A DNA stretch of 39,901 bases. Origin: a virus. Numbering within the stretch: the stretch's first letter is position 1; the number at the start of each line of letters is the position of its first letter. The stretch spans positions 1 through 39,901 of IMG/VR virus record IMGVR_UViG_3300040801_002123; one strand, written 5' to 3'. The translations under genes were made by a program, and so were the position numbers. Of this stretch, positions 1-39,901 are shown piece after piece. The notes under the pieces were generated by a model. That model was not told the DNA's origin. It searched no databases and worked only from the letters and a program-made list of their open reading frames with translations.

Positions 1-117
1 TCGGCCAGCGTCATGCTGTTCTTGGCCATGAAGTCGGCCAGGCGCTTGAGCAGTGGGTGCTCGCTCAGTTCGTAGATCTGAGACCACTCACCATCAGGCA
101 CCGTGCCCTCGATCTCA
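1..117. repeat. Terminal direct repeat, copy 1. Identical to nt 39785-39901, consistent with an assembly overlap of a circular or terminally redundant molecule.
   Basis: Base-by-base reading: tcggccagcgtcatgctgttcttggcc...gtgccctcgatctca occurs at both ends. Confidence 0.9.
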
Positions 118-779
118 TCATCCAGGCCGCCGGCGGGATCCCGCCGCACGCGCGCCAGGTGAAAGGCGCCCTCGCGGTCGTAGTACCAGACCGGCGTCTT
201 CTGGCGTACCCCGTCCTGCGCGATCGCCAGGATCATGTCCTCGATCAGCGCCTGCACATTGGCCTGAGTGTGCGCCCGCAGATCCCGCAACAGATCGGGA
301 TCCCTGCGCTCGAAGGCCACCAGGTGCTTGAGCAGCAGCTCGGCGCGCACCAGGCACGCCCCGTAATCGAGGCAGTCCAGCGTCTCCAGGTGCGCGCAGC
401 CGGTGCAGTGGGGGTACTTGCCGGGCTTAGCGGGGAAATAGGCCGCCGTCTTCGCATGCAGCCCGTGCTTCATGGCGTTGAATCTAGTCCGCTGGGCCTC
501 CTCGGGGGTGGGGTGCCCCGCCAGGTTCTCGGCGACCTTCGCCTTACCCTCCGGCGTGCGCGGGCCGGTCGCCTTGACGTAGGCCGCCATCAGCCCCTTC
601 TCCCACCCGGCCTGGGGGGCCTCGGCCTCGCAGTCCGGACAGACGGCGAAGTACACCCAGGGGTGCCAATCCCGCTCCGGCGCATCCTCGACCCGATCCG
701 GCGCGCGAGCAAAGGCGTGCCCGCACGCCTTGCAGCGGAAGCTCACACGATCGAGGGGGTCCGTGCGCGGCTCTGCCAT
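1..779 (-). CDS. N-terminal part of a junction-spanning ORF. Putative small terminase / DNA-packaging protein with an N-terminal zinc-ribbon. It continues in nt 39568-39784, for about 331 aa in total.
   Basis: My own translation from ATG 779 is open to nt 1: MAEPRTDPLDRVSFRCKACGHAF...CPDCEAE...RFNAMKHGLHAK. It is in frame with the 39568..39885 ORF (779-101 is a multiple of 3). It sits immediately upstream of TerL. The ORF track misses it because it runs off the window edge. The function is assigned by position only. Confidence 0.5.
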   Translation of the reverse strand, partial: MAEPRTDPLDRVSFRCKACGHAFARAPDRVEDAPERDWHPWVYFAVCPDCEAEAPQAGWEKGLMAAYVKATGPRTPEGKAKVAENLAGHPTPEEAQRTRFNAMKHGLHAKTAAYFPAKPGKYPHCTGCAHLETLDCLDYGACLVRAELLLKHLVAFERRDPDLLRDLRAHTQANVQALIEDMILAIAQDGVRQKTPVWYYDREGAFHLARVRRDPAGGLDDEIEGTVPDGEWSQIYELSEHPLLKRLADFMAKNSMTLA

Positions 780-842
780 CGCGCCACACTGTAGGCGCGA
801 TGCCCAGACCGATTAAGGGCCAGCGGTGGCGGGCTCAGGGCC

Positions 843-2465
843 CTACGCAGCCGACCTAACCAGACCCGGAGGCATCGCGATGGTCACCACCCGGGTTCGC
901 GGCAAGTCCGGCTCGGGGAGCCACTCCACCTTGCTATGAACCGCCCCGCCAGGGGCCATCACGAACTTGGCTGGGTCGTACTCAATCGAGAGCATCGGTC
1001 CGAGCTTGATCGCCACGATGAAGTCCGAATAGAACGCCCTGACTCGCCTCGGGTCCTTCGTTTGATCCAGCACCTGCAGGATCGACTCCCGCAGAGCCTC
1101 CACCTCATCAGGACTGACCGCCGGCGCTGGCGCCTCCGCCGCGTCGATCACCGCGATCTCGCCGCCGAGCCGCTGCAGCTCGGCGTTGTTCTCGCGCAAC
1201 CTGCGCGTAAGGTCGCCAAGATTCGGAGTATCAGGGCCGTGGGCCTCTAGCAGCTTGTAAAGGTTGGACTGGGCCGCCTCTACGGACCGCATCTGTCTCA
1301 GCACAGCCGATCTAGCGGCACCCTGCTTCTTCGCCCATGCACTGCATACCTGGGCCAGCTCATCCACCACGCCGTGCAGTCGATCCGCGCTGAGGGCTTC
1401 CTCCTGTATCTGCGCGGCGAGCCAAGTCTCTAGCTCGCGCGCGGCGATCCTCCTGACCTTGTGGGTGCGCTCAAGCGTCGCCGCCCTGCAGGTGTAGTAG
1501 TAGTACCTCCGATTCCGCCCGGTGGCACTCTCGATCTGCATCGGCGCCCCACACTCACAACGCAGCAGGCCCGTGAACAGAAAAGTGCTGTTGTGGGCCG
1601 ACCCTGCCTGCGACGTCGGCGCGTCCTCCCTCACTCTTTTCTGCACCGCCTCCCATAGCTCAGCCCCGATTATCGGGCGGTGACTCTGCACGATGATCCA
1701 GTCCTCTCGCGGTCGCTGGCGTCCAGTGTGTCGATCCTTACGATTGAATATCAGGCGACCGAGCACGGCCTCACTGTGTAGCAGGTAGTGAATCACTGTC
1801 TTGTTCCAGCGCCGGCCGCGGTTGGTGCTGCCTCTATCATTTAGCACCCGAGCGATCGCCCTCGCACCCATCAAATTCTGCGCGCGCATCTGGAATATCT
1901 CGCGGACCAGCCCCGCTTCTTCTGGGTGAGGCTCCAGCCGCCGGCGCTTCGGATTGTCGGGTGCAGCGACTGGCCGGTACCCGAAGGGCGCGCAGCCTCC
2001 GTTCCAATACCCCATCTCCGCATTGCGTATCAGGCTGCGCCGAGTATCCATAGAGGTCTGCACACTCTTGTGCTCATCGAACAGCTCGAGCAGGCCATCC
2101 ATCATCCGACCGAACTCACTGTCCCGGTCGACCGCCAGCGAGAGATAAATCAGCTTGGTCCCGACCTCATCCAGTCGATGCTTTGAGAGCACCGCGTCAA
2201 CCTTGTTTCGAGCGAACCTGGATGAGCTCCAGCAAATAAACAGATCCACACCCCGGATCTCGCAATATTCGAGAGCCGCACGGAAGGCATCGCGGGCGGT
2301 CACTGAGCGCCCGGTTTTTCCTCCGTCCACGAACTCGCGCAGCACCGTGGCGCCGAGCTCGTTCGCCTTGCGCCGACCATGCTCCAGCTGAGCCGGGATA
2401 GATATCTCCCCCTCTACCTGCTTACGGTCGGACACCCTCGCATAGATGATCGCGGTCTTCGTCAT
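843..2465 (-). CDS. Large serine recombinase (phage integrase type).
   Basis: 540 aa. N-terminal resolvase catalytic domain (TAIIYARVSDRKQ). Central recombinase domain. Cys-rich zinc-ribbon (RCECGAPM...RRYYYYTCR). C-terminal coiled-coil. G+C is visibly lower than in neighbouring genes. Confidence 0.85.
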   Translation of the reverse strand: MTKTAIIYARVSDRKQVEGEISIPAQLEHGRRKANELGATVLREFVDGGKTGRSVTARDAFRAALEYCEIRGVDLFICWSSSRFARNKVDAVLSKHRLDEVGTKLIYLSLAVDRDSEFGRMMDGLLELFDEHKSVQTSMDTRRSLIRNAEMGYWNGGCAPFGYRPVAAPDNPKRRRLEPHPEEAGLVREIFQMRAQNLMGARAIARVLNDRGSTNRGRRWNKTVIHYLLHSEAVLGRLIFNRKDRHTGRQRPREDWIIVQSHRPIIGAELWEAVQKRVREDAPTSQAGSAHNSTFLFTGLLRCECGAPMQIESATGRNRRYYYYTCRAATLERTHKVRRIAARELETWLAAQIQEEALSADRLHGVVDELAQVCSAWAKKQGAARSAVLRQMRSVEAAQSNLYKLLEAHGPDTPNLGDLTRRLRENNAELQRLGGEIAVIDAAEAPAPAVSPDEVEALRESILQVLDQTKDPRRVRAFYSDFIVAIKLGPMLSIEYDPAKFVMAPGGAVHSKVEWLPEPDLPRTRVVTIAMPPGLVRSAA

Positions 2466-2475
2466 GGTGGCAATC

Positions 2476-2817
2476 CTATCGCCCCGTCTTGAGTCGGTTG
2501 ATGTGGCGGACGCTCACCGGCTCACACCCCTCGCGGAGTAGGGCCTGGCGAATCTCCTTCGCGCTGAGATCCTCTGCGGCGAGCTCGCGCACTCGTTGAT
2601 TCCGCCGGAAGCGGAGGTAGCTGATCAGCATCGGGACACGGATGCGCGCCTGGTCGCGCCCTGCCGGGGCCGCCAAGTTCTCCTCGTCGAGGATCCGCCA
2701 CATGCGCAAAAAGGCCTCCGCACCGATCGCCTCGGCGATTCTGACCCAGCGCTGGCCGAGCCCGAACGCCTGCAGCTCGGCCAGCAACGCGGCGTCGTCG
2801 CGCGGCGCCGTAAGCAA
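2476..2817 (-). CDS. Mor/C-like HTH transcription activator (putative late activator). Start uncertain.
   Basis: The C-terminal segment IRVPMLISYLRFRRNQRVRELAAEDLSAKEIRQALLREGCEPVSVRHINRL resembles the Mor family HTH. The N-terminal roughly 70 codons of the listed 186-aa ORF are Pro/Gly/Arg-rich, have weaker third-position G+C, and cover repeats read in different frames. I therefore rejected GTG 3036 and took TTG 2817. ATG 2703 is an alternative. Confidence 0.5.
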   Translation of the reverse strand: MLTAPRDDAALLAELQAFGLGQRWVRIAEAIGAEAFLRMWRILDEENLAAPAGRDQARIRVPMLISYLRFRRNQRVRELAAEDLSAKEIRQALLREGCEPVSVRHINRLKTGR

Positions 2818-2920
2818 AAACCTGTGCAGACTGCAGAAATCCGGGTACCCACCCCCCCCTGGGGGCAGCGGGGAGCCCTCTGCCGACCCCCCACCCCTGG
2901 CCTGCCTGGTGGCCCGGGCT

Positions 2921-2934
2921 GGGGCCTGGGGCTG
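2921..2934. repeat. Left arm of a 14-bp perfect inverted repeat, GGGGCCTGGGGCTG. Partner at 3110-3123.
   Basis: Read directly. The reverse complement of 3110-3123 (CAGCCCCAGGCCCC) equals 2921-2934. Confidence 0.85.
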
Positions 2935-2945
2935 AATTCCGTCCG

Positions 2946-3025
2946 CTGAGCTGCGCCTTTCAGGCACTGGAACCACGCTCGGCGGCCGGCAGACCGCGCC
3001 CCTGCCCTCCCTGAGCTGCGCCTTT
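2946..3025. repeat. Two 15-bp direct repeats, CTGAGCTGCGCCTTT, at 2946-2960 and 3011-3025. Both lie inside the IR-bounded segment.
   Basis: Read directly. The two copies fall in different reading frames of the overlapping ORF, which argues for a cis-acting site rather than coding sequence. Confidence 0.8.
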
Positions 3026-3109
3026 TGACGAAACACGCAGCTGGGGCAGTTCTACATCGCTAACGATACAGCCCGTTTTCATTCGCAGTTACCGAATGTC
3101 GCGGACCCG

Positions 3110-3123
3110 CAGCCCCAGGCCCC
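3110..3123. repeat. Right arm of the 14-bp perfect inverted repeat. Partner at 2921-2934.
   Basis: Read directly. Confidence 0.85.
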
Positions 3124-3193
3124 TCTCAGACCAGTGCTAGGGGTGGGGTCTGTGGGTTCTGTATCGGAGTTGGGGGAGCTCAAGGGGGCCGCC

Positions 3194-4198
3194 TCAGTCC
3201 TGGTCGAGTCTCCGCACCAGGTCGGAGACCGGGGAGCGGATCTTTCGCATGGGTGACGCCTGGTCGATGGCCTGTGTCTTCTTCCTGAGCGCGAGCTGGG
3301 TGTAGATCTGAGTGGAGCTCGGGTCCTCATGGCCCATGAGGTCCTGCTGCACCAGCAGGTGGACGTCCGATTCGGTGAGCTCAGTCCCGAACAGATGGCG
3401 GAGGGCATGCGGGTGGAGCTCGTCAGCGGGGATGCCGGCCTGCTCGCCATAGCGCTTGATCCGCCTGAGCACGTTCAGGGGGCGCACCCGCCGAGCCTCG
3501 CCGTGGTACTCATGCGGCGGCACCGTCCTGTTCTTGGTGCTGGCGAACAGCACGCGATCACCATTCGGGAGGGTGCGATCGATCCCCTCGAGCTCGGCGT
3601 GCCCGAGGTATGCGTGCAGCAGCATGGCCGTCTCGGCCGGCGCCGGCACCAGGCGCTCCTTGTTGGCCTTCTCGCTGAACCGAATGATCAGGCGCTCGCG
3701 CCGCTGATCGTCCAGGCGCCACAGGAGATCCCCCTCATTCAGCGCGCACAGCCCCGAGATCCTCGGTCCGCAGCCCAAGAGCACGGCGAGCATCGCGGCA
3801 TCGCGGACCCCGACGAACGTCTCCATATCGCAGCGCATCAGCAGCCTCTCCGCGTGCTGCAGGCTCATCGCCACGGGCAGCGGCTTGCCGGCGAGGGGCG
3901 TCTCGATGGCCTGGGCCTGGTTGTCCTTCGTGAGCCCGACCCTAAGTGCCCAGCCATAGAACCCTCGCACGGCCGAGACCAGCGGCCGCCGTGCACGAGG
4001 CGAGAGCTTGAGTTCCGAGTGCGCATGGATCCCGGTGAACGCGTCGAGCTGCTGCTGGGTGGCCTCCAGCAGACCCGTGGAGGCCTGCGCGAGAAAGGCC
4101 TGTAGGCGCTCCAGTGTCAGGCGGTACTTCGCCGCGGTGCGCTCCGAGCGCCCCTTGTTGTGCACCAGGTGCTCTAGGTATCGGTCGATAAGGTCCAT
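3194..4198 (-). CDS. Tyrosine recombinase, XerC/XerD-like integrase.
   Basis: 334 aa. N-terminal core-binding domain (RYLEHLVHNKGRSERTAAKYRLTLERLQAFL). Catalytic Arg (GCGPRISGL). HxxR (HPHALRH). His (LMGHEDPSST). Tyr nucleophile (TQIYTQL). Confidence 0.88.
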   Translation of the reverse strand: MDLIDRYLEHLVHNKGRSERTAAKYRLTLERLQAFLAQASTGLLEATQQQLDAFTGIHAHSELKLSPRARRPLVSAVRGFYGWALRVGLTKDNQAQAIETPLAGKPLPVAMSLQHAERLLMRCDMETFVGVRDAAMLAVLLGCGPRISGLCALNEGDLLWRLDDQRRERLIIRFSEKANKERLVPAPAETAMLLHAYLGHAELEGIDRTLPNGDRVLFASTKNRTVPPHEYHGEARRVRPLNVLRRIKRYGEQAGIPADELHPHALRHLFGTELTESDVHLLVQQDLMGHEDPSSTQIYTQLALRKKTQAIDQASPMRKIRSPVSDLVRRLDQD

Positions 4199-4237
4199 TG
4201 ATCAGCAAACCCCCTCGCAAGGGAGGGCGGGGAAATC

Positions 4238-4612
4238 GACCCGCGAACCCGCGCACCCCACCCGCAACAGGCCTAAGTGTTTGATCAGAAAATACAAGTA
4301 CCTGCGCGGAACTGCGCGGGTTAGCCCTCGAGGAAGAGGCCAACCCGCGCACCGCCTGGCTTCCTCCGCCGCTAACCCGCGCACCGCGCCCGCTCCATTT
4401 TCCCCTCCCTTCTCTCTGCCTTTCTCTCTCTAATCATATAGATAGAGAGAGAGAGTAAGGCGAACCCGCGAAAACGGGGTTGCGCACAAATCGAGCAAAC
4501 CCGCGCACTCGCAGACCTAACCCGCGCAGCTGAGAGCACGACTCGCGCAGCGACCCTCTCAAGGATCAATGACTTAGCTCGCAAAAGGCACCCGGTGCGC
4601 GGGTTAGCGGCG
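4238..4612. repeat. Iteron field with eight copies of AACCCGCGCA(C/G). Direct copies at 4246, 4342, 4374, 4463 (variant), 4498 and 4519. Inverted copies at 4312-4322 and 4595-4605. Includes a 20-bp perfect inverted repeat, 4367-4386 / 4593-4612.
   Basis: Counted by hand in the 534-bp non-coding gap between the primase stop (4734) and the integrase start (4198). Confidence 0.85.
4423..4452. repeat. AT-rich palindrome TCTCTCTCTA-(ATCATATAGA)-TAGAGAGAGA, with 10-bp arms and a 10-nt spacer. Candidate DNA-unwinding element or recombinase core site.
   Basis: Read directly. It is the most AT-rich patch of the region and is flanked on both sides by iterons. Confidence 0.7.
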
Positions 4613-4733
4613 ACCTCCCTGCCGACCTTTTCGGAGTTTGGGTCTGGAAAAGCGCTTCCCTCTCGTGCTGTCTCGGTCACTGATAAGTATTCCTAATGAT
4701 GAGCGGCCCCGGATTCGGCGCCGCAGGTCATTC

Positions 4734-7541
4734 TCAGGGGGTCGGGGGGACCGCAGAAGGAGACGCGCCTGGGCCAGGGCCCAGCGCTGAGGAGGGGGGC
4801 GGCGCGAACTCCACCTCGAGCTGCTCGGGCAGGCTCGGGTGCAGCCCGTACTCCTCGAGCTTGTGCAGCGAGAGGGCCAACATGTGGCACTCCCGGCGAC
4901 TCTGGATCGTCGTATCCACCCGCTCACGCAGCACCACCCCAGCGCGCAGCAGCTGGCGCTTCAGCACCCGGTCGCTCTTAACTGGCAGTCCGTTCCACGT
5001 GTCGCGCAGGTGCACGCTGTGCCCCAGGTGGTGCATCACGTGCTGCGCGCGGATCAACAGCACCTCATGCGGCTCGCCCTCCGCATGCAGCTCGCGGAAG
5101 GCGTAGGGGTGGCGATAGTTCCCGCTCGAGATCTCCGCGAACAGCGTCTCCAGTATCCACACCCACGGCTCGCGATCGGCGCTGGTCTCGCTCACATGCC
5201 CGTTCGTCTCGGCCAGCAGGTCGTGCATGAAGTCCCCGTCCTTGGTGTCCATGCCGGCGAACTCCGTCAACAGCCGCCAGGCCGTCAGCACCGCCGCGTA
5301 GTTGTTCAGCATGCGCCTGGCGCCGTCGTCGACGCCCGAGGCCCGCGAGTTGCGCTCCAGATAGCTCAGTGCCCGCGCGTGCAGCTCCTGCACCTGGGCG
5401 CGCGAGTGCCGCGCCAGGAACTGCAGCCACTCCAGCACCGGGAACTTCGGCAGATCCTCCGGCAGCATGTCGCCCTTGCGCCCGGTCAGATCGCAGCGCA
5501 CCACCTTGCCGAGCAGTGAGCGCACGGGCACGTCCTCGCCGGCGAGCACCACCGGCGCGCAGGACAGATACTCCGTCAGGTCCGCGCCGCGGCGCGTGAT
5601 CGTGTACTGATAGGACTCCTGCAGCAGGCTCACTGCCTTATCGATCACCGTCTGCGCCCGAGCCGAGATCTCCTCCCAGCCCACCGGGTGGCTCGTGTGG
5701 GAGATCGACGTAAGCAGGCGGAACTCCGTCTGCAGGCTCTGTCCCGAGAACATGGTGAAATCCAGCGTGCGCTCCAGCTTCTTGATCAGGGTCGATTTCC
5801 CCGACCCTTTGTCCGCCTGCATCACCATGTGCGGCCAGAAGCCCAAAAACGCCTTCAGATGCCCGCCCAGGGCCCAGACCAGCAGCTGCGCCGCCGCGTT
5901 GCCCGAGAACGTACTCTGATAGGCCTGCAGCACCCGGCGCGCATCGCCCCGAGTGCCTGAGTGAAAGGTCAGATTGTGATACGGGCACTGGCGATCGGGC
6001 TCGGTGAAATAGCAGTCCGGCCCCTCGTTCACGATCGCCCGGCCCTGGCGCCACGCCAGGCCCACGAAGTTCACCGCCTCGCGCGCGCCGATGTCGGCGC
6101 CCCGCTCCAGGATGTTCACCAGGCGCAGGAACTGCGCCCGACTGAAGACCGGCCCTAGCTTCTGCCACTGATCCGCGTTATGCAGGCGCTCATCCTCGAA
6201 CACCCGCCGCACCAGGCGATTCCCGTGCCGCGGCGTCTGCACCGTCACCGCGAACATCGTGCGCGGTTGGTGGTCCTGCTCCCCGGTCATGGTGGCCACG
6301 GCACCGGCGATGGTCACCCGCGAGATCCCCGCGATCCGGAACCCACACAGATCCTGGAACTTCAGCTGCGTCTGCCCGTCCTCATCCTCCTCGCGTTTCG
6401 CGACGTAGGTCGTGAAATCCTCCTTGCAGCGGAACCGCCAGTACTGGGCATAGTCGTGCGCCGGCAGGAAGATGCGCCGCGGCCCCTGATAGTTGTCCCC
6501 ACCCGAGACCCCGGGTATGGCCCAGGGCTGCAGCTTTGCGAGCAGGATGCGCAGCTCCTCCTCACCCTCGGCCTGCAGCACGTCGTTGACATCGTTGTAG
6601 CCGCCCAGCTCATCCCACGCCTCCTGGTCGACCAGGTGCGCGGCGATGTTCATCGCCGTCAACTGCTCGTGCAGCTGCCACCCAGCCTCCTGCCCGGGGT
6701 AGCGGCCCGCCTGGGTGGCCTGATCATTGTCCATACAGATCAGCACGCGCTTCCCCTGCAGGAAGCGCCAGTCGCGTCCCTCCAGATTCCCGGCGCCCAA
6801 CACCGCCAGCGCCACCGAGCCGCGCAGCCCCGCCGTCTCGATCGACAGCGCATTGATCGAGCTCTCTACCAGGTAGACCGTGTGCGCCCCCTTGATGCGC
6901 GCATAATCCGGCGTCCACACCTGCCCCAGCTTCTCCCCCTGGATCTGCGTCTTCGTCCCGCCGTTCAGCGCCGGGTCCAGATAGCGGAGATCCACGGCGG
7001 CCACATGGCCCGGGTTCAGTGTGCGCACGATGAAGGCGGCGGCCGGCCCGCCGTGCCCGTGCTCACCCGCAGCCGCCTTGCTCGACGTCCACGCATTGAA
7101 GCCCAGGGTGCCTTTCTTGCGCGCGAGCTCGCAGGCCTCGCGCGATATCCCGCGCGCGGTCAGATACGCGATCGCCGGCTCCGGATCGGCCGCCAGGCAC
7201 TTGGCCGCGATGAACTCCGCCAGCGTCTTCTCGCGCGGCTCGTCGCTCGACTGCGGGCGATCGCGCGGGATCTGATACGCGTCGTGCAGCCAGCGCATCG
7301 CCTCGCCCGCCTCGAGGTCCTGCACGTACATGGCGAGGTCCACGCACGTGCCGCCCTCGCCCGTGCTGTGATCCTTCCAGCGCTGCTCACCGCCGCGGGT
7401 GTAGATCGAGAGGCTCGGACTCTTGTCCGCGTGCTTCGGGCTCTTGTAATTGCCCGCGTTCTTGCCGGGCCGCTCCAGTCCCAGCCGCGCGGCCAGGTCG
7501 TGCAGGTCAATGCGCTGCTTCAGCTCCTCGATCGAGGCCAT
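4734..7541 (-). CDS. Bifunctional DNA primase / helicase (Toprim plus P-loop NTPase, P4 alpha-like architecture).
   Basis: 935 aa. The N-terminal DnaG-type zinc-binding-like segment has its Cys ligands replaced (NYKSPKHADKSPSLSI). Toprim motifs (VYLVESSINALS and VLICMDNDQAT). Walker A (ADKGSGKSTLIKKLE). Confidence 0.8.
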   Translation of the reverse strand: MASIEELKQRIDLHDLAARLGLERPGKNAGNYKSPKHADKSPSLSIYTRGGEQRWKDHSTGEGGTCVDLAMYVQDLEAGEAMRWLHDAYQIPRDRPQSSDEPREKTLAEFIAAKCLAADPEPAIAYLTARGISREACELARKKGTLGFNAWTSSKAAAGEHGHGGPAAAFIVRTLNPGHVAAVDLRYLDPALNGGTKTQIQGEKLGQVWTPDYARIKGAHTVYLVESSINALSIETAGLRGSVALAVLGAGNLEGRDWRFLQGKRVLICMDNDQATQAGRYPGQEAGWQLHEQLTAMNIAAHLVDQEAWDELGGYNDVNDVLQAEGEEELRILLAKLQPWAIPGVSGGDNYQGPRRIFLPAHDYAQYWRFRCKEDFTTYVAKREEDEDGQTQLKFQDLCGFRIAGISRVTIAGAVATMTGEQDHQPRTMFAVTVQTPRHGNRLVRRVFEDERLHNADQWQKLGPVFSRAQFLRLVNILERGADIGAREAVNFVGLAWRQGRAIVNEGPDCYFTEPDRQCPYHNLTFHSGTRGDARRVLQAYQSTFSGNAAAQLLVWALGGHLKAFLGFWPHMVMQADKGSGKSTLIKKLERTLDFTMFSGQSLQTEFRLLTSISHTSHPVGWEEISARAQTVIDKAVSLLQESYQYTITRRGADLTEYLSCAPVVLAGEDVPVRSLLGKVVRCDLTGRKGDMLPEDLPKFPVLEWLQFLARHSRAQVQELHARALSYLERNSRASGVDDGARRMLNNYAAVLTAWRLLTEFAGMDTKDGDFMHDLLAETNGHVSETSADREPWVWILETLFAEISSGNYRHPYAFRELHAEGEPHEVLLIRAQHVMHHLGHSVHLRDTWNGLPVKSDRVLKRQLLRAGVVLRERVDTTIQSRRECHMLALSLHKLEEYGLHPSLPEQLEVEFAPPPSSALGPGPGASPSAVPPTP

Positions 7542-7550
7542 CGGTGGGGA

Positions 7551-7796
7551 CTACTCCGTATCGGGTTTGAGATTATTCCGAGAAATATTCCGCGTCGGCT
7601 CCGGTCCGGCGGGGCCTGCCAGCAGCGGCTCGACCGAGGGGAACAGCGCGTGAGGGACCGCGAATATCCGCTCCGAGAAATCCTCCGGCGCCGCCACGCG
7701 CAGCCGCTGCCCGCCCGGGTAGACCAACTCCATGTAGGCCGGGCGGCGCAGCAATACCGGGATCGGTGGGGGCTTGGGCTGCTCTGGCGCGCTCAT
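7551..7796 (-). CDS. Hypothetical early protein (81 aa).
   Basis: High third-position G+C. ATGA start/stop overlap with the upstream ORF. The stop lies 10 nt before the primase start. Confidence 0.6.
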   Translation of the reverse strand: MSAPEQPKPPPIPVLLRRPAYMELVYPGGQRLRVAAPEDFSERIFAVPHALFPSVEPLLAGPAGPEPTRNISRNNLKPDTE

Positions 7797-8071
7797 CCGC
7801 TGGGCACGTCGTCATCGCTGCCAAGGGACAGCGCCGGCGGTGGGGAGAAGAACCGAGAGCCCTTTCCCGAGCGCGGCGCATCGGCAGCCGCGCGCAGGTG
7901 CTCTACCTCCACCTTGGCGCTGTTGATGATCGTCTGCGCCACCTCGGAACCCGCCTTCGCGCGCCGCAGGCAGGCGTCCAGGCGCTCCTTGTCCTGCGCC
8001 GTATCGGGATCAGCCAGCTCCTCGAGCAGCGCGAACAGGTTATTGCGTAGATCCTCAACCCCGTTCTTCAT
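7793..8071 (-). CDS. Hypothetical early protein (92 aa, helical).
   Basis: Good SD (GGAGAAGGAGAGG) upstream of ATG 8071. Coding-like codon usage. Confidence 0.65.
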   Translation of the reverse strand: MKNGVEDLRNNLFALLEELADPDTAQDKERLDACLRRAKAGSEVAQTIINSAKVEVEHLRAAADAPRSGKGSRFFSPPPALSLGSDDDVPSG

Positions 8072-8786
8072 CCGTCCTCTCCTTCTCCACTCGGTTGATC
8101 TTCCGCACCAGCGTCCGCTTGACGATGATCGTCTGCTGCAGCTCCTCGGGCAGGCGGTGGATCGTGTTGCGCCCCATCAACTCGCGGCGGTGCAGCAGCT
8201 CCAGGTTCTCCAGGCGCACGTCCGTCTTGTCGCCATTGATGAACGCCACCACATGCCCCGCGGGGATCGGCCCATGTGTCGCCTCCCAGACCAAGTGGTG
8301 CACGTTCCTCCAGTCCTTCGGCGGGTAGCCCGTCGCCGTCATCTTTCGCTGCCGGTAACCCTCCTTGGATATGCGCTCGCTACCGATCGGCGCGAACTTC
8401 GACCCCCGCTGCCCCTTCTGAAAGCGCGTCGCATGCCCGCCGATGTCGAGCCCCTTCTTGCCCTTGTTCCACGGTACATGCCCGGGCGTGAACTCCGACG
8501 CCGGCGAGCGCCGCTCCCCCTTACGGACATTGCCCGAATTAGCATCCAGGAACGCCTGCGATCGCCGTAACCCGAGCCGATGAGCCTTGCTGTGGATCGA
8601 GTGCACCGGCACCCCGAAGCGCGCAGTGAGCTCAGGCATCGGCGTGTCCGGATACAGCGCTGCGAGCTCGCGCTCCTCGGCCGCCGTCCACACCTTGCGC
8701 CGACGTCGCGCACCTGCCCGTGGGTTACTCAACCTCAGCGCCCGCAGGTGGCGGCGGCAACATCCCGCGTGCCTGCACCTCATCAA
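8055..8786 (-). CDS. HNH endonuclease with an N-terminal Myb/SANT-like DNA-binding segment. Start uncertain (TTG 8732 or GTG 8693 are possible).
   Basis: The motif NVHHLVWEATHGPIPAGHVVAFINGDKTDVRLENLELL is a typical phage HNH signature. The N-terminus contains WTAAEERELAALYPDTPMPELTARFG. Confidence 0.75.
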   Translation of the reverse strand: MMRCRHAGCCRRHLRALRLSNPRAGARRRRKVWTAAEERELAALYPDTPMPELTARFGVPVHSIHSKAHRLGLRRSQAFLDANSGNVRKGERRSPASEFTPGHVPWNKGKKGLDIGGHATRFQKGQRGSKFAPIGSERISKEGYRQRKMTATGYPPKDWRNVHHLVWEATHGPIPAGHVVAFINGDKTDVRLENLELLHRRELMGRNTIHRLPEELQQTIIVKRTLVRKINRVEKERTDEERG

Positions 8787-9030
8787 TCACCCGCCGACCC
8801 GAGGGCAGGAGTATGTGCGGCAGAAACGCCGAATCGAACGACAGCACGCCGATCTCGATGGCGGTCACCTGGCCCTTCACCCAGTCCCTCAGGATCGAGT
8901 AGACGGCCACAGAGCCGATCTCGAAGGCCCGCTTCTCGTGCGCGACACGAGTGCTCTTCCGGCGATGGTTCCACGGGTTCTCGCGCAGCCACGCCTCGGC
9001 ATAGCCGCGGGCCGAGCCCCGCAGGTCGAC
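8725..9030 (-). CDS. Downstream half of a TAG-interrupted ORF. The 40 codons from 9030 to 8911 are coding-like but contain no ATG/GTG/TTG. The first canonical start is GTG 8910.
   Basis: This is the same frame as ORF 9031-9183 and begins immediately after its TAG. Third-position G+C is about 35 of 40 in the start-less stretch. The sequence reads VDLRGSARGYAEAWLRENPWNHRRKSTRVAHEKRAFEIGS-VAVYSILRDWVKGQ... Confidence 0.55.
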   Translation of the reverse strand, partial: VDLRGSARGYAEAWLRENPWNHRRKSTRVAHEKRAFEIGSVAVYSILRDWVKGQVTAIEIGVLSFDSAFLPHILLPSGRRVIDEVQARGMLPPPPAGAEVE

Positions 9031-9183
9031 CTAACGGCCGTGGTGCTCGAATTGGACGAACACATCGCCGGTCTCGAAGTCCTCGCCCGACGAGAACTTC
9101 GCGCAACCGAAGGCGCGCAGCGTGTTCTGTATCTCGACCAGGGCGCGCTGGCCCGTAGTCGCGTTGGCGTAGGGGAGCGCCAT
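9031..9183 (-). CDS. Upstream half (50 aa) of the TAG-interrupted ORF.
   Basis: ATG 9183 overlaps the stop of the preceding ORF (TGATG). The product is MALPYANATTGQRALVEIQNTLRAFGCAKFSSGEDFETGDVFVQFEHHGR, ending at TAG 9031-9033. Confidence 0.6.
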   Translation of the reverse strand: MALPYANATTGQRALVEIQNTLRAFGCAKFSSGEDFETGDVFVQFEHHGR

Positions 9184-9452
9184 CAGTAGGGCTCCGCCTC
9201 GTCCGGGCCGCCCTCGCGCAGCCGCGCCAGCAGATCGGGGCGCGCCTTGATCACGCTGAGCGTCAGCACCTGACTCCGCAGGGGCCTGGCCGCGTGCTCG
9301 AGCAATACTTCTCCGTCGACGATCAGCTCCAGGTCCTCCTGGGAGCCCTGCAGGAGGACCAGCCCGTTCCAGGCCGATACCGCTCTGAAGGGCATAAGTT
9401 GGCCATCGACGCTCAGCTCGACGATCGGATGCAGTCTTGCGGTGATCTTCAT
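9183..9452 (-). CDS. Hypothetical early protein (89 aa).
   Basis: SD GGAGGG 6 nt upstream of ATG 9452. Coding-like codon usage. Confidence 0.65.
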   Translation of the reverse strand: MKITARLHPIVELSVDGQLMPFRAVSAWNGLVLLQGSQEDLELIVDGEVLLEHAARPLRSQVLTLSVIKARPDLLARLREGGPDEAEPY

Positions 9453-9499
9453 AGTCCACCCTCCGAGCGGTGGTCCATCGTCAGGTTGTGGCTGCGCAT
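9449..9499 (-). CDS. Candidate 16-codon leader mini-ORF (MRSHNLTMDHRSEGGL).
   Basis: AGGAGG lies 4 nt upstream of ATG 9499. Its TGA overlaps ATG 9452 of the next gene (ATGA). Confidence 0.3.
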   Translation of the reverse strand: MRSHNLTMDHRSEGGL

Positions 9500-9621
9500 T
9501 GAGCCTCCTAATTCAGGTCGTGTGCGGGAACGTCGGTGTAGACGATCAAAGCGAACCCAACCCGCTCGCCGGCGACGGTCTCCAAGGGGGATCGATAGGT
9601 GTTCAGTCATCACCACCCCCC

Positions 9622-9810
9622 TCAGCACGTCGACCGGGCCGCGGCGGCCTCGGCCTGGATGCGCTGGTACACCTCCTCGCGGTGCACCGGCACGTCAGCC
9701 GGGGCCTCGATGCCCAGGCGCACCTGGTTACCCCTCACCCCCAGCACGGTCACGGTGACCTCATCGCCCACCATCAGGCGCTCATTCGTCCTGCGCGTCA
9801 GTATCAGCAT
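9622..9810 (-). CDS. csrA: CsrA/RsmA-family post-transcriptional regulator (62 aa), translated from an internal start.
   Basis: [54 protein letters not shown] aligns by eye along its whole length with enterobacterial CsrA ([54 protein letters not shown]). AGGAGG lies 5 nt upstream of ATG 9810. Confidence 0.9.
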
Positions 9811-10299
9811 CGTTCCTCCTGGTTCATCGTCCGTCGTATCGGTCTCTCCCGCCTCCATCAGCCGGCGGTAGTGCGCGCGCTCCAGCGTCAGCGACACGCC
9901 CGCCCCGAACACCTGCCGCAGGCCGTCCTGCAGGACCGTACCCTCGGAGCTCGACAGCAGCGCTGCCAGGGCCGGGTCCGCCGCCTGCATGCCCGCCCAC
10001 AGCTGGCGGCGCTTGCCCGCAGCCAGATCGCGCACCACCACCTCCGGGCGCACGCCGGCGTAGCTCAGCACCGCCGGTGGCACCTGCGAGGCGTCGTAGT
10101 CAGGATGCCACCAGCACAGCCGGTCGCGATCGCGAATAGGTGCCGGGCCTGCGCACGCAGGCGGGAGTAGCGCCCCCCGTGCCGAGTCCGCCCGGCTGCT
10201 GGCCCTGTGGGGGTCACCAGCCTCGTGCCCCGGGTTCGGCGACACGCCCGCAGCGACGCCCACCCGGGGCATGGAGTCTTGCCGCTGCGGCTCGCTCAT
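9622..10299 (-). CDS. 225-aa ORF consisting of an unknown N-terminal domain (about 163 aa) fused in frame to the CsrA domain.
   Basis: ATG 10299 overlaps the stop of the upstream gene (ATGA). There is no stop codon between it and csrA. Third-position G+C is coding-like throughout ([53 protein letters not shown]...). Confidence 0.6.
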
Positions 10300-10562
10300 C
10301 CCTCTGCCGCCTCGCCCGGGAACAGCGGCGGCTGGTCCGCGTCGCGCGGCGGCGGCGTGCGCAGCTCGAGCTGCTCCAGCAGCTCGGCTGAGGCGGCCTC
10401 CAGGCGCAGGCGCACCTGCGCGCCGAGGGCATCGCGCAGCGTCAGCTCGCGCGAGTACAGCGCCTCGCCCACCTCGGGGTGCGGCGCCTTCAGTGCGCCC
10501 AGGCTCATCGCCTGCAGGCCCACCACGTGGACGTTCAGCCCGTTGCCGTGTGCCATGATCAT
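10296..10562 (-). CDS. Hypothetical early protein (88 aa).
   Basis: ATG 10562 overlaps the stop of the recombinase-like gene (ATGA). The N-terminal part of the listed 116-aa ORF was rejected. Confidence 0.6.
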
Positions 10563-11149
10563 GCCGAGCCCTCCTCCAGAGACAGCGCCACCTCCTCCTT
10601 CGTCGGCTGCGTGTAGATCGCCGTCGAGGAGCGGCTCGCATGACACAGCACCCGCTGCACCACCCGCAGCGGCTCACGGGCTGTCGAGTGCTCCAGCACC
10701 CGCTGCGCCAGCGTGTGCCGCCACCAGTGCGGCGAGCCCGCCGGCAGCCCCGCCTCATGCACCCAGTGCTGCATGCGCGCCTGCAGGCTGCGCACCGAGA
10801 GCCCGCGCCGGTGACGGCTCATGATCAGCGGCGCGTCCGGGTCCTGCGCATGGCCGAGCGCCCGGCGCACCCGGAGCAGATCCTGCAAGGCCACCCGGGC
10901 CCGGCGCGAGACCGGGACCTCATAGGCCCGAGCGCCCTTCGCGCGCGGCGGCCGCAGCACGCCCTCGCGGATCGCGTCCAGCGCGTCCTGCACCCGCAGC
11001 GAGGCCAGCGAGTCGACGCGGAGCCCGGTGTAGCGCAGCAGCCGCATCCAGGCGTGGTCGCGGGCGGCGATCGACCCCGTGCAGCGCGCCACCGTGCGCA
11101 GCAGCTGGCGCTCCTCGCCGGTGGTGAAGTAGCGGGCGAAGACGCTCAT
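10559..11149 (-). CDS. Catalytic-domain-only tyrosine recombinase (196 aa, no core-binding domain).
   Basis: All catalytic positions are recognisable: R ([10 protein letters not shown]), K ([14 protein letters not shown]), HxxR (SPHWWRHT), H ([10 protein letters not shown]) and Y (TAIYTQ). An in-frame stop upstream precludes a longer N-terminus. Confidence 0.75.
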
Positions 11150-11397
11150 GCCTCCACCCCCCGCCCTGCCAGGGTCTCGGCGGCCTGCTCCAGATACGCG
11201 GCATCGGCCACGGTGCCGTGGCCGCGCTCCACGCGCCTGGCCACCTCGCGCAGCCCGTGGGCCAGGGCATGGTGGTAGCGCATCACATCACCCCACTCGG
11301 CCACCGAGGCCTGCGCCTGCGCCACCGCCTCGGCCTCCACCACCTCGCTCACGTCCTCACGGCAGCGCGGGCAGAGGTACTCCGTCGAGCCGCTCAT
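11146..11397 (-). CDS. Small protein (83 aa) with an N-terminal CPRC motif, translationally coupled to the recombinase-like gene.
   Basis: ATGA overlaps at both ends (11394-11397 and 11146-11149). The product begins MSGSTEYLCPRCREDVSEV... Confidence 0.6.
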   Translation of the reverse strand: MSGSTEYLCPRCREDVSEVVEAEAVAQAQASVAEWGDVMRYHHALAHGLREVARRVERGHGTVADAAYLEQAAETLAGRGVEA

Positions 11398-11681
11398 GAG
11401 CGCACCGCCTGCTCGGCCCGGGCCAGCATGTCCTTGGCCTCCTGGCTCATACCCCGGCGCCGGCCGATGCGCCGGAACTGGCGCACCGCCCGCGCCACCG
11501 GGTAGTCCTCGAGCGGACGCAGGGCCGGCTCCTCGGCGATGGGGCGCTGGCGCACCCGCACCCCGCCCTCCTCGATCGCCAGCAGATGCAGGCGCGAGCG
11601 ACCGCGCCGGCACAGCGCGGCGACGAAGCGCTGGCCGTCGTGCCAGCGCACCATCCGCGTGGTGTGGTCTCTCTCAGTCAT
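11394..11681 (-). CDS. Hypothetical early protein (95 aa).
   Basis: ORF with coding-like composition that fits the operon spacing. Confidence 0.55.
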   Translation of the reverse strand: MTERDHTTRMVRWHDGQRFVAALCRRGRSRLHLLAIEEGGVRVRQRPIAEEPALRPLEDYPVARAVRQFRRIGRRRGMSQEAKDMLARAEQAVRS

Positions 11682-11691
11682 GGCGTACCTC

Positions 11692-12132
11692 CTAATCGGC
11701 TTCGCCGTGGGTGTATGTCTCGGTCTCCGGCGCCACCAGACGTATGCCCGGCAGCACGGCTACGATCTCGATACGCACCGCCGTCACCGGGCGGTGCTGG
11801 ATGTCCTGCCCCGGCCCGCGCGGGGCCTCGGCGGTCCGCGCCACCGCCAGCGGGCAGAGCATCACGCCCGCCCAGGCGCAGGCGTCGATCCACATCCCTC
11901 CCGACAGGTGGTGCGTCACCTCCCGCGCCGGAGCGCGGGGGCTGAAGCGCAGCGCCGGCAGATAGCGCACCCCGTCGCTGCACAATCGCGGCGTCTGCGT
12001 GGCTAGCAGCGCCAGCCCGGGCCCCAGCCGCGCCGCTGCGCCCACCGGCAGCCAGCGCCGCACCGAGCCATAGGCCGCGCAGGCCCGTGGCCCGCGCGGG
12101 GCCAGCAGCTCGATGGGCTCTCCCCCGCTCAC
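11692..12132 (-). CDS. Hypothetical early protein (146 aa, GTG start).
   Basis: Strong third-position G+C bias when translated by hand. GTGA overlap with the upstream ORF. Confidence 0.6.
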   Translation of the reverse strand: MSGGEPIELLAPRGPRACAAYGSVRRWLPVGAAARLGPGLALLATQTPRLCSDGVRYLPALRFSPRAPAREVTHHLSGGMWIDACAWAGVMLCPLAVARTAEAPRGPGQDIQHRPVTAVRIEIVAVLPGIRLVAPETETYTHGEAD

Positions 12133-12398
12133 GCCTGCCCCTGCGCCCGCGCCGCGCGCAGGCGCAGCACGCGGATCACGCGGGCCATCTGCGCCACCAG
12201 CGCCGCGGCGATCGGCTCGGGCAGCTCAGCCAGCGCCTCGTCCGTCAGGCCCTCCAGCGTCTCCACGGCCGCCATCCACGCCGGCAGCTCCGTGAGCACC
12301 GCATCCGGGAGCGCGGATAGCGTGGAGAGGGCGCGCGCACAGTCCCGGGGCTGGGGTGAGCCCGGGCTAGCGGCGGGTGGTGCGAGTCGATCGTCCAT
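12129..12398 (-). CDS. Hypothetical early protein (89 aa).
   Basis: GGAGG upstream of ATG 12398. Coding-like codon usage. Confidence 0.55.
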   Translation of the reverse strand: MDDRLAPPAASPGSPQPRDCARALSTLSALPDAVLTELPAWMAAVETLEGLTDEALAELPEPIAAALVAQMARVIRVLRLRAARAQGQA

Positions 12399-12576
12399 CA
12401 GTGCCTCCCTGTCGTGTCATCGTCTCGGCGACCCGGCGCAGACACCGGGCCACTACCGGAATAGTCATGGCCCGGGCGAAATCGGCCTCCCGCACCCGGG
12501 GCACGCGCGCCCAGGCGGCGCGCAGCAGCGCCTCGTCATCGCCGGGATCGAGTCCGGGCAGGTGCTGCTGGCGCAT
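12367..12576 (-). CDS. Hypothetical early protein (69 aa).
   Basis: GGGAGGGGGG upstream of ATG 12576. Third-position G+C is high until the overlap with the next gene. Confidence 0.5.
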   Translation of the reverse strand: MRQQHLPGLDPGDDEALLRAAWARVPRVREADFARAMTIPVVARCLRRVAETMTRQGGTDGRSTRTTRR

Positions 12577-12790
12577 CGCCGCCCCCCTCCCGCCGCTCGG
12601 CCAGGCGCGCGAGGATCTCGCGGCCGAAATGCCCCATCACCAGCCCACCGGCGAGCCCCGCCCCGGGCGGCAGCGCGACGTCCGCGCCACGGATGCCGTG
12701 GCGCGCCAGCGCCGCGGGCACCGCCGTCGCCCGGCCGGAGCCTCCTAGCTCCGGCGGCCCGCTCTGGGCACTTGTCTCAGGCGTCCTCAC
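12536..12790 (-). CDS. Hypothetical early protein (up to 84 aa, start uncertain).
   Basis: The frame has high third-position G+C. The GTG start overlaps the end of the CII-like gene. Confidence 0.4.
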   Translation of the reverse strand: MRTPETSAQSGPPELGGSGRATAVPAALARHGIRGADVALPPGAGLAGGLVMGHFGREILARLAERREGGGDAPAAPARTRSRR

Positions 12791-13250
12791 AGAGCGCCTC
12801 CAAGCGGTTCAGCAGCTCGAGCTCGCGCTGCCAGTCCTCGAACATCTCCCGGCGGATCGCCGTCAGCTCCGCGGTCGTGATACGCCGATCGGCCAGGGCT
12901 CGCTGGATCTCCTTCGCCGTCTCGCCCACCTCGCGGTGGAACGCGGCGTAGGCGTTCAGCAGCTCCACATCGGAGGTGGCCGCGTAGTCGCCGACGGGCA
13001 CCGTCACGTGCCCGAGAGCGCGGGCCTCGGCGTAGAAGATTCGGTAATCCTGGGTCGCGTGCTGTAGCGCGATCGCTTCGTCCACCGTCAGGTGGTGCGA
13101 CTCCTGGAACGGGTTGACCTTGTTGCTGAGCGTGCCGGGGCGCATCGCCACCAGCGGGGCCAGGCGGGCCGCGCCGCCGGGGAAGTCGTGGACCACCTCA
13201 TACTTGGCCTGATCGACGTCCGATATCTCGTCGTATGCCGCCCGTCTCAT
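12777..13250 (-). CDS. Phage CII-type regulator (phage 186 CII / CP76 family).
   Basis: GGAARLAPLVAMRPGTLSNKVNPFQESHHLTVDEAIALQHATQDYRI parallels the 186 CII segment ...MAKLAERAGMNVQTLRNKLNPEQPHQFTPPELWLLTDLTED... ATG 13250 is preferred over the listed upstream Pro-rich start. Confidence 0.7.
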   Translation of the reverse strand: MRRAAYDEISDVDQAKYEVVHDFPGGAARLAPLVAMRPGTLSNKVNPFQESHHLTVDEAIALQHATQDYRIFYAEARALGHVTVPVGDYAATSDVELLNAYAAFHREVGETAKEIQRALADRRITTAELTAIRREMFEDWQRELELLNRLEALCEDA

Positions 13251-13412
13251 GTGAGCCCACCCTCTCCCTTCACGTTTCAAGGGCGGCGGCGGAGGCATAG
13301 GCTCGGGGCGGTATACTCAACCCCGAGGCCGACAATGGTGACCAAGCCAAGCAAGCCTCACGCCCCCTACCCGGGGCTTTGCGGCGCGGGGCCTGCCAGC
13401 CCTGCGCCACTC

Positions 13413-13453
13413 GCCGGCGGGGCTGCCACCCCGCCGGCCCTTTCTGCTCTCTA
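13413..13453 (+). terminator. Plus-strand-oriented GC hairpin: 10-bp stem, CTGCCA loop, followed by CCTTTCTGCTCTCT.
   Basis: The arms CCGGCGGGG (13414-13422) and CCCCGCCGG (13429-13437) are perfectly complementary. The pyrimidine/T-rich tail exists only on the plus strand. There is no plus-strand gene upstream. Confidence 0.45.
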
Positions 13454-13663
13454 TCCCGTCTGCTCCAGCTCGCCGGCCCCTGCCAGGGCCTCCTCGAGCA
13501 GCAGTGCGCCCTGGCGCGAGACCGAGCGCTGCTGCGCCCGGGCCAGGGCCTCCACCCGCGCCTTCGTGGCCGCGGGCACGCGGATCAACAAGGGGATCAG
13601 CGGGGCCGCCTCTGTGGCGGTAGTCACATTCTTTTCCGGGTTACCCATAGCCACCGCGCCCAT
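13451..13663 (-). CDS. Ribbon-helix-helix (CopG/Arc-like) regulator and positional Cro analogue. ATG 13648 is an alternative start.
   Basis: PLLIRVPAATKARVEALARAQQRSVSRQGALLLEEAL has the strand-helix-helix pattern. It is the first gene of the leftward operon and is divergent from the repressor. The rest of the listed 420-aa ORF was rejected. Confidence 0.65.
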   Translation of the reverse strand: MGAVAMGNPEKNVTTATEAAPLIPLLIRVPAATKARVEALARAQQRSVSRQGALLLEEALAGAGELEQTG

Positions 13664-13686
13664 CCAGTCCGATAATCTCCGGCCGA

Positions 13687-13715
13687 CCGATACAAAATGA
13701 ATCATTTTGTATCGG
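13687..13715. promoter_or_regulatory. 29-bp perfect palindrome CCGATACAAAATGA-A-TCATTTTGTATCGG. Candidate operator of the immunity switch.
   Basis: Read directly. It lies between the divergent RHH and repressor genes in the most AT-rich patch of that region. Confidence 0.7.
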
Positions 13716-13756
13716 TTCCAGATCTGGACGTTAGACCTATAAACGGGGCCCGTCAA

Positions 13757-14620
13757 GTGCCACCCTACTCCCCAGTCCGCGAGACCTCGATCGAGGAGCG
13801 CCTCCAGCGCGTCGCCTATGGGCGGGATATCCACCCCTGGCTCAAGGGCCTCGGGCTCTCCAGCGGCACCATCTCGCGCCTGCGCCACGGCCATCTGCCG
13901 GCACCTGAGCGTCTCGTCCCGATCGCCCGCACCGAGCGGGTCTCCCTCTCCTGGCTCATCGACGGCCGAGGCCCGCCCTTCCTGGTGCACCACTTCCAGG
14001 CGGCGAGTAGCCTGCGCCTGTTCCTCGATGAGCTGCTGGTCGAGGCGGGGGTCCATGCCTGCCTGGTCCATGCCGGGGAGCCCGGCTTCTGCGCGGCCGT
14101 CTTCATGTTGCCCGCGGAGCTGGTGCTCGGCGCGGACAAGGTGTTGCCCTACACGGTGGTCGAGGTGGTGGTGGGCCCGTTCGCGCGGGGCGTGCTCCCG
14201 GTCCCCGAGCGGGGCGAGGTCTATGCCGGCTTCGGCCTCCTGCAGGTGGCCCCCGACGTCCTGCGGCGCTTGGCGCGCGGGGCGATGGGCAATCCCGAGC
14301 TGCTCGCCCACATCGACGATGGCGCGCAGGTCTGCGCGCGCGAGGACTGGGAGGACCTGGTCGACCGGCTCTGCGCGCGCGCCCCGCGCGCCGTCGCCGA
14401 GCCGGCACCCCCCGCCTACACCGGGCAGCTCGATCTCGCCCTGCTCGAGCGCCTCGAGGTCGAGCTCGCCGAGCTCGCCCAGGCCCTCGCCCCAGCCCAG
14501 CGCGCCCGCGTCATCAGCCTGCTCTACGAGCACTACGCGCGCACGGGCGCGCCGGTCGACATCGATCACCTGCGCCGCTACGTCGCCCTGGCGGGCGGCG
14601 AGGGCGGCCCGCCCGCCTAG
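13757..14620 (+). CDS. CI-like repressor: N-terminal XRE-type HTH plus a long C-terminal domain of unknown type.
   Basis: IEERLQRVAYGRDIHPWLKGLGLSSGTISRLRHGHLPAPERLVPIARTERVSLSWLIDGRG. Codons 1-20 of the listed ORF (from ATG 13697) have only about 7 of 20 G/C at the third position and overlap the palindrome, so I prefer GTG 13757. Confidence 0.7.
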   Translation: MPPYSPVRETSIEERLQRVAYGRDIHPWLKGLGLSSGTISRLRHGHLPAPERLVPIARTERVSLSWLIDGRGPPFLVHHFQAASSLRLFLDELLVEAGVHACLVHAGEPGFCAAVFMLPAELVLGADKVLPYTVVEVVVGPFARGVLPVPERGEVYAGFGLLQVAPDVLRRLARGAMGNPELLAHIDDGAQVCAREDWEDLVDRLCARAPRAVAEPAPPAYTGQLDLALLERLEVELAELAQALAPAQRARVISLLYEHYARTGAPVDIDHLRRYVALAGGEGGPPA

Positions 14621-15138
14621 CCCTCGGGCCAGACCACGGCCGCGACCGCGGCGGGCGTGGTAGCAGCGTCCACCTGCGCCTTCAGCGCGCGCGCCGTCGC
14701 GTGCTGCACCCACTTGTGGGCGCCCCAGGCCCGGGCAAGCTCCAGCACGGCGGGGGCGTCCATGGGCACGTCCTGGTTATCCTCCGTGCGCCACTCAAAG
14801 CCCGGCGGCACCGTGCCGTCGATCGCGGCGCTCATCGCCTGGCCCAGGATGTTCGCCTCGCTGTCCGCGTCGGAGTCGAATCGATACTCGACCCCGGCCA
14901 CCGTATGCGAGAACCCGCCGCGGATGCGCCGATCGCGCTCGCCATTGATCCGGGCGCGCGCCTGCGCCTGCAGCTCGGCGAGCGGCGGCGGCGCGAAGGT
15001 CTGGCCGTCGAAGGCCCAGCCCACCTCCACCTCCGGCCCGCAGGGCTCGTACAGCGCTGCCGCCCCCGGCGCCAGCGGCGGCAGCGCGCCGGTGTCCCAG
15101 AGCTCCACCACCGTCCCGTTCTCGATTCGTGCAAACAT
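14617..15138 (-). CDS. Tail-fibre-associated protein (DUF4376-like / fibre assembly).
   Basis: 173 aa, directly downstream of the fibre gene (TGATG overlap). The segment RINGERDRRIRGGF...YRFDSDADSEANILG...W resembles DUF4376 as I remember it. Confidence 0.5.
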   Translation of the reverse strand: MFARIENGTVVELWDTGALPPLAPGAAALYEPCGPEVEVGWAFDGQTFAPPPLAELQAQARARINGERDRRIRGGFSHTVAGVEYRFDSDADSEANILGQAMSAAIDGTVPPGFEWRTEDNQDVPMDAPAVLELARAWGAHKWVQHATARALKAQVDAATTPAAVAAVVWPEG

Positions 15139-16232
15139 CAGAAGGACTCCCGCACTAGGACCACCGCAGGGCCGCCGGCCTGACGCCCCTGACCACCCGC
15201 ACCGGGCGCGACACCATCTTGGGCGAACCCAGGCACATCAGCGGGGGGAGGGCCGCCGAAGATGGAGGCACCCGCTAGGTACACGCTGCCGGTGTACGAG
15301 ATGCCTCCGCCGTAGATGTTCAGGTCTCCCCCGATGCCGACCCCGGGGCCGGAGCTGATCTGCGCAGTGTTCCCGCCCCCCGTCGCGGAGCAGTGCGCCC
15401 CGAAGGATGCGGTCCCGCCCGCCCCGGAGGTGGAGCGCCCGGGCACCGTAACGACCTCGGTCGCGCCCAAGACGGCCGCCTCCAGGTACTTGATGGCCGC
15501 CCCGCCGGCATGACCCACGGGATTCCGCCAGGCCCCAAAATCGAAATAGGGTGTGCCGCTACCACCGCCTCCCACCACCAGCACCTCCGCTGCCAGCAGC
15601 CCCTCAGGCTTGGTCCACACCGCTGATCCAGCATAGACCCGCAACGCCTTGTAGCCGCCTCCGGCGCCCGTGTGATTCGCCCGATCCAGGATCCATGCCA
15701 GGTGCTGGCCGTCCAGGGTGTCGGCGTCCAGGGCCGAGCCCGGGCCGGCGACGGTGCGCAGCAGCGCGAGGATCTCGGCGGCGGTCTGGTCGGCCGTCGC
15801 GCCGGTCTCGATGCCCTCGAGCTTGGAGAAGTGCGCGGCGCTCATGAAGCCGGCAGCCAGGGCCGTGGCCAGCGCGTGCAGCGTGCCGCCGCCGCGGGTG
15901 CCGTGGCTGGAATCCGCGAAGCGCGCGCCGGGCAGCGTGCCGGCATTGATGTTGCCGGCGTTGCGGTAGAAGGCCTCGGCCTGCCCGTTCAGGCGGTCCG
16001 AGTCCCGCACCTTCATCTCAAAGAGGCCCGCGAGCTGCTCCCAGCTCGTGCCGTTGTAGCGCTCGAAGCGGGCGGCCGCCTGGTTCCAGCGCTTGGCGTT
16101 GGTCGGCAGGTTCGCCGCGCCAGTGAGGTCCTCGAGCATCGTCACCGCGTCCAGGTCGCGCTGGCGCAGCTCGGGCACGAACTGATTGATGTAATGCCGT
16201 GTCTCGTCCGGGTACTGCCAATCACCGGCCAT
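15138..16232 (-). CDS. Tail fibre protein with a glycine-rich C-terminal domain.
   Basis: 364 aa following the J-like gene. C-terminus reads VVGGGGSGTPY...GGAGGTASFG...GGGNT...IGGDLNIYGGG. Confidence 0.65.
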   Translation of the reverse strand: MAGDWQYPDETRHYINQFVPELRQRDLDAVTMLEDLTGAANLPTNAKRWNQAAARFERYNGTSWEQLAGLFEMKVRDSDRLNGQAEAFYRNAGNINAGTLPGARFADSSHGTRGGGTLHALATALAAGFMSAAHFSKLEGIETGATADQTAAEILALLRTVAGPGSALDADTLDGQHLAWILDRANHTGAGGGYKALRVYAGSAVWTKPEGLLAAEVLVVGGGGSGTPYFDFGAWRNPVGHAGGAAIKYLEAAVLGATEVVTVPGRSTSGAGGTASFGAHCSATGGGNTAQISSGPGVGIGGDLNIYGGGISYTGSVYLAGASIFGGPPPADVPGFAQDGVAPGAGGQGRQAGGPAVVLVRESF

Positions 16233-16234
16233 GG

Positions 16235-19200
16235 TTAGTTACCTCGCGCGATCCAGAAGACGTCCCCCGAGACGCGCGCGCCGGTCGCGCGGTCGAACAG
16301 GTAGACGGAGAAGGTGGTGGGGTTGGGCGTGCCGGCGAAGTCCACCACGGCGATCACAGCGGCCGTGCCGATCGGCTGCACGTCGATGGACTGCACGTCC
16401 ACAAAGGCCTTGCTGAAGGTCACGGCCGTGCCGCCCGCATCGCCGGCGGCGCAGCTGGCGCGGCCCTGGTCGGTCTTCTCCTTCACGCTGAGGCGCACGC
16501 GCAGCTCGTTCAGGCGCAGCAGGTCGTCGCCGCCGGCGGCGGCGAAGTCCAGGCGCACCCGCACATAGCGGAAGTCCGTCTCGAACACCTGCCAGAGCCC
16601 GGGGTGCTCCGTCCAAGGGTCGGTATCGAGCGCGCGCACCGCGATGGTGGGCGTGATCGTCACCTCCCCGGCGATCAGCTCGCGCGAGAGCACGGCCGTC
16701 ACCAGCGTGCCCGCCAGCACCGTGCCGTAGTCGAAGACCTCCTCATAGAAGGCCGTGCCCTCGGCCGGCATGGCGTAGTTGGGGAAGCCCGCCGCCACCT
16801 GCTCGGCGATCGTCGCCCAGGCCCTCGAGGAGAAGTGCGTGGCCCAGGTCTCGGTGGTGTTCACCGGCACCAGCAGCCCGCCGGAGTCCAGCGGCGCGGC
16901 GTTGCTCAGCGTGCCGCCCCAGGCCGATATCCAGTCCGTGCGCAGGATGAAGTCCGGCGGCTCGGAGACGGCCACGCGCGCCTGCGCCGGCGTGCCCGCG
17001 TTGCCGGCGGAGTCCACCGGCGTCACCCAATACACGTACTCGCCCTGCTGCACCTCGAAGTGGTGAAGGATGGTCGCCGAGACGCTGCCGAGCCGCTCGG
17101 CCGTGGCGTAGTCCTCGCCGCGGTGCACGTCATAGTGGGCGATCGGCAGCGTGCCCGGGGCGGCGTCCCAGGTGAGCTGCACGTAGTTGTCGATCACCCG
17201 CTGCGCGATCGCGCTCACCGTCGCCGGCGCCACGCTCACGGCCACGCTCGCCGGCGCGCCCACGTTGCCGGCGGAGTCCACCGCGGCGACCCACCAGGTG
17301 CGCAGCCCCAGCCACTGCGCCCGGGCCGTGAACTGGCGGGCGTCGACGCGCGTCACCACCGTGGCCGTGGCCCAGTCCGCGCCGTGGCGCACCTCATACT
17401 CGGCCACCGGGAATGAGGCGGGCGGCTCGCCCCAGTCCAGCACCAGGGCCTCGGCGGTAAATCCGGCGGTGAGCTCGCCCACCGCCAGCGGCTGCTCGAT
17501 CGTGATCGACGCGGCCGCGGCGTTGGCCGAGAGGTTGCGCGAGGTGTCCCGCGCCTTGATCAGGAAGTCATAGCTGCCCTGCGCCACGATATCGAGCGCG
17601 AGCTCCGTGCCATCGATGCGCCCCACGGTCACGCCCGTGTCCCAGTCGGTGCCGGCGCGCACTTCGTAGTCCAGCAGGTCGGCATCCGGTACCGGCGCCC
17701 AGGTGAGCGCGATCCCGTAGCTGCGCGCGCTGGCCGCGAAGTCGAGCACGTCCGCCGGCGGCGCCGCCTTGCCGACGATCGAGTGCGTCAGCGTCGCGCG
17801 CCCGCTCGGCCCGTACTCGCCGCGCCGGTTCAGCAACGTCACCTCGATATCCACCAGCCCGGTGGTGCGCCAGTCGAACTCCGCGCGCCGCCCCAGCGTG
17901 CGCTCCACCACCGCCAGCGGCTCGCCGGCGGGCGCGGCGCGCACGATCGCCCCGGCGTAGTCGCCGGCGACGTCCCACACCGCCACCACGCGCACCGAGA
18001 AGGAATCGCCGGCGCGATAGAGCGTGTCGCTTACCTCCAGGTTCGCCAGCGTGGGCGCGGTGCCGCTGGCCTGGGCTGGCGTGTAGTCATAGGCGCCGAA
18101 CTCCGAGAGGTAGTAGGCGTCGTCTTCGTCCGTCGCCGTCAGCCGCACCCATTGCTCATCGATGGGCTGCACGTCCAGCACCTTCACGCGCTTGCCCGGC
18201 GTCGGCGCCGGCGCGAAATGCCAGGTGTAGTCCAGCGGCGGGTGGTCCGGGTCCGCGCTCGGGTCCACGCCCAGCGGGTCCAGCAGCGTGAGCTGCTCGG
18301 CCTCCGTGCCCGGGTACTGCACGCCGTGCACGGTGTAGGTCCCGTCCGGTTGGCGGATGCCGATGTAGTGATCGAGCCCAGTGGTGAAGGGCACGGCGCG
18401 GTCCAGCGTGAGCGTGGTGGGCGTGCCCGTCAGCAACCGACCGGAGTAGGCCCAGCGGGTGAGGTCGTGGGAGAGCTCCACCACGTCCCCGCGCTGCACC
18501 GCGCTGCCCTCCAGGTCCGTCTCCCAGGTGATGCGCCGGCGCCGGTGCACCTGCTGCGCGGCCAGCAGGTTGGCCTCGCGCCCGGCCTGGTCGCGATCAA
18601 TGATGCCCGGCACGTCCACGGTGGCCGAGTTCTCCGGCGTCGTCACCCCCGGGACGCGGGCGCGCACGCTATCCGGCTTCCAGCCCAGCTCCGGACTCAT
18701 GTAGCGCACCACCACCTCATCGGCGAGCCGCCCGGTGAGGTACTCGATCCGGAAGGAGCCCTCGCGGATGTTGTGCATGCCGAAGTGCCCGACCGCGGGC
18801 TGCCCGCCGGCATCCCACACCACGCCCAGCCGCCCCGAGCCCCAGGAGGTGGACGCCCGCCCGCAGCGGGCGATCAGGCTCAGGGCCTGCAGCACCGAGG
18901 TGCCGGAGGCATCCAGCACCAGCGAGCAGCTCAGGCCCTTGAGATCACACCAGGCGCCCCACTCCTGAATGGCCGCGATGTCGATCCGCTCATCCGCCAG
19001 GCCCGCGCCCCAGATCCGCCGCCCGCCCACAAAGCGGCCGCGCGCGAAGTACAGGAACAACCAGGCCGGGTTCTGGCTCTCCTGGGTGGTCCAGTTCGCC
19101 CCGTCCCACACCGGCACCCGGGTGGAGGCTATGGCGTTGAACTGGTCCACCACGCCCTGCAGCTGCCCGCTCGCGGTGATCCGCAGCGCCAGGCGCTTCT

Positions 19201-20374
19201 GCCCGTCATAGTCGGCGTCATCGGGCTGGTAGCTGCGCAGGCTCGACCAGCTCAGCTCCAGGGTCGCCTTCGGGTCGCCTGGGCTCACGGCCTGGCCGAA
19301 GCCCCGCGTGGCGCCCGTGAGCTGCACGCGCACCTCATACTGGCCGCGCGGTACCGAGCGGCGCACGCCCCGGCGCACCGGCGCCCGGCTCGAGCTGCTC
19401 AGCGTCAGGCTCGCCGCGTCCCCCAGCGGCAGCCAGCTCGGCCCGCCGAGCTCGCGGTACTCGATCGTCACCTGCGCGTTCAGGGTCTCCAGGTCCGTAT
19501 TGCCGAGGTAGAACAGGTACCCCGTGATCTCCACCGCCAGGGCCGTGGCGTCCAGAGGCGAGGTGCGCAGCACGGGCGGATCGCCGATGTTGAGCTCGGC
19601 GCCTGCGGCCGTGTCCACGTTGCCCGGGAAGAGCGTCAGCGCCCCATCGGCGCCGGACTCCTCCACCTCCACCCCCTGGTAGTCGCTGAGCGGGGTGTCG
19701 CCGATGCGGTAGTCCGAGAGCAGCACGTCGGTGAGCCCGAAGTGGAAGATCTGCGAGAGCACCTGGTCCTCGCCGATGAACTCGGCGTAGGGCTGGGCCC
19801 CGAGGTCCGGCGTCACACGGTGGCGCCCGAGCACCAGCGGCATGGGCGCCTCCAGGCGCGCGCGGTTGCTGCCGCCGGTGAGTCCATAGGTGGGGCTTTC
19901 GTCGTCGGCCTGCGGGCCGGCGACGTCCGGCACCTCGATCGGCACCAGGGCGTTCACCAGCAGCATGCCGCCCACGGTCACCAGCGTGGTGCCGAGCGAG
20001 GCGCTCACGCCGAGCGCGCTCCCGACCGCCCCGCCGGCCTGCGGCGCCACCAGCAGCACGGCAATGCTCAGGGCCACGCGCAGCGGGTCCGAGCCCTCGC
20101 CGCCATCCAGGCCCGCGCGCAGCACCAGCAGCTGGCCGGGCTCGGGGTAGGTCCGCGCCCAGGCCTCGCGCGGGATGCGCACATCGTCCAGCGTCAGCAG
20201 CGCCGGGCGCTCACCCGGGTGCAGCTTCAGGCGGCGCAGGTAGGCCTGCACACTCTCCCCGGCGCCCACCGGCTCGCGGTGCAGCGTGCGCCCCGCCGTC
20301 GCCAGCACCGGGTGCGGGCAGTGCACCAGGGTCGGCCGTGGCGCGTGCTCGAGCACCTGCCCTACCCCCGCCAT
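16235..20374 (-). CDS. Host-specificity / tail tip protein (lambda J / TipJ-like), 1379 aa.
   Basis: ATG 20374 overlaps the end of the K-like gene. N-terminal TipJ-like region (LLTLDDVRIPREAWARTYPEPGQLLVLRAGLDGGEGSDPLR...). Long beta-rich C-terminus. The first 177 codons of the listed 1556-aa ORF were rejected. Confidence 0.8.
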   Translation of the reverse strand: MAGVGQVLEHAPRPTLVHCPHPVLATAGRTLHREPVGAGESVQAYLRRLKLHPGERPALLTLDDVRIPREAWARTYPEPGQLLVLRAGLDGGEGSDPLRVALSIAVLLVAPQAGGAVGSALGVSASLGTTLVTVGGMLLVNALVPIEVPDVAGPQADDESPTYGLTGGSNRARLEAPMPLVLGRHRVTPDLGAQPYAEFIGEDQVLSQIFHFGLTDVLLSDYRIGDTPLSDYQGVEVEESGADGALTLFPGNVDTAAGAELNIGDPPVLRTSPLDATALAVEITGYLFYLGNTDLETLNAQVTIEYRELGGPSWLPLGDAASLTLSSSSRAPVRRGVRRSVPRGQYEVRVQLTGATRGFGQAVSPGDPKATLELSWSSLRSYQPDDADYDGQKRLALRITASGQLQGVVDQFNAIASTRVPVWDGANWTTQESQNPAWLFLYFARGRFVGGRRIWGAGLADERIDIAAIQEWGAWCDLKGLSCSLVLDASGTSVLQALSLIARCGRASTSWGSGRLGVVWDAGGQPAVGHFGMHNIREGSFRIEYLTGRLADEVVVRYMSPELGWKPDSVRARVPGVTTPENSATVDVPGIIDRDQAGREANLLAAQQVHRRRRITWETDLEGSAVQRGDVVELSHDLTRWAYSGRLLTGTPTTLTLDRAVPFTTGLDHYIGIRQPDGTYTVHGVQYPGTEAEQLTLLDPLGVDPSADPDHPPLDYTWHFAPAPTPGKRVKVLDVQPIDEQWVRLTATDEDDAYYLSEFGAYDYTPAQASGTAPTLANLEVSDTLYRAGDSFSVRVVAVWDVAGDYAGAIVRAAPAGEPLAVVERTLGRRAEFDWRTTGLVDIEVTLLNRRGEYGPSGRATLTHSIVGKAAPPADVLDFAASARSYGIALTWAPVPDADLLDYEVRAGTDWDTGVTVGRIDGTELALDIVAQGSYDFLIKARDTSRNLSANAAAASITIEQPLAVGELTAGFTAEALVLDWGEPPASFPVAEYEVRHGADWATATVVTRVDARQFTARAQWLGLRTWWVAAVDSAGNVGAPASVAVSVAPATVSAIAQRVIDNYVQLTWDAAPGTLPIAHYDVHRGEDYATAERLGSVSATILHHFEVQQGEYVYWVTPVDSAGNAGTPAQARVAVSEPPDFILRTDWISAWGGTLSNAAPLDSGGLLVPVNTTETWATHFSSRAWATIAEQVAAGFPNYAMPAEGTAFYEEVFDYGTVLAGTLVTAVLSRELIAGEVTITPTIAVRALDTDPWTEHPGLWQVFETDFRYVRVRLDFAAAGGDDLLRLNELRVRLSVKEKTDQGRASCAAGDAGGTAVTFSKAFVDVQSIDVQPIGTAAVIAVVDFAGTPNPTTFSVYLFDRATGARVSGDVFWIARGN

Positions 20375-20808
20375 CGGTAGAACCCCTCCACCTGGATGCC
20401 ATAGCCCGGCAGCTCGCGCAGGCGGTGCCGGCGCGTCTCGCCCGCGCCGCGCAGGGCGTGCAGCACCCAGGCCACCCCGCCGATCAGGCAGTAAAGGCCC
20501 ACATGGCGTAGCCGCCCGCGGGTGTACATCAGCACCGCATCGCCATCCGCCGGCGCCGTGGTCGGCGTGCCGTAATCGGCCTTCAGGTCCTCGATCTGGC
20601 GCGAGAGCCCGCGCAGGCCGGCGGCGCGCTCCGCCGGCAGCGGCACCGCCTGGCCGAAGACCTCCAGGCGCACCCGGCGCGCGAGCTCGGCGCAGTCCGC
20701 CTCGGCATAGGGCAGGCCCACATAGGCATCGGACCAATGCGCCGGCGTGAGCGGGCCGGGAATATTCACGCTTGTCGGCCCCGAACCCTGCGCTATACTC
20801 CCGCGCAT
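20362..20808 (-). CDS. NlpC/P60-family tail tip protein (lambda K-like). Start uncertain (GTG 20769 possible).
   Basis: WSDAYVGLPYAEADCAELARRV...RLRHVGLY has the Cys...His pattern of C40 peptidases. It lies between the L-like and J-like genes. Confidence 0.65.
   Translation of the reverse strand: MRGSIAQGSGPTSVNIPGPLTPAHWSDAYVGLPYAEADCAELARRVRLEVFGQAVPLPAERAAGLRGLSRQIEDLKADYGTPTTAPADGDAVLMYTRGRLRHVGLYCLIGGVAWVLHALRGAGETRRHRLRELPGYGIQVEGFYRWRG
20772..20799 (+). promoter_or_regulatory. Sigma70-like promoter TTGTCG-16 nt-TATACT. The ATG lies 7 nt after the -10, so the mRNA is predicted to be leaderless.
   Basis: Read directly upstream of ATG 20807. Confidence 0.55.
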
Positions 20809-21040
20809 GGAAGGATCCTCCCCAGGCGTTGCACTGATCGCGTTCGCCCTCGCCATCGCGGTCTACCTCACCCCCTCGATCATCGCGGTCTCCCGCAAGC
20901 ACCACCAGGCCATGGCCATCATGGCGCTGAACGTGCTGCTGGGCTGGGCCGTGCTGGGCTGGATCGGGGCGCTCATCTGGTCGCTCATGGAAGTGCGCCG
21001 CCCTAGTACAGCCCCGGAGCCGTCTCAGGGCGATAGCTGA
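20807..21040 (+). CDS. Superinfection immunity protein (Imm_superinfect family), a moron on the opposite strand.
   Basis: IAFALAIAVYLTPSIIAVSRKHHQAMAIMALNVLLGWAVLGWIGALIWSL matches the remembered family signature (P-S-I-I-A-x-x-R ... L-N-x-L-L-G-W-T-x-x-G-W-x-x-A-L-x-W). Confidence 0.8.
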   Translation: MEGSSPGVALIAFALAIAVYLTPSIIAVSRKHHQAMAIMALNVLLGWAVLGWIGALIWSLMEVRRPSTAPEPSQGDS

Positions 21041-21479
21041 GCGCGCAGGCCGGTCGGTTCAGCACGTCCTCGAACCCGAGCTGCCCGCTCACCGTAAAGA
21101 CGTCCATCAGCACGCCCTGCAGCTCGAGCTGCACCTCCCACTCCACCACGTCCGGATCCGAGCGCAGCACCTGCAGCATGCGCACGCCGGCGCCCGCGCC
21201 GCCCTCGGTCGCCTCCAGCCAGTCCGTGAGCTCGCGCCCCACGTTGTCGATCTGTAGCTGCGCGCGCGGTAGCTGGCCCTCGAAGTCATCCGGCAGCACG
21301 TAGCGGAACGGCGCGGCGATGTAGGTCTGGCCCTGGTGCACCAGGGCGTCGGTATCGTTCACGAAGCGCAGCGGCTCGCCCAGGGCCGGGTGCGAGATCT
21401 CCAGCAGCAGGCGCGGCACCTCCGCCGCCGCCGTGGCGTTGACGGTGCGCTGGTAGGTCGTCGAGTAGCTGCGCGCCAT
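21003..21479 (-). CDS. Minor tail protein, DUF1833 family (lambda L position).
   Basis: LLLEISHPALGEPLRFVNDTDALVHQGQTYIAAPFRYVLPDD...LQIDNVGRELTDWLE. Confidence 0.7.
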   Translation of the reverse strand: MARSYSTTYQRTVNATAAAEVPRLLLEISHPALGEPLRFVNDTDALVHQGQTYIAAPFRYVLPDDFEGQLPRAQLQIDNVGRELTDWLEATEGGAGAGVRMLQVLRSDPDVVEWEVQLELQGVLMDVFTVSGQLGFEDVLNRPACALSYRPETAPGLY

Positions 21480-21482
21480 GGC

Positions 21483-21842
21483 CTACTCCCAGGTCTCGAT
21501 CGTGCAGCTCAGCAGCCAGGCCGGCGGGCTGCCCGGCCCGGCGGACTCCGCCGTAGCCTCATACTCGCCGGACGCTATGCGCGCCTGCTTGGTCGCACCG
21601 TCGTGCGGGTCCACCCAATCGAACCAGGCCGCGCCGCGACTGATCTGCGTCCGATACCAGGTCTTCCACTGGTCGTACTCATCGCCCGTGTAGCGATAGG
21701 TGAGCTCGCGGGCCACCAGTTGCCGGCTCATGAACTGGGCCTGCTTCACCGGCCCCGATTCCATCGCCGAGCGGCGCACCGCCGCCTGCGGCTTCTCGCC
21801 CAGGCTGTTCAGCACCAATCGCCCGTAACTCGGCCAGGCCAT
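21483..21842 (-). CDS. Minor tail protein (lambda M position).
   Basis: 119 aa between the tape measure and the DUF1833 gene. Assignment is by position. Confidence 0.5.
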   Translation of the reverse strand: MAWPSYGRLVLNSLGEKPQAAVRRSAMESGPVKQAQFMSRQLVARELTYRYTGDEYDQWKTWYRTQISRGAAWFDWVDPHDGATKQARIASGEYEATAESAGPGSPPAWLLSCTIETWE

Positions 21843-21845
21843 CGA

Positions 21846-23867
21846 TCAGCGCCCCCGGATCGATTCGAGGGCGCGGCGGATCGGTCCATTCCGCTGCACG
21901 TCCTCAGTGATGATCTGCACCACCATGCCGGTGGCATCCATGCGCGTGGTGGCCTGCTGGGCGCGGATCGGCGTGCCGCGGTTGACCACCTCCACCCGTA
22001 CCGAGCCGGCGCCACCCATGTTCGCCATATGGCGCGGGTCATCGCGCGTGAGGACCTCCTCGCCCCGACGCAGGATGCTCGGCACCTCATCGGGCGCGAG
22101 CCCGGCGATGCCCCCGCCGTGGTAGCGCGGCGCGCCGAGAAAGAGCGCCGGGGAGACGCGGCGCATCGGCCCCGAGCCCGCGAGGCCGCCGGCGTGCTGC
22201 ACGAAGCCCGGCACCCCCAGCGCCCCGAACAGTGGCTGGGTCACCTGCTGGTAGATCAGGATCCGCAGCAGGTCGCGGATGATCGAGTCCGCCAGCTCCT
22301 TGAAGTCCAGCTTGCCGGTCTGAACCATGTCCGCCAGCGTGTTGGTGAACTCATCGCCCCAGCCCCGCGTCGCCGCGATCAGCCGCTCGAAGGCCTCATC
22401 GCCGGCGGCGGCCAGCTCCTCGGTGGCGGCGGTGGCGTCGAACACCGCGCGGGCGTAGGTATCCAGCGCCTCGGCCGAGCCCACCGCGCCGAAGGCCCCG
22501 CGCTCATACAGCTCATCCAGGCGCTCCAGCTCCTCGGCAAGGCGCTCCTGCTCGGTGCGCGTCGCCTGGTAGATGCGCTGCCCCTCCTCCTGCAGGTCCT
22601 GTGCGGCCTGCTGCGCCTCCACCGAGCGCACCAACTCGGCCGCGCGGCGCTGCTCCGCCTCGCTCGCCCCGAGCAAGGCGAGGCGGTAACGCGTCACCTG
22701 CTCGGCGCTCATGCCGAAGGTATCCGCCTGCTGCTGTAGCTGGTCCAGCAGGCGCTGGCGCCGGGCCGCGTCGGAGATCTCGCCGGGCATCAGCGTGCCG
22801 GCGTCCACGCCGCCCTCGGCGCCACCCTCGCGGCTCTTCAGTATCTCCTCGTTTACCCGCACCAGGTCGGCCTGCACCCGCGCGAGCTCGCGCCGCGCGG
22901 CATTCAGTGCGCGCTGCTGGGGTGAGGCCGAGGCCTCCAGCTCGCGGATGCGCTCCAACAGGCGCAGGCGCTCCGCCGTCAGGTTCGCCAGCTCCTGCGC
23001 CGGGCCGGGGTCGATCGCCTCGCTGATACGATCGAAGATCGACGCCCAGCCCTGCATCACCTCCGAGAGAAAGCCCGTCGCGCCGGTGATCTTGTCGATC
23101 GAACCGAGCAGGCGCGTGGCCGAGTTGGCGAGCTGGGTGCCGGCGCGCCCGAGGGTGAGCGGCATCTCAGCGAAGTCCTCGCCAATCGCGTCGCTCTGCT
23201 CGAGCAGCACCGCGAAGACGTCCTTGGAGAGCACCTCGCCGTCCAGCACGGCCGCGCGCAGTTGGCCCACCGTCTTATCCATCCCCTGGGCGAGACGCAC
23301 CGCGAGCTCCGGCAGGTTCTCCAGGATCGAGTTGAACTCCTCGGCCCGCACCGTGCCGGCCGCCAGGGCCTGCGAGAATTGCAGCAGGCCCGCGCGACGC
23401 TGCGCCTGCCCGGTGCCGGAGATCGCGCCGAGCTGCTGCACCGCCTCCACCACCTTGAGGACCTCGCCGGAGGTCGCCTCCAGCTCCGGCGCGGCGCGGG
23501 CGAGGCCCTGGAAGACGTCCACCGTCGCGCCGAGCTGGCTGCCCGTGCGCGCGGCCACCTGGTAGAGCTCACGGCTCACCTCTAGATAGTCCCCGGTGCC
23601 CTTGGTCGCCTGGCGGATGCGTGCCTGCAGCAGCGCCCAGGCGTCGGCCTCGCGCAGGACCCGCAGCGCCAGGCTGAGCGAGAGGTAGGCCGCGGCCGCG
23701 CCGGCCAGTCCGCGCACCGTCGCGCCCATGCGCTGCATGCCCTGCGAGGAGCGCCGCGAGGCCTGCCCTGTCCCCGCCACCTCCTCGCGTACGGTGCGCA
23801 GGTCCTGCACCGCCTTGCGGATGTCCGCGCGGACGGAGATCAGGAAGTCACGGTCGGTCCGGGCCAT
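21846..23867 (-). CDS. Tail tape measure protein.
   Basis: 673 aa, helical. Contains the tape-measure N-terminal motif region (QLGAISGTGQAQRRAGLLQFSQALAAGTVRAEEFNSILENLPELAVRLAQGM). Follows the G/G-T chaperones. Confidence 0.85.
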   Translation of the reverse strand: MARTDRDFLISVRADIRKAVQDLRTVREEVAGTGQASRRSSQGMQRMGATVRGLAGAAAAYLSLSLALRVLREADAWALLQARIRQATKGTGDYLEVSRELYQVAARTGSQLGATVDVFQGLARAAPELEATSGEVLKVVEAVQQLGAISGTGQAQRRAGLLQFSQALAAGTVRAEEFNSILENLPELAVRLAQGMDKTVGQLRAAVLDGEVLSKDVFAVLLEQSDAIGEDFAEMPLTLGRAGTQLANSATRLLGSIDKITGATGFLSEVMQGWASIFDRISEAIDPGPAQELANLTAERLRLLERIRELEASASPQQRALNAARRELARVQADLVRVNEEILKSREGGAEGGVDAGTLMPGEISDAARRQRLLDQLQQQADTFGMSAEQVTRYRLALLGASEAEQRRAAELVRSVEAQQAAQDLQEEGQRIYQATRTEQERLAEELERLDELYERGAFGAVGSAEALDTYARAVFDATAATEELAAAGDEAFERLIAATRGWGDEFTNTLADMVQTGKLDFKELADSIIRDLLRILIYQQVTQPLFGALGVPGFVQHAGGLAGSGPMRRVSPALFLGAPRYHGGGIAGLAPDEVPSILRRGEEVLTRDDPRHMANMGGAGSVRVEVVNRGTPIRAQQATTRMDATGMVVQIITEDVQRNGPIRRALESIRGR

Positions 23868-23873
23868 CTCGCC

Positions 23874-24526
23874 TCACTTGCCGGGTTTACCGCTGCCCGC
23901 CCCACCGAGCAGCACACGCGCCAGCGCCTCGATCTGCTCGGCCCGCTCCTGCTGCGCCTGGCGCAGGGCCGCGCGGTGGTAGAGCCCGAGCTGGCGCCCC
24001 GTGTAGTGGGGCAGGCGCTCGGGGTCGTGCCCCGCCGCGATCAGTCGGGCGAAGGCCGCGGCGGGGCCGACTTGTTCGCGTGCTTGACCAGCTCCGAGCG
24101 CATGCGCCCCGCCTGCCGCGCCACCAGTCGCCGCACGAAAAAATCCGAGTTCACCGCCCAGAAGGTCATCAGCACGGCCTGCCCGTCCGCATCGCCGAGC
24201 GCCGCCAGCCACTCGGTGGAGCGCCCCGTGCTCATGGCCAGCAGCTCCAGCAGCACGTCCTCATGCCCGGCGAACACGGCGCCGAGGTCGGCAAGGCCCA
24301 GGCCCTCATCCTCCCCGGCGTCTTCGGCCCCGAGCTCGCGCTCGAAGAGCTGCGCCAGGTCCTCGAGCAGCGGCCCCGCGCGCCGCGCGGCCTTGAGGCC
24401 CTGCAGGAAGGTCAGCTCCTTGACCTGCACCCGCTCGCCGCTCGCGAGCTCCGCCTCGCGATCCGGCAGCAGGATCTCCAGCTCCTCGGCGTAGTCCTCC
24501 GGGGCGGCCTCTCGTGCCTCACTCAT
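23874..24526 (-). CDS. Tail assembly chaperone G-T fusion, made by a -1 frameshift at 24143-24137.
   Basis: After the slip the reading frame continues as FFRAATGG...FARLIAAGHDPERLPHYTGRQLGLYHRAAL..., which is the 23874..24212 ORF. I checked the frame arithmetic. Confidence 0.7.
24041..24526 (-). CDS. Tail assembly chaperone (gpG analogue).
   Basis: 161 aa between the major tail and tape measure genes. Contains the slippery site. Confidence 0.75.
   Translation of the reverse strand: MSEAREAAPEDYAEELEILLPDREAELASGERVQVKELTFLQGLKAARRAGPLLEDLAQLFERELGAEDAGEDEGLGLADLGAVFAGHEDVLLELLAMSTGRSTEWLAALGDADGQAVLMTFWAVNSDFFVRRLVARQAGRMRSELVKHANKSAPPRPSPD
24137..24143 (-). promoter_or_regulatory. Programmed -1 frameshift heptamer T_TTT_TTC.
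   Basis: The minus strand reads GAT TTT TTC GTG in the G frame. Confidence 0.7.
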
Positions 24527-24530
24527 GCGC

Positions 24531-25286
24531 CTAGTCCTCCGTCACCCAGGCGAAGAATTGATCCCCCGCCGGGCGCAGGGTGTCCAGCTCCACGAGCCCG
24601 GAAATGGTCGCGCTCGCCGCCTCCTCGCTGATGAGGTCATGCACGCCCGGGTCCAGCTTGGCCTTGTAGATCTCCACGCGGGTCTGCTTGTCGTTGTCCG
24701 CCGAGTTCTTGCCGGCGAACACCAGATAGCGCTCCGCGTTGCTCGGGTTGGCCGTCACTCGGTGCTGGTCCGCGTGCGTGTAGTCGACCAGCACGGCCTG
24801 CCCCTCGGTGATCGCCCCGCCCGTGAGGAATTCGATCAGCCCCTCCTCGGCGTGCAGGATGTAGTCATTCCCTACGCCCTCGGCGTAGGTCGTCACGCCG
24901 GCGTCGTCGGTCACCGTGACCGCGCTCACCTGGGTATGGGCGAGCGGGCTCATGCGCCCGAGCCGGGCCACGTGCGGCTCATCGCTCACCGTCGCCGAGG
25001 CCAGCGCGGTGGCCGTGCCCTGCAGGGCCTGCGCCAGGTGCTCGGGCTTGATCGAGCGCATGCCGATCTGCAGATTGAAGCTCGCCCGGGTCAGCCAGGA
25101 GGAACCCACACCGCGCGAGCCCGAGACGTTCTCGATCACCTCGCCGCGCTGCACATTCGCCTCCAGCGAGACGCTCTCCAGGTCGCCGACGAAGATCAGC
25201 CCCTCGGGGCCGCCGCCGGCGCCGCGAGTCCCGATCAGCAGCGCGCCCTGGCCGCGGAAGTACTTGCTGTCAAATTGCTCTGCCAT
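24531..25286 (-). CDS. Major tail (tube) protein.
   Basis: 251 aa immediately upstream of the chaperone pair. Beta-rich composition. Assignment is by position. Confidence 0.7.
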   Translation of the reverse strand: MAEQFDSKYFRGQGALLIGTRGAGGGPEGLIFVGDLESVSLEANVQRGEVIENVSGSRGVGSSWLTRASFNLQIGMRSIKPEHLAQALQGTATALASATVSDEPHVARLGRMSPLAHTQVSAVTVTDDAGVTTYAEGVGNDYILHAEEGLIEFLTGGAITEGQAVLVDYTHADQHRVTANPSNAERYLVFAGKNSADNDKQTRVEIYKAKLDPGVHDLISEEAASATISGLVELDTLRPAGDQFFAWVTED

Positions 25287-25301
25287 CGTTCAGTCCTCGC
25301 T

Positions 25302-25757
25302 CTAGTAAGTGGTCTGTGCCGGCGGCCCGGCATCCAGATACGCCACCACCCAGCCATAGGGGTGCTCCTGCTGGCGTGAGTGCTGCACGCTGTCCAGCTG
25401 CAGCTCCAGGCCCGCCACCGGGCTGGCCTGCACAAAGGCCTTGATCTCCTCGATCAGCGCGGTCTCGGCGCGCTCCGTCGCCACCGGCTCGGCATGCTCA
25501 TCCACCTGCAGGTGGCCGATCAGCAGCATGCGCTGGGTGCCCTCGCGGGCCGCGCCGCCGAGGCCGCCGCGGTAGTCGCCCTCGCCGGCGCTCACCAGCA
25601 CCACCACGCCCCGGCGCAGGTCCTCGCGGCGGTGGTCCGTGTAGTGGCGTTGGAAGCTGCGCTTGACGGCCCGCGTCGGCAGCGCGGCGCGCAGGGCCGC
25701 CTCCACCGCGTCCATGCGCGCGTCCATGCGCTCGATCACCGGCGGGCCAATCGCCAT
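25302..25757 (-). CDS. Tail terminator / tail completion protein (by position).
   Basis: 151 aa between the gp10-like and major tail genes. Confidence 0.45.
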   Translation of the reverse strand: MAIGPPVIERMDARMDAVEAALRAALPTRAVKRSFQRHYTDHRREDLRRGVVVLVSAGEGDYRGGLGGAAREGTQRMLLIGHLQVDEHAEPVATERAETALIEEIKAFVQASPVAGLELQLDSVQHSRQQEHPYGWVVAYLDAGPPAQTTY

Positions 25758-25759
25758 CG

Positions 25760-26257
25760 CTAGGTCCTCATGGCCCGACTGATCGCCTTATCGATCAGCC
25801 GCTCCGCGCGCGGGCGCAGTGCGTCGAAGGCCGGCTCCATGAAGGGCTGCGCCGGCGTGCCGCGCTGGGCGATGGAGCGCGCGATCACGAAGGCCAGGCC
25901 CTCCTGGTCCATGTCGGGGTCACGGGGATGCACCTGCGCCACCCGCACCCAGTCATAGATCGCGTCCACGGGTGGCATGCGCTCGCTCGCCAACCCCATC
26001 GGCCCATGCGTGCCCGTGCCCGTCTCCACCATGCGCGCGTAGTCCGCGCCGGCCGACACCACACCTTCCAGCGCTGAGGGCCGGGAGGGCCTGATCGAGT
26101 TCGTGAGCGTGCTGGCGGCCTTCGGCGCCCGGCGCCGGGCCTCGCGGGCCATCTCCTGCACGATGCGATCGATGGTCCGGTCCAGCTCGCGCGTGAGTCG
26201 CTTGGGCGAGGCCCGCAGGGCCGCCTCCAGGCGCTCGGAGTGGACGGTGAGCTCCAT
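25760..26257 (-). CDS. HK97 gp10-family head-tail joining protein.
   Basis: 165 aa from ATG 26257: LTRELDRTIDRIVQEMAREARRRAPKAASTLTNSI...ADYARMVETGTG...AQPFMEPAF. The upstream 212 codons of the listed ORF were rejected. Confidence 0.6.
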   Translation of the reverse strand: MELTVHSERLEAALRASPKRLTRELDRTIDRIVQEMAREARRRAPKAASTLTNSIRPSRPSALEGVVSAGADYARMVETGTGTHGPMGLASERMPPVDAIYDWVRVAQVHPRDPDMDQEGLAFVIARSIAQRGTPAQPFMEPAFDALRPRAERLIDKAISRAMRT

Positions 26258-26262
26258 GCGCG

Positions 26263-26880
26263 TCACCGCAGCCGCTCCCTGTAGCGGCGCAGCAGCTGCT
26301 CGCTCAGCGCCGCCGCCGTACCGTTGCGCGGCATGGAGCCGAAGCCGTCGCCGAGCCGCACCGGCTTGTTCGCCTGGTTGAGCGCGATCTCCTGCAGGCC
26401 CTCGGCGGCCGCGCGCAGCAGCAGCAGATCCCGGTCCGAGGCGCGCACCGTGGTGGCGGCCGCCTGCTCGCCAATCGCATAGCTCGCCGCGTACTGGTAG
26501 GGGCAGACCGCGCCCAGCAGGCCGATCTGCTTCGCGCTCGGCGCGGGCGTGAGGATCAGCTCCAGCCCCGCCAGCCCCTGCGCCGTAGCCACCCGCGGTA
26601 GCCGGCCGGGGTGGTGCGGGTCCCAGGGCTGGGCGGCGCAGTCCGCGCCCCAGAGCAGCCGATGGAAGTGCACGAAGTCCGCCGGCGCCGAGTAGTTCGA
26701 CTGGTCGGCCACCAGGCTGAGCTCGGCCCGGCGCAGCCGCGGGCGCGTGCGGGCGAGGTCCAGCAGCGCCGCATCCAGGTGCCGGGTGAGGGCCTCCTCG
26801 GGCTCCTCGAAGCTCGAGAGCGCGTCCTGTAGCAGGCCCTGCAGGGAGAGGATCAGGTCCGCGCGCGCCATCCCGCTCAT
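26263..26880 (-). CDS. Head-tail adaptor/connector candidate (by position).
   Basis: 205-aa ORF with coding-like composition in the head-completion block. Confidence 0.4.
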   Translation of the reverse strand: MSGMARADLILSLQGLLQDALSSFEEPEEALTRHLDAALLDLARTRPRLRRAELSLVADQSNYSAPADFVHFHRLLWGADCAAQPWDPHHPGRLPRVATAQGLAGLELILTPAPSAKQIGLLGAVCPYQYAASYAIGEQAAATTVRASDRDLLLLRAAAEGLQEIALNQANKPVRLGDGFGSMPRNGTAAALSEQLLRRYRERLR

Positions 26881-27269
26881 GGCTCACCCCCACCGAGTGC
26901 CCGAGCGAGCACGAACGCGAGCGGCACCGAGAGCAGCGCGCCGATCACCGCGCGCAGCAGCCACTCCTGGCCCCGCGAGTGGATCCGCGCCGAGGTGTGG
27001 GAACGGTCGTTGTCACGCTCGACCGCGCGCAGGCGCTTGTTGACCTCCTCGAGGTCAGAGCGGTTACGGGCTACCAGGGCATTGATCTGCTCCTGCATAC
27101 CCGCCGATATCTTCTCGTGGTGCTCGATCCAGGCCTTGAACTCCACCAGCGCCGAGAGCGCGTGCTGCACCTCGCGCAGGTCCGTGTGCATCTGCCCCAG
27201 GCGCGACTCCAGCGACTCGCGCAGGGCGTTCAGCTCCACCTTCAGCGTATCGATCGACTCCGGGCTCAT
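26877..27269 (-). CDS. Coiled-coil protein with a C-terminal transmembrane anchor (XhlA-like architecture).
   Basis: 130 aa from ATG 27269 (ATGA overlap). Heptad-rich LKVELNALRESLESRLGQMHTDLREVQ... followed by WLLRAVIGALLSVPLAFVLARAL. Confidence 0.55.
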   Translation of the reverse strand: MSPESIDTLKVELNALRESLESRLGQMHTDLREVQHALSALVEFKAWIEHHEKISAGMQEQINALVARNRSDLEEVNKRLRAVERDNDRSHTSARIHSRGQEWLLRAVIGALLSVPLAFVLARALGGGEP

Positions 27270-27535
27270 GGCGTCTTCCCATGCCGCGAGAAGGTCTCCA
27301 CGCTGCGCCCGGTGATCCACCACATCGCCGGGGCGAACAGCGCGCCGGCCAGCTCCCAGTCGGCGCTCATCACCACCGAGCTGCCCACGGCCTGGGCCAA
27401 GACCCCGCCGATCTCCATGCCCAGCACGTAGGCCGTGCCCGCCTTCAGCGACTGGCGCGCCATCCAGGGGCGCGTCTGCCTCACCTCGGTGGACTCGCCC
27501 TCCAGGACCTCGAGCTCGAGCGGGCGCGCGTCCAT
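27266..27535 (-). CDS. Small membrane protein with two predicted TM helices (holin-like).
   Basis: AGTAYVLGMEIGGVLAQAVG and WELAGALFAPAMWWITG. Confidence 0.5.
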   Translation of the reverse strand: MDARPLELEVLEGESTEVRQTRPWMARQSLKAGTAYVLGMEIGGVLAQAVGSSVVMSADWELAGALFAPAMWWITGRSVETFSRHGKTP

Positions 27536-27537
27536 CG

Positions 27538-28023
27538 CTAGCCGGCGCCAGCCTCTCGGCGGGCCTGCTCGGCCTCGATCGCCGCCAGGTGCGCCGGGCT
27601 ACCCTCGTGCAGGCTGATCTGGGCCTCGAGCTCGGCGGCATCCATGTCCGCGATCATGGCCGCGAAGGCATCCATATCCGGGTCGCTGGTGGTGTCATCA
27701 GCGGCGCGGCGCAGGCGCTCCTCCTCAAAGGCCTCCAGCAGGGTCTTGCGCGGGCGTTCGTCGGCCTGCTCGGCGGCCTCCAGCAGGGAGAGCTCGCGGT
27801 CCGAGAGCTGCCCCAGCATCGCCTCGATCTCGGGCACGTTGTGCTCGAGGATGTCCCGCACGGCCTGCCGCTCGGCCGCGTCGGGCGTCGGCGCCTCGGG
27901 CGCCGCCGGGCTGTAGTCGGGGTGATCGATCTCCGCGACCTCCCGGGTCTCGCCCGGGCGGATCATCTTGCCGCCCAGGTGCTTCACGTGTTCGCTGTTG
28001 TTCGTATAGAAGATGGTCTTCAT
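27538..28023 (-). CDS. Hypothetical acidic protein (161 aa) downstream of the capsid gene.
   Basis: GGAGG upstream of ATG 28023. Coding-like composition. Confidence 0.6.
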   Translation of the reverse strand: MKTIFYTNNSEHVKHLGGKMIRPGETREVAEIDHPDYSPAAPEAPTPDAAERQAVRDILEHNVPEIEAMLGQLSDRELSLLEAAEQADERPRKTLLEAFEEERLRRAADDTTSDPDMDAFAAMIADMDAAELEAQISLHEGSPAHLAAIEAEQARREAGAG

Positions 28024-28047
28024 GGCTCAGCCTCCGCTCAGAATGAG

Positions 28048-28072
28048 GCCGCCCCGGGGAGCCCGGGGCGGC
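28048..28072 (-). terminator. Strong GC hairpin (11-bp stem) just after the capsid gene. Candidate attenuator or RNA stabiliser.
   Basis: GCCGCCCCGGG-loop-CCCGGGGCGGC. The minus strand follows with CTCATTCTGAGC. Confidence 0.45.
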
Positions 28073-28091
28073 ACGTCAGGCGCGGGCCGGG

Positions 28092-30653
28092 CTAGCGCCC
28101 GCTCGCCGAGTAGGCGATCACCGAGGTGAGGCGGCCGCGGATCGGGCTCGGCACCTTGATCGCCGAATACTCCTCGCCATAGGCCTGCTTCTGCCCGGTG
28201 GGCTTGCCGGCGGCGTTGACCGCCTCGAAGGGCTCGCCGGTGGTGAAGGGCTTGGCCAACACATAGCTGAGCGTTCCGCGCTGGCCCATCAGGATGCGCT
28301 CGTCGCCGAGGTCCACCGCCGGGGCGTTGGTCTTCCACGCCGACACACCCTTGAGGGCCGTGAGGTCCCCCATGGCGTCCGTATCCGAGCCGTCGCGCTT
28401 CTGGCTGGCCGCGAACGCCTCGGCGTTGGTGGCCGTATCGTTCAGCACCGGGCTCATGAGCAGGAAGTCCGGCTCCACGTAGCGGTCCGCACTCATCACG
28501 GCCTTGCGCGCGCCCACGGCGCGCAGCAGGCCGTTCAGGTGCACCTCCAGGGCGGTGTTGGCCGGCAGGTCCAGATCGAACTTCGCGACGTTGGTCGCGT
28601 AGTGATAGGAAATATCGTCCGCGCCCACGCTCGAGGAGGGCGTCACCGGCGCGCCGAGCTGATTGACGAACTGGATCTGGCCGAGGTTGTAGCTCACCAC
28701 CCGGTAGTAGGTCCCGACCGACTGGGTACCGCTGCCGTCATAGGCCTCGATCTCCGCCCCGTTCAGCCGCACCGTGAGTGGGTGCTCCACACTGCCCACC
28801 GTGTTGCCCTGGATGTCGTACTGCTGATGAGGGCGCACGATCGGGAACTCCGCCGTGCGCACGATGCTGGCCGACCCGGTGAGCTGCGCGGCCAGGTCCT
28901 CGTTCGTGACCGCGGCCGCACCGTAGGCATCCGCCGAGCGCTGCAGCTCGTTACAGACCCGCCGGGTGATCAGCTCGCGCAGCACGCGGGCATTGCTCTC
29001 CACGTTGCGGGCGTAGGCGTCCCAGTTGATCGAGCTCGAGCGCGAGAAGTGCATCACCTCGTTGCTGATCAGGAAGCCGAGCTTCATCGGCAGGATGTAG
29101 GCGTAATCCATCGCCTGAGCGACGCTCGCCCGGTGGATCGCGCCGGTCTCGTAGACCACGCCGTCGTTGGCGACGTCGGTGGTATCGCGCTGCTCGTAGG
29201 GGATGCCGGTGGTGATCTGTGCGCTCGGGTCGGTCAGGGCCTGCACCAACGCCAGCACGTTCAGGTCCGAGAGGGCCTCGCGAATCACCGTGCGCTGGAA
29301 GGCCGAGGGCAGCGCCGTGTCGGACACTCCGGTGGTGCCGCCGGCCAGCATCTTGTGCTCGGCATGCAGGCGCGTGGCGTGCACACGGTCGAACTCGGCG
29401 AGCACACGCTCCACGAACGGCTGCGGCTTCTCACTCAGGCGCAGGGCGCCCATGGCGTGGCGCGTGGTGCCGCGCAGGTTCTTGAGGATCTCCTCCTGCA
29501 GCGACATCACCTCATTGCTGGCGCCGACCTGGATCCGCGGCGAGCCGGCGGGCTGGTAGCCCATCGCCGCCAGTTGGCGCGCGGCCTCCATCTCGCCGCC
29601 GAGTTGGATCTGATGCTCGGCCAGGCGCGTGACCTGCTCGGGGCTCATCTCGGCGGTGATCAGGTCCTCCGCCTCGCTCAGGCGCTTGCGGGTCTCATCG
29701 GCCAGGCCCTCGGCCTTCTCGATGAGGCCACGGAAGGTCGCGAGGTTGGCCTCGCGGCTCTCCGCGAGCTGCTTGGCGGCCGCGGCCTTGGTGGACTCGG
29801 CCTCGGCCAGGATCTTGAGCACGTCGTCACGCGACACGCCGGCGGCCTGCGAGAGCTGCACCGAGATCTCGCCGGCGGCGGGGCCCTGAGCGCTCGCCTC
29901 GGCGAGCTGCTTACCCACGCCCTCGAACTCGGCCACCAGCGCCTCCAGGGCCTGCGTGTTGTCCTCGCCCAGCGCCTTGGCGCTCTGCTCATAGGTCTTG
30001 AGCAGCTGATCAATCGCCGGCTGCGAGAGCTTCAGGGCCTGCAATCGGGTGAGCAGCATCTTGATGTACTGAGTCATGGTGTGAGTTGCCTCTGCTGAAA
30101 GTTCACGGGTGAGCTCGGGGTGCATCAACACGCGCACGCCATCGGGCGCCTCCACCGCGAGCTGCACGGGATCCAGGCGCTTGATCACCGGGCGGATGGT
30201 CAGCCCGGCGCCGAACAGCACCGCGCCGTGGGCGCGCCGCTCCTCGTTGTCCTGGTAGTTCTCGTGGAACTCGGCGGAGAGATACCGATAGCCGCGGCGC
30301 TTGATCGCCTCGAGCCCGTAGTCCGTCCACTCGACGCGCGCGCGCAGGCGCTCGCCTTCCACGCTGAGCGAGAGGATCTTGCCGGCGGCGCCGTCGCCCG
30401 GACGGTGCGCCACGTCGATGAAGATCTCCTGCCCGTAGGTCCCGCGCTGGAAGTTGTCCACCATCTGCAGGAGCAGGTCCCGCGAGATCTCGAACTCGCC
30501 ATAGCGCGGATCGTAGAACCGCCCGGTGCGTGTGAGCGTGACGGTGCTGGTGCGCTTGCCTTCCTCCAGAGTCACATGGAGGCCGGTCAGGAATCGCACT
30601 GACCCGTGGTCACCAGCTGCTTCAAATCGAAAGATTCGCGGTGTCTGCCGCAT
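28092..30653 (-). CDS. Prohead protease (Mu gpI-like) - scaffold - major capsid protein fusion.
   Basis: 853 aa. The N-terminus (RTGRFYDPRYGEFEISRDLLLQMVDNFQRGTYGQEIFIDVAHRPGDGAAGKILSLSVEGERLRARVEWTDYGLEAIKRRGYRYLSAEFHENY) matches the Mu-like prophage I protease family as I remember it. The middle is an Ala/Glu/Leu-rich coiled coil. The C-terminal 370 aa or so are capsid-like. Confidence 0.7.
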   Translation of the reverse strand: MRQTPRIFRFEAAGDHGSVRFLTGLHVTLEEGKRTSTVTLTRTGRFYDPRYGEFEISRDLLLQMVDNFQRGTYGQEIFIDVAHRPGDGAAGKILSLSVEGERLRARVEWTDYGLEAIKRRGYRYLSAEFHENYQDNEERRAHGAVLFGAGLTIRPVIKRLDPVQLAVEAPDGVRVLMHPELTRELSAEATHTMTQYIKMLLTRLQALKLSQPAIDQLLKTYEQSAKALGEDNTQALEALVAEFEGVGKQLAEASAQGPAAGEISVQLSQAAGVSRDDVLKILAEAESTKAAAAKQLAESREANLATFRGLIEKAEGLADETRKRLSEAEDLITAEMSPEQVTRLAEHQIQLGGEMEAARQLAAMGYQPAGSPRIQVGASNEVMSLQEEILKNLRGTTRHAMGALRLSEKPQPFVERVLAEFDRVHATRLHAEHKMLAGGTTGVSDTALPSAFQRTVIREALSDLNVLALVQALTDPSAQITTGIPYEQRDTTDVANDGVVYETGAIHRASVAQAMDYAYILPMKLGFLISNEVMHFSRSSSINWDAYARNVESNARVLRELITRRVCNELQRSADAYGAAAVTNEDLAAQLTGSASIVRTAEFPIVRPHQQYDIQGNTVGSVEHPLTVRLNGAEIEAYDGSGTQSVGTYYRVVSYNLGQIQFVNQLGAPVTPSSSVGADDISYHYATNVAKFDLDLPANTALEVHLNGLLRAVGARKAVMSADRYVEPDFLLMSPVLNDTATNAEAFAASQKRDGSDTDAMGDLTALKGVSAWKTNAPAVDLGDERILMGQRGTLSYVLAKPFTTGEPFEAVNAAGKPTGQKQAYGEEYSAIKVPSPIRGRLTSVIAYSASGR

Positions 30654-30668
30654 CAGGTCCTCTAACGC

Positions 30669-30702
30669 AAAAGCCGGCGTACCGCTTGCGCGGCTGCCGG
30701 CT
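30669..30702 (-). terminator. Rho-independent terminator (minus strand): AGCCGGC...GCCGGCT stem followed by TTTT.
   Basis: Read directly between gene 30783..31064 and the capsid fusion gene. Confidence 0.6.
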
Positions 30703-30782
30703 TCGTCGCCTTCTCTTGAGCCCGCGATCAGGCTAGGCGGGTGGTCAAGCCATGTGCAGGGCCACGCTCGGCCCAGGGCGGC

Positions 30783-31064
30783 TCACACCCGCTTGCGCAC
30801 CCCGAGCACGCGGCGCGTGCGCCGAGCCGTGCGGGCCTGGATCGTGGTGACCACCGCGGTCACGTCATAGACCTCACCCTCCACCGCGCCGCTCACCCAG
30901 GCGACGACATCGGCCCCGTCCACGGCTGAGTCCACCAGCGTGAGCCCCGCCGGCACCTCCACCGCGTGCGACTGGATCGAGTCGCCGCTCGCCATCCAGG
31001 CGCCGAACTCGAAGCGGTAGTCCAGGACCTCACCCGGCCCCAGGCGCCAGGCGTTCGCGCTCAT
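30783..31064 (-). CDS. Hypothetical small beta-rich virion-associated protein (93 aa).
   Basis: ORF with coding-like composition. ATGA-type coupling to the upstream gene. Confidence 0.55.
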   Translation of the reverse strand: MSANAWRLGPGEVLDYRFEFGAWMASGDSIQSHAVEVPAGLTLVDSAVDGADVVAWVSGAVEGEVYDVTAVVTTIQARTARRTRRVLGVRKRV

Positions 31065-31615
31065 ACCGGATCGCCGATCTCATGGTCCCAGGTCGGGAAG
31101 GTGACCGTCCCCCCGGCCGTGAGCGCCTGCGGGGTGCAGGTCGTCACATCCAGCAGCCGGCGCTGCGCGTCGTCGACCAGGGCCACGTGGTCCGCCGTGC
31201 CGCTGGTGTGGATGGCCACGTCCGCCTTCTGCGCCACGGCATGCTTGCGCCCGTCCACGTCACCATTGGCCTGGGTGAAGTCCGCGGGCAGCATCGCCGC
31301 GGCCGCCGTCAGTGCGTAGTTCGCGCGGCAGGTCCAGACCACCGAGCCATCCGCCACGGTCTGCCCGGGCGTGGTCGGCCAAGTCGGCTCCGCGCCGCCG
31401 GCCGTGCCGGCGGTGGTGGCCTCGTAGACGAAACCGTTACGGGTCACCGGGCGCACCGGCGCGCCCTGGGCGTAGGCCTGCGAGCCCTGCCAGGCCGCAG
31501 GGTCCACCGCCTCATAGTAGGTCGCCGGCTGCTGGCTGCACGCCATCTGCTTGTCCGCCTCGGCGATCAGGTCCAGCGCCGCATTCATCACCAGGTCATT
31601 GGTCCATTTCGCCAT
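31061..31615 (-). CDS. Hypothetical structural protein (184 aa) with a fibre-like motif.
   Basis: Contains GAPVRPVTRNGFVYEATTAGTAGGAEPTWPTTPGQTVADGSVVW, a motif I associate with phage fibre / carbohydrate-binding modules. Confidence 0.5.
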   Translation of the reverse strand: MAKWTNDLVMNAALDLIAEADKQMACSQQPATYYEAVDPAAWQGSQAYAQGAPVRPVTRNGFVYEATTAGTAGGAEPTWPTTPGQTVADGSVVWTCRANYALTAAAAMLPADFTQANGDVDGRKHAVAQKADVAIHTSGTADHVALVDDAQRRLLDVTTCTPQALTAGGTVTFPTWDHEIGDPV

Positions 31616-31616
31616 G

Positions 31617-31838
31617 TCAGGCCTCCTCGATCGGCTGGGTCTGGGTCAGCGTGCGCACGTCCAGCCGCACGCCTTGGGTGTCGCGCGCACCAGTTGGGAT
31701 GTCGCCGCTCACGTCGCGAGCCCAGCCCGCGCCGCAGTAGTAGGCCGCGTCGACCTCCGAGACCACGCGGACCTCGCCCGCCCGATAAAGCTCCCCGCCA
31801 TCGCGGAACAGCTCCAGCACCTCGATCTGCTTACTCAT
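31617..31838 (-). CDS. Hypothetical protein (73 aa).
   Basis: ORF with coding-like composition and tight spacing. Confidence 0.5.
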   Translation of the reverse strand: MSKQIEVLELFRDGGELYRAGEVRVVSEVDAAYYCGAGWARDVSGDIPTGARDTQGVRLDVRTLTQTQPIEEA

Positions 31839-31852
31839 AGCTACCTCTCAGG

Positions 31853-34408
31853 TCAGTGAATCCGCACGGAGCGGTCCTCCGCCGGCACGCGCACACTGCG
31901 ATCCTCGGCGCGCACCACTGCGATGCGATCCGGGGGCGTCACCAGCACGCCCAGCCAGAGATTGGTCGCGTCCACCCGCTGCGCCTGGCGCGCATCGGCC
32001 AGCGCGAGCGCATGCCCCTGCAGCAGGTCGAGCAGCTCGGCGCGCTGCACTTGGCGCACGTCCTCGACCGTCAGCACGCCGAGCGCGGAAAGCTCGATAT
32101 CGAGCAGGCGCTGCGCCTGGCGCGCCCCCGCCGGGGCGAGCACGACGCCGAACTGCAGCGGCGCCTCCTCGAGGACCTGTGCCTGGCGCACATCCGCGGG
32201 CACCAGCGTCTGCTGCTGCGCGAGCGCGAGGGCCTCCAGGCGCTGCGCCTGGCGCGCACCGGCCGGCAGGAGCACTACGCCGTGCAGCAGCTCGAGGACC
32301 TCCAGGCGCTGTGCCTGCGCGAGCTCCGCCAACACCAGGGCGTGCGCCTGGGTCAGTTCGGGGCTGGCCGCTCGCTGCGCCTGGCGCAGCGAGTCGAGCG
32401 CGAGCAGATAGGCCTGACCGAGGTCCAGTGAGTCCGCCCGCTGCGCCTGGCGCAGCACCGCCGGCGCCAGGGCCTGAGCCTGAGCGAGCGTGAGCGGCTC
32501 GGAGCGCTGGGCCTGAGCGAGGTCCTCGGATGACAGCGTGAACGCCTGCGCCAGATCGACGGCCTCCGCACGCTGCGCCTGCGCGAGGTCCTCGGCCGCG
32601 AGCGTGAAGCCCTGCGCCAGGTCGAAGAGATCCGCCCGCTGCGCCTGGCGAGAGTCGGCCAGCGCCAGCAGCACAGCCCCGCCGCCGGCCACGTAGTCCA
32701 CCGCCCCGAGGTCCACACCGCCCTGCCCGGCGCCCTGCACGGCCGGGTTCTGCGGCGCGAAGCCCTCGCGCATGTAGGCGAGGAAGGCGTCGAGGGTGTA
32801 TCCGGCGGCCGGCGTCGTCGGGGTGCCGTCGATGGCGTAACCGAGCAGCGTGGCCGCGTTGGCTGCGGCGGAGGCGATGGTTCCCGGCCCGCCCATGCTT
32901 GCGTCCCAGGTGGCAATGTTGCGGGTGGTGTCGTTGAGCTGCGGGTCGATCGGGATGTCGTTCGCGCCGCGGTCTGTGGCCGAGCCGTAGCCGCCGCCGG
33001 TGGCCCACCAGGGGGCTTGGTTCTCGGCTCCGACGTAGCTGTTGTCCGTGCCGAGGTCGAGGTTGGCCGGGTTGGTCTGGTTGTGGAATGCGTTGTAGTC
33101 GACGACCGCCGAGGCCTGCGAGACGAAGAACCCCTCCTGCCTGAGGCCGTCGGGGTTGTCGACGAACAGGCTGCTGGTGAGCTGCTGTAACTGGTTGGCG
33201 TCGCCGTTGGCCTCGCCGACAGCGATCCATGAGCGGCCTGCGAAGGTGCAGCGGTCGGCGGTGATGCGGGCGTTGACGTTCAGCGCGGTGATGACGACGG
33301 AGTCGTTGGTAAAGATGCAGCGGCGGATGGTCATTTCGCCGTCCGGGCTGACGTCGCCCACCTCGGGCGAGGGCGTGCCGTCGCAGACGAATACGCAGTC
33401 CTCTACCAAGCCAGTGCCGTTCACGATGTGCGGATTTGTGTTGCCCGCCGAGCATAGTGCCGAGTTGTGTAGTCGGCTCTGTTGGGTGCCGGTGCCGGTG
33501 ATGTTGGCCACGGCTTGGCCGTCCTCGGTGAGGAGGAACACGCGCACCGACTGCCGCCATGGGTTGAGGGCGTAGTCGTGCTGGGTGTTGACCATGACGA
33601 GGCCGTCGATCTCGGTGTCGGCGCACCAATCCTGTAGCGCCGCGCGTGCCGAGACGGGCTGCGCCATCACCGAGTCTCGGATTCGGCGCACGTATCCGAC
33701 CGCGACGTCGGACTCGATCTGCAGGCGTATGGCCGGGAATCTGGTCTGCGCGTCGTGCCAGCTCAGGGAGTCGAAGTCGAACTCAAATCGTCCATCGCCG
33801 CCGGGCGCCTCCAGGTACTGGGTGCCGTAGCGCAGGAGCCGGCCGTGGTGCCAGCGCATGCGAATGTCGCTGTTCCACTGCCTCACGTCCATACATCGCT
33901 GGGTTCCGTCGCCCATGTCGGTCCAGTCGTGGTAGTCCCAGGCCGTGGCGAAGCTGAGGAATAAGCTGGTCAACCATGCGGCGGCGCCGCCGTCCGCGAG
34001 GTCAGTGCGCGTCTCGACGTGCGCGGCGGGCGTTCCCGTTGCGATCCACTGCGCGATGCCCGCGCCGGCAGTGATCTCTATCTTGTAGCGGCTGCCGGTC
34101 GGCGGGCGGAACACGAGGTCGGCGCGCTGGTCGTAGGTGCCGCCCTCGGCGATGACGAGGTCGCCGCGCAGGGTGAGGTCGGAGGCGCTGATGAGCGTGG
34201 CGCCTGCCTGGATGGTGACTGCGGCCGTGTCGGTCGCCCCGCCCGTGCCTGCGGTGATGGGCGTGGCGGCTGGGAGCGTGACGGTGTGCCCGGCGGCGAG
34301 GGTCGCGGTGTCGCCGCCTGGGTCTTGGCCGTCGCCCGGGTAGCCGCCGCCGCCCCAGGTCGCGGGGGCGTCCCAGTCGCCCGTCTGGGTGGAGGTGTAG
34401 GCGGTCAC
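31853..34408 (-). CDS. Right-handed beta-helix (pectate-lyase-fold-like) protein with a C-terminal array of eleven 22-aa repeats. Possible tailspike or depolymerase.
   Basis: 851 aa. N-terminal TGDWDAPATWGGGGYP. Repetitive beta-helix-like segments (RRCIFTNDSVVITALNVNARITADRCTFAG...VVDYNAFHN). C-terminal RQAQR-containing repeats. Confidence 0.6.
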   Translation of the reverse strand: MTAYTSTQTGDWDAPATWGGGGYPGDGQDPGGDTATLAAGHTVTLPAATPITAGTGGATDTAAVTIQAGATLISASDLTLRGDLVIAEGGTYDQRADLVFRPPTGSRYKIEITAGAGIAQWIATGTPAAHVETRTDLADGGAAAWLTSLFLSFATAWDYHDWTDMGDGTQRCMDVRQWNSDIRMRWHHGRLLRYGTQYLEAPGGDGRFEFDFDSLSWHDAQTRFPAIRLQIESDVAVGYVRRIRDSVMAQPVSARAALQDWCADTEIDGLVMVNTQHDYALNPWRQSVRVFLLTEDGQAVANITGTGTQQSRLHNSALCSAGNTNPHIVNGTGLVEDCVFVCDGTPSPEVGDVSPDGEMTIRRCIFTNDSVVITALNVNARITADRCTFAGRSWIAVGEANGDANQLQQLTSSLFVDNPDGLRQEGFFVSQASAVVDYNAFHNQTNPANLDLGTDNSYVGAENQAPWWATGGGYGSATDRGANDIPIDPQLNDTTRNIATWDASMGGPGTIASAAANAATLLGYAIDGTPTTPAAGYTLDAFLAYMREGFAPQNPAVQGAGQGGVDLGAVDYVAGGGAVLLALADSRQAQRADLFDLAQGFTLAAEDLAQAQRAEAVDLAQAFTLSSEDLAQAQRSEPLTLAQAQALAPAVLRQAQRADSLDLGQAYLLALDSLRQAQRAASPELTQAHALVLAELAQAQRLEVLELLHGVVLLPAGARQAQRLEALALAQQQTLVPADVRQAQVLEEAPLQFGVVLAPAGARQAQRLLDIELSALGVLTVEDVRQVQRAELLDLLQGHALALADARQAQRVDATNLWLGVLVTPPDRIAVVRAEDRSVRVPAEDRSVRIH
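31977..32702. repeat. Eleven tandem 66-bp units in exact phase with no indels. Conserved core CGCTGCGCCTGGCGC at 31977, 32043, 32109, 32175, 32241, 32307, 32373, 32439, 32505, 32571 and 32637.
   Basis: Core positions counted by hand. Every spacing is exactly 66 bp. The array lies inside the beta-helix ORF. Confidence 0.85.
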
Positions 34409-34411
34409 GCG

Positions 34412-35026
34412 CTAGGGCTCGGCGATCTCGCAGAGCACGACGCCGCCGCGATGCTCGCGCCATGTGCGGCCGAAGGCGGAGGGCTCGACGAGGGCCCCGC
34501 AGTCGGCGCCGACCTCTGCCCGGCCGATCTCATCGCGGGTAGGCCAGATCGGAGGGGCGTGGTACAGCGGGCGGGTCGGGTAGGTGCGGTTCGGGGCGAC
34601 TATCCATCGCGCGGGCGCCGTGCACTCGCCGCAGAGGATCAGGGGGGCGGCTGGCTCGCCGTCCGGGGCGGTGACTCCGAGGGCGGTGACGGTGTTGCTC
34701 CAGCGCGAGGTCTGCCCTGCCTCGTCGTAGGCCAGCAGGCGGCAGGTCACGCTCTGCCCCGGGGCGAGGGTCAGGGGTAGCGCCCAGCTCCGCAGGGCGG
34801 TGTCGGTGCTGGGGAGGTCGTAGGTCGCGCCGGCGCACTCGGCGCGGAAGCCGGCGAGGTCATCCGTCGCGCTCCCGTCGACATTCGTCCACCCGGCGCC
34901 GCCAGTCGGCGATTGCCAGCGGAGCTCGAGGGCGCCCGCCGCCGTTGCGGCGCACATTGAAAGCAGCAGCAGGAAACATTGGGAAAAGACGGCCCGCAGC
35001 ATCTGCGGGCGGCTCGCGGCCGGCAT
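34412..35026 (-). CDS. Secreted or periplasmic protein with an N-terminal signal peptide (204 aa).
   Basis: GGAGGTGA SD upstream of ATG 35026. Signal-like MPAASRPQMLRAVFSQCFLLLLSMCAATAAGA. Confidence 0.6.
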   Translation of the reverse strand: MPAASRPQMLRAVFSQCFLLLLSMCAATAAGALELRWQSPTGGAGWTNVDGSATDDLAGFRAECAGATYDLPSTDTALRSWALPLTLAPGQSVTCRLLAYDEAGQTSRWSNTVTALGVTAPDGEPAAPLILCGECTAPARWIVAPNRTYPTRPLYHAPPIWPTRDEIGRAEVGADCGALVEPSAFGRTWREHRGGVVLCEIAEP

Positions 35027-35070
35027 GGATCACCTCCTCTAGCCTGTAACGCATACCACTCCCAGACACG

Positions 35071-35103
35071 AAAAAACCGACGCGCCCCGGGTGGAGCGGT
35101 CGG
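35071..35103 (-). terminator. Rho-independent terminator (minus strand): CCGACCGC...GCGTCGG stem followed by TTTTTT.
   Basis: Read directly in the 143-bp gap between genes 35170..35364 and 34412..35026. Confidence 0.6.
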
Positions 35104-35169
35104 CTTCGGCGCCTTACTCTGATCGGGCGCTAGGCTAGACAGGTCGTCAAGACAGATACAGGGCCAGGG

Positions 35170-35364
35170 CTAGCCCGGAGGGGAGAGCTCAATCGGCACG
35201 CGCACCCAGCGCTTGCAGCGGCACAGTGCCGTGCCCTTGCGTGGATCGATGCAACGCGAGCGGATCACCACCCCGTCATAGATCCGGTGCCCGCACTCGC
35301 AGGTCACCGCCGAGGGGTGCACATCCACCAGCCGGCCACCGATGCGCGCGGCCGGCGCGCTCAT
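35170..35364 (-). CDS. Small Cys-rich zinc-ribbon protein (64 aa).
   Basis: CECGH...CRCKRW. ATGA overlap with the Mu F-like gene. Confidence 0.55.
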   Translation of the reverse strand: MSAPAARIGGRLVDVHPSAVTCECGHRIYDGVVIRSRCIDPRKGTALCRCKRWVRVPIELSPPG

Positions 35365-36551
35365 AGCAGGGCGTCCGGCGGCAGGCCCGGATCCATGCCG
35401 AGCACCGTGCTGCCCTCGATCGTCTTCCCCCGCGGTGGCGGTGGGCGCAGCTGGTCGATGTCGATCCCGCGGCGCTCATAGCGCCGGCGCAGGACCCGCC
35501 AGGGCGTGGCGATCTCGTTCTCCCGCAGGATGCCCGCACGCAGCGCGCCGGCCTTGTGCCGTGACCTCAGCACCGCCGCCTGCACCCCCGGCGGCTGCCC
35601 GCGCAGCCAGTCGATACGGCTCAGCTTGCCGGCGCGGTCCTCCTCGCTGATCTCGTCGACGAACACGATCTGCACGAAGCTCAGCGTGTTCGGGTGCGCC
35701 GGCCAGGGACAGCGCTCGCGGCTCGGATACACGCCGGGCCCGAGCCCGTGCACGTTCGCCCGCGCGTGCATGTCGCAGATGTCCGGCTCCGGGTGGCGCG
35801 GCGAGAGCATGAAGCGCCAGCCGCCGAAGTCCTCGTGCCCTTCACCCGACCGCATGTAGGCCTCGCCGTGCGCGCGGTTGATCTCGGTGCGGAACACCGT
35901 CAGCGCATGCGCATAGGGCGAGCTCGGCCCGGTGATCAAAGCGGCGCCAGCGGCCTTGGCCACCCGGCCGGCCTGAGACGCGCCGACCTTCGCCGCGAGT
36001 TCCGGCGGCACGGGCTCGCCCCGGCCCAGAAAGTCCAGAGTGGCCCGAGAGGCCGAGTGCCCCTGAATCACCGCCTGCTCGATCTGCCGGCGCACCGCAT
36101 CGCGAGCGCCGGCGTTCAGTCGCCAGATACGATCCGAGAGCTGCAGCCCATCCTCGGCCACGAATGAGAGCGTGAAGCGCACCGCCTCATCCGCCACGCG
36201 GGTGACGTCGCCGGCGATGCTCGCCGATGCCCCGCGCCACGGATCCACACCGAGCTCCGCTGCCTTGCGCAGCCCATCGCCCAGCAGCCCGTCGCGCGCG
36301 GCGTTGAGTGCCTGCAGGCGCGCGTCGACCTGGCCGAGCAGATCCTGCAGGACCTCCAGGCGCAGCGTGCCGTCGCGGCCGGCGTAACCCTCGATACTGC
36401 GCACCAGATCATCCCGGACCCCCAGATAGACACGCTCGAGCTCCGAGCGCATATCCCTGTCCAGGCCGACCATCGCCCGGCGCGCCGAGGCCGACGCGCG
36501 ACGGATCGCCGCCTTCGCGGCCGTGCGCGGGTTGACCGCCAGCGCGACCAT
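35361..36551 (-). CDS. Head morphogenesis / minor capsid protein (Mu F / SPP1 gp7 family).
   Basis: 396 aa directly after the portal gene. Contains ALTVFRTEINRAHGEAYM. Confidence 0.7.
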   Translation of the reverse strand: MVALAVNPRTAAKAAIRRASASARRAMVGLDRDMRSELERVYLGVRDDLVRSIEGYAGRDGTLRLEVLQDLLGQVDARLQALNAARDGLLGDGLRKAAELGVDPWRGASASIAGDVTRVADEAVRFTLSFVAEDGLQLSDRIWRLNAGARDAVRRQIEQAVIQGHSASRATLDFLGRGEPVPPELAAKVGASQAGRVAKAAGAALITGPSSPYAHALTVFRTEINRAHGEAYMRSGEGHEDFGGWRFMLSPRHPEPDICDMHARANVHGLGPGVYPSRERCPWPAHPNTLSFVQIVFVDEISEEDRAGKLSRIDWLRGQPPGVQAAVLRSRHKAGALRAGILRENEIATPWRVLRRRYERRGIDIDQLRPPPPRGKTIEGSTVLGMDPGLPPDALL

Positions 36552-36558
36552 TGCCGGC

Positions 36559-37941
36559 CTAACCGCGCGTCGCGATCGTGGTGGCGCTCTCGCCCTTGCG
36601 CGCGTTTCCGGGCGTTACGTTCACCCGCGGCCCGATGTTGCCCGGGTCCGGGTAGGGGCTGCCCTCCAGTTCGTCCTGCTTACGCTGCTCGCGCTCCAGC
36701 GCCGGGTCCAGCCCGGCCGCACGCATCACCGTCTCTGTGGAGGCGCCCAGCGCCTGGTACTTGAGGGCCCGGTCCGCCGCCTGGTTCGGCGTCTCCGTGC
36801 GCCGCTCCGCGAACTTGACCTGGAAATCCTGTGCGTCCGGGTTCACCCCGCGCAGCAGAAGCTCCAGGCGGAAGCCGAGCTCATAGACATAGGCCAGGGT
36901 GTCCTGCAGGGCATCGATCTCCTCGAAGTAATCCCGCTTCAGGTCCTCGAGGATGTCCCGCTGCAGATCGCCGGCGTAGCCGAACAGGCCCTTGGGGGCC
37001 GGCGCGCCGGAGAAGAACGTATCCAGCAGATGGGCAACGTCCGCGATTTGATCCAGGTTCGCGTCGCCTTGCAGGGCGCTCACCGAGCCCTTCCGGTTGA
37101 GGTAGAAGTCGGTGGTGATCTCGCCGGCCTCAGCCTCGTGCCCCGCCCGGTAGCTCTCCAGTTCCTCCTGCGTCGCCCCCTCCAGCACGTGCGCCATACG
37201 CAGTGGCGCGCGCTGCCGCCGACGGACCACCAGGTCCTCCTCGGTCATGATCAGCTTGCGCCAGGGCCCGCGGGCGGCATCTAAATAGGGTCTACCCAGA
37301 CTCCCCTTGTCGTCCCAGTTGTCAGGCGTGAGGCGCACCAGTGCGAGCTGCCAGAGCGGGAAACTCGCCACCACCCGGTGGCCGGTCAGGTCGTATTGAA
37401 CGAAGGCCTCCGCCACGTCGAGGAAGCGCCCACTGGCCCCGACCCGCGGGACGATCGTCTCGCTCGGCATGCGCACGGCCGCCACCACCTGGCGTTGATC
37501 GTCCAGGACCCACTGGATCGGCAGGTTCCCCTCCATCACCAGGCCCCGGCAGTCGCTCTCGAGCTTCTCCTGGCGATGCAACTCCAGGCGCGCGGCGAAT
37601 CGATCCCACAAGCGCAGCAGGCGTCGGTTCGTGCTGGACGTCTGCAGCAGCAGGCCGCCCTTGACGGCCGTGCGCGCCATGCGCCCGTGGATCCGCTTCA
37701 CCCTCGGGTCGATCGTGTCCATGGCTCGGATATCGAGGATCGCCGCGCGCAGCGTGGCGTCCACGTACATCTGGCGATAGAGGTAGCGGATCGAGGCCTC
37801 GGGCGTCGCGCGCATGCCGCGCTCAGTCACGCCCTCCATCGGTTGCCCCGCGGCGCGCGCGGCGCGGGCGAGGGCCTCGGGCGGAAGCTCGCCCAGGCCG
37901 AGTCGGATGTATCGCTGCTGGATCGTGCTCAGGTTCGCCAT
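36559..37941 (-). CDS. Portal protein.
   Basis: 460 aa between the TerL and Mu F-like genes. Size and position are typical. Confidence 0.75.
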   Translation of the reverse strand: MANLSTIQQRYIRLGLGELPPEALARAARAAGQPMEGVTERGMRATPEASIRYLYRQMYVDATLRAAILDIRAMDTIDPRVKRIHGRMARTAVKGGLLLQTSSTNRRLLRLWDRFAARLELHRQEKLESDCRGLVMEGNLPIQWVLDDQRQVVAAVRMPSETIVPRVGASGRFLDVAEAFVQYDLTGHRVVASFPLWQLALVRLTPDNWDDKGSLGRPYLDAARGPWRKLIMTEEDLVVRRRQRAPLRMAHVLEGATQEELESYRAGHEAEAGEITTDFYLNRKGSVSALQGDANLDQIADVAHLLDTFFSGAPAPKGLFGYAGDLQRDILEDLKRDYFEEIDALQDTLAYVYELGFRLELLLRGVNPDAQDFQVKFAERRTETPNQAADRALKYQALGASTETVMRAAGLDPALEREQRKQDELEGSPYPDPGNIGPRVNVTPGNARKGESATTIATRG

Positions 37942-37951
37942 GGGCGGGTCC

Positions 37952-39556
37952 TCATGCAGGCATCGGGTCGCTCGGCAGGCGCACCGGCGCCTCTCCGAGC
38001 AGGTGCTCTCGGCGGGTCTTGCGGGTCTCGACCAGGGTCACCACATCCGTGGCCCCGCGACTCACCAACCCCCACACGGCCGCGAGGTAGGCGTCGAAGA
38101 GGTCGTCGCCCTGTTTGTCGTCCACCATCCGATAGGTCGAATAGCTGCCGTTCTTCACCGGCGCGCCGCGGATGTTGCTGAGCTGGCGGTAGAGGCGGCG
38201 CAGCGAGGCCGTGTCGAGGTCGTCCTCCGGTCGGTCATCGATGTAGGGGTGAGCCGCCTGAGCATTGTTGTGGATCGACCGGGCGGCGGACGCCATCTGG
38301 TGCTTGGCCATGCCCTCGAAGCGGAGCGGCGAGAAGGCCCAGCCCGACCAGGTGCTCGCCGTGCTCTCGCCGTCGCCGATCGTGCGACGGTCGATCGTGG
38401 TGAGCCCGCGCTGGTAGAGCGCGTCGTTCACGAACGTGAGTAGGCCCACACCGAAGGCATCCCCGTGCGCGACATCGGGTCGGAAGTAGTCCCACAGGGC
38501 CAGCAGGTCCGCGCCGACCACCTTCTCATCCGTGCCCGGGGGCCACTCGCGGGCGTAGCGCGTGCACGTGTAGTTGCCGATCTGCTCGAGCACGATCACG
38601 GCGTACCGCGAGCTCTCCGGGCGCTCGCCGTGGCCGCTGTGGTCATAGCCGAGAGAGACCAGGCCGCGCCGCTGGTACTGCATGCCTGGCAGCGGGTCCG
38701 CCGGCTCGATAGCGGCCTTGAGCCCGGTCTGCATCGCACGGCGCAGCCAGGCCTCCCAGATCAGATTCCGCGCGCTCACGTTGCGGCACAGCAGCTGGCG
38801 GATGTACTCGTCCGGCGCGAGCTGCGATCGCATGAGGTCGAGGAACTCCGAGTTCAGGATGCCGAGCTCCTGGCCGAGATAGGCATCCACGGTGGGGAGC
38901 ACGTGGTACTCGCCGCTGCGCACCATGTCCGACAGGGTGTCCGCGCCCTTGTAGACCCCGGTGATCCGGATCACCGGATCATTTCGGCTCTCCTGCGAGG
39001 CCCCGAGCCGGCGTGTGGATCCCATCATCAGCAGAAAGCGCGAATACAGCCGGTCCTTGGGCATGTCGTCGACCTCCTCGAGGGAGGCCACGGTCAGGTC
39101 CCCGCCGTCGACCTGGGCCATGATGCCGTAGGCCTGCGCCTTGGAGCGGTTCGCGAACTGGTAGTAGCTGTCCGCCATCTGGGTGCGCCCGCTCTTGTGC
39201 GCGAGGTACGCAGTCAGAATCGGTGAGCGGCGGATCGCGTCCAGGTGATAGTTCAGGTTGACGATCGACTGCGCCTCTCTGGGCGCCACGATGCCGAGCT
39301 CCTGGTCTGGCTCGGTCGCGTTGTACTCCAGCGCGTGCATCTCCTTGACCGCCGTCTTGCCCGTGCGCCGGCAGGAGAAGTCGATCGTGCGGCGATGCTC
39401 GTCCATCTCCAGCATCTTCAGCACCTGCACCGAGTCCAGCTCCACGTTGTGGACGTGCTTGTGCCAGGCCGCGTGATCGCCGCGCCAGCGCGCGAGCTCC
39501 TGCTCGGCGACGTTGCGTAGCTGCAACCGCTTGGCCGCGGAGATCCGCTCAGGCAT
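37952..39556 (-). CDS. Terminase large subunit.
   Basis: 534 aa. Walker A-like CRRTGKTAV. Walker B-like VASLEEVDD. C-terminal nuclease-like region. Confidence 0.8.
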   Translation of the reverse strand: MPERISAAKRLQLRNVAEQELARWRGDHAAWHKHVHNVELDSVQVLKMLEMDEHRRTIDFSCRRTGKTAVKEMHALEYNATEPDQELGIVAPREAQSIVNLNYHLDAIRRSPILTAYLAHKSGRTQMADSYYQFANRSKAQAYGIMAQVDGGDLTVASLEEVDDMPKDRLYSRFLLMMGSTRRLGASQESRNDPVIRITGVYKGADTLSDMVRSGEYHVLPTVDAYLGQELGILNSEFLDLMRSQLAPDEYIRQLLCRNVSARNLIWEAWLRRAMQTGLKAAIEPADPLPGMQYQRRGLVSLGYDHSGHGERPESSRYAVIVLEQIGNYTCTRYAREWPPGTDEKVVGADLLALWDYFRPDVAHGDAFGVGLLTFVNDALYQRGLTTIDRRTIGDGESTASTWSGWAFSPLRFEGMAKHQMASAARSIHNNAQAAHPYIDDRPEDDLDTASLRRLYRQLSNIRGAPVKNGSYSTYRMVDDKQGDDLFDAYLAAVWGLVSRGATDVVTLVETRKTRREHLLGEAPVRLPSDPMPA

Positions 39557-39567
39557 CCCCGCGGCTC

Positions 39568-39901
39568 CTAGCGCGCGTCGTCATCGTCGGCCTGCCGATG
39601 CTCGATCAATACCGGGTCGCGGGCGAGGTTATCTCGGCTGCGCCTGATCTGCTCCGAGAGCTGCTCGAGCAGCCCCGAGGTGCGCTCCTGGTACTCCAGC
39701 GCGGACTCGCGCTCATCGCGCTGCCCGTCGAGAAAACCCTGCACCATGTCGTCCTGGGTCTGCTGGCGCGGCGTCATGTCCAGATCGGCCAGCGTCATGC
39801 TGTTCTTGGCCATGAAGTCGGCCAGGCGCTTGAGCAGTGGGTGCTCGCTCAGTTCGTAGATCTGAGACCACTCACCATCAGGCACCGTGCCCTCGATCTC
39901 A
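39568..39901 (-). CDS. C-terminal part of the junction-spanning small terminase-like ORF. Nt 39785-39901 duplicate nt 1-117.
   Basis: Same frame as 1..779. The Met listed at 39885 is internal to the full ORF. Confidence 0.5.
   Translation of the reverse strand, partial: EIEGTVPDGEWSQIYELSEHPLLKRLADFMAKNSMTLADLDMTPRQQTQDDMVQGFLDGQRDERESALEYQERTSGLLEQLSEQIRRSRDNLARDPVLIEHRQADDDDAR
39785..39901. repeat. Terminal direct repeat, copy 2 (same as nt 1-117).
   Basis: Identical 117 nt at the window start. Confidence 0.9.

Follow-up and report, generated by a model that had tools for sequence, protein, structure and literature searches.

A Conserved Array of Putative Protein-Binding Sites and a G-Rich Element between Two Recombinase Genes in a Family of Proteobacterial Phages

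Results and Discussion

Organization of the Locus

The window (that is, the whole stretch of DNA analysed, 39.9 kb) carries a 117-nt direct repeat at its termini, indicating that it represents a complete circular, or circularly assembled, phage genome of ~39.8 kb. The genes of the region considered here all lie on the minus strand. In the order of transcription, a gene for a primase/Toprim protein (7541-4734) is followed by the gene for a Xer-type tyrosine recombinase (4198-3194), by a region containing an inverted repeat (IR) and an array of shorter sites, by a small ORF ending at 2476, and by the gene for a large serine recombinase (2465-843). On the 3' side of the latter, genes for a 315-aa protein, the large terminase and the portal run across the contig end. 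No tRNA or tmRNA was found in the window, and Rfam searches (whole window at the gathering threshold, plus 2600-3300 at E ≤ 10) returned only noise, namely mir-345 and SECIS. The genes that border the region are as follows.

3194-4198, minus strand: Xer-type tyrosine recombinase, 334 aa; Pfam Phage_integrase and Phage_int_SAM_1; directly upstream of the array on the gene strand
2974-2976, minus strand: probable GTG start codon of the small gene, aligned with the GTG start of the three closest relatives
2476-2976, minus strand: small protein of no known family, 166 aa; N-terminal 55 aa predicted to be disordered, C-terminal domain predicted to be helical
843-2465, minus strand: large serine recombinase (phage integrase), 540 aa; Pfam Resolvase, Recombinase and Zn_ribbon_recom; PHROG 95 integrase, E 1e-87

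The tyrosine recombinase is Xer-like across its full length. Its best NCBIfam matches were XerD/XerC-type models (E 1e-47 to 1e-53, below the model cut-offs), and tyrosine-type invertases scored E 1e-5. Residues R146, K177, H264, R267, H290 and Y299, which make up the catalytic set, are conserved in 36 homologues. An exact look-up retrieved no recorded gene whose product is identical to this protein.

Related loci were collected in three sets: 58 IMG/VR contigs obtained from pattern and protein searches; 80 more loci, out of 297 relatives, picked by homology of the tyrosine recombinase alone; and ~70 true matches in bacterial genome contigs, mostly from Beta- and Gammaproteobacteria, many of which sit within large chromosomal contigs. 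A plasmid collection contained no DNA matching the region. Prophages of the family occur, e.g., in Pseudogulbenkiania ferrooxidans 2002 and Methylobacillus caricis (loci L187 and L157). The proteins of the relatives are only 35-55% identical to those of the window, implying that the family is broad. Its sole annotated and sole cultured member is the Microcystis phage vB_MaeS-yong1 (hereafter yong1), which has the same three-gene cassette. The cassette comprises, in order, the Xer-type recombinase, the binding-site array, a G-rich element, the small protein, an integrase slot and packaging genes. The integrase slot is variable, being occupied by a serine integrase, by a tyrosine integrase (in L041) or by none. 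Since a separate integrase can occupy this slot, the Xer-like enzyme would need another role.

The small gene most likely starts at the GTG at 2976 (CDS 2476-2976), judging from the alignment with relatives. In most loci the frame is open from the start through the conserved helical domain, including in A+T-rich members of the family, where open frames are informative, and other gene callers predicted homologues of ~165 aa. With this start, the left arm of the IR and the repeat copy at 2946-2960 probably fall inside the small gene. An earlier note on this DNA had described the 203-bp interval from 2921 to 3123 as a non-coding module, a description that suits most of the interval but not 2921-2976, which is likely coding.

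An AlphaFold2 model of the small protein had pLDDT >90 at residues 60-166 and <50 over much of residues 13-47. The designation of this protein as a Mor-like activator, made in the earlier note, found no support. We obtained no Pfam match at E ≤ 0.01 and none in PHROG or NCBIfam; precomputed Pfam domains were present in 0 of 120 homologues; a PDB sequence search with a 37-sequence profile gave no match, and a Foldseek search against the PDB returned nothing below E = 1 (best E = 3.9). The protein does resemble the Mor/C activators of phage Mu (PF08765, PDB 1RR7) in being small, in having a C-terminal helical, possibly DNA-binding domain, and in being encoded upstream of other phage functions, but it shares no sequence-profile or structural match with them. 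The GenBank record of yong1 labels the homologue "middle operon regulator"; this appears to be an unsupported annotation, and the annotation of the cassette in that phage is, more generally, guesswork.

The Inverted Repeat Is Probably Not an Inversion Site

The two arms of the IR have the following positions.

2921-2934, no strand assigned: left arm, within a low-complexity, predicted-disordered N-terminal coding region (…IQPQAPA…)
3110-3123, no strand assigned: right arm (CAGCCCCAGGCCCC on the plus strand), ~70 nt past the recombinase stop codon, in a stretch that is unalignable with relatives

The repeat is perfect, as had been claimed: GGGGCCTGGGGCTG at 2921-2934 and CAGCCCCAGGCCCC at 3110-3123 are complementary at 14 of 14 positions and are separated by 175 nt. 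Short IRs around a ~200-bp segment adjoining recombinase genes are typical of invertons such as fimS or those of Bacteroides, and the earlier note accordingly took the two arms for crossover sites of one recombinase, with inversion of 2935-3109 toggling the downstream gene. Two recombinase genes do flank the segment. Inversion would, moreover, uncouple the half-site array, the ribosome-binding site and the start codon from the gene, because the IR brackets all three.

The statement that such a repeat is unlikely to arise by chance in ~400 bp also holds locally: when the 364-nt intergenic stretch was shuffled by itself, with dinucleotides preserved, a perfect IR of at least 14 nt occurred with P = 0.0016. 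It does not extend to the 39.9-kb window that was scanned, where 0.56 perfect 14-mer IRs (gap 20-500 nt) are expected per shuffle and at least one was present in 33% of the shuffles, making the repeat non-significant at this scale.

Conservation argues against the switch as well. No equivalent IR was found among ~150 related loci, including those whose recombinase is 61-64% identical to that of the window. The longest perfect IR bracketing the equivalent region was typically 6-8 nt (57 oriented loci), with a few of 10-13 nt positioned elsewhere; the three closest relatives (recombinase 56-64% identical) had none of 9 nt or more, and in yong1 neither arm was alignable. Both arms lie in G+C-rich, low-complexity, poorly conserved sequence, and neither carries the sequence common to the conserved half-sites described below. 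The three closest relatives have a shorter left-arm region, which in the window has the look of expanded CAGSCC-like low-complexity sequence. As judged from these comparisons, the 14-bp IR is private to this one phage lineage and presumably arose within low-complexity, G+C-rich sequence.

We also looked for the flipped orientation in related genomes, and none was observed at ~150 loci: at every related locus the landmarks (conserved box, palindrome, start codon, second repeat) followed one another as in the window and kept their direction with respect to the recombinase gene and the downstream gene. For the phage itself, four of four independent assemblies (source metagenomes 3300040777-3300040779 and the window's own sample) share one orientation, bearing in mind that assemblies report the majority state only, so that a rare inversion would escape notice. 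The window's own small protein is encoded on three short contigs from sibling JGI samples, each of which spans the entire IR-bounded segment in the window's orientation. They are identical to the window except for an exact 65-nt deletion in one of them (L237), running from one direct repeat to the other, which was the sole structural variant seen. At the level of assemblies, then, there is a single orientation, the outcome that, in deep reads and together with a lack of recombinase binding to the arms, the earlier note had named as refuting its proposal.

No sigma-70-type promoter was detected within the segment, in line with the remark in the earlier note that no convincing one could be found there; the sole match of a scan of 2400-3400 lay outside, at 2446-2473 (activator-dependent promoters would escape such a scan). 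The array contains no intrinsic terminator. Two further promoter candidates were discarded by eye, namely TACCTGGATAACTGCAC as a sigma-54 promoter, since the GG-N10-GC spacing is mismatched, and the box AACGGGCTAA as part of a promoter, since an acceptable -10 element is absent. Neither the half-site, nor the palindrome, nor the G blocks have second copies elsewhere that could act as partners for inversion or excision.

Unlike fimS and the Bacteroides-type switches, therefore, the segment has an unconserved IR, shows no alternative orientation, lacks a detectable internal promoter and is partly coding, and the neighboring recombinases are of the Xer and large serine integrase types rather than of the FimB/E or Hin/Mpi type. 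The 14-bp IR is in all likelihood not a recombination substrate, and an invertible promoter switch bounded by it is extremely improbable. We likewise rejected the IR as an attP of the large serine recombinase, a site of ~50 bp whose imperfect inverted half-sites abut a central dinucleotide and are split in the prophage, because the arms are 175 nt apart and the region is intact in prophages. A better attP candidate occurs at 777-802.

The IR might instead act at the RNA level. A 216-nt RNA folds with the IR as its closing stem at -108.4 kcal/mol, versus -92.2 ± 4.9 kcal/mol for shuffled sequences (z = -3.3; 1 of 200 shuffles was as good). Conceivably, and in this lineage only, the 14-bp G+C stem would close a multibranch fold in read-through transcripts from the recombinase gene; the 5' UTR and the start codon of the small gene would thereby be sequestered, and translation would occur only from transcripts starting inside the array. 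Such read-through is plausible because all the genes are on one strand. Against this, the stem is kept in no relative, no covariation is available, and the excess folding energy is mostly due to the IR itself and to the operator palindrome. We regard a function of this kind as very unlikely; at most, the IR might serve to close a stem in read-through RNA.

The locus thus affords a clean negative: a perfect IR between recombinase genes can be locally striking and yet not belong to an inverton. Such a question can, as this case shows, be settled without read data by comparing relatives and sibling assemblies.

A Conserved Array of Half-Sites

The two 15-bp direct repeats reported within the segment are indeed present: CTGAGCTGCGCCTTT occurs at 2946-2960 and at 3011-3025, with 15 of 15 identical positions and 65 nt from start to start. 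An inverted third copy of the core, which forms a palindrome at 3014-3042, and a further core copy at 3084-3090 had been overlooked. From upstream to downstream on the gene strand, the array is composed as follows.

3084-3090, minus strand: extra half-site core AACTGCG (gene strand), oriented as the left arm of the palindrome, as read from the sequence; analogous extras occur in relatives
3070-3079, minus strand: conserved box AAAACGGGCT (family consensus rAACGGGCTAA), 15-36 nt ahead of the palindrome and shared by nearly all related loci
3014-3042, no strand assigned: 11-7-11 palindrome, AGCTGCGTGTT-tcgtcaa-AAGGCGCAGCT on the gene strand, whose right arm is the direct-repeat copy 3011-3025
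2946-2960, minus strand: second direct half-site copy (AAAGGCGCAGCTCAG on the gene strand), at codons 6-10 of the small gene and 65 bp from the first copy

An equivalent 11-12-mer, with the consensus AAAGCGCAGTTC, is found family-wide as the right arm of the palindrome, as a downstream direct copy and, often, as partial upstream copies. The relatives keep the 11-7-11 geometry of the palindrome, and the core covaries between its arms. More generally, the core covaries among the copies within each phage (>90 distinct loci), with more than 30 variants across the family, e.g., GCGCAGT, GCGAAGT, GCGTAAT, CCGCAGT and CCGAAAC. The two direct copies are 55-56 bp apart in 27 loci and 64-65 bp apart in 29 loci; these two spacing classes differ by one helical turn, and the intervening sequence is unconserved. 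Part of this bimodality may stem from the existence of two clades and not from selection. In most loci an SD-like AAGGGG and an ATG or GTG codon lie 0-25 nt upstream of the second copy, so that, in most lineages, the SD sequence and the start codon are placed between copy 1 and copy 2.

The covariation of the copies, their fixed spacing and the 10-bp quantum by which it changes are signs of a DNA site that a sequence-specific, probably oligomeric protein would recognize. Within the 39.9-kb genome the half-sites occur at this locus only, suggesting that the putative binder is a dedicated local factor and not a global repressor. As a fallback, the earlier note had considered a recombinase att site or a regulator-binding array, and this idea suits the direct repeats, which are conserved, covarying and helically phased putative protein-binding sites. 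On the strength of these comparisons, they belong to a conserved kind of putative protein-binding array that is previously undescribed but conventional.

Integration can be set aside as the purpose of the array: we rejected it as attP, since it is intact and contiguous in chromosomal prophages and since provirus contigs terminate right after the serine integrase gene.

Recombination Site or Operator

The array may instead be the cognate recombination site of the adjacent Xer-type recombinase, serving single-copy multimer resolution. The core would then be formed by the palindrome, with the extra direct copy and the flanking boxes as accessory binding sites. Resolution systems in which a single recombinase acts at a site beside its own gene include Cre/loxP of phage P1, XerS/difSL and ResD/rfsF of the F plasmid. 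The likeness lies in an intact tyrosine recombinase gene with an adjacent single-copy site made of 11-bp inverted arms and a 7-bp spacer, and the third, directly repeated copy recalls the third element of native FRT and the DR1/DR2 repeats of integron attI.

The enzyme itself is compatible with this role, as it retains all the catalytic residues, is Xer-like over its full length and, with a separate integrase encoded downstream, is left without an obvious function. Canonical cores for tyrosine recombinases have arms of 11-13 bp and a spacer of 6-8 bp, matching the two 11-bp arms and 7-bp spacer seen here, and the site is single-copy and, in most of the ~150 loci, lies 60-120 nt past the recombinase stop codon. 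Moreover, half-site similarity followed the Xer protein slightly better than the small protein, the correlations being weak in both cases (partial Spearman 0.15-0.17 and 0.09-0.11, respectively). The 11-7-11 geometry and the near-constant presence of a catalytically intact tyrosine recombinase next door are as compatible with a recombination site as with an operator.

Other features are harder to reconcile with recombination. Two loci, L156 (primase, array, integrase) and L186, lack a Xer gene but possess the array as well as the G-rich element; the array and the gene occur together in all the other loci with enough sequence. Where DNA has been inserted after the recombinase (L146, L037 and Vibrio/Photobacterium loci), the array remains beside the downstream gene and does not track the recombinase. 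In most lineages the start of a gene is embedded between the sites, which would be unexpected for a recombination site, and sites of the Xer, Cre and XerS type normally need no third copy 55-65 bp away. Overall, we consider a recombination site, the chief competitor of the reading that follows, possible but somewhat doubtful.

The reading that we favor, with a likelihood we would put at about even, is that the array is an operator for the small-protein/serine-integrase operon. The 203-bp interval would then be not a self-contained invertible module, but the middle of a conserved cis-acting array of ~350 bp, located between the Xer-type recombinase gene and the small-protein/serine-integrase operon and overlapping the first ~56 nt of the small gene. 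The two direct repeats would belong to a set of three or more copies of an 11-12-bp site recognized by a sequence-specific DNA-binding protein that the phage itself encodes. The first would pair with the inverted copy in the 11-7-11 palindrome, immediately ahead of the ribosome-binding site, and the second would lie a whole number of helical turns downstream, within the first codons. A dimeric or oligomeric protein could occupy both the palindrome and the auxiliary copy in a cooperative manner, from a single face of the double helix. Transcription of the small-protein and integrase genes would start within or beside the resulting protein complex, which would control their expression.

The repeats with their conservation, covariation and spacing, the place of the start codon, and the lack of the IR and of inversions in relatives are observations; from them we infer the binding of protein by the half-sites, the identity of any binder, and transcriptional control as its output. 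The link to transcription, in particular, comes from position only, because no sigma-70-like promoter was found and no conserved -10/-35 elements could be defined. In support of the operator, the array stays with whatever gene follows it where the Xer gene is missing (L156 and L186), and it also persists in some loci without the small protein (L036, L053 and L042).

Phage operator arrays with auxiliary in-phase sites are exemplified by the CI sites OR, OL and OD of TP901-1 and by the cooperativity of OR and OL in lambda. As in these systems, a dyad site near the start of the operon is accompanied by a helically phased copy, partly in the first gene, and the sites are phage-specific and covarying. 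Here, however, the half-site centres are ~22 bp apart (11-7-11), which is wider than in typical operators of helix-turn-helix repressors, and the sites are confined to a single genome locus.

A Conserved G-Rich Element in the 5' Part of the Small Gene

Just outside the IR-bounded segment, in the disordered N-terminal coding region of the small gene, lies a further element.

2831-2896, minus strand: G-rich element; on the gene strand, GGGTGGGGGGTCGGCA (2881-2896), a 24-nt C-rich spacer, GGGGGTGGGTACC (2844-2856), and then cGGATttCTGCAg

Its core spans 53-54 nt (2844-2896), with a 3' flank extending to 2831; on the gene strand, GGGGGTGGGTACC is followed by cGGATnnCTGCAc. The element is conserved at the nucleotide level in ~150 proteobacterial phages and prophages: the exact pattern occurs in 58 IMG/VR contigs, the element is present in ~66 of the 80 loci chosen by recombinase homology alone, and it is found in ~70 bacterial genome contigs. 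Every genome, including the window, has one copy. The motif belongs to no Rfam family, and the motif strings of the array and of the G-rich element appeared in no relevant context in the literature searched.

In the unbiased set of loci, the four-fold-degenerate third positions of GGG GTG GGG GGT CGG are essentially invariant, and variation (G/C/T) is confined to one position, the second of its codon. The 53-nt variants use another frame for block 1, which there encodes GGGSA and not GVGGR. Furthermore, the element is kept where no ORF covers it (L036, L053 and L017). Invariant third positions, the use of two frames and persistence without an ORF together indicate that selection acts on the nucleotides of the element.

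What is being selected may be a structure. The spacer is 43% C, compared with 26% in the flanks, and real spacers fold with the G blocks slightly better than shuffled spacers do. No single conserved RNA fold was found, the MFE structures varying from locus to locus, and there was no conserved upstream C-rich partner for the G blocks, whose complementarity did not rise above that of shuffles. At ~3138-3147, CCCCACCCCT is private to this phage. Among 92 distinct copies of the element, 72 fit the pattern G3-N1-3-G3-N≤40-G3-N1-3-G3 and 5 fit a canonical G-quadruplex (G4; loops ≤7 nt). A putative structure may thus be a bipartite GGGTGGG...GGGTGGG quadruplex, or else alternative hairpins between the G blocks and the C-rich spacer in the leader of the integrase operon.

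Alternatively, the element may be the putative binding site of a highly conserved factor. Conservation is as strong at its non-G positions (TCGGCA, TACC) as in the G tracts, a sign of sequence-specific recognition. The G-quadruplex associated with pilE in Neisseria has the sequence G3TG3TTG3TG3. It resembles the element in that two GGGTGGG units stand on one strand beside recombination genes, but in the phages the two halves are ~36 nt apart and few copies fit a canonical G4.

The array and the G-rich element could also form a packaging site, pac- or cos-like. The lineage-specific repeats would be the target of a small terminase-like protein, whose own gene would hold a conserved cleavage site in its 5' end, as in SPP1 pac or lambda cosB/cosN. 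In this genome and in many relatives, the cassette is directly upstream of the genes for the 315-aa protein, the large terminase and the portal; the element is single-copy, and variable repeats next to an invariant G-rich box parallel cosB and cosN. In yong1, however, the cassette is located between lysis and immunity genes, and the terminase is ~14 kb away. It is with recombinases, not with packaging genes, that the cassette travels; the small protein shows no detectable similarity to small terminase subunits, and contig ends never coincide with the G-rich element. A packaging function is, for these reasons, very unlikely.

Our tentative interpretation, possible though not probable, is that a large family of temperate phages infecting Beta- and Gammaproteobacteria shares, in the G-rich element, a cis-acting nucleic-acid signal that had not been described before. 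It would act either as a structure or as the site of a conserved factor, and would form with the half-site array a composite control or recombination site.

Irrespective of its function, the G-rich element is a rare clear case in which selection at the nucleotide level overrides codon degeneracy; it is the most notable feature of the region, goes beyond the original finding and merits a separate study. The positive outcome of the analysis as a whole is the map of a conserved recombination cassette in some 150 or more proteobacterial phages and prophages. As an operator, the array would determine the control of integrase expression in this phage family. If it is the site of the Xer enzyme, the family would provide a new Cre/lox-like pair of phage origin, whose many naturally occurring specificity variants would be of practical use as orthogonal sets of recombinases and sites.

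Genome Ends and Completeness

A 117-nt direct repeat at the two ends of the window (1-117 and 39785-39901) identifies the contig as a full-length phage genome of ~39.8 kb, circular or circularly permuted. The contig ends are spanned by the gene for a 315-aa protein, which lies upstream of the large terminase gene.

A Conserved G-Rich Element Beside the Half-Site Array

Next to the array, within the small gene between the Xer-type tyrosine recombinase and serine integrase genes, lies the following feature:

2831-2896, minus strand: G-rich element of 53-54 nt, consisting of GGGTGGGGGGTCGGCA, a C-rich spacer and GGGGGTGGGTACC, then yGGATnnCTGCAc

Across ~150 phage and prophage loci the element is conserved at the nucleotide level: it is housed in a coding region, where even third codon positions are invariant, two reading frames are used among the loci, and it is still kept where the ORF has been lost.

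One further assembly of this phage, from a sibling sample (L237, JGI 3300040777), has lost exactly 65 nt between the two 15-bp direct repeats of the array, equivalent to window positions 2961-3025. The deletion takes out one of the repeats together with the ribosome-binding region and the GTG start codon, and the upstream frame is shifted. This deletion is a natural variant, arising either via microhomology or by action at the sites.

Relatives and Their Hosts

The relatives of the cassette found on bacterial genome contigs (L143-L222) are prophages of Beta- and Gammaproteobacteria, their hosts including Burkholderiales, Neisseriales, Vibrio, Photobacterium, Alteromonas and others. At the Vibrio and Photobacterium loci (L148, L149, L168, L191, L196 and L211) we found the same leader, with a half-site overlapping the ATG and then the G-rich element, joined to a C-terminal domain that is longer and more divergent. 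At these loci the Xer gene is found 0.8-1.8 kb further upstream, and in L149 two tRNA-Val genes are located ~1.4 kb beyond it. The sole cultured relative, vB_MaeS-yong1 (MT855965), is on record as a Microcystis phage. Its sequence, as far as inspected, is G+C-rich, and the host assignment may be open to a second look.

Other Repeats and a Second Tyrosine-Recombinase-Like Gene

Between the primase and Xer-type recombinase genes there is a separate repeat array, which may be an iteron-type origin or control region:

4241-4612: dense array of repeats of the AACCCGCGCAC(C) type, oriented both ways
4367-4386 and 4593-4612: perfect 20-nt inverted repeat within this array
4418-4461: (CT)n/(AG)n palindrome within this array

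The window also encodes a second, short tyrosine-recombinase-like protein, and a gene of yong1 (18888-19505) bears the same annotation:

10559-11149, minus strand: 196-aa product, catalytic Phage_integrase domain only

The Integrase Slot and a Candidate attP

The serine integrase gene (stop at 843) and the gene that follows are separated by a short gap, in which we noted a palindrome that overlaps the ATG of the second gene:

777-802, minus strand: perfect 9-bp palindrome, CATCGCGCC-N8-GGCGCGATG

Because provirus contigs of relatives end directly after the serine integrase gene, this palindrome is a candidate attP core for that enzyme. Among the IMG/VR loci (L041, L013, L037, L057 and L036), the position 3' of the small gene acts like an 'integrase slot' with exchangeable content: most phages have a large serine recombinase here, L041 has a P4-type tyrosine integrase, and in L013, L037 and L057 the slot is empty. 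Downstream there always follow the genes for the 315-aa Zn-ribbon protein, the large terminase and the portal.

What the first reader, a model, noticed from the sequence alone, without database searches (positions are those of the whole stretch)
9622..10299. A phage-encoded CsrA is nested in frame at the C-terminus of a 225-aa ORF, so two isoforms are possible
A near-canonical CsrA/RsmA sequence occupies 9810-9622. It has L2, L4, R6 and R7, the GxxG-free beta core and the VHREE motif, and a perfect AGGAGG lies 5 nt upstream. The 163 codons upstream are in the same frame with no stop. They show coding-like third-position bias and start at an ATG that is translationally coupled (ATGA) to the preceding gene. 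The locus therefore predicts a stand-alone 62-aa CsrA and also an N-terminally extended CsrA fusion. The N-terminal beta-strand of CsrA contributes to the dimer interface and the RNA-binding surface. An extension could therefore retarget, tether or poison host CsrA dimers. I am not aware of a described N-terminally fused CsrA or of a characterised phage CsrA in a lambda-like early operon. This is my best candidate for a new host-takeover module.
Basis: partly seen in the sequence, partly recalled or inferred. Interest (0 to 1): 0.78.

Follow-up and report, generated by a model that had tools for sequence, protein, structure and literature searches.

The report
Phage CsrA gene fused to neighbour
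A complete temperate phage genome carries an ordinary copy of the bacterial RNA-binding regulator CsrA, and the small phage gene just upstream has no stop codon and runs into it in frame; this one-off fusion looks more like an accident of gene insertion or mutation than a new host-takeover device.

Summary
A canonical 62-aa CsrA (Pfam E=6.7e-26) lies at 9810-9622(-) behind AGGAGG plus a 4-nt spacer. It is in frame, with no stop, with 163 upstream codons that begin at an ATG overlapping the previous gene's TGA.

The upstream part is not a new CsrA module. Residues ~59-151 belong to a small orphan family I call "X". The other ten database members are stand-alone proteins of 76-176 aa, and all end where CsrA Met1 begins here. 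X sits in the early operon of related prophages, often abutting the primase gene.

Only this contig joins X to CsrA. None of about 145 other CsrA genes I inspected has a foreign N-terminal extension. GC content drops from about 0.76 to about 0.65 at the junction, so csrA is cargo in a variable slot.

The most economical reading is that X lost its stop codon at the cargo junction. Translation from the X start would then give an X-linker-CsrA fusion, and the native start would give free CsrA. A neighbouring gene carries a Gln-to-amber mutation, so point mutations are present in this genome.

Phage-encoded CsrA is already known (PHROG 9500; surveys in 2020; a knock-down phenotype in 2025). Whether the fusion has a function is untested. 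Interest is modest.

The parts
9622..10299 (-). 225-codon open reading frame: X domain, acidic linker and CsrA (the long isoform if translation starts at ATG 10299)
   Evidence: No in-frame stop. ATG 10299 overlaps the upstream TGA. JGI's own gene call for this contig is a shorter extended CsrA of 149 aa starting at GTG 10071 (P0001).
9622..9810 (-). Canonical csrA gene (62 aa plus TGA), the short isoform
   Evidence: Pfam PF02599 E=6.7e-26, model positions 1-52 of 53. PHROG 9500 E=2.4e-29. 70-80% identical to gammaproteobacterial CsrAs, all of which start at the same Met. Matches PDB CsrA/RsmA/RsmE chains at E down to 2e-24.
9815..9820 (-). Shine-Dalgarno AGGAGG, 4 nt (AACG) before ATG 9810
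   Evidence: The identical leader AGGAGGAACG-ATG precedes an unrelated stand-alone csrA in L019 and L029. The region is unstructured.
9811..9846 (-). Junction/linker codons E152-T163 ([12 protein letters not shown]). GAA 9825-9823 is a candidate former stop codon (TAA to GAA).
   Evidence: Homology to X-family C-termini ends here. GC content shifts here. The former-stop idea is inference.
9847..10125 (-). Conserved core of orphan family X (aa 59-151): CWWHPDY motif followed by a helical domain
   Evidence: Homologues P0003, P0004 and P0006-P0013. Codon log-odds +0.45. AlphaFold model has four helices at 94-156 with pLDDT about 80.
10126..10299 (-). N-terminal 58 codons, Pro/Gly/Ala/Arg-rich. 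Predicted disordered, with no coding signature in any frame. Contains the only canonical in-frame start codons upstream of the CWWHPDY motif.
   Evidence: In-frame ATG/GTG codons read: 10299, 10272, 10263, 10245.
10296..10562 (-). Upstream 88-aa ORF, ATGA-coupled at both ends
   Evidence: log-odds +0.66. No Pfam match.
10559..11149 (-). 196-aa tyrosine-recombinase catalytic-domain protein, a conserved marker of this early operon
   Evidence: PF00589 E=1.4e-24. Homologues in 26 related loci.
8725..9183 (-). Neighbouring gene split by an in-frame amber codon (TAG 9033-9031)
   Evidence: Both halves align without gaps (62% identity) to one intact ORF in L061. The TAG aligns with Gln.
8055..8786 (-). 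Free-standing HNH endonuclease in the variable slot between X and the primase
   Evidence: PF13392 E=5e-17 and PHROG 1891 E=2e-53. Also present between X and the primase in L108.
4734..7541 (-). 935-aa primase. It anchors synteny with relatives.
   Evidence: PHROG 5629, 1323 bits. About 59% identity to primases of Burkholderia phages KS5, KL3 and phiE202. 80 prophage loci carry relatives.

Best explanation
The window is a complete, circular, roughly 39.8-kb temperate phage genome. In its early replication operon, the slot between a small conserved gene (family X, function unknown) and the HNH/primase genes has taken up foreign, lower-GC cargo. This cargo includes a bacterial-type csrA with its own ribosome-binding site.

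At the left edge of the cargo, X has no stop codon. The likely cause is either the insertion itself or a single base change such as TAA to GAA at 9825-9823. X happens to be in the csrA frame.

Two products follow. Ribosomes that start at the X start read straight through and make [13 protein letters not shown]-CsrA. The X start is most likely ATG 10299, which is coupled to the upstream gene. Ribosomes that load at AGGAGG-N4-ATG 9810 make normal 62-aa CsrA.

The working product is the free CsrA dimer. It would bind GGA motifs in host (and possibly phage) mRNA leaders and in Csr/Rsm sponge RNAs, and so shift host post-transcriptional control early in infection or after induction. This is what has been proposed for other phage and plasmid CsrA homologues.

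The fusion is a lineage-specific by-product. It may or may not retain activity.

Shown here: the sequence, the frame, the domain identities, that the fusion is found nowhere else, the compositional break, and the synteny.
Inferred: how the stop was lost, that both isoforms are made, and what either of them does.
For: - CsrA identity and intact RNA-binding residues.
- X is an independent family. Eleven proteins were found in the 5.8-billion-protein database, and only the window's protein carries PF02599. The other ten members are 76-176 aa and stop 0-8 residues after the AGR motif, which is exactly where CsrA Met1 lies here.
- In 13 of 80 related prophage loci, X is a separate gene, usually abutting the primase start. 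Four of the 80 loci carry CsrA-family genes, at other positions and never joined to X.
- None of 120 close CsrA homologues, 7 IMG/VR phage CsrAs, 14 metagenome/viral csrA loci or 4 prophage CsrAs has a foreign N-terminal extension. At most 30 open codons lie upstream. One exception is a tandem CsrA-like duplication.
- GC is 0.74-0.78 upstream of the junction and 0.57-0.72 from csrA down to about 8000.
- The genes between X and the primase differ between relatives, so this is a variable slot.
- The leader AGGAGGAACG-ATG is identical to that of a stand-alone csrA elsewhere and is unstructured. There is no promoter upstream of csrA, so it is expressed from the operon.
- The same genome carries a CAG-to-TAG nonsense change in a nearby conserved gene, so point mutations affecting stop codons do occur here.
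- Neighbouring genes that share a frame and are separated by a single stop are common in this contig.
- The 117-bp terminal overlap and the intact long genes argue for a clean k-mer assembly and against indel-ridden sequence.
- CsrA constructs with 10-18 extra N-terminal residues have been crystallised or solved by NMR (1vpz, 1t3o, 5z38). An N-terminal addition therefore need not stop folding or dimerisation.
Against: - There is only one sequence. I have no read depth, no second isolate, no expression data and no test of selection.
- The first 58 codons have no coding signature, so the true start of the long form is uncertain. Candidates are ATG 10299, ATG 10272, GTG 10263, GTG 10245, JGI's GTG 10071, or a non-canonical codon near 10137.
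- The phage appears complete and circular, yet the fusion persists. That is also what one would expect if the fusion were tolerated or useful.
- The proposed ancestral stop codon is a guess.
- The function of X is unknown: no Pfam or PHROG match and no structural match.
Confidence: 0.6

Rival explanations
1. Evolved two-isoform module. The X-CsrA fusion is selected for. The long form would tether CsrA's RNA binding to whatever X binds, for example the phage replication machinery. Alternatively it would form heterodimers that alter or poison host CsrA. The short form would act as ordinary CsrA.
For: - The frame is open, both starts look usable, and the linker is short, acidic and flexible.
- The genome is complete and circular, so it is not obviously decaying.
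- CsrA-family genes recur in early operons that also carry X: L078, L082 and L085.
- CsrA tolerates N-terminal additions in solved constructs.
Against: - The fusion is a singleton in 5.8 billion proteins. Every other X is stand-alone, and every other CsrA inspected starts at Met1.
- In the relatives that have both genes, they lie 1-3 kb apart and in the opposite order.
- The junction coincides with a compositional break.
- The full-length model gave no confident inter-domain contacts.
Confidence: 0.12
2. Sequencing, assembly or consensus artefact. The real phage has a stop codon or a frameshift at the end of X, and X and csrA are two ordinary adjacent genes.
For: - This is a single metagenomic contig with no coverage information.
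- One base change (GAA from TAA) or a 1-nt indel would restore separation. Both other frames hit TGA within a few codons of the junction (read).
- Another stop-codon anomaly lies about 800 nt away.
Against: - The contig closes on itself with an exact 117-bp overlap, and its long genes are intact (935, 1556 and 853 aa). This is typical of an accurate short-read assembly.
- The amber codon is a substitution at a Gln codon, which looks like a real mutation.
- JGI's own gene caller also read through the junction.
Confidence: 0.13
3. Only a shorter long form exists, or none at all. Translation of X starts at GTG 10071 (JGI's 149-aa model) or not at all, and 10299-10126 is an untranslated spacer or regulatory region.
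For: - No coding signal in 10299-10126 in any frame.
- The broader X family core begins near residue 80, so a 149-aa product would still contain it.
Against: - The CWWHPDY motif at residues 62-68 is shared with P0003, P0004 and P0007 and lies upstream of GTG 10071.
- The coding signal begins near 10120.
- GTG 10071 has no good Shine-Dalgarno sequence, whereas ATG 10299 is ATGA-coupled in a chain of coupled genes.
- Three relatives (P0006, P0008, P0010) also have long N-terminal leaders rich in Pro, Gly and Ala.
Confidence: 0.1

Closest known systems
CsrA/RsmA homologues carried by phages and other mobile elements: PHROG 9500; the phage csrA alleles surveyed by Sobrero and Valverde 2020 (PMC7366521); phage gene PTXU04_00028 (PMC11879866); plasmid RsmQ of pQBR103 (PMC9928087)
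   Same: A full-length, canonical CsrA domain with intact RNA-binding residues and its own ribosome-binding site, carried as accessory cargo by a mobile element. The expected action is on host GGA-containing RNAs.
   Different: Here the gene has no stop codon separating it from the preceding phage gene, so a 163-residue N-terminal extension is possible. Known size variation in the family is at the C-terminus (PMC7366521; PHROG profiles 5527 and 31572 place CsrA at positions 1-58).
Nested in-frame isoform genes of phages, for example lambda S107/S105 and T7 gene 4A/4B (from my own knowledge; not tested here)
   Same: An internal ribosome-binding site and ATG in the same frame as a longer ORF, so one gene yields a long and a short protein with the same C-terminus.
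   Different: Those pairs are conserved across related phages and differ by a functional N-terminal segment. Here the two parts are two complete, unrelated genes that are separate everywhere else.
Orphan family X: small early-operon proteins next to KS5-type primase genes in proteobacterial prophages (P0003, P0004, P0006-P0013; ORFs in L031, L036, L052, L061, L078-L082, L085, L092, L108)
   Same: The N-terminal part of the ORF shares the core motif L..L...R..W.G(I/M)(K/Q)..(E)PALA.LL...F.A and the same operon position (CII-like, then integrase-like, then X, then primase).
   Different: All other members terminate after the helical domain. This one continues into CsrA and is separated from the primase by 2.3 kb of cargo.
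Rearranged or duplicated CsrA-family proteins: RsmN/RsmF type (from my own knowledge), and the two-stretch CsrA-like ORFs seen here in L012, L082 and L085
   Same: CsrA-family proteins on phages or prophages that are longer than the 60-aa norm.
   Different: Their extra sequence is itself CsrA-like (two PF02599 stretches). It is not an unrelated helical domain.

Membership tests
CsrA/RsmA (Pfam PF02599) | Sequence matches the family model above the curated threshold, over its full length | tested here: met
   E=6.7e-26, 90.5 bits against a cut-off of 27, model positions 1-52 of 53. PDB CsrA chains match at E down to 2e-24.
CsrA/RsmA (Pfam PF02599) | Conserved RNA-binding residues in beta1 (L2, L4, R6, R7) and beta5 (V40, V42, R44). 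The residue list is from my own knowledge of the alanine-scanning and RsmE-RNA structure literature. | tested here: met
   All are present in the translation. Position 47 is Val instead of Ile.
CsrA/RsmA (Pfam PF02599) | Small single-domain protein (about 55-80 aa) whose N-terminus is the first beta strand | tested here: inconclusive
   The 62-aa product from ATG 9810 meets this. The 225-codon ORF does not. Which product is made cannot be told from sequence.
CsrA/RsmA (Pfam PF02599) | Forms an interdigitated homodimer and binds GGA motifs in RNA | not testable with these tools
   Only monomer prediction was available, and the full-length model had mean pLDDT 49.9.
Phage-encoded CsrA-like regulators (PHROG 9500) | Matches the PHROG profile and lies in a phage genome | tested here: met
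   E=2.4e-29. The contig is circular with tail, head, integrase, CII-like and primase genes.
Orphan family X (defined here) | Conserved core motif and helical domain | tested here: met
   The profile search retrieves the window's protein at E=3.9e-28 alongside ten other proteins. Alignments.
Orphan family X (defined here) | Stand-alone protein that terminates a few residues after the AGR motif | tested here: not met
   All ten other database members, and the ORFs in genome loci, terminate there. The window's ORF continues into CsrA.
Nested in-frame dual-start genes | Internal ribosome-binding site plus start codon in frame within a longer translated ORF | tested here: met
   AGGAGG, 4 nt, then ATG 9810, in frame with coding sequence upstream.
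Nested in-frame dual-start genes | Both products are made, and the arrangement is conserved in relatives | tested here: not met
   Conservation was tested and is absent. Expression cannot be tested here.

The most novel reading that the evidence does not exclude
The X-CsrA read-through is a working, selected design. The phage would make both a normal CsrA and a version carrying a 160-residue N-terminal domain. The long form would recruit GGA-containing RNAs to a phage early or replication complex. Alternatively it would form mixed dimers with host CsrA and change their activity. This would be the first natural N-terminally fused CsrA.
Probability: 0.12. Interest if true: 0.65.

Novelty: new variant of a known kind. 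Interest (0 to 1): 0.3.

Why it matters
If the fusion is real and active, it would be a natural experiment on whether CsrA tolerates, or can exploit, a large N-terminal domain sitting next to its RNA-binding surface. It would also give a handle on the unknown family X that accompanies KS5-type primases.

More soberly, the locus adds one more case of csrA carried as cargo in a temperate phage's early operon. Five of the 81 related elements examined here carry a CsrA-family gene. It also shows how inserting cargo, or a single base change, can weld two phage genes together. It does not open a new class of host-takeover system.

Tried and rejected
- Word-indexed search of 5.8 billion proteins with the 163-aa N-terminal part found only the window's own protein. 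The exhaustive HMMER search was needed to find the first weak homologues.
- The search for related loci with the N-terminal part found nothing in metagenome or genome contigs. Low-complexity patterns probably filled the candidate cap. The X-family alignment was too variable to make DNA patterns from.
- The window contig itself is not in the metagenome or IMG/VR copies searched. P0001 is not in the gene-position index. No sample or coverage information could therefore be recovered.
- A tblastx synteny comparison was swamped by GC-rich noise. I replaced it with tblastn and phmmer on defined ORFs.
- Combined alignments of X, CsrA and the full-length protein were mis-aligned by MAFFT (A4 and A6), so they were not used for structure prediction.
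- The full-length AlphaFold model (alignment A5) had mean pLDDT 49.9 and says nothing about contacts between the domains.
- The model of the X domain gave no significant fold match in the PDB or BFVD (best E-values 5.7 and 0.7).
- X has no Pfam or PHROG match, no tblastn match in 50,697 phage records, and no similarity to KS5 gp3 or gp4.
- Stop-codon reassignment (TAG read as Gln) was considered because of the amber codon. I rejected it: TAG ends 13 of 35 confident ORFs, no tRNA gene is present, and the amber is a single event.
- A co-encoded Csr/Rsm sponge RNA was considered. There are no Rfam hits anywhere in the window.
- An own promoter for csrA: none predicted. There is only one weak terminator-like hairpin downstream, at 9572-9557.
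- A literature search for N-terminally extended or fused CsrA found nothing relevant.

Full report
**1. The observation**

On the minus strand, 9810-9622 encodes a 62-residue protein. It matches Pfam CsrA (PF02599) at E=6.7e-26 over model positions 1-52 of 53. It matches PHROG 9500, 'CsrA-like regulator', at E=2.4e-29, and solved CsrA/RsmA/RsmE chains at E down to 2e-24. L2, L4, R6, R7, V40, V42 and R44 are all present; the importance of these residues is from my own knowledge of the family.

AGGAGG lies at 9820-9815, followed by AACG and then the ATG. The spacer is therefore 4 nt, not 5. The frame stays open upstream. ATG 10299 overlaps the TGA of an 88-codon ORF (10562-10296). That ORF has a strong coding signal and is itself ATGA-coupled to a 196-aa integrase-like gene.

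A codon log-odds test trained on the contig's long genes gives these scores:
- CsrA: +0.62
- Codons 59-163 of the extension: +0.45, against -0.70 and -0.84 in the other two frames
- Codons 1-58: no positive score in any of the six frames

The spacer is 4 nt, and the first 58 codons show no coding bias.

**2. What the contig is**

The window is the whole contig. Its two ends share an exact 117-bp overlap, so it is a complete circular assembly of about 39.8 kb at 69.9% GC.

It carries serine and tyrosine integrases, a CII-like activator, a J-type tail protein and head-morphogenesis genes. Its 935-aa primase is about 59% identical to those of Burkholderia phages KS5, KL3 and phiE202 and of Ralstonia phages. 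It is a mosaic temperate phage. The early operon is 'lambda-like' only in having a CII-like gene.

The closest primases in genomes (63-67% identity) are in Chromatiales, Thiogranum and other gammaproteobacterial MAGs. A CsrA-bearing gammaproteobacterial host is therefore likely; this is inference.

**3. What the N-terminal part is**

A word-indexed search of 5.8 billion proteins found only the contig's own gene call, a 149-aa 'carbon storage regulator' starting at GTG 10071. The exhaustive HMMER search found weak hits to small proteins. A profile built from those hits retrieved 11 proteins, of which only the window's carries PF02599; the other ten are 76-176 aa.

The alignment shows a conserved core: L..L...R..W.G(I/M)(K/Q)..PALA.LL...F.A....RR...AG(R). 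Every other member ends 0-8 residues after that core. This is exactly where CsrA Met1 lies in the window. I call this family X.

X has no Pfam or PHROG match and no match in 50,697 phage records. An AlphaFold model shows residues 1-85 disordered and a four-helix domain at 94-156 with pLDDT about 80. The model has no structural neighbour in the PDB or BFVD. The function of X is unknown.

**4. Genomic context of X and of CsrA in relatives**

Contigs encoding X members share the window's gene order: CII-like, a 200-aa integrase-like gene, small ORFs, X, small ORFs, then the primase. None has csrA next to X.

I scanned 80 prophage loci recovered with the primase:
- X is present in 13 loci. In seven of them it directly abuts the primase start.
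- CsrA-family genes are present in four loci: L078, L036, L082 and L085. They lie 1-3 kb upstream of X or downstream of the primase, and are never joined to X.

In the closest relative, L108, the order is X, a different 136-aa ORF, HNH endonuclease, a 92-aa-like gene, then the primase. The slot after X is therefore variable cargo space.

In the window, GC falls from 0.74-0.78 (X and upstream) to 0.57-0.72 from csrA down to about 8000. The break lies at the X/csrA junction.

**5. Is an N-terminally extended CsrA seen anywhere else?**

- The 120 best CsrA homologues are 58-109 aa. The eight I read in full, including all those of 78 aa or more, start at MLIL and vary only at the C-terminus.
- Seven IMG/VR phage CsrAs and 14 csrA loci sharing the [10 protein letters not shown] start have at most 30 open codons upstream. 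The exception is one ORF whose extra part is itself CsrA-like.
- All three PHROG CsrA families place the domain at profile positions 1-58.
- The literature describes size variation at the C-terminus only (PMC7366521), and a search for N-terminal fusions found nothing.

Within the limits of what I could list, the fusion is a singleton.

**6. How the fusion probably arose and what is made**

The leader AGGAGGAACG-ATG is identical to that of a stand-alone csrA in an unrelated 36%-GC contig (L019 and L029). The last four 'linker' codons (PGGT) are therefore simply csrA's own 5' leader.

Homology to X ends at about ...EAGETDTT. Between the two lie DDE. GAA (9825-9823) is one base away from TAA, and a TAA there would leave a textbook TAA-cc-AGGAGG-aacg-ATG junction. 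This is inference.

Adjacent genes that share a frame and are separated by one stop are common in this contig. Some 800 nt downstream, a conserved gene carries a TAG that aligns with Gln in an intact homologue at 62% identity without gaps. Point mutations that create stop codons are thus demonstrably present in this genome.

TAG is otherwise a normal stop here, ending 13 of 35 confident ORFs. There is no tRNA gene and no Rfam hit. Recoding of the stop codon is therefore not the explanation.

No promoter is predicted in front of csrA, and the leader is unstructured. The operon transcript should therefore yield two products:
- a read-through X-linker-CsrA from the X start;
- free CsrA from the internal start.

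The start of the long form is uncertain. The CWWHPDY motif shared with P0003, P0004 and P0007 lies upstream of JGI's GTG 10071. The only canonical in-frame starts upstream of the motif are 10299, 10272, 10263 and 10245. ATG 10299 is the one coupled to the preceding gene.

**7. Likely function**

Free CsrA is the conservative candidate for the active product. It would add to, or compete within, the host Csr/Rsm network, as proposed for other mobile-element CsrAs. A plasmid homologue, RsmQ, has been shown to take over regulation (PMC9928087). Knock-down of a phage csrA homologue reduced plaque size (PMC11879866).

Whether the long form folds, dimerises or binds RNA is unknown. CsrA constructs with 10-18 extra N-terminal residues have been solved (1vpz, 1t3o, 5z38), so an N-terminal addition is not necessarily disruptive. 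The full-length model was too poor to say more.

**8. Comparison with what is known, and novelty**

Phage-borne CsrA is established (PHROG 9500; 88 phage records; 30 of 2517 phages in PMC7366521). The CsrA part passes every sequence-level membership test. The architecture (a foreign N-terminal domain) is a variant I could not find elsewhere, but it occurs only once and has the marks of an accident.

I rate it a new variant of a known kind, with interest 0.3. The most novel reading not excluded is a selected two-isoform module that tethers or poisons CsrA. I give that about 12% probability.

**9. Rival explanations**

- Assembly or consensus artefact, about 13%. The clean circular assembly and the intact long genes argue against it.
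- Selected module, about 12%.
- A shorter long form, or none, about 10%.

Read mapping across 9811-9846 and detection of the protein isoforms would decide between them.

Noticed in passing
window 9183-8725 (-), TAG at 9033-9031: A conserved 151-codon gene is interrupted by an in-frame amber codon. Both halves align without gaps (62% identity) to one intact ORF in L061 (7029-7484), where the TAG position is Gln. This is probably a CAG-to-TAG nonsense mutation. No suppressor tRNA is present in the contig.
   Followed up: yes
window 1-117 and 39785-39901: An exact 117-bp terminal direct overlap. The contig is a circularly closed, complete phage genome of about 39.8 kb.
   Followed up: yes
window 9499-9449 (-): A 16-codon mini-ORF (MRSHNLTMDHRSEGGL) behind a perfect AGGAGG plus 4 nt. 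Its TGA overlaps ATG 9452 of the next 89-aa ORF (ATGA). The 170 nt between csrA and this point have low GC (0.57-0.61) and no coding signal. It could be a leader peptide or a remnant.
   Followed up: partly
L012 5467-6186 (IMGVR_UViG_3300037311_000517); L082 6476-6811; L085 6573-6947: Phage and prophage ORFs of 104-133 aa with two PF02599-matching stretches each. These are tandem or partly duplicated CsrA-like proteins, possibly single-chain or RsmN-like variants. In L082 and L085 they sit in the same early operon as an X homologue.
   Followed up: partly
L008 and L009 (IMG/VR), about 6022-6399: Phage CsrAs with a conserved C-terminal extension of about 60 residues (..IDERIKRVAAEVDPRSLFVKENPAGFAPEDLEREGSGF..). 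Its function is unknown.
   Followed up: no
window 11149-10559 (-); also L005, L013, L014, L035, L108 and others: A roughly 200-aa protein consisting only of a tyrosine-recombinase catalytic domain is conserved inside the early operon of 26 related elements, separate from the phage's full-length integrases (843-2465 and 3194-4198).
   Followed up: partly
window 8055-8786 (-), and L108 6655-7338: A free-standing HNH_3 endonuclease sits in the variable slot between X and the primase, both in the window and in its closest relative. It may be the agent that mobilises cargo into this slot.
   Followed up: partly
P0006, P0008, P0010 (X family) and window 10245-10140: Three X homologues share a conserved Pro/Gly/Ala-rich N-terminal leader (SPHPAGRA...PADPQA..ST.CTGRA) that weakly resembles window residues 19-52. 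In the window this stretch has no codon bias. It could be a disordered leader or a conserved DNA or RNA element.
   Followed up: no
L019 12223-12277 and L029 2156-2210: A stand-alone csrA in a 36%-GC, 42-kb contig has exactly the same 10-nt leader (AGGAGGAACG) before its ATG as the window's csrA, despite the very different base composition.
   Followed up: no
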